A stretch of 64,000 bases of DNA from Eledone cirrhosa (taxonomy: Eukaryota), in assembly GCA_964016885.1 (NCBI GenBank), contig OZ024753.1:25730001-25794000 (forward strand). Direction: 5' to 3'. Of this stretch, positions 1 through 64,000 are shown one piece after another. Positions within the stretch are counted from its first letter, which is position 1. The number at the start of each line of letters is the position of its first letter. The notes under the pieces were generated by a model. That model was not told the origin of the DNA and did not search any database. It worked only from the letters and a program-made list of their open reading frames with translations. The position numbers and the translations under genes are program-made.

Positions 1-841
1 TTGTGCGCATATATGCATTTTTTCTACTTTTTATTTATTTATTTTTTGTGTGTTACTTTATATATTACAACCCCTCCCACTTACTTTCTCTTTGCCTTAA
101 TTTTTTATTCTTATCTTATATATTATTTCATTAATTTATCATTTTTTATATTTTTATCGACCTTCCGTCTGACACTGCGTTGACTTTATACACTCCCCTC
201 CCAGTATATATCACATACATATATGTGGTTGCGCGCGTGTGTATGTTTATACGCGTGCGTCCTTTCATCCTTGTATGTGTATATATTTCAGCGCTAGTCC
301 CTAAGTCTGTATGTACGCTGACTCCATTATCTTACAATTTCTATTTTCAACACACACACATATATATATATATTTGTGGTCACACATACACTAATATGTT
401 TGCCCTCATGTATGTACTTACGCACACATTTTTTCACTATACACATACAGTTGTACATACACACACATGTACATATGTACATATATATGTGCATATACAC
501 ACATTTACTATATTTCTTTATTTTTATTTTTTATACATCTCTTGTATTATTACTTTTATTTATTATTTTTTTGCCCGTTAAGCTTTTACCTTAATGCGGA
601 CGTTTCTTGTATTCGTCTTATTCGGGAAACCTCTGGTAATGAGGTAATTAAACTGTATTGTTTATTATACATAAAAAAGAAATTTAGCTCTGTAACTTAC
701 ACAGAGCACTCTTAAATTCCTCTGACTTTTTCAATTTTCAACGGAAACTTCAATTTATATATATATATAAAGAAAAAGAGATGAAATCGAAAATGCAACT
801 GGAGTCTTATTTTAAAAAAAAATATATATATTTATTTGGTT

Positions 842-879
842 CCTTTACCGGTTTCGCAGTTCTTCTGCTTTTCAAAAGG
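842..879 (-). ncRNA. Minimal type I hammerhead ribozyme (mirror copy of 942-979)
   Basis: Exact reverse complement of 942-979. Confidence 0.75.
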
Positions 880-941
880 TGAGTTGAGATGGAGGGTCTG
901 TGGTTTTTTGAGAAAAACCACAGACCCTCCATCTCAACTCA

Positions 942-979
942 CCTTTTGAAAAGCAGAAGAACTGCGAAACCGGTAAAGG
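942..979 (+). ncRNA. Minimal type I hammerhead ribozyme, U3-A8 variant
   Basis: CCTT-TTGAAAA-GCAG aagaa CTGC-GAAA-CCGGTA-AAGG: stem I CCTT/AAGG, stem II GCAG/CTGC, palindromic stem III ACCGGT, GUA cleavage triplet, AATAAA just downstream. Confidence 0.75.
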
Positions 980-1115
980 AACCAAATAAATATATATATT
1001 TAAAAAAAAAATAAGACTCCAGTTGCATTTTCGATTTCATCTCTTTTTCTTTATACTTTTACTCGTGTAGGACACCTCGGTTATTTTTCATTTTGTAAAA
1101 AAAAACCTCACTTTC

Positions 1116-1167
<52 letters not shown>

Positions 1168-1191
1168 TATATACATATATAGATACATATG

Positions 1192-1261
<70 letters not shown>

Positions 1262-1291
1262 TACATATGTATATATATACATATATATATA

Positions 1292-1355
<64 letters not shown>

Positions 1356-1370
1356 TATATAAATATATAC

Positions 1371-1455
<85 letters not shown>

Positions 1456-1536
1456 TATACATATATATACATTTATATATATATACATATATACATATAT
1501 ATATTCATATATAAATATATATATATACATATATAA

Positions 1537-1576
<40 letters not shown>

Positions 1577-1579
<3 letters not shown>

Positions 1580-4500
1580 GGGACCAGTGGACAACTGTTC
1601 AAAGGAAGAACAGAAAGCACCGAGACACTGGGAGCAAAAAAACCCAAGTAATGTGCAAGTTTTTCAAGAACGGGACATGCTGGCATGGAGAGACGGGGAT
1701 GGGATGCAGATTCGCCCACCCTAGGTCTCAAACGAACTATGCCCATCATACTCGCGCAACATGCCCCAGCCAAAGCCGAAATAAGCCGCTCCAGAAGTAT
1801 GCTGATGTCGCGCGTGCCACACCAACAAGGAGAAGGCACGCACATGCCGACGAGATACAGATGGCAGCAGCAGATCAGAAAAATTTTTTAGTGATGGCAG
1901 AGAAGATTGTGGGACAGCTGACCTGGCTGCATCGTCTCCAGAGCCAGGGTCATCCACACCAGCACTCGAGACCACCGCAGTTAAGGGACCCAGAGTGGCC
2001 GCCGCTGATACCAGACCAGGTGTCATACCGACAGCCATTACTGGCACCCCAAAAGTCACACCAGTGCTGCTGCTGAATGTCAGGGGCCTGGTGAAACTCA
2101 GTAACATGAGTAAAATTTCCTACCTGGGAGACTTAGCCATAAGCAATCAAGCACTATGCATGGCACTAACCGAAACGCACCTGACAAGCAGTATAGCAGA
2201 TGCAGAAATACATATACCGAAATATACTGTATTTCGTTCGGACAGGAAGGAGAGAACTCATGGTGGGGTTGCTCTGTATATCCGTGAAGATGTCACACCA
2301 ATTGTACTGTTGACACATTCAAACTCAGTCTGTGACACACTGATAATACATATGAAGCAACTACAGACAGTAATATGTGTCACATATCGGCCGCCCGATG
2401 CCCCCAGTCATGAGGGTAAATTTGAGGATAGCCTAAGTAGGATAGAAGAGGTCTTTGACAAACTGGACCAGGGTCTCAACATCCTACTGCTGGGAGACTT
2501 CAACCTACCAAAGGTCAAATGGCCTGAGGGCCACCTCCTCGCTGGAATGACGTCAATAGAACAGAGACAGATGGAATCCCTGCTGGCCCTCACACACAGG
2601 CTGTTCATGGAGCAAGCAATACTCCTCCCAACAAGAGGCGAAAATGTCCTGGACCTCTGTTTTACAAACAACGAAGTGCTCATCCACAATGTAAAGGTGA
2701 CACCAACAATTCTCTCGGATCATAACTTAGTAGAGCTAATGATATGTGGTCCAAGAGAACCAACAGAGACAAAACCACCAAGAAGCTCCGGGACGCTATC
2801 CAGCCTTAACTTCTACAAGGCTAACTGGAAAAAGATTAAGAGTGAAATCCGGAAGCAAACATGGAGTGAAAACACCGCCACACAAGACACTAACACACAA
2901 TTTCAACACTTCATGACAACGATACACACCATATACAAAAAGTGTGTCCCGTAGAAAGAGGCAAACAGACACAAAAATCTTATTCCCAGAGATAGGAAAA
3001 TCCTTATGAGACGTAGAACTAAACTCTCAAACCAGTTGAATAGTCAACAAAACAAAAACAAGAAGGAATCCTATTTGAAACGTGCACTACTTGACACCGA
3101 GATTGCACTCAAACTTTAACATGAGAATGAGAGGGCAAAGAAAGAGAACAGGGCCATAGAAAACATTAAAACAAACCCTAAGGCCTTCTTTAAATTTGCA
3201 AAAGAAACTGCCTCAGTACACTGCAAGATTGGGCCACTCTTCCACACGGACGGTTCATTAACCGAAAACCCCCAAGAGATATGTGAAATACTGAACGAAC
3301 AGTACAAAAGTGTCTTCACATGTCCACTGAGGCACATGCAAATAACGAAGCCAGAGGAGTTATTTGATACCACAACACTACATCAAGAAATGGCAACCAT
3401 CAACCACATAGACATAACGGAGGAGGATGTGGTGTACGCCATTGATGAAATTAGAACAGACTCGGCTGCTGGACCTGATGGATTCCCAGCAGTTCTCTTA
3501 AAAATATGTAAGCGGGCCTTAGCAACTCCACTGAAGATGCTCTTCAGAAGCTCCTTGGCTAGCGGTGTACTACCCAGGGAGCTGAAAGAAGGCACAATAT
3601 GCCCTATCCATAAAGGAGGTAGTAGAGCGGAGGCCAAGAACTATAGGCCAGTCTCCATGACGTCGCATATCAGTAAGGTCATGGAGCGAGTCGTCAGAAA
3701 GAAACTAATCACTTTCCTCGAAGAAAATGACCGCCTGACTAGCACGCAACATGGCTTCCGCCCAGGAAGAAGCTGCCTTACACAGCTGCTACATCACTAC
3801 GACTGGGTACTGAGACAACTACTAGACAGCTCACATGTGGACGTGATATATCTTGACTTTGCGAAGGCCTTTGACAAGGTCGACCACGGAATGATATGTC
3901 ACAAACTACACGGACTCGGCATAACTGGAAAAGTAGGTGAGTGGCTGCATGGCTTCCTAAGGGACAGAAGCCAGGCAGTCGCAGCAAATGGGGCCCTCTC
4001 GAGGGAAACACCGATAACAAGTGGGGTGCCCCAGGGGACAGTCCTGGGACCACTACTGTTTTTGGTGGCTCTCTCGGACATGCCCTCTGTGGTGCATGCA
4101 ACAACATCCCTCACTAGCTATGCTGATGACACTAAGGTAGCACAGGCAATAAAAAACCCGGCTGACGCTGCCCTTTTACAGCAGGATCTGGATGCCATAT
4201 ACAGATGGGCGGAAGAAAACAACATGCAGTTTAATGCTGGCAAATTCCAAGCCCTACAATACAAACCTGCAAACACAAATATAGTGTAACACAGCTACAC
4301 AGGACCAGGAGGGACCGATATCCCCGTGTCAAAATCGATACGAGACCTGGGCATAGACATGAGCGATGATGCATCTTTTTCTTCACACATCATGAAAGTG
4401 GCGACAACGTGCAGACGACTCGCTGGCTGGATCTTGAGGACTTTCCGGACAAGAGATCGAGACACCATGTTGACACTGTGGAGGACTTTTGTCCTAAGCC

Positions 4501-5105
4501 GCCTGGACTACTGCTCCCAGTTGTGGTCACCCCATAGTGTCAAACTAACCACGGAGCTTGAGGCAATCCAGCGAAGCTACACCAAGAGGATTACCAAGAT
4601 GAGGGAGACAAGCTACTGGGAGAGGCTAAAGGAACTGAACCTCTACTCCTTGGAGCGAAGACGGGAGAGATACGCAGTGATCTACATGTGGAAAATCCTG
4701 GAGGGACTAGCACCAAACTTTGGCATTGGGAGCTGGACCAACCGTCGAACAGGACGTCACTGTGTGGTGCCAAAGGTCCCGTCTTCCACATATAGAATAA
4801 GGAGCAGGTATTGCAATAGCCTGGGATTCAAGGGCCCTGAACTCTTCAACAGGCTGCCGAGGCATCTGAGAGACTTGCATGACGTGGAGGTGGATGTCTT
4901 TAAGAAACATCTCGACACCTTGTTATCCAGGATCCCGGATGAGCCCACAGCAAGACACGAGGGAAACCTAAGGGCAGTAGCAACAAACTCCCTCTTACAC
5001 CAGTGGCCAACCTATACAGGCTGGAGATAAAATGTGTAGCAACAAGGGCGGTGCCCCAGCATGGCCTCAGCCGGATGGCTGAAACAGGTAAAAGAGTAAA
5101 AGAGT
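1577..5105 (+). mobile_element. CR1-group LINE, 5'-truncated in ORF1, inserted in (TA)n
   Basis: ORF1 tail with a CCCH finger ([23 protein letters not shown]), an APE+RT ORF2, and a short 3' UTR ending in GTAAAAGA repeats. Flanked on both sides by (TA)n. Confidence 0.9.
1995..5030 (+). pseudogene. LINE ORF2 (APE endonuclease + reverse transcriptase) with three in-frame stops
   Basis: ORF pieces 1995, 3336 and 4326 share one frame, with stops at 2952, 3117 and 4287. Motifs: NVRGL, TETHL, YRPP, GDFN, SDHN, YLDFAKAFD, GVPQGTVLGP, YADD. Confidence 0.92.
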
Positions 5106-5146
5106 AATATATAAATATATATATACATATATAAATATATATATAC

Positions 5147-9067
<3,921 letters not shown>

Positions 9068-9114
9068 TATATATATATATATACATATATATATATACAT
9101 ATATATATATATAC

Positions 9115-9163
<49 letters not shown>

Positions 9164-9452
9164 CATATATATCTATATCCAAAATTAAGATAAATTAAAT
9201 GAATTTAATCTAAATCAAAATTATGGGTGTCATGCCGGAAAGGCATGCGCCATATCACCCGGGAAATAAGCTCTAAGATTCTAACAAATAGGTCCGAGCA
9301 TTTTATAATAACTAGAAATTGATTAACATATATATAAACATGAATAATCACAGGAGATAATTTTTACAAGTGTGTAACCACACATAGCTAGGTAGGTAAC
9401 TAAATAAAGTTGACTAGAACTTTAAAAACAGATACCTTACAATATGATTAAC

Positions 9453-9546
9453 CTTCCCTGTATATATTCCATTAAAGAAATATATTTCACCAATTAATCA
9501 GATGGTAAACCACGGAAGTGGAGATTGTGGATTTTCAACAAGGAAG
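9453..9546 (-). ncRNA. Type I hammerhead ribozyme, U3-A8 core
   Basis: Minus strand reads CTTCCTTG-TTGAAAA-TCCA...TGGT-GAAA-TATATTTC tttaat GGAATATA-TA-CAGGGAAG: 8-bp stem I, 9-bp stem III, AUA triplet. Confidence 0.75.
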
Positions 9547-9867
9547 AAAATATTCAGCTATCCGTGCTTACACTTCAAGTTCAAATTTGCAACTGGCTAC
9601 TACCACGTGTTGCATCTATTATAAATAAATACACACGCCACAGCAGCTTCGTCCCAGTGGCGCGAATAGGGTTATCGACAAATATAAATAGCAGTCGAGT
9701 CCTTTCAACAGAATTAGCTCTACAATTAAGGAGCCGTATTTATATATCTATATCCAAAATTAAGATAAATTAAATGAATTTAATCTAAATCAAAATAATG
9801 GGTGTCATGCCGGAAAGGCATGCGCCATATCACCCGGGAAATAAGCTCTAAGATTCTAGGATATTTT

Positions 9868-9941
9868 CTTCCTTGCTGAAAATCCAAAATCTCTGATTAA
9901 TTGGTGAAATATATTTCTTTAATGGAATATATACAGGGAAG
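9868..9941 (+). ncRNA. Type I hammerhead ribozyme (inverted copy, C3.A8 mismatch)
   Basis: CTTCCTTG-CTGAAAA-TCCAA...TTGGT-GAAA-TATATTTC/GGAATATA-TA-CAGGGAAG. Confidence 0.7.
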
Positions 9942-10105
9942 GTTAATCATATTATAAGGTATCTATTTTTGAAGTTCTAGTCAACTTTATTTAGTTACCT
10001 ACCTAGCTATGTGTGGTTACACACTTGTAAAAATTATCTCCTGTGATTATTCATGTTTATATATATGTTAATCAATTTCTAGTTATTATATATACATATA
10101 TATAT

Positions 10106-10140
<35 letters not shown>

Positions 10141-10149
10141 CATATATAA

Positions 10150-10206
<57 letters not shown>

Positions 10207-10315
10207 TATATACATATACATATATATACATATATAAATATATATATACACATATATATATATATACATATATACATATATATATATACATATATATATA
10301 CATATATATATATAC

Positions 10316-10360
<45 letters not shown>

Positions 10361-10385
10361 TATATACATATATATATATATGTAC

Positions 10386-10434
<49 letters not shown>

Positions 10435-10595
10435 CATATATATATATGTACGTATATATATATACATATACACATATATAAATATATATACATATACACA
10501 CACATATATATATATACATATATATATATACATATACAGATATATATATATACATATACATATATATATACATATAGATATATATATATACAAGT

Positions 10596-11548
10596 TACAA
10601 GTTAATATAAATTAATATATGATAAACGCTAATATAATCATATAAGTGTTTGTATTGCAAATGACCAAGTTAGCCAGATTGAAAAATACTAATTAGATTA
10701 ATACAGTTTGCCTGTCTCGATTTAAAATAATAAATCCAGGTATCACGGCTATTGCCAATATAGGTTTGTTTTTATTGATTTATTATTTTAAATCGAGACA
10801 GGCAAACTGTATTAATCTAATTAGTATTTTTCAATCTGGCTAACTTGGTCATTTGCAATACAAACACTTATATGATTGTATTAGCGTTTATCATATATTA
10901 ATTTATATTAACTTGTATTTCACGGCTCAGAAATACATCTTTCTTTGAGATAATTAATTGTAAAAGACTGTTTGAGTTTATAACTCTATATATAGTATTA
11001 ACGGCTCCTTTTGTTGAGCTAAATTTTAGTCCCATATAAACGGCTTTTATTTCTAGCAGAACGAGTATGGGGATAGCTAGGAGCTGAAAAACCATGTGCG
11101 TTAACACTTGACTATCAGTCCTCCTAAGTATTTCGAGGTGAAACATACCAATTTTTCTGGATACCTGCTGATGACCACAGGAAATGGAATTTTTCACTTC
11201 TTCAGTTATCGCTGAGAAAATTATTTGGGTTTTGAAATTTAAATATGTCTACGGAACAGGTTTGAGTTTTGAAATTTAAATTTGTCCAGGTATCACGGCT
11301 ATTGCCAATATGGGTTTGTTTTTATTGATTTATTATTTTAAATCGAGACAGGCAAACTGTATTAATCTAATTAGTATTTTTCAATCTGGCTAACTTGGTC
11401 ATTTGCAATACAAACACTTATATGATTATATTAGTGTTTATCATATATTAATTTATATTAACTTGTATTTCACGGCTCAGAAATACTTCTTTCTTTGAGC
11501 TAATTAATTGTAAAAGACTGTTTGAGTTTATAACTCTATATATAGTAT
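10596..11548 (+). mobile_element. Non-coding HHR element B (550-bp monomer, ~1.5 units, 5' inverted arm)
   Basis: Direct repeat 10737-10998 = 11287-11548. 10596-10736 is an inverted copy of ~10778-10917. (TA)n flanks. Confidence 0.8.
11160..11294 (+). ncRNA. Type I hammerhead-like motif with irregular stem II
   Basis: GATACCTG-CTGATGA-...-GAAA-TTTAAATTT-GTC-CAGGTATC: 8-bp stem I and GUC triplet. Stem II is poorly paired at its base and the GAAA segment is locally duplicated. Confidence 0.6.
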
Positions 11549-11556
11549 ATATATAC

Positions 11557-11590
<34 letters not shown>

Positions 11591-11633
11591 ATACATATAC
11601 ATATATATACATATACATATATATACATATACT

Positions 11634-11664
<31 letters not shown>

Positions 11665-11879
11665 ATATATACATATATATACATATACATATATATATAC
11701 ATATACATATATATACATATACATATATATACATATACATATATATATATACGTATATATATATATGATTCCAGTTCCTCAGTGAACTAACAACCCAACC
11801 AGGAACTGGGCATGTCAGAGTATTGACAAAGTTATACCCCTCAACAACATATGTACTTGTCTATACCACAGTAATTCGA

Positions 11880-11934
11880 ACTGCCTGAAGCGGTCACAGC
11901 CAAAGATGGCTGTCACCGAAATATATATAGCAGT
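11880..11934 (+). ncRNA. Minimal type I hammerhead (A9C substitution) in a solo pLTR-like fragment 11765-11980
   Basis: ACTGC-CTGAAGC-GGTcACAGCC aaagat GGCTGTcACC-GAAA-TATATAT-A-GCAGT, immediately followed by AATAAA. Confidence 0.7.
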
Positions 11935-12026
11935 AATAAACGAAGCTAAATTTTAAACATTTGACTTATTTTCTTTTCTTTTCTATATATACGTATATAT
12001 ATACGTATATATACACATATATATAC

Positions 12027-12097
<71 letters not shown>

Positions 12098-12211
12098 CAT
12101 ATATATACATATACATATATATACATATATATACATATATATAATATACATATATATATATACACAGATACATATGTACATATATATACATATACATATA
12201 TATACATATAC

Positions 12212-12252
<41 letters not shown>

Positions 12253-12305
12253 CATGTATATACATATACATATATATACATATACATATACATATACATA
12301 AACAT

Positions 12306-12340
<35 letters not shown>

Positions 12341-12345
12341 TATAC

Positions 12346-12390
<45 letters not shown>

Positions 12391-12397
12391 TATATAC

Positions 12398-12430
<33 letters not shown>

Positions 12431-12597
12431 CATATATATACATATACATATATATACATATACATATATACATACATATATATTCATATACATATACATA
12501 AATATAAATATATATACATATATATGCATATAAATATACATATATATATATATACATATACATATATATATATATATATAAATATATATATACATAT

Positions 12598-12780
12598 CAG
12601 GCTCAGTTTCAGAAGCTCCCGCGTGTTGCGACGAATGAGGCAATCAGACTGTTCCATCGCGTTCGGTCAGCAGCCAGTTGCCATTGCCTGTTTGTCGCTC
12701 GCAGGTCCCTCTCAACTGTCTGGCGCCAGTTCATTTTGGATCGCCCTCCCCGTCTGCTTCCCTGCGGGCTCCATTTAAGT
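12598..12780 (-). mobile_element. RTE LINE 3' fragment
   Basis: Translation [26 protein letters not shown]...AADRTRW is a typical RTE C-terminus. Confidence 0.75.
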
Positions 12781-12918
12781 ACATATACATATACATATAC
12801 ACATACATATATATACATATAAATATATATATATTTACATATACATATATATATACATAAATACACATATATATATACTTATACATATACATATATATAT
12901 ATATATACATATATATAC

Positions 12919-12975
<57 letters not shown>

Positions 12976-13038
12976 TTAATGTCAATATTTCTTTGATTTT
13001 AGTATTGTTTAATCACACCGTCAGGGTGATTATTCTAT

Positions 13039-13110
<72 letters not shown>

Positions 13111-13657
13111 GTTAATATGTGTAAATGTGTATATGTGTGTGTATATATATGTGTGTGAGTGTGTGTGTATATATATATATATGACATTTTATTTCTGTAT
13201 TATATATTGCATTGTATTGTATATTATATTATATTTTTTATATCTTATTTCTCGGATTATATTATTATGTTGTATTTCAAGTATTGGACATATATATGTA
13301 CTTTTAACGTGGCTATTTTAATGTTTGCTTGCTCTCTTGCCCTATTGTTTTTATGTACCAATATACCCTGTTAGGTTTGACACGTCTTTCCTGGATAGTT
13401 TTCCGTAATTTCCTTCCTTGCATACTATCGGGTGTGTTATAAATTTTATATATTTTTACCCATTAGTAATTAAGGGCCCTTTCTTAGTTACCTGAAATCT
13501 GAATATGTCGCAACATCCTAGACCTTGCCTCCTTATCCTGCTTTTATATTACCTGCATATTTTATCTTATAATGTAACATTTAAATTTCTATTTTTCTAT
13601 TTCTCTATTCTTCTGAATTTTGGCTTGTTATAGCCGTTGATATTTTTTGTCTTTTCC

Positions 13658-13702
13658 TTGCTCTGAAGAGTCCTAATTACTGGGACGAAACATTGTCAGC
13701 GA
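13658..13702 (+). ncRNA. Minimal type I hammerhead ribozyme at the 3' end of a solo pLTR-like island
   Basis: TTGCT-CTGAAGA-GTCC taattactg GGAC-GAAA-CATT-GTC-AGCGA then ATAAA. Canonical core, GUC triplet. Confidence 0.85.
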
Positions 13703-13812
13703 ATAAAGATTTTTAATGTATTAAGGGCTTCTTTGTTAATTTATATAATTATATATATACATATATATATACATATACATATATACATATACATATATAA
13801 ACATACATATAC

Positions 13813-13911
<99 letters not shown>

Positions 13912-14213
13912 CATATACATATATAAACATATATAAACATACATATACATATATATATATATACATATACATATATATACAAAATATACGTATATATATA
14001 CATATATGTATATATATACAAATACATATATATATATACATATACATATATATATATATATACATATATATATACATATACATATACATATATATATATA
14101 TATACATATATATATACATATACATATATATACATATAGATATATATATATACATATATATATAGATATACATATATATATATATACATATATATATATA
14201 TGTATATCTATAT

Positions 14214-15139
<926 letters not shown>

Positions 15140-15168
15140 TACATATATATACATATACATATATACAT

Positions 15169-15219
<51 letters not shown>

Positions 15220-15623
15220 TACATATATATACATATACATATATACATATACATATATACATATATATACATATACATATATACATATACATAGATATAT
15301 ATATACATATATATATAGATATATATATATATGTACATATATATATACATATATATATACGGAAAAAATGAAACGAAATTTCATTTCTCACTCTTAGTAC
15401 GGCTGTTACTTAAATATAAGTATGTATACGCACATACATATATGTATACAGACATACAGTAGTATGTATATATATATACATACATGCACACATATATATT
15501 TGTACGTATGGATTCACCTAACATTTATTATAATGCTCGGTGTGTTCGTAAACAAACATCCCGAATTAAGCCGTACGGTGTCTAGCAACCATCGTTGCTC
15601 ATTTGTTCAACACTGACAAAGGA

Positions 15624-15666
15624 ACGCTGTACTAGTTTCAAGCTCATTAGCTATCGTCAGCAACGC
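15624..15666 (-). ncRNA. Minimal type I hammerhead, probably in an inverted pLTR upstream of the PLE remnant
   Basis: Minus strand reads GCGTTG-CTGACGA-TAGCT aatg AGCTT-GAAA-CTAG-TA-CAGCGT. Confidence 0.8.
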
Positions 15667-15739
15667 ATACCTTCCTGCCAGATGGTTGAACGTCTGAAAA
15701 TATATACTTTCCTTATGCATATATATATGTGTGCATATG

Positions 15740-17910
15740 TATATATATATGTATATAACCACCCTAGGAGCTTAATTAACTCAATAGTTAAGAGCGTCTC
15801 CAATAGAGTGTCCACACTGTCGGCCAATGAAAACATCTTCAAGTAGCACGCTGAATACTACAACTCCGCACTTATAAACGCTCGTTATACTGAGAAGATT
15901 TCTTACATCGACCCAAATAGAACCGTAACACCGCTAAACATAACCGGACCCTTAGAAACGAACATAGAAGAAATCTCCACACCTAGGACAAACAATAACC
16001 TAAGACCCTCCCTAGCCGACAGTGCAGACAGCGCTACACATAACTGTCTAGGAGATAAAGCCATACTCTCCAACCCCCAAAACGACTCAGACTATCGCAC
16101 ACGTTTGCGTACCAATAGAGACAAAGGACATAACGCCAATAGATTACTTGGAACCACTATGAAACATACGCCTGACCAAAACACACACAAACTACCACCC
16201 AACCACAGAAACCTCACTAAACACCGCAGAAACCGAAGTAGACCTGTCACATGGTATAATGCCCCCCTATTCTATACACGTCGCCACTAACATACCGGGA
16301 ACCTTTTTCAGGGCTCTCGAACAATCATTTCCACGCACACACAAATACCACAAGCTCTTCAATAGACACACCGCAACATTTTCTTTCTCCACAGGACCAA
16401 ACCTAGGCCACACAATAGCACACACTAATAGGGCAAAAATACGAAAACACATGGTTTCCCCACAACAAACCACCACCACAACCCAGAACGAAACCACACA
16501 CACAACACAACACAACAACCCACACGCCACACCCACACCGCATGACACCAACCGCCAACGTGCCACCACACCGGTTACATCCAACTGCAACTGCAAAAAA
16601 CGTGCCGAATGCCCACTAAACGGGGTGCCTCGTTAAGAATATTGTTTACCGGTGTGATGTCACAGCCGGCAATAAGGAGTACTCATATATAGGTGCGACA
16701 TCCACTACGTTTAAGGAGCGCTGGTAGAACCACAGAAGCTCCTTCAAACATAGACTGAAACGACCTCAAACCAAACTGGCCGACTTGATCTGGAACATCA
16801 AGGACAGGAATATTGAACCCCAGATTTCGTGGTCAGTGAAAAGACGCGTGGCACATATCCCCAGTGACAGAAACCACTGCAGATTATGCCTGGCTGAGGC
16901 AGCGGAAATAATTAAATTAAAATCCGCCATAAACTATAGGTCGGACATAATTGTCAATTTCAGACACATCAGGATGAACACCTTTTCCGCACAAACATTC
17001 GGGGGAGGGCCACGCACTAACCATGACCCACCATAATAATAACCACATCTGCCCGTATCACCATCGCCCATCTCAACGAATTTATTAATTTTAATTTTAA
17101 TTTTATTTTACTTTATCTTATTTTATTGTATTGCATGTAACCATCTGTAAGCCCTATTTTGTGTATGATGCCGCATACATCACCCACACCAAAAATCACA
17201 CTAACCATGACCCAGCATAATAATAACCACCTCTACTCCGTCTCACCATCGCCCATCTCAGCGAACTTATTTTATTGTACTGCATGTAACCATTTCTAAG
17301 CCCGTATTTGTATATCATGCCGCATACATCACCCCCACCAAAAATCACATCACCATACACCCCTCATCCTTGCAACATTGTGTTACATCGGTCTCCTATG
17401 ATAGGTTTTACCTTACAATCCATAGTAACACGGGATCTTGTAAATACAATGTCGATCATATCATACCATCGCCACCACCACCACACCACGCATCGTCATA
17501 TGTCTACCATACACACCCGCAACCGCATCCCCCCATGTTCCCTCTGTCTACCCTAACCTACAACCCCACGCTAAATTCGACCCTGTAAATGTACTGTCGC
17601 GCGCACACACAACCACCGCCACCACTAGATACATCCACATACTTCAACAATCATTAACATCATTAACATCATCAACACATATCATCGCTCACTCCCAGAT
17701 CGACTGTATTATATCCCCGCCCCACCATCTGCCTTACCTTGTAACACACCGTAACTTCTGATCATGTAATCATCTTGTCGAACATATCACCCCAGCACCA
17801 CCACCACCACCATGACCACAACACACATCGCCATACGTCCATAAACTATTCTCCTCCGCGTTCCCTATATCACCTTTTAACCTGTAACACATCGCACTAT
17901 TCGATCCTGT
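15740..17910 (+). mobile_element. Penelope-like element 3' remnant (Naiad-like GIY-YIG), frameshifted
   Basis: Fragments WYN(P)PYSIHVATNI, CNCKKRAECPLNG, NIVYRCDV, YIGATSTTFKERW and CRLCLAE. Duplicated ~185-bp segment in the 3' region. Confidence 0.8.
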
Positions 17911-18008
17911 ATATATGTATATGTATATATGTATATATGTATATATACATATATATATACATATATATATACATGTATATATATATGTATATATATATGT
18001 ATATATAA

Positions 18009-18105
<97 letters not shown>

Positions 18106-18175
18106 TACATATATATATATACATATATATATACATATATATATAAAACAATAGAGGTGTAACACACAAGTTATG

Positions 18176-18813
18176 ATATATTGGTAAACGGAATAGAAAA
18201 TGCTGACAAATTGTTCACAGTGAAATATAGTTTAATTAGGAATAAGTGATAATTAGTAATAGTCCCCTTGCAGTACGTACAATCTGGACACACTCCAGAT
18301 ACATATTTGTGCACAGGTATACAATTTGTGCACGGGTGTACAATTTCTGGACACACTTCAGATACATATTTGTGCACAGGTATTCCAATATGGCAAGGCC
18401 TAATGGATCCCCCTTGCAGTACGTACAATCTGGACACACTCACACACACCTTGGTATTATGCCAATACTATATATCATTTTACACCTTTTATTATTAAGG
18501 TTTTTGATGTTCTATTGAGAGAATCGATTTTACTGAAAATATCGAATAATGTACACCATTTTAACAGAAATAAATACTGATCCACCCACACACACACATA
18601 TTTTCTCTCTCTCACACACACACACGCATATACACACACACATACACACGCGTACATTAACATACAAAGAGAGAGACACACACACACACACTTCTCCGTA
18701 TAAGACAAGAGCTGAAAAAATATCTTTTATTATGTTAAAATACCCCCACACACTCACAGACACACTAACATACAAAGAGACACACACAGACACACACACA
18801 CACACACACACAT

Positions 18814-18844
<31 letters not shown>

Positions 18845-19056
18845 TTCTCCCCCCCCCCACACACATATATACACACACACATACACACGCGTACATTAAC
18901 ATACACACACACACACACACACACACACTTCTCCGTATAAGACAAGAGCTGAAAAAATATCTTTTAACATGTTAAAATATCCTCCACACACTTACAGACA
19001 GATTCCTACTGACCATCCTTCTACCACGAATTACTCTGCTACACACACACACACGC

Positions 19057-19135
<79 letters not shown>

Positions 19136-19652
19136 TGTCTTAATAGGCAATTGAACTGTCAACAGGCTGCGGTTCGCACACCCATCCCTGCTGACCATTA
19201 TCACAACAACGAACCTCTTTACTACTACTACTACACACACACACATATTTGTTGTGAAAGACTTATCTCTCAGTCAGTCGACACAAACCTACATTTGGCG
19301 CAAAATCAATTTTTTACATTCACATGACCTCTATCAACCAATCAAAATTGTTTTGACCACAAGAATTTTTGCAACATGAATTGGCGCAAAACTTATTTTA
19401 ATACCGCTGGAGCCACTTTTTTAACATAAAAACAGGTAGAATTCCCAAAACTAATCAGCTCAGAGCCAAACATCACGGACGCTCTATCTCAAAATTATTT
19501 TTGAAAAGCATTAGAAATGCGCAACCGGTAAAACTTAAAACCAAAACTTAATACTAACCAATACTATTACTAATTATCACTTATTCCTAATTAAACTATT
19601 TTTCACTGCTGTGAACAATTTGTCAGCATTTTCTATTCCGTTTACCAACATA
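18176..19652. mobile_element. Non-autonomous TIR element (MITE-like, ~90-bp TIRs)
   Basis: 18176-18263 is the reverse complement of ~19563-19652. The interior has direct duplications and (CA)n but no transposase. Confidence 0.75.
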
Positions 19653-19759
19653 TATATATATATACATATATACGTAGGTCCCGGGTTGAGTCGGGGATAA
19701 CCACAGTAAGTAAGGTACTCAATACATGGCAGAGTAAAATTTTTTTATTTTATAGAAGG

Positions 19760-19810
19760 AGCATCTACAGGACTAGTACTGTTTCATTCATATGAAATCT
19801 TCAGGAAGCT
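19760..19810 (-). ncRNA. Type I hammerhead ribozyme
   Basis: AGCTTC-CTGAAGA-TTTC atat GAAT-GAAA-CAG tactagtc CTG-TA-GATGCT (one stem I mismatch). Confidence 0.75.
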
Positions 19811-20289
19811 GGGTGTCATATTAAGTTCTGGTATTTATACATTTAGGTAGTGGTAAGGGAGGGGTGGTGGATTGGGGGGGGGGGGGGGTACAAAAGCAGT
19901 CTGGCCACTTGTGGCTTGTATGTTAACTTGACCACTCACCCCAGTCTGTGCCATGATTCGGTCTTGTTAAATGTTTAATTTCTATTACCAACCCACCTAA
20001 AAAATTTCCCTACTATATATCTGTTGAATTACTTTTTTTTATTTATTTATTTTTTGTTTATTTTATTTATTTATTCATTTATCTATTTATTTATTCATTT
20101 ATTTATTTATTTACTTATTTATTTATTTCAAAAAGCACTCTGGCTAATTGACCACTCCCCAAAGAAAAAACGGCCTGTGCCATGAAGTGGTCCTATGTAT
20201 CTAAATACTATACCCCCCACCCCCCCAATCCACCACCCCTCCCTTACCACTACCTAAATGTATAAATACCAGAACTTAGTATGACACCC

Positions 20290-20340
20290 AGCTTCCTGAA
20301 GATTTCATATGAATGAGACAGTACTAGTCCTGTAGAAGCT
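20290..20340 (+). ncRNA. Type I hammerhead (GAAA mutated to GAGA)
   Basis: AGCTTC-CTGAAGA-TTTC atat GAAT-GAGA-CAG...CTG-TA-GAAGCT. Confidence 0.65.
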
Positions 20341-20342
20341 CC

Positions 20343-20402
<60 letters not shown>

Positions 20403-20586
20403 TGGCACTTACTTAAATGTAAGTATGCATGTATACGTACATACATATATGTATACAGACGTACAGTAGCATGCACATATATATATATATATACATACAT
20501 ATGCATACAGGTACACGTGCATATATGTATGTGTACCTGTATGCATATGTATGTATATATATATATATATGTGCATGCTACTGTAC

Positions 20587-20687
<101 letters not shown>

Positions 20688-20766
20688 TATATACATATAT
20701 ATATACATGTATATATACACACATATATATATATATATATACATATATACATATATATATATATAC

Positions 20767-21515
20767 ATATCACGATAAATTAAAGGAGGCATAGGCCCTC
20801 GCTATTCCCTGTAAATAATGTGCTCAAAGGAGAAGAAATCCTGAGCTCTTTAAAATACAATATGTTGAAAAGGTAACACACCAGAGAGAGATATACAGTG
20901 CGTTATCAATAAAACAGAGAAAAAACCACCAGTGTATGGAATCTATAACCTATGAAAGGCAGACTATAGACACGATAATTTAAAATATAAATTAAACCGT
21001 AAATAAATACCTCTATAACTATATAACACACGTACAAATCCAAAGACACTAATCCAAAGATATGTTTCACCAATAATTTGTTGAAAGAAATGGGTTAGCC
21101 TCGGTTCATCAGCGTGTGTAAGGCTATACATTTCAGACAACACTAAGAGAATTTTAAAATTGACTGTCCAGCTACACGTGGGAGAGAGAAGTCACAGCGT
21201 GTTTAAGGGCAGTGAACCAGTGGCCTCTGACGGACGAACTGCTAGAAAAAGCAGCCCAAAGCCACTCAGAGAAGTGTGCTCAACCAAACAGAGAAGGAAT
21301 GACTGTTATTAGGAGCGAAATATCACGATAAATTAACGGAGGCATAGGCCCTGGTTATTCCCTGTAAATAATGTGCTCAAAGGAGAAAAAATCCTGAGCT
21401 CTTTAAAATACAATATGTTGAAAAGGTAACATACCAGAGAGAGATATACAGTGCGTTATCAATAAAACAGGGAAAAAAACTACCAGTGTATAGAATCTAT
21501 AAACTATGAAAGGCA
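20767..21515 (-). mobile_element. Non-coding HHR element D (~553-bp monomer, ~195-bp terminal direct repeats)
   Basis: 20767-20961 is repeated at 21320-21515. One internal HHR on the minus strand, (TA)n flanks. Confidence 0.85.
21026..21119 (-). ncRNA. Canonical type I hammerhead ribozyme
   Basis: Minus strand reads ACACACG-CTGATGA-ACCGA...TTGGT-GAAA-CA...TG-TA-CGTGTGT: 7-bp stem I, GUA triplet. Confidence 0.88.
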
Positions 21516-21656
21516 TAAGTATATATATATATGCATATGTATATATATATGTATATATATAAATATATGTATATATATATATATGTATATATATATATAA
21601 TATGTATATATAAATATATATATATATGTATATATAAATATATGTATATATATATA

Positions 21657-24600
21657 GTTTTGCGAGGTTTTTGATATGAAAACGTGTGTCGAAACAAATA
21701 TTGTTATACTTGGGGAGGGTCATATTTGTGTAATATTGCCAGAATTAATAACAGAACACACTCACTGTTTGGTTGGTTTTCGCTTTTCGCTTCTGTGTCT
21801 TTTATATCGGTAATCTAATTTATTCGGTCCTCAATGTTGCCATTGACTGACAAACGGTCAAAAATAATATAGATACTATATAGACACAAACACATATATA
21901 TAGTTTATCAAAGTTCTTTCGTTGCATATCTGCAACATCGTCAGTGGTGCTATTGTTTCCTCCCGTTACATTGTATTTTCTACGCCATCTTTATTTAGTC
22001 TGTTTATATATTTATTTATTTGTTTATTTTATTTTGTCTTCTTTGCGCATGCGTTTGCGTATGTGTATAGTGTTTTGTTTGATGTGTGTTCGTGATTGGG
22101 TGACTGTGTATTGGTTAATGTATTCTATCTTTACTAGTGTGTGTTTATATGTGTTTGTTGTTATTGTGCTTGTGTATGTATTTATTTATTTATTTATTTA
22201 TACTTCTCTTAGGTCAGTGTTGTTTGTTTGGATGTTGTTGTTATTCCATTCATTCTTTCTGTTTAGCCTTGGCCTTCTAAGTTCTATTTCACTGGCCTCT
22301 CTGATTTGCCTATCTGCTGGGTCATTTCTATGTTTAGATATTATTCTAATTTCTATGTTGTCTATGTTACTGTCGTGTTGTTGTCTGGCATGTTCGTATA
22401 GTACTGAACCATTTTTTCGTCCTTTTAGTTCCCCCCAGTGTTGGTCTATCCTTTCACCTATGCTACGAGCTGTCTCGCCTATGTATGTTGTTGTCATGTT
22501 TCTGCAAGTACCCTCTGTACATCTTATGCTATAGACTACGTTTCTAGATTTACAGTTTATCCGGGGGTTTACCTTACATATGATACATTTCCTATTAGTA
22601 CAGTGGGTTTTCTTAAAAGGGTAGGTTTTGCTGATCAGGGATTTTATGGTGGTTCCTGGCTTTTCTACCACATTGATCTTTAAGTGGGTCTTTCTCAGGG
22701 TCTTTCTACACTGGTTAGCTAATTTCCCTCCAGGGGTAGCGTCCACAAACATGACACTCTAGTATCTCTGGTTGTCGTACCATGAGGTGGCTTTCTCCAT
22801 GATTTGCTCCTGTACAATGGGCAAATTCCTTTCATGTCCAGTTCTATGAGGGTCTTATACTTCTCCATGGCTCCTTCGTATACTCTGACTCTGTCTCTTT
22901 GGTTGTAGCCAGAGAACTGCATGCGGTTGATGAACTGTTGGATGTGTCTTTCCATTTCTGTTGGGTCGCACATGCTGGACACATTCTTCATCACTCGTAC
23001 CAAATCTGCGATCAGAATATTAAACTTAGCACTACTGGACATTGCTGAGTTTTTGAGTATCAAGTATTTGGAGGCCATGGGTTTAGCATAGTGTGAGTGG
23101 AAAATTTGGGCTCTCTCGTCTATAGTGTTAATCCAGAGTTCTGTGTCTAATACAGGTAGTCTATTGTTAGGGTGTTTGGAAGGGAAGTCGATAGTTACAG
23201 TTATACTCTGGTGTATGGAATTAGCTATCTGCTGGATGCTTTCCATTGTGCTACGTTCTAAATCAAACTTGTTAGTGCTCTCTAGTGGGGATGTTCTTAT
23301 AACTATATTGATATCGTCTACGTAACGAGAGTACATGATGAGGTCTATGGAGCTCTCATTAAGGAGATATTTAAGTCTCCTTTCCCACCATACCATAAAA
23401 AGGTTGGCAACATCATCAGCTATGCTGACGCCAATGGCTGCTCCCTTATTTTGGGTGTAGATCTTCTCGTTGAACTTGAATATGTAGCCCTTTAGGGTAG
23501 TTTTGATACTAGCCCCTATTGCATGTGCGACCATTTTTCTTACCTGATCATCGTTTTGGGGGGGGGGGGTCCATATAGCTTTGGTCCACCCAATACACCT
23601 TCCCATGGAAGTCTTTTTAGCCATTGAGGTTATGGCGGGGCGTCTACCTCTTATGGGTCTACTGGGGCAGAAACCTCTAAGGTCATGGCTGTCTAGGTAG
23701 TCAGTGTCGTAGGTAAGTCTAAGTAGGAGGCCCAGTTCGTCTGTGTCGTCGTCGCAGAACTCCACCTCACTCTCAATGCTCATCTCCACACATTTTTCCA
23801 CAGCAAAATTAATGTTAATGGATGGGTACAGTGATACCACATCCATGCTGCCTATTATGCAGTTGGATAGGTTCCTGTTTTTGTTGCACTCACTGATTCT
23901 GCTGAGGAGGTCCTCTGTACTGTCACATACATCTGGGGACATCTTGATTATGGGGCGTATAACCATTGAGAGGAAGTAGGAGATCCTGTCGTTGCTAGCT
24001 ATATTAGCTCCGCCTACGGGTCTTGTTGGTGGTCCTGTTGTCGGGTCGTCGACTGTCTTGTGGTCTTTGCGGAGCCCATACAAGGGTGGTATGCCATTGT
24101 TAGACGCCTGGAAGTTGTTGGCAGTGCGTCTGCTTGGCTTTAGGATGTCGGTCCACATCATCATGTGAGCGTTGAGGATTTTCTCTCTCCCATCATGTAT
24201 TTGCTGTGCAATTTCACTCGTGTTGGTGATGTGGAGTTGCATAGCCTTGATGTAGTTCGGCATGCTATCTATTGACATTCTACCAGACTTATCCGTGGGT
24301 AGACATACTACCTCACCATCCCTTGTGCGCTGCTTGAGGCTAACCAAGCCTTCTACAGGTTTCCTCCCAAGTTGTTGGGCCTCTGGTCTGCTCTGTCTCT
24401 TAGTATACTGGTCTACTATTTGTCTAATCTTATTTCTAGCTATGGTGAACTGTGCCTCTGTCTCGTCATCTATTTGTTGTGGTATGCAAACTCTTTTATT
24501 AAAGGGTAACCTCGTAGGATAGATATTACCCATCTTATATGTTTTGTCAGCTGGGTTGAAGAATAGTTTCTCTAAGGGGTTGTCATTATATCTATCGTCA

Positions 24601-25068
24601 TAGTTGTGTGTGTTGCTATTATTGTTATTATGGTTGTTGTTGTTGTTGTTCCTATCATTAGCATTATTATTATTGTTATGATTGCTAGATGTATTGTTGC
24701 TGTGATTGTTAGATGTATTGTTGTTATGATTTCTAGGTGTATTGTTGCTGTGATTGTTAGATGTATTGTTGTTATGATTGCTAGATGTATTGTTGCTGTG
24801 ATTGTTGTTTACTTCACCGTTATTGTTGTTGTTACTGTTATTTCTACCATTGTGGTTGTTACTTTTATTATGTTTCTTGTTTTTGTTGTGTCTATCATTA
24901 ATGTTGCTACATGTATTATTTCCATCAATTTCATTGAAGACCGAATAAATTAGATTACCGATATAAAAGACACAGAAGCGAAAAGCGAAAACCAACCAAA
25001 CAGTGAGTGTGTTCTGTTATTAATTCTGGCAATATTACACAAATATGACCCTCCCCAAGTATAACAAT
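21657..25068 (-). mobile_element. Penelope-like element with inverted terminal pLTR
   Basis: RT ORF 22719-24995 (PTDKSG, GSMDVVSLYPSI, GAAIG, RYVDD, LPVLD), frameshifted into GIY-YIG ORF 22198-22752 (VVYSIRC, YIGETARS). ~21698-21837 is inverted at ~24932-25068. Confidence 0.9.
22198..24930 (-). pseudogene. PLE reverse transcriptase + GIY-YIG endonuclease, 5'-truncated and frameshifted
   Basis: RT and GIY-YIG motifs lie in two overlapping frames. The annotated N-terminus is read-through from the inverted pLTR. Confidence 0.85.
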
Positions 25069-25384
25069 ATATATATATAAATGTATGTATATATAAATAT
25101 ATGTATATGTATATATATATATGTGTATATATATTATATATGTATATATATGTATATATATATGTGTATATATATTATATATGTATATATATATGTGTAT
25201 ATATATTATATATGTATATATATATGTATATATATATTATATATATTATATATGTATATATATATATGTATATATATATTATATATGTATATATATATAT
25301 GTATATATATATATGTATATATATATATGTATATATATATTATATATGTATATATATTATATATGTATATATATTATATATGTA

Positions 25385-26295
<911 letters not shown>

Positions 26296-27533
26296 ATGAC
26301 TGCTTGAAACTCCTTTAAGAAAAAAAATTTTCTTGATAAACTTACTGAAGGGTTTAAGAAAATCTTTTGAAAATTCCTTTGAAGGATATAGAAAAACTAT
26401 ATTTTTATATTTTTATGTTCTTATATTTTTTCAAAGTTTTTAAAATATATATATCCTAATGTTTATATATATGTGATAAACATATGGTTTTTTTTCTGTG
26501 TATGTGAGGAGTAACCTATGGTTTATGCTTTAAAAATATTCTTATGAAAAATTTGTGCTTTATGCTTTGAATATATTCTTATGAAAATTTTTTAAGTGTT
26601 ATAATTTTTAAATGTTATAACTTTATAGCAAGTAAATTTATAAATTTAAGACTTCGTATAAAATAACATAAGCTTCCTGTTCTAATTACATTCTTAAGAT
26701 AGGAAATTTAACCTTTTAACTTCTTAACTTTATAGCATTTAATGCTTAGAGTCATCTGAGTTATTAATAAATTATTTATAACTTCCTTTACGCTTTACTG
26801 TTGTTATAATAATGGTTATTCTTTTGTAAACTCTCGGAAATTTTTCCATAAATTTAGAATTATTTGGATATTTTAAATTTTTGACTTATAAATTTTTGAC
26901 TTACAAATTTTAATAATAATATATAATATATATTTTTAATAATATATAGTGTATATTTTTTAAATAATTTATAATCCTTAACATACACATTTAAACTAGT
27001 TATTAAATCATTAATTAAACCCTTAATCAAATTTATTAATTAAACCTTTAATCAAATTTTTTTCAACCTATCATTATAAACAGTATAATCAAAACATAAC
27101 GAATCCTGCTTTATTATCCCTTCACGCTATCCTCATTTCTTCGTTTCTTCTTCTTTCCTCTCACGTAAACATACTTACGTAATATCTGTCCTTTATAACT
27201 AATATTTTCTCTCACTTAAATATAATCACGCTATCCTCTCTCCACACTATTTCCACTGTCAAAAAATATATATATAATTTATTCCTTCTTTTTCTCTTTT
27301 TTTCTCTTTCTTTCTTTTTTTTCTCTCTCCCTCACAATATCACTTTCTTTCAACAGTTTAATTTAAATAAACCGTTATCTTTTAAACCTTTCGGACACTC
27401 ATTTGTATACTCAATCATAATTCTCTATAACCCTCAATAAATGAAATATCTCCACTATCCAGGAAGCTCCAACCGTTAAGGTTGTCTTTTTTCAGGGTAT
27501 GTCAATATTTATTTATAAAACTAATCTGTATTG

Positions 27534-27599
27534 TATTTTATCTGATGAAAGCGCACCATAATTTGCCTTGGTAGCCCTTGAAATATGTATAATAAAATA
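27534..27599 (+). ncRNA. Minimal type I hammerhead ribozyme
   Basis: TATTTTAT-CTGATGA-AAGcGC...GCcCTT-GAAA-TATGTAT-A-ATAAAATA, at the end of an AT-rich island (26300-27620). Confidence 0.75.
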
Positions 27600-27620
27600 A
27601 ATATGGTTTTATAAATATAG

Positions 27621-28273
27621 AATAACTTATTTTGGTTATTATTGCACCGACGTGAGGTATATGATTTTTAATGCAATGAAATATCGATGATCGTCGGCAA
27701 ATCACTGATGAGGGACTCATTTTATTACATGTTATCCATGTGCTACCTGCAGTATTTTTCTCTATATTTTATTACATATATTTACCACTGCGATTCTGTG
27801 TTTTTTTCTCTCTCTCTCTTACTGCTCCCCCAGTCTCTCTGTTTCTCCCCCTCTGTCATGTCAGTTAACTCTTCCTCACACTTTCACTCACTCACTGTTT
27901 CTCTTCTCTTCATTTCATCCTGTACACCACGAAGGCTATTTTTCTCTCTTCTCACATGGCCAGAGTTCGTGTCAGGTCTGTTTTCTAAAAGCGCTCATAT
28001 ATTCACCTAGCTTATGCTAAACAGAATAATTTTGAAGCTTGTTTCTTTCCCCTACGGTTAGCTATACTCTGTGTTGTTCTCCTGTCTCACTCGCTGTACG
28101 CGTTTCAATTGTCCTAATAACTTATTTTGGTTATTATTGCACCGACGTGAGGTATATGATTTTTAATGCAATGAAATATCGATGATCGTCGGCAAATCAC
28201 TGATGAGGGACTCATTTTATTACATGTTATCCATGTGCTACCTGCAGTATTTTTCTCTATATTTTATTACATA
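27621..28273. repeat. Non-coding element with ~158-bp terminal direct repeats (495-bp period)
   Basis: 27621-27779 is essentially identical to 28116-28273 and ends in (TA)n. Confidence 0.8.
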
Positions 28274-28277
28274 TTAT

Positions 28278-29065
<788 letters not shown>

Positions 29066-29396
29066 TATACATATATATATATATACACATATATACACAT
29101 ATATATACATATATATACATATATATATACATATATATATATATGTATATACATATATATATGTATATACATATATATATACATATATATATGTATATAT
29201 ATATATACATATATTTATACATATATTTATACATATATTTATACATACATACATATATTTATACGAAGACCGAAGAGCTCGACACAGATATCTGAAATCG
29301 TTCGTCAGAATGAAATTTTATTTGAAGTGTCTATTTATTTGTAGTCTATATAGAGCACCCTCCTTTCCTTTACTTTTCCTACGGAAACACTTATAT

Positions 29397-29484
<88 letters not shown>

Positions 29485-29492
<8 letters not shown>

Positions 29493-29850
29493 TAAAATAA
29501 CAGATTAAAGTTTAAGCAAAAATCGCTGCTTTCACCCTTAACAACTTCAGAAGATCCCGTTAAGGGTGAAAGCAGCGATTGCTTGCTTAAACTTTAATCT
29601 GTTATTTTAATAAATATTTGCTCTACGCTTCTTATATATTCGATATATATTTATCCTTATCGAGTCCTCTTTGGATTTTAGTCTTCAAATTTATTATTAT
29701 TATTATTACAGCTGCATTTATCTTGCTTTATGTTCATACGAGTTATCACCAAGTCACAACCAGTGACCTCAAGAGACAACAAGGTCCGCCATGTTCAAGA
29801 AAGAACATACATACTCACACATGCATCTTTAGGTGTTTAGACTTGTGATG
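29485..29850 (+). mobile_element. pLTR-like fragment with inverted arm and variant HHR (CAGAAGA core, 29543-29593)
   Basis: 29485-29542 is mirrored at 29559-29617. Motif CAGAAGA-TCCC gttaa GGGT-GAAA-GCA...TGC-TT-AAACT. The same family occurs at 40901-41093. Confidence 0.6.
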
Positions 29851-29853
29851 TAC

Positions 29854-30970
29854 TTATATTGACAGAATCTTCCTTAGTATATGGGCAGTTCCCATTAGTA
29901 CTATCTTTTGTATTTCTCCTATACGCGGGTTTCCTGGGATTTGCGATAAGTAATCATTAGACCCCTTAGGTATCATTCCTAGAGCGCCTACAACCACTGG
30001 TATTGTTTTAGTTCTCAATTTCCATATTTTTCCAATTTCTTTCTCCAGGTCCTTATACTTGCTCAATTTTTCAAATGTTTTTATAAATACATTCTTGTCT
30101 ATTGGAACGGACATATTAATTAGCAGGCATACCCTCTTTTTAAAGTCCTTCAATATTATATCAGGTCTATTTGCATCTATTTTTCGGTCTGTTTGGATGC
30201 TAAAGTTCCACAAGATTGAGATGTGATCTTTTTCAAGTATGGGAGGTGGTTGATGCTCCCACAAATTCTTTTGATGGAGCAGGTCAAAATGCTTACACAT
30301 TATCCAATGTCTGTATTGTGCAGCTCTGTCATGCCTGTTTAGGTATTCGGTTGGAGCTATAGGACTGCACATTGAAATTATATGGTCAATGGTCTCTGGT
30401 TGTTTTTTACATACACAGCATAATGGGCTGCATCCATTTTTTATTATGTTGGCTTGGTAATTTTTTGTTGGCAGACATTGATCTTGCGCTGATATAATCA
30501 GTCCTTCAGTCTCCGATTTCAGTCCAGAGGATGCCAACCACTGATGGGTTAAAGTTTTGTCAACATCAGGATTGTTAGCTCGCTCTGGGTATTTTCCATA
30601 CAGAGACTTTTCTTGCCATTTCTTAGCCAGTTTCTGTAGCAGTTCTTTCTTTGCAGTTACTTTTACCTGCTTTGCTGTTTCTGTGTTTTCCATTTCAGCA
30701 GTAAATGGGACTTCTGAAATTTGTAGTCCATTACTGTATCTTTGTGCATCTTTTGTAATGGAATATGATCTTTTGATGCTTTCCTGCTTCAAAACGAGTT
30801 TGATCATCCAATCATGTGATTCCCTTAGATATGTAGATAACCCAATTGTTGCAGTTTTCAACGAAATGTCTAACTGGATTAACCCATGTCCTCCTTCTTT
30901 CCTAGGGAGATATATTCTATCTGTATCTGCCTTAGGGTGATGTATTCTGTGCATGGTTAAGAATTTTCGA
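29854..30970 (-). mobile_element. Dong/R4-clade RLE retrotransposon 3' fragment (second family)
   Basis: CCVCKKQPETIDHIISMC, RHD, NRPDI, KLSKYKDL. The 5' junction lies in a TAA-derived repeat. Confidence 0.88.
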
Positions 30971-31005
30971 ATTATTATTCGAATTATTATTCGAATTATT
31001 TTCGA

Positions 31006-31040
<35 letters not shown>

Positions 31041-31041
<1 letters not shown>

Positions 31042-31354
31042 TTGTTGAAAGATGGGTGAGAGAAGCAAGTATGGCCCGAATGAATGGGCCTTCTCTGAGT
31101 ATGTGTCTGTAAATTAAAGGTGGAAAACTGGGAGAGGGCACTTGCCCTGGTGGTCAGGGCCACTGTGGTCTTTTAATGGGCTTTCTCCACAAATGTCCCT
31201 TGGAAGTCTCCCCCCTATTGGGGAATTTTTCTTTGTTATTTTATTTCAACCTTTGTTTTTTTACACGCAGAAATGCCCATTTGTACCGTCCTGTATTGTC
31301 CTGTACTGTCCTTAATGTCTACTTTATGTGAACCCTTGTGGTTAATAAAGAAAA

Positions 31355-31356
<2 letters not shown>
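31041..31356 (+). mobile_element. Tx1/L1-like 3' end fragment
   Basis: Reads FVERWVREASMARMNGPSLSMCL*, homologous to the C-terminus of the 62542-63789 ORF (FYERWVKVARIARVNGPSIYISL*). AATAAA then (ATT)n follow. Confidence 0.85.
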
Positions 31357-31409
<53 letters not shown>

Positions 31410-31411
<2 letters not shown>

Positions 31412-31977
31412 TTGAGTCTCAGTCATTGATGTTAGTTAACTGGAAAGTTTGTTGAAATGAATATCAAGCCACTACCTGCAGCCTCAGATATTCAGGACGT
31501 ATCGGAGGGTTCTTGCTGTTCCCAGCAAGCATGCCTTTTGAAGCGTTCCAAAAAGTGTGAAGGGGCCAATTTTCTTTAACCATCCCTGGAAACTTTTTGA
31601 GATAGTCCTTAGTGCGCCTATGACAATCGGGATCACTTTGACTTCATGGCACTTCCAAATCCTTTTTACCTCCCACCTTAAGTCCTGGTATCAGTTAATT
31701 GTCTCCCTCTCCTTCTCTTGCACTCTCGTGTCGAATGGGCAGGCCACATCCACAATTAGGCACGATCTTTTTTCTTTGTCCACAACCACCAGGTCAGGTC
31801 TATTGTGTTCCAGTTTCTTGTCCGTCTGTATCCTAAAATCCCACAGCACCTTCACCTGATCGTTTTCTATCACCGACTCTGGCTTATGCTCATACCACTT
31901 CTCAGAATGTGGTAAATTGTTTATTTTGCATAGGTGCCAGTGGATCACCCTGCCCATCACATCATGTCTCCAGCCCT
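31410..31977 (-). mobile_element. Dong/R4 3' fragment
   Basis: Highly similar to the 3' end of the 32144-35536 element and bounded by (TTA)n. Confidence 0.92.
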
Positions 31978-31991
31978 TATTATTATTATTA

Positions 31992-32060
<69 letters not shown>

Positions 32061-32143
32061 GTTGTTATTCCTTGAATCTCAGTCATTGATGTTGGTTAAC
32101 TGGAAAGTCCGTTGGATTGAATATCAAGCCACTACCTGCAGCC

Positions 32144-35100
32144 TCAGATATTCAGGACGTATCGGAGGGTTCTTGCTGTTCCAAGCAAGCATGCCTTTTG
32201 AAGCGTTCCAAAAAGCGTGAAGGGGCCGATTTTCTTTAACCATCCCTGGAAACTTTTGGAGATAGTCCCCAGTGCGCCTATGACAATCGGGATCACTTTG
32301 ACTTCATGGCAGTTCCAAATCCTTTTCACCTCCCACTTTAGGTCCTGGTATCGGTTAATTTTCTCCCTCTCCTTCTCTTGCACTCTCGTGTCGAACGGGC
32401 AGGCCACATCCACAATCAGACACGATCTTTTTTCTTTGTCCACAACCACCAGGTCAGGTCTATTGTGTTCCAGTTTTTTGTCCGTCTGTATCCTAAAATC
32501 CCACAGCACCTTCACCTGATCGTTCTCCATCACCGCCTCTGGCCTATGCTCATACCATTTCTCAGAATGTGGTAAATTGTTTACTTTGCACAGGTGCCAG
32601 TGGATCACCCTGCCCATCACATCGTGTCTCCAGCCCTTGTAGTGGGTCTGGGCTAGGTGTTTACACTTGGACACAATGTGAGCCACAGTCTCCTCTCTCT
32701 CTCCACAGATCCTGCACAGTGGGCTAGCCTCCTCCTTGTAAATATGGTGCTTCAACCACTTCGTTTTGAGGGCCTGCTCCTGCGCAGCCATTAGCATTCC
32801 TTCTGTAGCCTTTTTGAGGTCTCCTCTTCTCAACCAGTTCCATGTCTGTGGATCTCTAAATTCAGTTTTCTCAAAGAAGGTACTATGAAGGGATTTTCCC
32901 TTAAGGCTGCTCTTCCTCCTTGATGTTATTTCCTCCTTGGACATCCCCTGGCCTACTGTCCCCTCCTTCAGTACAGTTCTGAGCATTGGCTCCTTACTAT
33001 AGGTCACGTATTTGTATAGGTTGTTTTTCTCCATCTGAACACAGTCCTCTATGCTGATAAGACCTCTTCCACCCCCAGATCTCCTTAGGTAGAGTCTATC
33101 GACATCACTCCTCTTGTGGAACATGTTGTAGATAGTCAATAGCTTCCTAGTCTTCCTATCCATTTCTTTTTGTTCAGCAACATTCCATCTCAGAATTCCC
33201 GCACTGTACCTAATAATAGACACAGCTCGGGAATTTACTGCGCTTATGGCATTTCTGCTGTTCAGATGTGACTTCAATACGCTCCTTACTCTCCGAATGT
33301 ATTCAGTTCTTAACAATTCCTTCATTTTTTTGTTCTTTATGCCATCAGCCTCCAGAACGCCCAAATACTTGTATCCTTCCTCAGAGTCAATTTCCTTTAT
33401 CATCTCACCTGTTAGTATCTGGATCCCGTTACTTCTGCTCAACCTACCCCTCCTCATCACAATGACTCCACATTTACCAATACCAAACTGCATACATATA
33501 TCACTGCTGAAAATACGGACAGTGTCAACAAGCACATCCAACTCCTTCTCACTTTTCCCGAAGAGCTTAAGATCGTCCATGAAGAGGAGGTGATTGATGG
33601 TAAGCTCTCCCCTTCCCAACTTGTATCCTGCTCTCACTTTTCGCAGCATAATGGTCAAGGGCATCAGGGCAAGGACAAACAACAGAGGGGACAGGCTATC
33701 TCCCTGGAAGATACCTCTCTTGATCTTCACGCTTCCCAAGGATACTCCAGTTGATGTCAACTCTGTCTCCCAGGACCCCATACTCCTGCCTAGCAACTGT
33801 CTGATGTTATCTGCCACCCTGAAGATCTCCAGGCTTTTGGTGATCCAAGAATGAGGCACCATGTCAAATGCCTTTCTGTAGTCTATCCATCCCATGGCAA
33901 GATCAGTGTGTCTCCTCCTGCAATTCCCCATTACCATCTTATCAATAAGTAACTGGTCCTTTGTACCACGTGACTTCTTTCGGCATCCTTTCTGTTCGTC
34001 CGGTAACAAGTTGTTTGTGTGGAGGTGATGGTAGATTTCCTCAGACACAATGCTCGTCAACAGTTTCCACATTACGGACAGACATGTGATAGGTCTATAG
34101 TTGGTAACATCATTACCCTTGATTCGGTCTTTCATTATCAGAACTGTGGTACCTTTTGTCAACCACTCTGGCACCTCACCCGACACCAAGCAGTCATTGA
34201 ACATGGCCGTCAGCTTCGGGTGGAGGGATGTTAAATGTTTAATCCAATACCCCTGCACGCCATCTGGGCCTGGTGATTTCCAGTTGGTTAGTTTTTTGGC
34301 CTGCCCCTTAAGAGTTTCAACTGTGATACTCAAATCAGTTTGTTGTTGTGCCTGCTCACCGATCTCCCTCTGTACTGTCTCAATCCACTCTGCCTGGACA
34401 TTATGTCTAACATCCTGCTCCCATATTCCTCTCCAGAATGTTTTAGTTTGCTCCGCCCCAGGGATCAAGTCGTTGCCTCTTTCTTTCCCCTCAAGCTGTC
34501 CAAACAGCATCTTCTGGTTGTTGTCGAACATGCGGTTCTGTTTATACTGACTGACTCTGTTCTCGTATCGCCTGATTTTTGCACTCTTTGCTACAATGCG
34601 TTGCTTCAGTTCCTCTATGGTAATATTTAGCTTTTTCCTCCTAGTTTTGTATTTTATTTCCAGTCTATTTTTAGTGCCTATGTTTTTTAGTGTCCCATTC
34701 AGTAGTGACTCAAGCTTTCCTATGTCATTTCTCATTTCCCCGATTTGCCCACTCAGTCGTTTCTTCCACCACGGCTCTGCTCTTTCTTGTCTGTTGTTTC
34801 CTCTCGCTTTTATACCAAGTAGTTTCCTCACCGTATTTGCTGTTGCTTTGAGGATATTGTTGCACTGGTGAAGGCTTCTCGCCTCAAGGTATGGGATGAC
34901 TTTGTTTACCTTAGCTGTTGTTTCTTTTAACTTTTTCCTGTCTACAAATCTTAGGTTCATAGGTCTCCCACTATCATTGTTCAATTCATCTACCACTAAA
35001 TTTAGGATGTCAACCGAATCTTGTCCTAGCCCGTCAGCATTCATCTCCTCAGTGGCCGTATCTCTGTTCCAGGTATTATTTATCTCAGTATTCAGATCAT

Positions 35101-35536
35101 TGTCTGCTTCGGGTGGTTCCTCCGTTCTCAGGACCTCTTCACCTTCATTTCCCACTGGCTCGCTTGTCTGGCATACTACACCCGCCATCTCCAAGCTATT
35201 CTCTCTGCTCAGTTCCTCCAGTTCCAGCTCGCTTATCCACCCATTAGTTCTTATTACCCGAGCCTGCCCGGCCAATTTTTGTTCATCTAATTTAAATAAA
35301 CCAATCTCGTTCCAGATGTTATGCATCCGTCTCCTGTAGCCCCTCTCCTTGGGGTTACTTTTCAGGTAACATTGCATAACAGTTCTATTTAATTCTTTCG
35401 TCCAGTTGGTTCTGGCCCCTTTCCTTCTTCTCCTTCCTCCAACATCAGCAGTATTTGGTTGACAGTCAGGTTCCTGCTGCTGAGCCAGGGGGCACCTGTT
35501 GGGTGAGAGTCTGTCACATGACGTTCTAGTCTCCAT
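32144..35536 (-). CDS. Dong/R4-clade retrotransposon ORF (RT + CCHC + restriction-like endonuclease), 1130 aa, intact
   Basis: [66 protein letters not shown] and KINRY. Confidence 0.95.
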   Translation of the reverse strand: METRTSCDRLSPNRCPLAQQQEPDCQPNTADVGGRRRRKGARTNWTKELNRTVMQCYLKSNPKERGYRRRMHNIWNEIGLFKLDEQKLAGQARVIRTNGWISELELEELSRENSLEMAGVVCQTSEPVGNEGEEVLRTEEPPEADNDLNTEINNTWNRDTATEEMNADGLGQDSVDILNLVVDELNNDSGRPMNLRFVDRKKLKETTAKVNKVIPYLEARSLHQCNNILKATANTVRKLLGIKARGNNRQERAEPWWKKRLSGQIGEMRNDIGKLESLLNGTLKNIGTKNRLEIKYKTRRKKLNITIEELKQRIVAKSAKIRRYENRVSQYKQNRMFDNNQKMLFGQLEGKERGNDLIPGAEQTKTFWRGIWEQDVRHNVQAEWIETVQREIGEQAQQQTDLSITVETLKGQAKKLTNWKSPGPDGVQGYWIKHLTSLHPKLTAMFNDCLVSGEVPEWLTKGTTVLIMKDRIKGNDVTNYRPITCLSVMWKLLTSIVSEEIYHHLHTNNLLPDEQKGCRKKSRGTKDQLLIDKMVMGNCRRRHTDLAMGWIDYRKAFDMVPHSWITKSLEIFRVADNIRQLLGRSMGSWETELTSTGVSLGSVKIKRGIFQGDSLSPLLFVLALMPLTIMLRKVRAGYKLGRGELTINHLLFMDDLKLFGKSEKELDVLVDTVRIFSSDICMQFGIGKCGVIVMRRGRLSRSNGIQILTGEMIKEIDSEEGYKYLGVLEADGIKNKKMKELLRTEYIRRVRSVLKSHLNSRNAISAVNSRAVSIIRYSAGILRWNVAEQKEMDRKTRKLLTIYNMFHKRSDVDRLYLRRSGGGRGLISIEDCVQMEKNNLYKYVTYSKEPMLRTVLKEGTVGQGMSKEEITSRRKSSLKGKSLHSTFFEKTEFRDPQTWNWLRRGDLKKATEGMLMAAQEQALKTKWLKHHIYKEEASPLCRICGEREETVAHIVSKCKHLAQTHYKGWRHDVMGRVIHWHLCKVNNLPHSEKWYEHRPEAVMENDQVKVLWDFRIQTDKKLEHNRPDLVVVDKEKRSCLIVDVACPFDTRVQEKEREKINRYQDLKWEVKRIWNCHEVKVIPIVIGALGTISKSFQGWLKKIGPFTLFGTLQKACLLGTARTLRYVLNI

Positions 35537-36649
35537 TTCACCGTTATTCGAACTGTTTATGTTCGATATTTAAACACTCTTATCGAGGATTGGCGAATGT
35601 ATGGTTACATAGCCATCTGTGGATCCGCCATTCCACTTGGCCCTTGTGCGGCATTATCACCACGCTGTATACGAACACACATAAACAAACAAACACACAG
35701 GCAGAAAGGGCCCCAAAAATGAATAAGCATAAGTTTCATTGTAATGTAGTGTTCGAATGTCTGACTTAGTTTTTGTTTTTTAAGTTTTAGTTTTTCTCCC
35801 CTCTTCTCTGTCCGTCCGCCTGCTTCTCTCTTCATTCTTATTTTCTTTACGCTTTTTTTGTTTTTTTTTTTTTGTTTTTGTTTTGGTTTTTCTCTGTTTG
35901 TTTTTCTCATTTTTTGCTGTTGTTGCTGTGCTGCTTTGGTTTTGTTGTTTGTTTTTTCTTTTTTCTTTTGAGTCTATCTATATATTTTGATGCCTTCCTC
36001 TTTTTTAGCAGTAGGGATTCTATAATGTGGTGGCAGCAGCCAGCTGAAAGAAGTGGGTGACTGGCGGCGGTAGCGATACTGAGACAGTGGTGGTGGTGAT
36101 GTCGATACCGAGGCAGTGGTGGCGGTGATGTGACCGTATTACTGTAGTGATGGTGCTGTAGCGGTGGTAGCAGTGAAGGAGTGAAGGGGTGGTGGCGGCG
36201 GTGATGGGATAATGGTGGTAATGATGGCCGTAGTGAGCGGTGGTGGTGAAAATGCCGTTATCTGGCTGTTGTGTTTAGTGTACACAGGTGATGGGGTGGG
36301 TGGTGTATCTAGTTTCTGGTGTTGGTGAGTTTGGCTGTTCTATATAGTGTAGACAGAGGAGAGGAGGGGGGGTTCTTCTTCCATTTATAGCCATTTTCTT
36401 TTTTGGATATACAGTGTACAATACAAAGTTGAATATTTGAATATTTGAGCCTTATAACAATATATTTGGGGTCCGAATTTTTTTTGGGCTCAAGCCGGGT
36501 GCTTTACGTAGCATTTGTACTAAGAGTTGTTATTTCACAAATGATTTAAATATGTTAAAAATTCAAACCTTACGGGAGCGATTTCATGACCTCCGCCACC
36601 TCGTGCGTCTTCTTCCCTAATTATTATTATTATTATTATTGTTGTTGTT

Positions 36650-38630
36650 ATTCCTTGAATCTCAGTCATTGATGTTGGTTAACTGGAAAGTCCGTTGGAT
36701 TGAATATCAAGCCACTACCTGCAGCCTCAGATATTCAGGACGTATCGGAGGGTTCTTGCTGTTCCAAGCAAGCATGCCTTTTGAAGCGTTCCAAAAAGCG
36801 TGAAGGGGCCGATTTTCTTTAACCATCCCTGGAAACCTTTGGAGATAGTCCCCAGTGCGCCTATGACAATCGGGATCACTTTGACTTCATGGCAGTTCCA
36901 AATCCTTTTCACCTCCCACTTTAGGTCCTGGTATCGGTTAATTTTCTCCCTCTCCTTCTCTTGCACTCTCGTGTCGAACGGGCAGGCCACATCCACAATC
37001 AGGCATGATCTTTTTTCTTTGTCCACAACCACCAGGTCAGGTCTATTGTGTTCCAGTTTTTTGTCCGTCTGTATCCTAAAATCCCACAGCACCTTCACCT
37101 GACTGTTCTCCATCACCGCCTCTGGCCTATGCTCATACCATTTCTCAGAATGTGGTAGATTGTTTACTTTGCACAGGTGCCAGTGGATCACCCTGCCCAT
37201 CACATCGTGTCTCCAGCTCTTATAGTGGGTCTGGGCTAGGTGTTTACACTCGGACACAATGTGAACCACAGTCTCCTCTCTCTCTACACAGATCCTGCAC
37301 AGTGGGCTAGCCTCCTCCTTGTAGATATGGTGCTTCAACCACTTCGTTTTGAGGGCCTGCTCCTGCGCAGCCATTAGCATTCCTTCTGTAGCCTTTTTGA
37401 GGTCTCCTCTTCTCAACCAGTTCCATGTCTGTGGATCTCTAAATTCAGTTTTCTCAAAGAAGGTACTATGAAGGGATTTTCCCTTAAGGCTGCTCTTCCT
37501 CCTTGATGTTATTTTCTCCTTGGATATCCCCTGGCCTACTGTCCCCTCCTTCAGTACAGCTCTGAGCATTGGCTCCTTACTATAGGTCACGTATTTGTAT
37601 AGGTTGTTTTTCTCCATCTGAACACAGTCCTCTATGCTGATAAGACCTCTTCCACCCCCAGATCTCCTTAGGTAGAGTCTATCGACATCACTCCTCTTGT
37701 GGAACATGTTGTAGATAGTCAATAGCTTCCTAGTCTTCCTATCCATTTCTTTTTGTTCAGCAACATTCCATCTCAGAATTCCCGCACTGTACCTAATAAT
37801 AGACACAGCTCGGGAATTTACTGCGCTTATGGCATTTCTGCTGTTCAGATGTGACTTCAATACGCTCCTTACTCTCCGAATGTATTCAGTTCTTAACAAT
37901 TCCTTCATTTTTTTGTTCTTTATGCCATCAGCCTCCAGAACGCCCAAATACTTGTATCCTTCCTCAGAGTCAATTTCCTTTATCATCTCACTTGTTGGTA
38001 TCTGGATCCCGTTACTTCTGCTCAACCTACCCCTCTTCATCACAATGACTCCACATTTACCAATACCAAACTGCATACATATATCACTGCTGAAAATACG
38101 GACAGTGTCAACAAGCACATCCAACTCCTTCTCACTTTTCCCGAAGAGCTTAAGATCGTCCATGAAGAGGAGGTGATTGATGGTAAGCTCTCCCCTTCCC
38201 AACTTGTATCCTGCTCTCACTTTTCGCAGCATAATGGTCAAGGGCATCAGGGCAAGGACAAACAACAGAGGGGACAGGCTATCTCCCTGGAAGATACCTC
38301 TCTTGATCTTCACGCTTCCCAAGGATACTCCAGTTGATGTCAACTCTGTCTCCCAGGACCCCATACTCCTGCCCAGCAACTGTCTGATGTTATCTGCCAC
38401 CCTGAAGATCTCCAGGCTTTTGGTGATCCAGGAATGAGGCACCATGTCAAATGCCTTTCTGTAGTCTATCCATCCCATGGCAAGATCAGTGTGTCTCCTC
38501 CTGCAATTCCCCATTACCATCTTATCAATAAGCAACTGGTCCTTTGTACCACGTGACTTCTTTCGGCATCCTTTCTGTTCGTCCGGTAACAAGTTGTTTG
38601 TGTGGAGGTGATGGTAGATTTCCTCAGACA

Positions 38631-38631
<1 letters not shown>
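36650..38631 (-). mobile_element. Dong/R4 5'-truncated copy, near-identical to 32070-34048
   Basis: Same protein from VSEEIYHH to the stop with few substitutions. The 5' junction is in (TTA)n. Confidence 0.95.
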
Positions 38632-38723
<92 letters not shown>

Positions 38724-38740
38724 CACTATATATATATATA

Positions 38741-38916
38741 CGAGGGTATACTGAAACGTCCATAGGCTGACTATGAAGGATTCATGCTAGAGCCGTGAAA
38801 TCTTCTAATTAATAACTGCATTGTTTCTTTGCAGGGATTATGTTGAAAATTAAACCTCATTTGGTCATTCCATGAGAGTATCTTGGCTCAGTTATGAAGT
38901 TTCCCACCTACCCTCG
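38741..38916. mobile_element. Possible mariner-derived MITE
   Basis: TA|CGAGGGTA...TACCCTCG imperfect terminal inverted repeats resembling mariner ends. Confidence 0.45.
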
Positions 38917-40262
38917 CGAGCCTTGCGAGTAAACAAAAAATGGTGAGACGGAAACTATGGAAGCCCATTGGTTGGATTGTACATGTATTTGAAAAGTACA
39001 GTTTTATAACATGTGTCATTCAGTTTGGGAATTACATTAAAAGTACACGTGTCTGTGGAACATTCCCTTACATGTTCACGAATGTTTAATTGATTGAACC
39101 AGTTAGTGAATGCTCAGTGTCGACAGAATAATCCATAAAGTGAGGATTTGAAGCTGTTTTGTCCCTTAAATGTTCCTTCCAGAAATTACTGGAATATCCA
39201 GACGCCCTGGAAACCGAACTGATATCCGCTTTAACCAATCAGCTCGTTTCAAAATTAATTATTGTAATAAAAGACCGATAGTTTCAAAAAGCCAGTACAA
39301 TGCGGTAGAAAGGCAAATGATGACAAATAAAACAAAACAAAGCAATGTTTTTCTCAGTGTATTTCAACATGATATTTCGGAGCTAAACCTTCTTTTCACA
39401 ACGCTTCGTATTAACTACACTACTTAATTCACTGTAATAAGCCATGTTTTAAAAAATGCGAAGAGAAAGGGCAGTTAGACGGTTTTCATTTCTATGTCGG
39501 CCCTATATTTAAGTAGACGTAATCCGTCATTTAGTATCACACCACTACTCGGATTTGGGATGATTTAGGTAGAGTCACCCATTAGCAAGCCAGGTCGCCG
39601 ATCTGAGGTAAACCTTCTTTCTATCCATCAAACCAGGGGGACTCTTAAAAGGGACACAAGCGCTGTCCCCTTTCATCGTCTACTTAAGTCGTGAAGATAG
39701 AATAAGAAAAGAATACGAACGGAATTCTGAACATAAATTTAAATCTTTCTCTCCACCAAAATGAAGGAGTCTTAAAAATGTAAAAAGTGCAATCCTCTCA
39801 TCTCATCTGTTTCAGTCGTAAAGAAAGTAGAAAGACAAAAACTTTAAGGAAGTTTATTCATGAATTTAAAGCAATTAATAGGTTTGACAATGGTATGTAT
39901 GAACGTGGCACCATTTATTTTATTTCTCTCTCGAGAGAGCAGAATGTAATAGTAAATGTTATAAAGTATTCCATTTGCAGCGACCAACTCGAGTTTGAGT
40001 GACAAATATATGAATAAATAAATAAATGAATAAATAAATGTCAACAGAGATATCAATTGTTGGATAATGTTAATGGAATGTTCTAGTCAACTTGAGAGTA
40101 TTTCAGAAGGCACACGTATACACATTTACATACACTTACCTACACACACACATATATATATATATTTATATATACATATATATACACATACAAACATAAA
40201 ATATATTTTACTAAAGAAAAAAGAGATCGATGCAGACCACCACCTTGGATTTTGTTTTTACT

Positions 40263-40323
<61 letters not shown>

Positions 40324-40485
40324 GAGAGAACGAGAGAGAGAGAGAAACAGAGAGAGAGAGAGAGAGAGAGGGAGATTGGGAGTTACCAGATTAGCAAGCG
40401 CATATAGTTGGAAAGTTGAATGGTTAAAAATTAATGTCGGGTTAAACGAAAGCAAAGAAAAAGGAAAACAATGTGGAAGTTGTGA

Positions 40486-40801
40486 TCTATCTATATATCT
40501 AAAACAGAGAATGTCTGTTTGTCTGTCTGACTCCCTAAAACTCGAGAACCACCCAACCGATTGTTTTCAAACTTTACACATGTAATACTTATGGTCCTGT
40601 GAGTGTTTTGAGAAAAAAATATTTCAAATGTACAATGCCATAGGGACCGCATTAGACGATTTAGTGATCTCTCTCTATAATTCTTAGTCTTTCTTTTTAT
40701 ATAGAGACATAGATATAACGTTGCGCCCTTATAATATCTGTCTGTATGTCTGCATTACGACATTATGACGATGTGTGTGTGTATATATGTATATATATAG
40801 T

Positions 40802-40847
<46 letters not shown>

Positions 40848-41122
40848 TGTGTAACGTTTTTCGAAATATTTACTTCTGCGTTCACAGATTGATTTTTTTT
40901 AGTTTCAGAAGATCCCGTTAAGGGTGAAAGCAGCGATTCTTTGCTTAAACTTTAATCTGTTATTTTAATATATATATATATTCGTGTACAGATATTTTTG
41001 CATACACAATAACAAAATATAAACAAACGTATTTATTTCACGAGCCTCGATAAGGATAAATATATATCAAATATATAAGAACCCTAGAGCAAATCCCGAG
41101 CAACGCCGGACCATTCTGCTAG
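40486..41122 (+). mobile_element. Non-autonomous Helitron
   Basis: A|TCTATCTATATATCTAAAAC...tgtctgtctg 5' end. 3' hairpin cccgagcaacgccgg then CTAG|T. Confidence 0.8.
40901..40951 (+). ncRNA. Hammerhead-like motif (U4A core variant)
   Basis: AGTTT-CAGAAGA-TCCC gttaa GGGT-GAAA-GCA gcgattctt TGC-TT-AAACT. Confidence 0.55.
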
Positions 41123-41134
41123 TATATATATATA

Positions 41135-42120
41135 ATTCGTTTTTGTATTTGTTTTGTAAGATTTCTTATCTGAAAACCTGTGTTGAAACACATATTGTTA
41201 TACTTTGGGAGGGTTATGTTGCCAATACAAACACACGCACCTCTCGGTTTTCACTTCAATGTATTATAAGTTTACGGTTGGTTGGTTGGTTCGATAACCG
41301 GAAGGTTGTTTATATATTGTCAAAGCTTTTTCGTCACACATTCTGTGATCACCTCAGTGACTAGGTTTTTATTTTGTTTGTCTCTCCTTTGTTTTGTTCT
41401 ATACCATCTTCTTTTTGTGTGTTGTGGGCTCAATTTGCGCATGCGTTACATCCATGTGTGTGTGTGTTTTTATTTATTTATTTATGTTATTTACTTGTCA
41501 CTAGTTCGTTGTTTGTTCTATGTGTGTGTCTGATTTGTTTTGTTAGTTTGGTTTTTGTGCGTGTCTGTATGTCTTCATTTTGTCCTTAATTACTAGTTGT
41601 GATGTTGCTATTCCACTCATGTTTTCTGTTTAATTTTGGTTGGAGTTCCTTTATATTTGTCGCCTCTGTGATTTGCCTGAGCATTGCATCTTTTCTGTGT
41701 GTAGATATAATTTGTATCTCTATGTTCTCTAATGTGCCCCTATGTTCTATTTTGGCATGTTGGTGGAGTACTGATGAATTTTCCCTATCCTGGAATTTTC
41801 GCCAAGGTTTACTTATCCTTTCTCCTATGCTACGGGCTGTGTCACCTATGTAATTTATATTCTTATTCCTACACTGTCGCTCAGTACATCTTATGCTATA
41901 TATTACGTTCCTAGTTTTGCAGTTATTTTTTATGCTTAGCTTGCAGACTATGCATTTCCTATCACACAGTGGGATCTTTTAAATGGGTGTGTTTCACTAA
42001 TTAGGGTTTTTATGGAATACCTGGTCTTTCAACTATCTTAATATTTAATTTGAACTTGTCTAGAGCCCTTCTAAATCTATAAGCTCGTTCGCTTCTAAGA
42101 GTTGTATTGACGAACATTTC
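41135..42120 (-). mobile_element. PLE GIY-YIG 3' remnant related to the 21657-25068 element
   Basis: MFVNTT...KLNIKIVERPG parallels MFVDATPG...KINVVEKPG, and the 3' non-coding region is similar. Confidence 0.8.
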
Positions 42121-45100
42121 TCTTCTTGGTTGTCCATCGTAAACGATGATGACATCTTCATTGTTGTATCCGTCTGCTGTGGGCACGAAGGTCGCTGTGG
42201 AAGCCGATCCTTGACTTGCAGGTTCGGGGACAGTGGGGGCAGGGGAAGAGACCGGAGTCGCTTGGGGCAGCTGTTGATGCTTTTCTCCTCCTATCACGGG
42301 CCTCAGTGACTTCTGCCCGTCTCTTCTCTTCAAAAGAGTCTTTGGCGCGTCTGGTAAGGGCTCGCAACTCTGTCCTGTCCTGAGCATGGGACTCGAGTTG
42401 TTTTGGGGCGATTCCAGTGTTGTTGATGCTGGACTTCACACAGTCTTTGAACCTCTTGAGAGGCCTGCCCCACTTTCGTTTCCCTGAACAGAGTTCCCCA
42501 TACATCAATTGCTTCGGAAGCCTGTGATCGTCCATCCGGATGACATGTCCCACCCATCGAAGTTGGCTCTTCAGTATCATAGGTTCGACACTGGTTGTCT
42601 CAGCCATGTCAAGTACTTCGAGGTTGGAGAAATTGTCCTGCCATTTGATGTCCATTATTGACCGCAGGCTGCGCATGTGGAACAGTTCCAAGTGCTTCAG
42701 GTGCCTTCTGTACAGGGTCCATGTCTCACATCCGTAGAGGAGGTTGCTGAGAACACCTTGAGCTTGGTGGACTGCCTGATGTTGTGCTGGTTCAGGAAGC
42801 GTGTTCTCAGGCGGCCAAGAGCTTGACTGGCCTTGCAGATCCTGGCGTTTATCTCCTTGTCGAGGCTTACATCGCTGTTGATGACACTGCCGAGGTACTT
42901 GTAGTCGTCCACCGTCTTTAGATGGGTGCCTCCGATGGAGATGGAAGGAGGGTGGGCGACGGAGGCAGGTGCAGGCTGGAACATGACCTCAGTCTTGCCA
43001 AGGCTAATTGTGAGACCGAAGAGGCAGGAGGCCTCCACGAACTTGTTGACTCCCTGTGGGCCATGAGGGCACAGTCGTCAGCAAAAGTGCCTCCAGGACG
43101 ATCCTCTGCATGGTCCTTGTCTTGGCCGTCAGGCGCCGCAGGTGAAACAGGGAGCCGTCCAGTCTGTATCGCAGATAAACTCCGTGCTCGAGGTCCCTGA
43201 CGGCATGATTGAGCACGCAGGTGAAGAACAGGTTGAAGCGGACGGGAGCCAGCACGCTTCCTTACTTGATGCTGTTGGTGATTCCGAACGGCTCCGATGC
43301 CTCTCCGCACGAGCGCACCTTCCCGGTAATGTCATCACGGAATTGCCGTATCAGGTTCACGAACTTGGTCGGGCATCCAAACTTCGACAGGATCGACCAG
43401 AAGGCCTCCCTGTTGACAGTGTCGAAGGCCTTCGTCAAGTCTATGAAGGCGGCAAAGAGGTCCATGATCTGCTCGACAAACTTCTCCTGCACATGGCGTA
43501 CAGAGAAGATCATGTCGATCGTGCTGCGGTTTGGGCAGAACCCACACTGGGCCTCAGGCAGTTTGTCCTCCGAGATGTTGGCGATGAGGCGGTTGAGTAT
43601 GACCCGAGCCAGGACCTTCCCAGCGATGGACAGGAGAGAGATGCCCCGATAATTTCCACAGTCAGTTTTGCTGCCTTTTTTCTTAAAAAGCGAGACAACT
43701 GTGGTATCTCTGAAGTCTTTGGGCACATCTTCTTTCTTCCATATGCTGGCGAGGAGAGTGTGGAAGGCCCTCAGGGCTGCTGAACCGGCCGACTTGAAGA
43801 TCTCGGCAGGAATCCCGTCCTTCCCAGGGGCCTTTCCTGAGCTGGAGGGTTGATTGACTTCGTGACTTCATTCAACGAGGCTGCCGACTACGGATTTCTG
43901 TGGGACCTGGTCGAGGCAGGCAGGGTCGACAGTGGAGGGCCTGTTGAGCAGGTTACTGAAGTGCTCTCTCCACCTAGAGCAGATGCTGCTCTTCTCCTTC
44001 AGCAGGGTCGAGTCGTCTGCAGACAAGAGCGGTGTGGTGACAGGCTTGGGTGTTCCGTAGACGTGCCCGATGGCGCTGAAGAACATCTTGGAGTTCTTTG
44101 TGTCAGCGTATCTCTCGACTTCTTCGGCCTTCTTTCCTCACCACTTGTCCTGTATTCTGTGTAGCGCTGCTTGGGTCTGCCTCTGGAGGTGCTTGAAGCG
44201 GTCGCGCTTCGAGGTGGAGGAGCTGTCATTCTGCCACTCAATGAAAGCCCTCCTCTTCTCGCCCAAGAGTTGTCTGATGCGTTCATCGTTTTCATCAAAC
44301 CAGTCATTGTGGACTCTCTTCCTCGGCCCGATGGTTGCCTTGGCCGAATCTGTCACCAGCGACCTGAACTGGTCCCACTGTTGAGTTGGGGGTCCGGTCA
44401 GTGGTCCATGGGCAGTCAGCCGGCCGTCCAGGTCTTCCGCGAACGCATTACGATGCTCTCGCTGCTTGAGCCGGGCGACGTCGAAAGCTGGCCTTTCGGA
44501 GTCTTGCGATGAGTCGAGGTGATGTGCAGTAACAGGATGTGCAGTGACAGGATAGTCCTGACAAGGCGATGGTCGGTCCAACACTCTGCACCACGCATGT
44601 CCCTGTGATTCTGACGTCACGGATGTCCCTCCTGCGGCATATGGCAAAGTCAATCAGATGCCACTGTTTGGATCTGGCGTGCATCCATGTCGTCTTGAAC
44701 TTGTCTGCCTGGCGGAACCGTGTGCTGGTGATGGTGAGGTCGTTCTCGGCGCAGAAACTCAACAGTATGAGGCCATTAGAGTTCAGCTTCCCTGTACCGT
44801 GAGGTCCCAGCACGCCTCTCCAGTTGCTGCTGTCAGACCCGACTCTTGCGTTGAAGTCCCACAGTAGGATGAGTTTATCGCTTGGGGGGACGCCCTTGAC
44901 GAGTGGGTTGAGTTCCCATTAGAAAGCGTTCTTTGCTTCATCGTTGCTGTTGAGAGTGGGGGCATACGCGCTGATGACTGTGACATGCCGAGATGGGGCG
45001 AGGGGGAAGCGGAGCTTCATCAGCTGCTCACTCATAGGTGTTGGGAGGTCTGGTAGCTGCTTGCAGAGTGAAGTCCTGATGGGCAGGCCTACCTCGTGGA

Positions 45101-46070
45101 TTCTGTCCTCGTCCTTTGCATTGACCTTCCAGAAGGACGTGTAGCATCCTTTCGGTTCTGTTACTGGCCTCAAGGAGGTTTCCCTATCCATGAGGGTGTA
45201 CCCATTCCATGCGTCAAGAATCAAGTTCTTCTTTCTATTATTCTAGGTTTCGATCGCTTGGAGGGGTAAAATCGCCAGCCGCGGTAGACTGGTCGGCTTT
45301 GTGTGGGACGAGCATTTTGTTAGGGCTCCTTTTATCGCCCCTCCCCTCGTGCGAGGGTGAGCAGTGCTTCCCTGAAAATGACTGCTCAGTCGCCCGGTGG
45401 AACGCCTGATCTCCTCTGTCATCTCAGGATCAGGAGGAGAATGACTTGCGCATCCAGGCCGCCCACGTGTGGGTTTGAGACTGGCAACTCCCAGAGGTTA
45501 CCTCCACCTGTCATCTCCGTCTCTCGCCGATCGCCGCAGGGCTTTGGGAGTGCACGCTAAAGAGAAAACTGTGTGGGAAAGGTTTATAGTGGGAGGGCCA
45601 GTACACAGTGACGGCCCCATTCACTCGGCCGCAGAAACCAGAATCCGGTGCTACGGTGGACCGTCGTGACCAGGGACTTCCTTGGCTGCAGTGGATGGCC
45701 ACGACGTCTGTAGTGACTTGCCGTGCCCTAGCGTTCCACACCGCTTGCTCTCGCCGCCTTCGTGATCGTTGGGAGGATGTTGTCCTCCTCCACTCACTCC
45801 GCCGGGTCCTGTCTTCGCATGCAGGGGCAGGCATCCCCTATCTAACTAGCCAGGGAAGGTTTTAGGCCCGTCCGGCTACCCTCAACCTGGTTCGGCCCAC
45901 CAGCCAAAGCCGTTTACCGGGGTGTGGCCGCTGTCGCATGCTACAGCTTCTTGGGGCCACAGCTGAGAGCTGAGTGTCATGTGGGACCCAATGCAGGACG
46001 AGCTGTCCTGAAAAGAGCATGGCTATCCCCCCCTCTACAGAGGTAGTGCCCCTCCCTGACACTCCAGGCA
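42120..46070 (-). mobile_element. RTE-clade LINE, near full length, decayed by many frameshifts
   Basis: APE remnants (ISAYAPT, TWMHARSKQWHLID, CWTDHRL), RT remnants (GNYRGISLL, FIDLTKAFD, FADD, YKYLGS), QLRWVGHV, a C-terminal CPHC finger, a GC-rich 5' UTR and a short AAG tail. Confidence 0.92.
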
Positions 46071-46365
46071 TATACACACGCATATACATACACATACATA
46101 TGTACATGTGTATATACATATTTACACGTTTTGGGATGGCCGTTGACTGTAATGAGTTCTTCCGCCCTTTGTCAGGTTTTGTTTTTTGTCCTGCAGGGTG
46201 TCCAAAATAACCCTCCTCACCAAGTAAACTTGCTGGGGTTGCCAGTTTAGTCGCCGACGACCCGACCATGCGACAGGTTGTACTGGTTTACATGATACCA
46301 GTAGCACTCAAGAGTGACCTGACTAATTGACGAACATTACACTCTGGTATTTATTGCTATCATAG

Positions 46366-48281
46366 TATAGCGAGAGTACTGGGTTGCATGAATGTAACAA
46401 AACGAGACATGGTTTGTGTGTATAATATTTAATTAACAATGGTAGATAGTATAGTTGACATGTCAAAGAAATAGATGATAGAATGAAACAAAGTTAGTCG
46501 TTACCGTTTTGATTTCCAGGCAAACGCGGCTGGCAGAGGATGCCTGGCTAAGGCCAGCCAGGCGCCGGAAGGCCAAATGAGAGAGAGAGAGCCGAAGGCT
46601 ATTCGTTTTATAGGGCTCTGACCGGAAGTTACAGAAAGGGTTCTACTTCCCGTCTAGATGTTAATCTATTGGGGTCACAACAAGGGAGACAACCGCTACA
46701 TAACCTTCCGCCAGAATTTTAGGATATAAAAATCAAATGAAAATATGTAGCAAGTTGGCGAGAATGTTGTAACAGGCATGAAAATTACGACAAAAGAATG
46801 TTTGCAAAAATCAATGATAGATATCAAGGTAGCCAACCGCTCTTGGACAGAGAACGACTGGACATCTATCTATCCATCACCCAAAGATACAATGTAATAA
46901 AGTAAGAGAAGGGCTCAAAGTTCAAATGTACAAAATATAGTTCACAGGTGTGCAATCACATGACAGCAGGAAAGAAAGTGTGTTCCAGAGAATGAATGCA
47001 GGTGGTTTCTGTTCTGTGGTATATCGTGAAATTTCCAACCTCCGAATGGATTTTCTCACAGGAAGAGTGCTGCAAAAATAAATTCTCTGGCTTTGGTTGT
47101 TGGTGAAGCTGTGTTGATGTTGTTGTCTCGCTGAGTGAGCGTATTCGGTGTTTAAATTCACAGTAAAAAAAATTTTTTTTCAGAAAAAATGAGTTGCGCC
47201 AAGTGCTAGAAATAGCAGCCGAAGTTGATGGTCGATGTTGAGAATGCGACCAAAGAAATAAGCATTCTGAATAAATGCGCAGTTTTCAACGACAAATTCA
47301 CGTAGTAAATTTTTAAACCGGCAAATAGGAGAATATAGCTTAAGGCTGAAGAATCCTTGGCGAGAAACGTTATCTCTGGCGTGCGGCTATCTCTGTGAGT
47401 CGAGAATTTGTGCTGCCTACACGTGCCAATACAAGGTTGAAAAAATAATATTTCTAACGCGCGAGAAAATGATAGTGCAAGTGTGAAAGTGACAATGATG
47501 AAAAAGAAAGGCTTCACTCAGCATAATTATTGGTGTGAACTTTGGAAAAAAAAAAAAAAAAAAAATTGAACGATGAAGAAAACGATGAAAAAAAAAGGCA
47601 ATGGTTCATCGAAAATAAATGTTCCTGTAGAAATGTTTTTTAAAAAATATCAAATTTCTTTTTTTTTTTTTTGTTTTGAAAGTGTTCGTTGTAAGAAACG
47701 AGAAACATGTACATATATCGTGAAATGCGACAGTTAGTTGATGCGTGAGAGAAAAAGTCTGTCTGAACGCGAATTCCACATGTGCGTGTGTGCGTTTCCT
47801 TGAGTATTTTCATAGTTTGTCGATAAATTTGCTGTGTATTCGTAATGTTACTCACACAATACGAGATCTGCTATTTTTTTCTTTTTTCGGGGTGACCACT
47901 TATAGCGATGAACGGCTGCGTGTTCGTATCACGTCAGGGTTACCAATATAGCGAGAGTACTGGGTTGCATGAATGTAACAAAACGAGACGTGGTTTGTGT
48001 GTATAATATTTAATTAACAATGGTAGATAGTATAGTTGACATGTCAAAGAAATAGATGATAGAATGAAACAAAGTTAGTTGTTACCGTTTTGATTGCCAG
48101 GCAAACGCGGCTGGCAGAGGACGCCTGGCTAAGGCCAGCCAGGCGCCGGAAGGCCAAATGAGAGAGAGAGAGCCGAAGGCTATTCGTTTTATAGGGCTCT
48201 GACCGGAAGTTACAGAAAGGGTTCTACTTCCCGTCTAGATGTTAATCTATTGGGGTCACAACAAGGGAGACAACCGCTACA
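46366..48281 (-). mobile_element. Non-autonomous LTR retroelement (335-bp LTRs, tRNA-Trp-like PBS, 4-bp TSD ATAG)
   Basis: LTRs 46366-46700 and 47947-48281 differ at about 4 sites. On the minus strand they read TGTAGCG...CGCTATA, with PBS TGGTAACCCTGACGTGAT after the 5' LTR and purine-rich GGCGGAAGG before the 3' LTR. ATAG at 46362 and 48282. Confidence 0.9.
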
Positions 48282-48338
48282 ATAGCATGACTTGATTTTA
48301 TTTGCCTTATTCCTAATACTTTCTATTCTGTTCCAAAA

Positions 48339-48457
48339 TTTGCTCCTATACATGGGTATAGATGGACAAGATCAGGGTATATAAAGGAGCTAGAAGCAAA
48401 TGGGCAAAGATTGTAGAACATGATGCAAATGGAACCTGCCCCATGTATAGGAGCAAA
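48339..48457. repeat. 119-bp element with perfect 18-bp inverted ends
   Basis: TTTGCTCCTATACATGGG ... CCCATGTATAGGAGCAAA. Confidence 0.65.
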
Positions 48458-48486
48458 CGAATCGAATATTATTATTAATATTCGAA

Positions 48487-48672
48487 GTGGCGGTGGATTG
48501 GCAGAATCGGTAGAGGGTCGGACGCCATGCTTTCCAGCATAGTTACGTCCCTTTACGATCTGAGTTCAAATCCCGTCGAGGTTGACTTTGCCTTTCATCC
48601 TTACGGGGTCGATAAAATAAAGTACCAGTAATGCACTGGTTAATTGCTGGCCTTGTGCCTAAAGTAGAAACA
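48487..48672 (+). mobile_element. tRNA-derived SINE (Nin/Deu-like central domain)
   Basis: A box TGGCAGAATCGG, B box GAGTTCAAATCC, core GCCTTTCATCC...GGGGTCGATAAAATAAAGTACCAG, flanking duplication ATTATTAATATTCGAA. Confidence 0.85.
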
Positions 48673-48779
48673 ATTATTAATATTCGAAAAACTCAGATTA
48701 CATTTATTGTATTCAGCCATGTAGAGCGATAAACTATTTGTTTGTTATTTGAATATGCAAATATGGAACATTGGGGTAG

Positions 48780-49080
48780 AAGTGGGTTATATTGGGGGGG
48801 GGGTATATTGGGGGAGGTGGGTTATATTGGGGGAGGTGGGTTATATTGGGGGGGGGTCGGTTATATTGGGGGAGGTGGGTTATATTGGGGGAGGTGGGTT
48901 ATATTGGGGGAGGTGGGTTATATTGGGGGAAGGGGGGTTATATTGGGGGGGGGGGTTATATTGGGGGAGGTGGGTTATATTGGGGGGGAGGTCGGTTATA
49001 TTGGGGGTGGTGGGTTATATTGGGGGAGGTGGGTTATATTGGGGGAGGTGGGTGGGTGAGTTGTATGGGGGGAGTTATAT
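48780..49080. repeat. G-rich minisatellite (~19-bp GGGTTATATTGGGGGAGGT)
   Basis: About 14 tandem variants. Confidence 0.9.
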
Positions 49081-49407
49081 TGAGGAAGGGAGGGAGGTTA
49101 TATGAAAATTCTTCAAATACTTAATTGTTATTTTAATTCATTGCCTCAGGAACGATAGAAGGAAGAAAAGAAGAAGAAAAGAAGAAGAAAAGAAGAAGAA
49201 AAGAAAAGAAGAAAAGAAGAAGAAGAAGAAGGAATATGTAAGAGAAGAAAGAGAAGGAGGTACGATAGAAGGAGGAATATGTGGGGGAGGAAGTAACGAT
49301 ACAGAAAAGTAGTCGGGGGGGGGGCAACCTTTAGAGTAAGATAACATTCGTCTGTACTTGACAAGTTCTGTTGTCGACTCCCGTTGGAGTAACTAAATAT
49401 ATAAATA

Positions 49408-49774
49408 GGCACGTGATTGGCTGTCATGTCTACAGTCAAGCCACGTGATTGGTTGTCATATCTACAGTCAAGCCACGTGATTGGCTGTCATGTCTACAGT
49501 TAAGCCACGTGATTGGCTGTCATGTCTACAGTCAAGCCACGTGATTGGCTGTCATGTCTACAGTCAAGCCACGTGATTGGTTGTCATGTCTACAGTCAAG
49601 CCACGTGATTGGCTGTCATGTCTACATTCAAGCAATGTGATTGGCTGTCATGTCTACAGTCAAGCCACGTGATTGGCTGTCATGTCTACAGTCAAGCCAC
49701 GTGATTGGCTGTCATGTCTACAGTCAAGCCACGTGATTGGCTGTCATGTCTACAAGCCACGTGATTGGCTGTCA
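49408..49774. repeat. 32-bp minisatellite GCCACGTGATTGGCTGTCATGTCTACAGTCAA
   Basis: About 11.5 near-identical units. Confidence 0.95.
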
Positions 49775-50230
49775 CTGCTTTAGTAGGCAATCCTTAACAG
49801 TTTTCAATATGAATCCCATATGTAACATGCAACCTGTTGTATTTTCTACCACCAGTCTTTCTCTGGAATTTAGATGGTTTCCTTACTTTTATTAAATATT
49901 AACACAAAGAGAAAGATGAAGATATTGTTGAAGATTTCATTAAATACGCAAAACTAAATCAATTTATCTTTTTGGTTTCTTTGCTTGACATGCAATTCTT
50001 GTGTATCACATTTGATTTATTTAGTTACCATGGCAGCTATTCCTGCTTCTACCAGATGGAAACGAATTAGAAAAGTTGATAATGGTTATTAATAGAAACG
50101 ATGAATGTTGTGAATGCAATCTTATGGACTTAACACGTTCCATGGCTGCACTTTACAGAGAGAAGATGCTAGATTATCGAGTGATATTATTGACCGGCCG
50201 ACACATGTAAATCTATAACATGTTCTTCAC

Positions 50231-50299
<69 letters not shown>

Positions 50300-50352
50300 A
50301 CACACATATATGACATACTCGTAGTCCACAACTGGAGACAATCATAGATTCT

Positions 50353-50550
50353 GTCACCCACGTACCAGCCTGTCTACCCACCCACTCGCACGTCCACACG
50401 TACCAGCCTGTCTACCCACCCACTTGCCCGTCACACACACTACCAGCCTGTCTACCCACCCAGTCGCCCGTCACCCACGTACCAGCCTGTCTACCCACCC
50501 ACTCGCCCGTCACCCACACTACCAGCCTATCTGCCCACCCACTCGCCCAG
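50353..50550. repeat. ~39-bp minisatellite (ACCAGCCTGTCTACCCACCCACTCGCCCGTCACCCACGT)
   Basis: About 5 units. Confidence 0.85.
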
Positions 50551-51649
50551 CTACTTACTGCCTATGTACCTACCTATCTCTATCTCCCACCCTCTCTCTC
50601 TATCTATCTATGAAGCATTAACAACAGTCAAGTGCCTCCCCCCCCTCTGGAGCTATAAACATAACACAAGTTGTGACAGGATATAGACTTACAATTACTT
50701 TCTCGACTGAAAAAGGAAGTAATGTTACTATATTTGAATAAATATAGTAAAGTATCATTTAGTGATCTCTCTCTGGCTTAGAAATAAAATGGACGACTAC
50801 ATGAACGAAGCATGTATTCAATTGTCTATATTATTTTGATATTTAATAAAAACAAACGGAAACAATGGAAAATAATGCGGCAAGCCGATTATGTAATAGC
50901 AGCAGTGGGGAATGTGTATGAGAGTATGTCCTCTGTTGAATATCAAGAAGTAGATATTGAAAAGCATTCCAGCTTGATAAATATGCATGAATTCCTGTAG
51001 TATGTGTTGGAGAAATGTAATGGATGTAGATGACGATATGACCCAAAAGTATTGATAGTATGAGTTTTACAGTTGGATTTAATAAAGTTGTGTCATAACT
51101 TTTCATTTATTTATGGGGGTAAAATCAAAGTTCAAGTTACAAAAAGCAAACAAACCTCTCAACAATTACTTCAGCGATTCACATATAAAATGGAAGAGAT
51201 CAAATGACAGTTAATGGCTCACCTACAGCAATGGCCGCTGCTGATTTGCAAGAAAGAAATGATAGCAGACCTTGTTGCGTCGGCCAGAGGATATAAAGTA
51301 TAAAGTATAAAGGATTAGAGTTGTAACCTATAAATAACGCTTTCTTTCTGATGAACAAAGGCAATTTTCATGGAAATGAGGAATTATTGATTGACACAAC
51401 CGCAGAGAAAAAATTAATCAAATGGAAATCAATTCTATATGAAATTTGGAGAGAGGAAATTCTAGAGGCTTCTATATTGTGTAAATGATAAAGTAGCACA
51501 CAACGGTTTATCAAATTCAATGAAGTCTTTTTAACAATTTAAACAAAATTTCCTTCTAAACAAACAAATTGACAGCCGAGCCAACGAATCAGCTATTAGC
51601 AAGTCACTCAACTAAATCACTCAACATGCTGCAAGTAGATATTAGTCTA

Positions 51650-51920
51650 AAGACTGTCACAAACCCAGACGTTTATCAAGCCAGTGCTTAACCTGGTTTC
51701 TGTAGAGCGAAGCGACTGAGAGTACAAGACTACTGCCCACCAAGGCAGGTCGCCAGTCCATCGCAGGGTTAAACCCACAGCTAATACTGGTACTCCTTTT
51801 TCAGCTGAGTATACTGGAGCAACGTAAAATGAAATGTTTTGCTCAAGAACACAACACACAATCGAGTTCCAGAACCGAACCCACGACATTATAATTGTAA
51901 ATCCAACACACCACTAGGTC
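51650..51920 (-). mobile_element. tRNA-derived SINE (Meta/CORE-like domain)
   Basis: Minus strand has a GGTTCG B-box-like motif, then TGTGTTCTTGAGCAAAACATTT...TGCTCCAGTATACTCAGCTG. Confidence 0.65.
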
Positions 51921-52188
51921 AGGTACCTCGACTAGCTACTAAATAACCCGCCGAACCATACATGGGGTGATCTTCGTCCCATGTATGGATCTGTGTCCCA
52001 TGTATGTTATTAAGGTTACACGCGTCTGTGAAATGTTCAGTCAACATTTCTTGCTATATATATCAGCTGTAGGGTCAGCCAGCCTGCAGTTTAAAATATT
52101 TCGGTGCAGGATTATGTTTGGAGGTCTGTAGCGAAAATCTACGATGTACTCGTGTATATGTGTTCATTTGAGTGTCCGTGTGTGTATT

Positions 52189-52274
<86 letters not shown>

Positions 52275-52337
52275 GAGGAGAGAGAAGAGGAGAGAGAGAG
52301 AGAAAGAAGAGGAGAGAGAGAGAGAAAGAGAGGGAGA

Positions 52338-52411
<74 letters not shown>

Positions 52412-52485
52412 GTGTGTGTGATGTGTATGTGTGTGTATGTAATATATGTGGTGTCTTTGTACCGGAATAAATATTTGTTCTACGG

Positions 52486-52544
<59 letters not shown>

Positions 52545-52654
52545 CAAATAGTAGGAAGGAAAAAGATTTTTTCAGTAGAAAATGCGGAAGAGATTCTTTC
52601 AGTGTAATATCAAAACATTTATTTAATTTTTTATATATTTATAAACAGGATATT

Positions 52655-52705
52655 TCCGCATTTAATAATACCGGTTTCAGCATTATATGCTTTGTCAACT
52701 GCGGA
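52655..52705 (-). ncRNA. Hammerhead-like motif, U3-A8, stem I disrupted
   Basis: TCCGCAG-TTGACAA-AGCA tataa TGCT-GAAA-CCGGTA-ttattaaa-TGCGGA. Confidence 0.55.
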
Positions 52706-52879
52706 TATCTATAATATGGTTAAGTTCCATATTTATACAAATAATAATAAGAAAAAGTGGAAGAAAAATTATTAATTTTTACATACATATTTTGAAAGGA
52801 GAGTTCATATATATTTGAAAAGAGAGTAAGGTTTCTATACAAAACAGGGCTTATAGAGAAAAGGTGGAATTGGAAATAG

Positions 52880-54717
52880 CACAGAAAATATATTTAAGGA
52901 TATGTTTTTCTTTTTTTCCTACTTTGATTCGTCAAAGTGACATTATTGAAAAAAGGAGAGGAACAATTCTTAAAAAAAAGGAGTTTTATAATGTATATAA
53001 ATTATATAAAATATAACCGGTTTCGATGTATGTGAACCATCTTATCAAATGTTGAATATTACAATTAAAAAGAAATATTTTTAGCAACTTCCTGGACACC
53101 GTACTAAAGCCCATTCTAAAACATATACAGATCTACATACGGGATGACCTTGATATGCTGAACCACCTACCCGAAACAGTAAGTGAAAACACAATTCTTG
53201 TCTCCTTTGATGTAGTAAACATCTACATTAACATACCCCACAACTATGGACTAACAGCAATCCAGTATTAGCTAGACACTCACCAATCTGAAATACCACC
53301 ACGCACCAACAAAAACTGTATTATTGATTGACTCTGATTTATCTTACAGAATATTTGTTTTACTTTCAATGACTCAACATATTGACAAATCTCGGGTACT
53401 GCAATGGACACGAAGGTAGCCCCCACATACGTCAACTTAGTCATAGGATTCCACGAACAGCATATCTACAACCAATCCCTTCTATTATTCGGAGACTCTT
53501 TCCTTAAACATCTCAAAAATAATTGGAAGAGATCCCTAGACGATTGCTTTATACTATGGCAGGCAAATGTGAATACACTCACTATTTTCAAAAACAATAT
53601 TAAAAATAATATACAATTCCCAACGGAATCCAGCTCCAAGGAATTAGCCTTCTTGGATATCCTTATTTTAAAGATAGATGGTAAAATAGAAACAGACATC
53701 TTATATAAACCCACGGATTCCAAACAGTACCTCCTCTTCACATCCAGTCACCCTAAACATACAAAACTCAACATTCCTTATAACTTAGCGAAACGTATAT
53801 GCACCATAGTACCAGACCCAACTAAACGGGAACAAAGACTAAATGAACTACCTTAAGACCATTCCCACTTGACATAATTAATAACGGAATAGACAAAGCA
53901 AAACACGCAAATTTTCATCAACTCAACAACCCAAAGCAGAAGAACCACAAACAATACCTTACCACATGTATCCACGTTCAGCCCCAGAAACACCGAAATG
54001 TTCGAACTCCTACACAAAAATCTCCCCATTCTATTTAAAGATGAAAAAATGAAAAGAATCCTAGAAAACACAAGATCATCAAAAGTAAAAGGCAACCCAA
54101 ATGACTAAAACACATTATTACAGGAACAAATATACATAAACAAATATCCAACCCTACGGTAACAAAATGCGGAACAACAAACTGTGGAACATGCCTATAC
54201 TTAATTGAAGGACAAAAATTCACATTTAAAGATGGCCAAACTTTTACAGTGAAAAACAACTTCACTTGCAACTCAGAAAACCTGATCTACGTAATCACAT
54301 GCGGTGGTTGTTGACATAATTACATAGGACAGACCGGTGTGTCATTACCCAAAAGAATGACCATCCATCGTCAACAAAGACGTAAACACAAGACAAATCC
54401 CCGTAAGTAGCCACATTGCAGATTGTGCAAGAATGACCCTACCCAACTTTAAAATCTCTCCCTTTATAAGTGCTCAGATTCATTCATTCAACAACAAAGA
54501 ATAAATAAATAAAAACTATTTCTTAACAGATTTAAACCAAAATTAAATATGTAACCACCCCCATTGGATTATCTCTCTCTCTCACAAAACATACACACAC
54601 GCACACACACACAGACACAGACACACAACACTTCAAAAAAAAAATATATATATATGTATATACATGTGTCCCCCCCAAATATTTCTCTTAGTTTTGATTC
54701 CTTCACACTCACGATAA

Positions 54718-54754
<37 letters not shown>

Positions 54755-55290
54755 GTTTATATACACACTCACATATACACACTCATACTCCCTAAAACCA
54801 TATTCCTAAAATAGAATTTCATCTGACAATCCCATTTACCTTCCTCCCCTGTAGCAATCGTCTCTAGCTTACATCTCCCCCCTTCGCCACCCCCACCTGA
54901 ACTTTTGACTATTACTAAAAATAATTTTATTTTGTGAAAAATAACTACCAACACTACTACTACTACAACTACCGACACTACTTCTACTTTTACTACTATG
55001 ACTACCTCTCTCTATATATATAGGACTCAATTTTAGGCCCAGTCTTCACAAGAAAGATGAACAGACCTTTTCAAAACTTAATTTTAAATTTAAAATTTTT
55101 CATTCTTTTTAATTGTAATATTCAACATTTGATAAGATGGTTCACAATGATACATCGAAACCGGTTATATTTTATATACATTATAAAACTATTTTTTAAA
55201 AGAATTGTTCCTCTCATTTTTTCAATAATGTCACATTGACGAATCAAAGAAGGCAAAACAGAAAAACAGATCCTTTAATACATTTTCCAT
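52880..55290 (+). mobile_element. Penelope-like element (Neptune-like), 5'-truncated, with inverted 5' pLTR
   Basis: RT remnants SFDVVNIY, GTAMDTKVAPTY, SLDD, FLD, YKPTD. KCGTTNCGTC and LIYVITC...YIGQT GIY-YIG. ~52880-53075 is inverted relative to ~55100-55290. Confidence 0.88.
55124..55171 (+). ncRNA. Minimal hammerhead, U3-A8 variant (mirror copy 53010-53053, minus strand)
   Basis: AACAT-TTGATAA-GATG...CATC-GAAA-CCGGT-T-ATATT. Confidence 0.65.
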
Positions 55291-55301
55291 GCTATTTCCA
55301 A

Positions 55302-55407
<106 letters not shown>

Positions 55408-55458
55408 GGAAAAATTTGAACAGGAACAAAACAGAGAGGCAGTACAACGAATGTTTAT

Positions 55459-55537
<79 letters not shown>

Positions 55538-55931
55538 CGTCGTCCCCCCCCACTCTCAACTAACACTTTGTACTGCACTCTTCGCTTTGCTTTGTTTTCT
55601 GTTTTAACTATAATATATATATATATAATATATGTATATTATATAATATATAATATATAATATATATATATAATATATATATAATATATATACATATAAT
55701 ATATATATACATATATTATTCAGTTGATGAAAGCTGGTTGATAAAAAAAGCTGCCGACTTTTTAGCATAATGCATTAGACGTACAATAAAATGATGTACG
55801 AATAAAACTGTCTCTCTAATATATATATATATATATATAGTTTTAATATAGATGAGATTCAAACTTTTATACTCTGCAATGTATTGAGTACCTTACTTAC
55901 TGTGGTTACCTCCGATTCAACCCGGAATAAC

Positions 55932-55983
<52 letters not shown>

Positions 55984-56408
55984 CATATATATATTAATTA
56001 ATTGTTAGAGAATACAAAATACCGAATTATTGAACAATATATTTATTGGTTTACAATATATTTATTGAACAATATATTTATTGGTTTACAATTGTTTCAG
56101 AAATCATATGAAAATCCAACCCTGATAGAAAAATCCAATAATGATAGAAGAAAAGAAAAGTATAATTAACATATTTAATGGCGAGACTAGGTATACCAGA
56201 ATGTAAGAGGTCAAATTACTAGGCATATGTTCCTCTAGTGGATATTTAAATGTAGTGATGAGGGAAGGTCAAATTTGAGGGTCATAGAGTAATGAAAGAA
56301 GGTCTAAGTTAAGGGTCATGCTTAGGTGTGAAGAAATAGAGTGAAAAAGAAAAGGAAAGACTACAAATATGAAATGAAATGAGGTGTTAATACCGAGCCT
56401 GGTCGTTG

Positions 56409-57812
56409 AATATGATAATTATACTTTAGTATTGAGACTTGGAGAGGGGCGACATCTGGCTTAAAATATGATAATTATACTTTAGTATTGAGACATGGAG
56501 AGGGGCGACATCTGGCTTAAAATATGATAATTATACTTTAGTATTGAGACTTGGAGAGGGGCGACATCTGGCTTAAAATATGATAATTATACTTCTGTAT
56601 TGAGACTTGGAGAGGAGCAACATCTGGCTTAAAATATGATAATTATACTTCAGTATTGAGACTGGGAGAGGGGTGACATCTGGCTTAAAATATGATAATT
56701 ATACTTCAGTATTGAGACTGGGAGAGGGGTGACATCTGGCTTAAAATATGGTAATTATACTTCAGTATTGAGACTGGGAGAGGGGTGACATCTGGCTTAA
56801 AATATGATAATTATACTTCAGTATTGAGACTGGGAGAGGGGCGACATCTGGCTTAAAATATGATAATTATACTTCTGTATTGGGACATGGAGAGGGGCGA
56901 CATCTGGCTTAAAATATGATAATTATACTTCAGTATTGAGACTTGGAGAGGGGCGAAATCTGGCTTAAAATATGATAATTATACTTCAGTATTGAGACTT
57001 GGAGAGGGGCGACATCTGGCTTAAAATATGATAATTATACTTCTGTATTGAGACTGGGAGAGGGGTGACATCTGGCTTAAAATATGATAATTATACTTCA
57101 GTATTGAGACTGGGAGAGGGGCGACATCTGGCTTAAAATATGGTAATTATACTTCAGTATTGAGACTGGGAGAGGGGCGACATCTGGCTTAAAATATGGT
57201 AATTATACTTCAGTATTGAGACTTGGAGAGGGGCGACATCTGGCTTAAAATATGGTAATTATACTTCTGTATTGAGACTTGGAGAGGGGCGACATCTGGC
57301 TTAAAATATGATAATTATACTTCTGTATTGGGACATGGAGAGGGGCGACATCTGGCTTAAAATATGATAATTATACTTCTGTATTGGGACATGGAGAGGG
57401 GCGACATCTGGCTTAAAATATGATTATTATACTTCAGTATTGAGACTGGGAGAGGGGTGACATCTGGCTTAAAATATGATAATTATACTTCTGTATTGAG
57501 ACTTGGTTAGGGGCGACATCTGGCTTAAAATATGATAATTATACTTCAGTATTGAGACTGGGAGAGAGGCGACCTCTGGCTTAAAATATGATAATTATAC
57601 TTCAGTATTGAGACTTGGAGAGGGCGTCATCTGGCTTAAAATATGATAATTATACTTCAGTATCGAGACTGAGAGAGGGGCGACATCTGGCTTAAAATAT
57701 GATAATTATACTTCAGTATTGAGACTTGGAGAGGGGCGACATCTGGCTTAAAATATGGTAATTATACTTCTGTATTGGGACATAGAGAGGGGCGACATCT
57801 GGCTTAAAATAT
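56409..57812. repeat. 56-bp satellite, ~25 units
   Basis: Unit AATATGATAATTATACTTCAGTATTGAGACTTGGAGAGGGGCGACATCTGGCTTAA. Confidence 0.97.
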
Positions 57813-57959
57813 GCTATTGAAACGCCGTATGTGAATGTGATGCCCCCTACGACCTACTTAGTTACGGCATCATACTTACAGTTGTTGACTTGTGGTGGGA
57901 ATATATCTTGATCAGGAGAAGAGAAAGGAGCGAAGTAGAGATTCTGTGTATTACTGAAT

Positions 57960-58152
57960 AATAATTGTTTCTACTTTTGGCACAAGGTCAGCAATTATCC
58001 TAGTGCATTACTGGTACTTTATTTTATCAACCCCGCAAGGATGAAAAGCAAAGTTAACCTCGGCGGGATTTGAACTCAGACCGTAAATGGCCGTGACTCT
58101 ATGCTGCAAAGCATGGCGTCCGACCTTCTACCGATACTGCCAATCTACCGCC
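57960..58152 (-). mobile_element. tRNA-derived SINE, same family as 48487-48672
   Basis: Reverse-complement similarity over the full length. Confidence 0.85.
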
Positions 58153-58516
58153 CTTTTTACTGAACAATAATGACTGTCTTATCAACAGATGGAGCTTCAG
58201 TGTGATTGTTGGGATTACAAATATATGTACACACGCACACAGATGTGTGTGTATGTACGTGCGTGTGTGGGCGTGGGTGTTTGTATCCGAGCGTATGTGT
58301 GCGAGTGTGTGTGAGTGTATATGCGTGGGTGTATATGTGTGGGTGTTTTTGTGAAAATTTATGCGTGTCTGTATATTTATTCATTTCTGGTAAGTTTTTG
58401 TTGATTTTCTAAGTTAGAAATCAAATATTTATTGTTAAATTTAATACTATTTTATAGCTTCACCCCACGTCTGGATTTTCAGACGGTGGGTCAAGTCATC
58501 TTCACCCCTCCCTGGG

Positions 58517-59979
58517 GTGAAATTTTCGTTTGAAAAAATTTCTTCGGTGAAAAAAAAATTTGTAATGTTGCATTCAGTCATGAACGTTGCGTCCAGTACT
58601 AGAAGTGGTGGAGAGGCGATAAGAGTGTTAAGCTTGCACGCATCTCCTCTCACCACCTCATTGAAAGACGTCGAAAATGTCGTCAGTTTTGAAAACACGA
58701 TGTTGAACGTTGACTGTAACATCAACACTAACACAAACACCAATAACATGCAAAATATAAACAACACCAACCAGAACAACAACAACAATAATGACAACAA
58801 AAACAACAAGAACAACAGCAAGAATGATAACAACAACACTACCAACAACAACAGCAACACGAACAACTCCACGAACAAGGAAAAGATTTCCTTTGCCCAA
58901 ACTGCGAAAGAAACCCTTGAACACCTGCCAGTAGACATAAGCAACGCTAAGGAGTTACTGGCAGAAGCCAAAAAATACATAGCATACGGGGAAAATGGAT
59001 AATTTTCGACCCCCCCCCCCCGGAACTAAAAAGTCAGAGACTCCTAAACACAGTGATGTTTAGGACAATGTTAAATAAAACGAAAAGACCAGCTCAACCA
59101 TCACAGAGTGAGATAGAGCTGGTCTTAAAAGATGTAATGAAAGACATTCTGTTCATACAAAAGGATACACTCTATGGGAGTCTATCCATTCTCATGAAGG
59201 ACCAGGACACGGCAAAAAAACTTTCGGTAAAACCTATTACATCCACCGCATACACATTCTACCCTACGTACATGGGTAGAAGGTCACAGAAAATAAAAAT
59301 ACACACCATTCTTCCAATTATGGAAATATGGTGGGTGTTAACAGGTTTTCTTGACCTGAACGATGACATATTAATATCCATGGGAAAGGCATCGGGTGAC
59401 GCGTTCAGTGGAACCGGTCTCGAACTTTTAGTTCAAATGAGGCCCGAAAGGATCGCCCAGATCCCTGAACGCGTCATACTGGATGACCAAACTTTTATAA
59501 ACATTACCGTTGAGAGTAGACGGCCCTCGTGTTACCTCTGTGGAACCAGAGGTCACCTGAGGGCTGTCTGTCCTCAATTTAAAAAGAAAACTCCAATTCT
59601 GCCCACACCACCAATAACTACACAACCAACACAATCACCACCACCACCACCACTACAAAAACAACAACCACAAGTTAACACAAAACAAAATACTGTCCAA
59701 CCCATCCCCACTCAAAAAACAATTTCCAAAACACCCGCACCGCAAACACAACCGAAAATCTACCCCTCCCCTCCAACACGGAAGACGACCCCCGTTTCTT
59801 CGTCAGACGAGGGGGAACATTTCCAAAAAGTTAAAAGAAAGAAAAGAAAACACACCTCAGACACACAAATAAAAACAACCCCTCCTCAAAACATAACACA
59901 GACATCAACACAAAAGAACACACAACAACAGCAAACAAAAAACACCACACAAAAACAAAATATGCATACACATACATAA
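58517..59979 (+). pseudogene. Tx1/L1-like ORF1 (gag-like, CCHC knuckle), disrupted near 59002
   Basis: N-rich N-terminus with SFAQ motif, RRPSCYLCGTRGHLRAVC knuckle, P/T/Q-rich tail. Confidence 0.8.
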
Positions 59980-60357
59980 ACACAAGAAACAAAAAACTGT
60001 TAAACATTATTTATAATAACAATTTGGTAAAAACCGAAGGGCCTAACTTCACCCAGGCAGGGGATTTCCCCCTCCTCAAAATGATAAACGCCCCAATGGA
60101 CATTTACAACACGTTAAAAGACACTTTTAAAGAGGGTGTGGTGCCCCCCTGCGTCAGACTCATTAACCGTGTCCTCCTAACCCCCCCCAGACAATCAGAC
60201 ACCCACACAACTCCAAACACCCCAACCCCACCACACACTAATTCCCCTACACTTCCACAAACCACCACCCAACAACCCATCCCTCACCCCCATGTAAATT
60301 GTGCGGCCCAGTCCCCGGGACGCAGAGAGGTAAGTGCCTTGTCTCTTTACCAGAACA

Positions 60358-63300
60358 TGGCTGTGTTGAGAATAGGTTGTCTAAATGCGCGTGGCCTGGG
60401 CTCACCTTGGATGCAAGAAATGCTTCTAAATGACCTCAGGTCACGATATATAAATGTGATGGTCATTTGCGAGGCCCGGATCAGCAGCGTGCGACAGCTG
60501 GCCCCCCACCTTTGATGACTTTGAGATGCACGCATCTCTCTGTCAGCCCGGAGGTGGGAGTGGAGTTGTCGTTCTGCTGCAAAAACATCTGGGTCTCGCC
60601 ACACAGATAGTTCACTTGGACCCAGGGGGTCGACTGGAGGTGCTGGACCTTGTCAATGGTGAAGGTGGAGCCTTTAGGCTGGTAGCCGCATATGCCCCTT
60701 TTGGGACAGAGCGGACCGTCTTCTTCCATCGTCTGGAGTCTTTTCTAGAGACGTCCCGTTCCCTGCTTTTAGTGGGGGACTGGAATGGTATCCTGGATGC
60801 ACGTTGGGATTATGCAGGGGCATGTCCCAATAGAGAGGGGTGTAACAGCCTCAAGGAGTTACTCGGCCGATTTGACCTGGCCGATAGATTTCGACTAGAT
60901 TTTCCGACTGTGCCAACCTGGTCTTGGTCAAACCGCAGCGGTCAATCTAGATCGTACCTAGATAGGTTCTTAGTTAGAAATAAGAACAGAGACTTTTTAA
61001 GTTGTCCAGAAATGCTCATGGTTGGCTATTCAGACCACAAGTTAGTAACCTGCAAGGTAAACTTTGATAAAACGCATAGACAGGGACCCGGTTACTGGAA
61101 GCTGAACTTGTCCCTACCGGCAAGTAAAGCTTACAGGAACCGGATTAGTACGTTAGTTAAGGAGCGGTTGACTGGAGCGATCGTCAACAGCAGGTGGTGG
61201 ATATCTCTAAAGAGAGAGATTAGATTAGTCTCGATAGAATTTAGTAAGGTTTTAGCTGCGGATAGGAATAGGAAGGAAAGCGAGCTGATAGACAGAGTAG
61301 AAGAGGCAATTAGAAGCTGCGACGTGGCCAGAGTGCTAACGTCGAGAAGGGCTTTGAGCCAGTTTTCCGACGCGAAGCACGAAGGCTGCGTTGTCCAAAG
61401 TAAAATACGTGCTCTAGGAAATGAGGGGACCAAAGCTGTTAGCTGGGCCCGCGTGACAGAAGCCAAGAGTGGAATTAAATCCACCATCCGGTCTTTACAA
61501 GACCAGGATGGACGGGCGATCCTTGAACCTAAGCAGATGTGTGAGGCCTTTCAAAGGCACTTTGCCCGATTGTTGGGAAGGGGCGAGGAGCCGGTTGGAG
61601 AAGTGGACTTCGGTCCATACCTCGACGGCGTGCCGCGTCTTTTGGACGAGGAGGCGAAGTCCTGCGAGGAGCCGATTTCAGCCGCTGAGATAGAGGACCT
61701 AATGAGCCAATGCGGAAAACGCAAGTCCCCGGGTCTCGATGGTCTTCTATACGAACTATATCTAGCTATGCCGGACTTGTTCCCCGATCTCCTCGAGGCG
61801 GTCTACTGCAACTGGCAACAGAACGGGAGAATTCCGTTCTGTGATCAAGGGCGTAGTCACACTAGTGAGGAAGGACGAGAACAAGGGGGACGAAATAAGT
61901 AACTTCAGGCCCATAACTCTTCTAAATACAGAGTTACAAATTTTGGCCAAGGTGTTAGCAATGAGGTTGGCGCTTGTCGTGGGCAACCTGGTAGGAGATG
62001 CGCAGACATGTGCTATCCCGTCCAGGTCCATCCACGACAACCTCCACCTCATGCGATACATCATAGAGAGGGTTGGGAACGAACCCGGCTTTGGTGGGGC
62101 CCTGATCAACTTGGATCAATCTAAGACGTTCGATAGGGTAGACCATGGTTACCTGGATGCGGTGCTAGCGGCGGCAGGCTTCGGACTCGTTTTCAGGGGC
62201 TGGATCACTGCTATGCACAGCAGCCGCATCTGCTCTAGAGTCAAGGTGAACGGCTACCTCTCGGAGCCGTTCGAAATCGCGCGGTCCATCCGACAGGGTG
62301 CCCTCTCTCCTCCCTTCTTATGTATTGACTCTCGAGCCACTACTGCGGATATTGGAGTTGTTGCAGGGTATCCCTTTGGAACCGGGATTGCGGAAAGCGG
62401 TGTCGGCCTACGCCGATGACGTGACAGTAATGGTGTCGACGGCCTCCGAAATCGGGCGATCGGCACATTACTGGAGGAGTACGAAAGGTTTACAGGGGCT
62501 AAGCTGAACCGGAAAAAGTCGATCGGTTTGTAACTCGGCACGTGGAGGGAGAAACCGATGCACTCCGATGGCGTCGTCGGACGCTGGACGGAGGGCCCGG
62601 TGAAGTTGCTCGGGGCTGGTTCGGACCAGACCTCCAGGTGGAGAAGAACTGGCGTGAGGTTACGAACAGGGTGTTTGCACTGAACAAGAAGTGGGCAAGT
62701 TGCAAACTATCCCTGAAAGGACGGGTGGAGGTGGCGAACACCTATATAGCGTCCGTCATCTACTACCGCCTGACCGCCGTGCCTTGCCCAAGGGAAACCC
62801 TCGCCAAGATGGAGCGCGCAATCTTCCAATTCCTTTGGAAGAAGCGGGCTCCTTTGGTGAGGAGATCCATCTGCTGTCAACACCCTTCGAAAAGAAGGCT
62901 GGGAATGCCGTGGTTAATGATGCGTAAACACCCATTAAGGCTACGACACCTCCACGCATTCCTCACCGGTCAACCGGTGTGGGCCCCGTTTGTGAGACGA
63001 ACCTTTCCCAGACTCGTCTCACTCACCGAGCTGCAATCCTGGGTCAAGCAAAGACCGAGAAAACTGGGCGCCTGGCACACTGAGTGTGCCCAGGCGCTCA
63101 CGGCCCTCTGGCAAGCGGACCCGGTTGTCAGTGGAGACTCCACCTCGACATTCTATAGATGGCTGATTAGCAGCAGATGCGACGACGCCCTCGGAGAAGC
63201 TCTAGACATGGAGGAAGACGAACTGGCCAGCCTGTTCGGTAGGACATTCAGCCTGGGACCTATGGACAACTCCCTGAAGTCCCTAGCCTGGCAGTGCTAC

Positions 63301-63789
63301 CGAGGGGCTTTACCAGTTCGAGGAAAGCTCTACAGACACGGGCGCCCGGATAGGCACCCCGCCAAAAAGATCTGTCCCAGATGCGTGTGCGACGAGGAAA
63401 CCGTTGCACACGCATTAGTACACTGCTCGGGCGTTGCCGATCTGTGGGGCTATGTCGAACGACTGCTGTCACGGGTGGGACCGATCCGGTTGACCACCGA
63501 AGCCATTGTAACGATTAAGCCGCCTCCCCTCTTCAAGAATGAAGGAGAGGTGGTGTTTCTGTACGTAATAGCCATGGTGAAAGAGGTTGTATGGTGGACG
63601 TGTCTGAAAGGGCTGAGGTCAGACACCTTTCTCTCTGGCCAACAACTGGTCCTTTTCTTCCGATATCATTTCGGAAGAAGGATCAGGATGGAGAGAAAGG
63701 TGCTCCACCCCAGCCAGTTTTATGAAAGGTGGGTGAAAGTGGCGAGAATTGCCCGTGTGAATGGGCCATCTATCTACATCAGCCTGTAG
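60358..63789 (+). pseudogene. Tx1/L1-like ORF2 (APE + RT + CCHC), several stops and frameshifts
   Basis: GCLNARGL, AYAP, GDWN, SYLDR, SDHK, GPGYWKLN, KSPGLDG, NFRPITLLN, LDQSKTFD, YADD, CPRC...ETVAHALVHC. Confidence 0.92.
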
Positions 63790-64000
63790 ATGGAAAAGAT
63801 GAAGTAACGAGGGAGCCCCCTCTCTCTGTGCTCCTGAGGAGAAGGGTTGCACACTTTATTCGGGGGTGTGTGCGACCCCCCAAAACGCCTCCTCCCTATT
63901 GAGGACTTTATTGTTAATTTTATATTTATTTGTTTTCTTTATTCGCCTTTTTGTGTAAACTCCCCCTTGTATTTGTCCCCTTCTTTTGTGCCCCTGTGGC

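What the first reader, a model, noticed from the sequence alone, without database searches (positions are those of the whole stretch)
10730..11294. Element B begins exactly at its predicted ribozyme cleavage site
The internal HHR predicts GTC|CAGGTATC (11286/11287). The upstream partial unit starts with CAGGTATC at 10737, directly after the inverted arm, which accounts for the sequence up to 10736. This base-exact match suggests the reverse-transcribed RNA had a 5' end made by self-cleavage, followed by inversion or a template switch. It is indirect evidence of in vivo ribozyme activity.
Basis: partly seen in the sequence, partly recalled or inferred. Interest (0 to 1): 0.75.

Follow-up and report, generated by a model that had tools for sequence, protein, structure and literature searches.

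The report
Ribozyme repeat starting near cut site
This is one of hundreds of copies of a small non-coding repeat with a predicted self-cutting RNA motif, and its start beside the predicted cut is likely a coincidence, because copies begin there no more often than elsewhere, although a few one-armed copies that start on that exact base may be real traces of cutting.

Summary
Coordinates are right, but the match is not base-exact: TC at 10735-10736 fits both the inverted arm and the native GTC, so the junction is ambiguous by 2 nt. The element is a 550-nt non-coding unit with a type I hammerhead fold (two compensated stem I pairs), inserted in (TA)n as two head-to-head arms with fixed unequal outer ends (75 of 93 junctions), the Penelope 'tail' signature: a non-LTR retrozyme. 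This copy's own hammerhead core is degenerate. One residual signal: 5 of the 6 are lone arms, 4 starting on the exact base (control 1 of 13 lone, P=0.003, partly post hoc), which may mark a small run-off class from cleaved RNA. No RNA data. The scan found sister families, and a similar negative test, on other DNA of this genome.

The parts
10087..10590 (.). (TA)n-type microsatellite, left flank and likely target
   Evidence: TRF array; sequence
10589..10595 (-). 7-nt duplicate (TACAAGT) of the outer end of the inverted arm; possibly an aborted first priming
   Evidence: sequence; cause inferred
10596..10736 (-). Inverted arm: unit positions 41-181, outer (3') end at the tail-less start site near position 182, 5'-truncated at position 41
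   Evidence: blastn 99.3% to 11327-11467; 3' end at position 182 in 73 of 243 family segments
10735..10736 (.). TC microhomology shared by both arms; the junction cannot be placed within it
   Evidence: direct homology extends 2 nt upstream of 10737
10737..11286 (+). One whole 550-nt monomer, predicted cut site to predicted cut site; 31% GC; no protein
   Evidence: longest stop-free frame in the element 116 aa
10984..10997 (+). TATATATA box just before the tailed start site (unit 248-261); candidate promoter or priming match to (TA)n
   Evidence: sequence; function untested
11160..11294 (+). Type I hammerhead motif: stem I 11160-11167 with 11287-11294, CUGAUGA 11168-11174, GAA-A 11216-11219, long stem III with a 37-nt duplication (11227-11249, 11264-11286), GUC 11284-11286; degenerate in this copy at 10.1-11.1 and 15.2
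11286..11287 (+). Predicted self-cleavage site (after C17)
   Evidence: family fold, L002 folds as a three-way hammerhead junction; cleavage not tested
11287..11548 (+). Partial second unit, positions 1-262; ends at the tailed start site; positions 183-262 (about 11469-11548) are the 80-nt tail absent from the inverted arm
11537..11766 (.). (TA)n-type microsatellite, right flank (overlaps the TA-rich end of the arm)

Best explanation
This is a protein-free 550-nt hammerhead repeat that was likely copied into a TA microsatellite by a Penelope-type reverse transcriptase working from both sides of a DNA break, and the start of its long arm beside the predicted cut site is likely a chance microhomology join. 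Shown: two head-to-head arms, outer ends at two fixed unit positions (about 182 and 262), inner ends scattered over the whole unit, arms crossing the site intact up to four times, a 2-nt overlap at this junction. Inferred: each nicked strand primes cDNA at one of the two internal starts on an RNA whose cut site is closed (a ligated circle, or an uncut or multimeric transcript); both cDNAs stop at arbitrary places and are joined through a few shared bases. Here the long cDNA most likely ran at least 2 nt past the site and paired with the short cDNA through TC/GA.
For: Architecture: of 93 head-to-head junctions 75 pair a tailed with a tail-less arm, 0 two tailed, 2 two tail-less, 16 unclassified. 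5' ends: 208 ends over 60,746 nt at risk, 0.34% per nt, no 3-20 nt window significant after scan correction (best P 0.36-0.50); 0 ends at positions 548-3 in 154 sampled passages. Genome-wide: 6 independent junctions in about 703 passages, 6.1 expected; control positions 104-106 give 13 in 783; exact base only, 4 of 703 against 5 of 783 (P=1.0). Two-armed junctions at the site: 1 (this copy), 4.9 expected. Overlaps of 2 nt or more in 51 of 93 junctions, whereas a blunt join would show TC by chance about 5% of the time (GA frequency 0.053): roughly tenfold in favour of read-through. 154 of 219 arms cross the site at least once, 25 twice or more (the sample was partly picked for holding the site). 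Both arms share rare variants in 21 of 47 pairs against 2.75% of random pairs. In the anole PLE, two internal starts make the tail, both strands are cut and extended, and hammerhead mutants insert normally (PMC11167929, parts 1-2 of 4 read).
Against: Five lone-arm insertions do start at the site (four on the exact base), above their own background (1.2 expected in 3 nt, P=0.009), so cut RNA may serve as template at times and this copy could be such a case. The junction is also compatible with a blunt join at 10736/10737. No autonomous partner with matching terminal sequence was found. Circle versus linear multimer is not resolved: tandem copies in one arm differ at a median 5 of 150 sites, and L003 and L116 mix subfamilies in one arm. 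No RNA data.
Confidence: 0.75

Rival explanations
1. One reading: the template was a linear RNA whose 5' end was made by self-cleavage; the reverse transcriptase ran off at position 1 and the end was joined bluntly to the partner arm, the TC match being chance.
For: The arm is exactly one monomer plus the partial unit, and 10737 is one of three possible junctions. Four other insertions start on the exact base with a non-native base before it (L167, L168, L171=L174, L195) and a fifth with a TC overlap (L189, three segmental copies). In L168 the filler before the junction holds short reverse-complement pieces that stop at position 1.
Against: All five other cases are lone arms; among two-armed insertions this is the only case, below the 4.9 expected. 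TC by chance about 5%. No overall excess (6 against 6.1). This copy's own core is degenerate, though the cut would have been made by an upstream unit that is not in the insertion.
Confidence: 0.15
2. The reverse transcriptase pauses at the 3' foot of the folded ribozyme (stem I, positions 1-8), or run-off ends are trimmed before joining, so ends gather near the site without marking a cut at that base.
For: 25 ends in positions 1-50 against 17.1 expected (P=0.043) and 6 in positions 501-550 against 16.2 (P=0.004), both uncorrected; 8 ends in positions 6-15 against 3.1.
Against: None of these windows survives scan correction; it does not explain four ends on one base.
Confidence: 0.07
3. The structure arose at the DNA level after insertion (fold-back, deletion or assembly error), not during reverse transcription.
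For: The element lies between long microsatellites and is palindromic, which troubles assemblies (PMC8557442, passages).
Against: The same two-armed layout with fixed unequal outer ends recurs in 75 of 93 junctions at independent loci; the arm differs from each direct copy at one different site.
Confidence: 0.03

Closest known systems
Metazoan non-LTR retrozymes (Cervera and de la Pena 2020, PMC7229834, passages and Discussion read; Li, Clavereau and Pollet 2026, 10.64898/2026.07.22.740005, parts 1-3 of 5 read)
   Same: Non-coding, low-GC tandem unit of a few hundred bases with one type I hammerhead per unit; dispersed short copies plus a long array (118 units in about 60 kb on C11); Penelope-like elements proposed as mobilisers.
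   Different: Long stem III (about 20-70 nt) instead of a short palindromic one; U4 replaced by A or C in 131 of 181 copies; here the insertions are resolved into two arms with fixed outer ends; self-cleavage and circular RNA not shown here; no matching autonomous pLTR found.
Endonuclease-bearing Penelope-like elements, insertion signature (Craig et al. 2021, PMC8557442, passages; Frangieh et al. 2024, PMC11167929, parts 1-2 of 4; Cervera and de la Pena 2014, PMC4209133, parts 1-2 of 4)
   Same: Partial tandem, inverted 5'-truncated copy at the 5' end, tail at one end only, (TA)n target, hammerhead upstream of two internal start sites.
   Different: No RT or GIY-YIG frame; the tail is 80 nt rather than 30-40 bp. 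Frangieh et al. found no RNA-seq reads ending at the hammerhead site and no need for cleavage, which fits the main result here.
R2 retrotransposon with HDV-like ribozyme (Eickbush et al. 2013, PMC3774820, abstract only)
   Same: [quoted passage not shown]
   Different: In R2 the cut defines the element's 5' end; here about 99% of passages run through the site, so it is not the element's boundary.

Membership tests
Type I hammerhead ribozyme | Three helices around the core, stem I open | tested here: met
   Stem I 8 bp; two pairs change on both sides together in one subfamily (A-U to G-C in 19, C-G to U-A in 19 of 181 copies; one inherited event each, not 19); a stem II pair also changes on both sides in 5 of 51 rows; 93% of cells paired against 11-47% when slid. 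L002 folds as the three-way junction.
Type I hammerhead ribozyme | Conserved core CUGANGA / GAAA / UH and G10.1-C11.1 | tested here: inconclusive
   Of 181 distinct copies (7 of 188 dropped as false anchors): C3 158, U4 49, G5A6 167, G8A9 171, CGAAAC 154, GUC 143, fully canonical 16, canonical but for position 4: 67. The window copy has the canonical CUGAUGA but lacks 10.1-11.1 and 15.2-16.2. No Rfam hit at gathering score in the window or 6 loci, nor at E<=10 on 2 stretches.
Type I hammerhead ribozyme | Self-cleavage after C17 | not testable with these tools
   Needs an in vitro assay; only the indirect junction counts were possible.
Non-LTR retrozyme | Short non-coding low-GC tandem unit with one hammerhead per unit | tested here: met
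   36 distinct monomers of 473-553 nt; 31% GC, longest frame 116 aa; 118-unit array.
Non-LTR retrozyme | At least two consecutive complete hammerheads (the 'active' criterion of Li et al. 2026) | tested here: not met
   This insertion holds one complete motif; other family members (L012, L025, C11 array) hold several.
Non-LTR retrozyme | Expression as linear and circular monomer RNA | not testable with these tools
   No RNA holder listed.
Penelope-mobilised non-autonomous element | Partial tandem with inverted truncated copy, tail at one end, (TA)n target | tested here: met
   219 of 243 segments end at 160-186 or 248-265; 75 of 93 junctions pair a tailed with a tail-less arm.
Penelope-mobilised non-autonomous element | Sequence shared with the terminal repeat of an autonomous PLE in the genome | tested here: inconclusive
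   No blastn match in 32 loci of one abundant PLE family; flank comparison gave no common body. Other PLE families were not searched.
R2-type: ribozyme cut sets the 5' end of insertions | 5' junctions pile up at the cleavage site | tested here: not met
   6 of about 703 passages, 6.1 expected; control 13 of 783.

The most novel reading that the evidence does not exclude
A small class of one-armed insertions (about 2-3% of lone arms that reach the site) begins on the exact cleavage base because the Penelope reverse transcriptase ran off a ribozyme-cut linear RNA, while two-armed insertions come from closed (circular or uncut) RNA: a genomic footprint of in vivo hammerhead cleavage in a Penelope-mobilised RNA, and a sign that template form decides the insertion type.
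Probability: 0.4. Interest if true: 0.62.

Novelty: new member of a known kind. Interest (0 to 1): 0.36.

Why it matters
Whether hammerheads of Penelope-like elements and retrozymes cut in vivo, and whether the cut sets the template end, is open: the 2014 paper says there is no in vivo evidence and proposes circles, the 2024 paper finds cleavage dispensable in vitro. This family gives a count: about 99% of copies run through the site, which argues for a closed template and against reading single junctions as proof of cleavage. The lone-arm excess, if it holds in a full census and in sister families, would be indirect in vivo evidence and is cheap to test.

Tried and rejected
Rfam at gathering score (window; 6 loci) and by E-value (2 stretches): no hammerhead hit. 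Sequencing runs: no RNA holder listed; contigs of three coded runs of one sample laid on the element gave fragmented cover and cut tables, of no use for junction counts. A minimal hammerhead with a 1-bp stem II (C-CACA-G then GAAA at 11175-11184) was considered from this copy alone and dropped: the family alignment puts GAAAC further on. Autonomous partner: the PLE-like frame at window 22719-25016 belongs to an abundant family with a 1210-aa frame that shares no DNA with the unit; its fragments lie beside some insertions, read as a shared (TA)n target. Circle versus linear multimer by within-insertion divergence: undecided. Clusters of 5' ends at positions 13, 81, 298, 481: none survives correction. 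The first single-reference mapping misplaced ends in diverged subfamilies and was redone with 36 monomers. The pair count covers stems I and III for 24 of 51 rows only, since the alignment put the short subfamilies' 3' strand in other columns. Literature: eight full-text searches listed no paper that counts genomic 5' junctions at the hammerhead site of PLEs or retrozymes; subscription journals and supplements (bioRxiv ones closed, others not opened) were not seen and may hold this.

Full report
Observation. The window holds, between two (TA)n tracts, an element at 10596-11548. Numbering the unit from the base after the predicted cut (position 1 = 10737 = 11287), it consists of an inverted arm 10596-10736 (positions 181 down to 41), a whole 550-nt monomer 10737-11286 and a partial unit 11287-11548 (positions 1-262). 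But the direct match between the two copies extends two bases upstream of 10737 (TC), and the inverted arm also accounts for these bases, so the junction has a 2-nt microhomology and three possible positions.

The ribozyme. Rfam gives no hammerhead hit. The family alignment does show a type I hammerhead: stem I GATACCTG/CAGGTATC, a CNGANGA core, stem II closed by G-C, GAAAC, a long AU-rich stem III and GUC. In 181 distinct copies two stem I pairs change on both sides in one subfamily (19 copies each), and 93% of cells pair against 11-47% for slid controls (related sequences inflate such counts). Copy L002 folds into the three-way junction as its minimum-energy structure. The core is often non-canonical: U4 in only 49 of 181, fully canonical in 16; 31 of 176 copies have all three junction-closing pairs above 0.5 probability. 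The window copy keeps CUGAUGA but has C-A at 10.1-11.1 and A-G at 15.2-16.2, with predicted probabilities 0.00 and 0.01 for the stem II and III closing pairs. Perreault et al. (PMC3088659, passages) say that core changes usually cost much activity but are sometimes tolerated. So the site is correctly placed, and activity of this copy is doubtful and untested.

The family. The window's 3-Gb genome holds 744 matches to a degenerate 25-mer at positions 1-25, one array of 118 units over about 60 kb and monomers of 473-553 nt in several subfamilies. In the loci used as baseline (152 fetched, the window's own and outcome-picked ones left out, duplicates merged) 219 of 243 segments have their 3' end at positions 160-186 or 248-265, mostly 182 and 262-264. 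Of 93 head-to-head junctions 75 pair a tailed arm with a tail-less one, none pairs two tailed arms, 2 pair two tail-less arms and 16 could not be classed. This is the layout described for Penelope-like elements (PMC8557442, passages), and the anole enzyme cuts and extends both strands from two internal starts that delimit the tail (PMC11167929, parts 1-2 of 4). The two arms of an insertion share rare variants far more often than random pairs (21 of 47 against 2.75%). An abundant PLE family with a 1210-aa frame is present (its RT, zinc-finger and GIY-YIG motifs are recognised from recall, Pfam gave only a weak RVT_1 match) but shares no DNA with the unit, so the partner is not identified.

Baseline: 208 5' ends over 60,746 nt at risk, 0.34% per nt, with no window significant after scan correction, and none at positions 548-3 in 154 passages. 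Genome-wide I counted every exact or degenerate match to the start of the unit and fetched all those with a non-native base three or one places upstream: 22, 13 and 14 further, 49 in all, out of a union of 786 passages. Forty were point or small changes in an intact site (one of them an array member judged from the continuous alignment only); nine rows were junctions, six independent: the window copy, L167, L168, L171 (=L174), L195 and L189 (three segmental copies). After removing 80 passages in the long array and 3 duplicates, that is 6 of about 703, against 6.1 expected. The same procedure at positions 104-106 gave 13 junctions among 34 hits, out of 783 passages after removing 49 array members (one of the 13 is a complex join); Fisher P=0.25. 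On the exact base, 4 of 703 against 5 of 783. Limits: one control position; copies too diverged for the patterns are missed; junctions with a chance G three bases upstream are partly missed; other arrays or duplications were not removed.

This copy. Among two-armed insertions it is the only junction at the site, 4.9 being expected (P of 1 or fewer 0.045). Overlaps of 2 nt or more are seen in 51 of 93 junctions (taken from blast ends, so approximate), while a blunt join at position 1 would show TC about 5% of the time. The plain reading is that the long cDNA passed the site and was joined through TC.

The result against my reading. The five other junctions are all lone arms, four on the exact base with a non-native base before it, two of them spanning just positions 1-182. 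At the control position 1 of 13 is lone (Fisher P=0.003). Against the lone-arm background 1.2 are expected in three positions (P=0.009) and 0.41 on one base (P=0.0009 for 4); per passage against the control P=0.09. I noticed the pattern in the first three cases (P=0.047) and it recurred in 2 of 2 in the independent set (P=0.11 alone). It is partly post hoc, rests on five events, and lone arms may also arise by later deletion. I give it 0.4. If real, it marks a minor route: reverse transcription from an internal start running off a ribozyme-cut 5' end, as in R2 (PMC3774820, abstract).

Mechanism. Most likely a transcript of a tandem copy is processed by the hammerheads and closed, or stays uncut; a Penelope-type enzyme nicks both strands of a (TA)n tract and primes at positions about 262 and 182; both cDNAs run back through the site, stop at arbitrary places and are joined by microhomology. 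Arms, ends and read-through are shown; enzyme, circle and cleavage are inferred. A circle was proposed by Cervera and de la Pena (PMC4209133, PMC7229834); linear multimers from the long array are not excluded, since two arms mix subfamilies. No RNA holder was listed.

Verdict. A new family of a known kind, non-LTR retrozyme with the Penelope insertion signature. The finding as stated is not evidence of in vivo cleavage. Earlier notes of this scan describe sister two-armed families in this genome and one similar negative test; none matched this sequence. They are unchecked notes and were read after my counts were made.

Noticed in passing
G000:C11 about 4449700-4509700 (L239-L242, L200-L202): A single-orientation array of 118 units of an older subfamily (about 511 nt), a candidate source locus for multimeric transcripts.
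   Followed up: partly
window 9166-10090: A second non-coding element with the same plan: direct repeat 9166-9283 / 9741-9858 and inverted repeat 9304-9553 / 9861-10090 between (TA)n tracts; no CNGANGA core found on either strand.
   Followed up: partly
window 22719-25016 (-); L233:1073-4705: Truncated copy of an abundant, young Penelope-like family (74 scored matches at 92-100% protein identity; intact 1210-aa frame in 4117-nt tandems; asparagine-rich insert).
   Followed up: partly
window 5735-8878 (+), end near 9068: Helitron Rep/PIF1 helicase frame of 1047 aa, followed by a hairpin and CTAG just before the (TA)n tract at 9068.
   Followed up: no
window 1806-4289 (+), 32144-35569 (-), 36727-38781 (-), 60460-63789 (+): LINE-type endonuclease and reverse transcriptase frames.
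   Followed up: no
family-wide, unit positions 415-550: Position 4 of the hammerhead core is A in 84 and C in 47 of 181 copies while the rest of the core and the stems are kept; the younger subfamilies carry a 37-nt duplication that lengthens stem III.
   Followed up: partly
family-wide, unit positions 501-550: 5' ends are scarce in the stem III hairpin (6 seen, 16.2 expected, uncorrected P=0.004).
   Followed up: partly
L168:1469-1503: Filler before a junction at position 1 is built from short reverse-complement pieces of unit positions 1-10, like templated insertions of end joining.
   Followed up: no
L088:1133-1683: An arm of exactly one unit length in permuted register (position 183 to 183, 551 nt).
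   Followed up: no
window 56409-57813, 49410-49774, 48782-49053: Minisatellites of 56, 32 and 19 bp.
   Followed up: no
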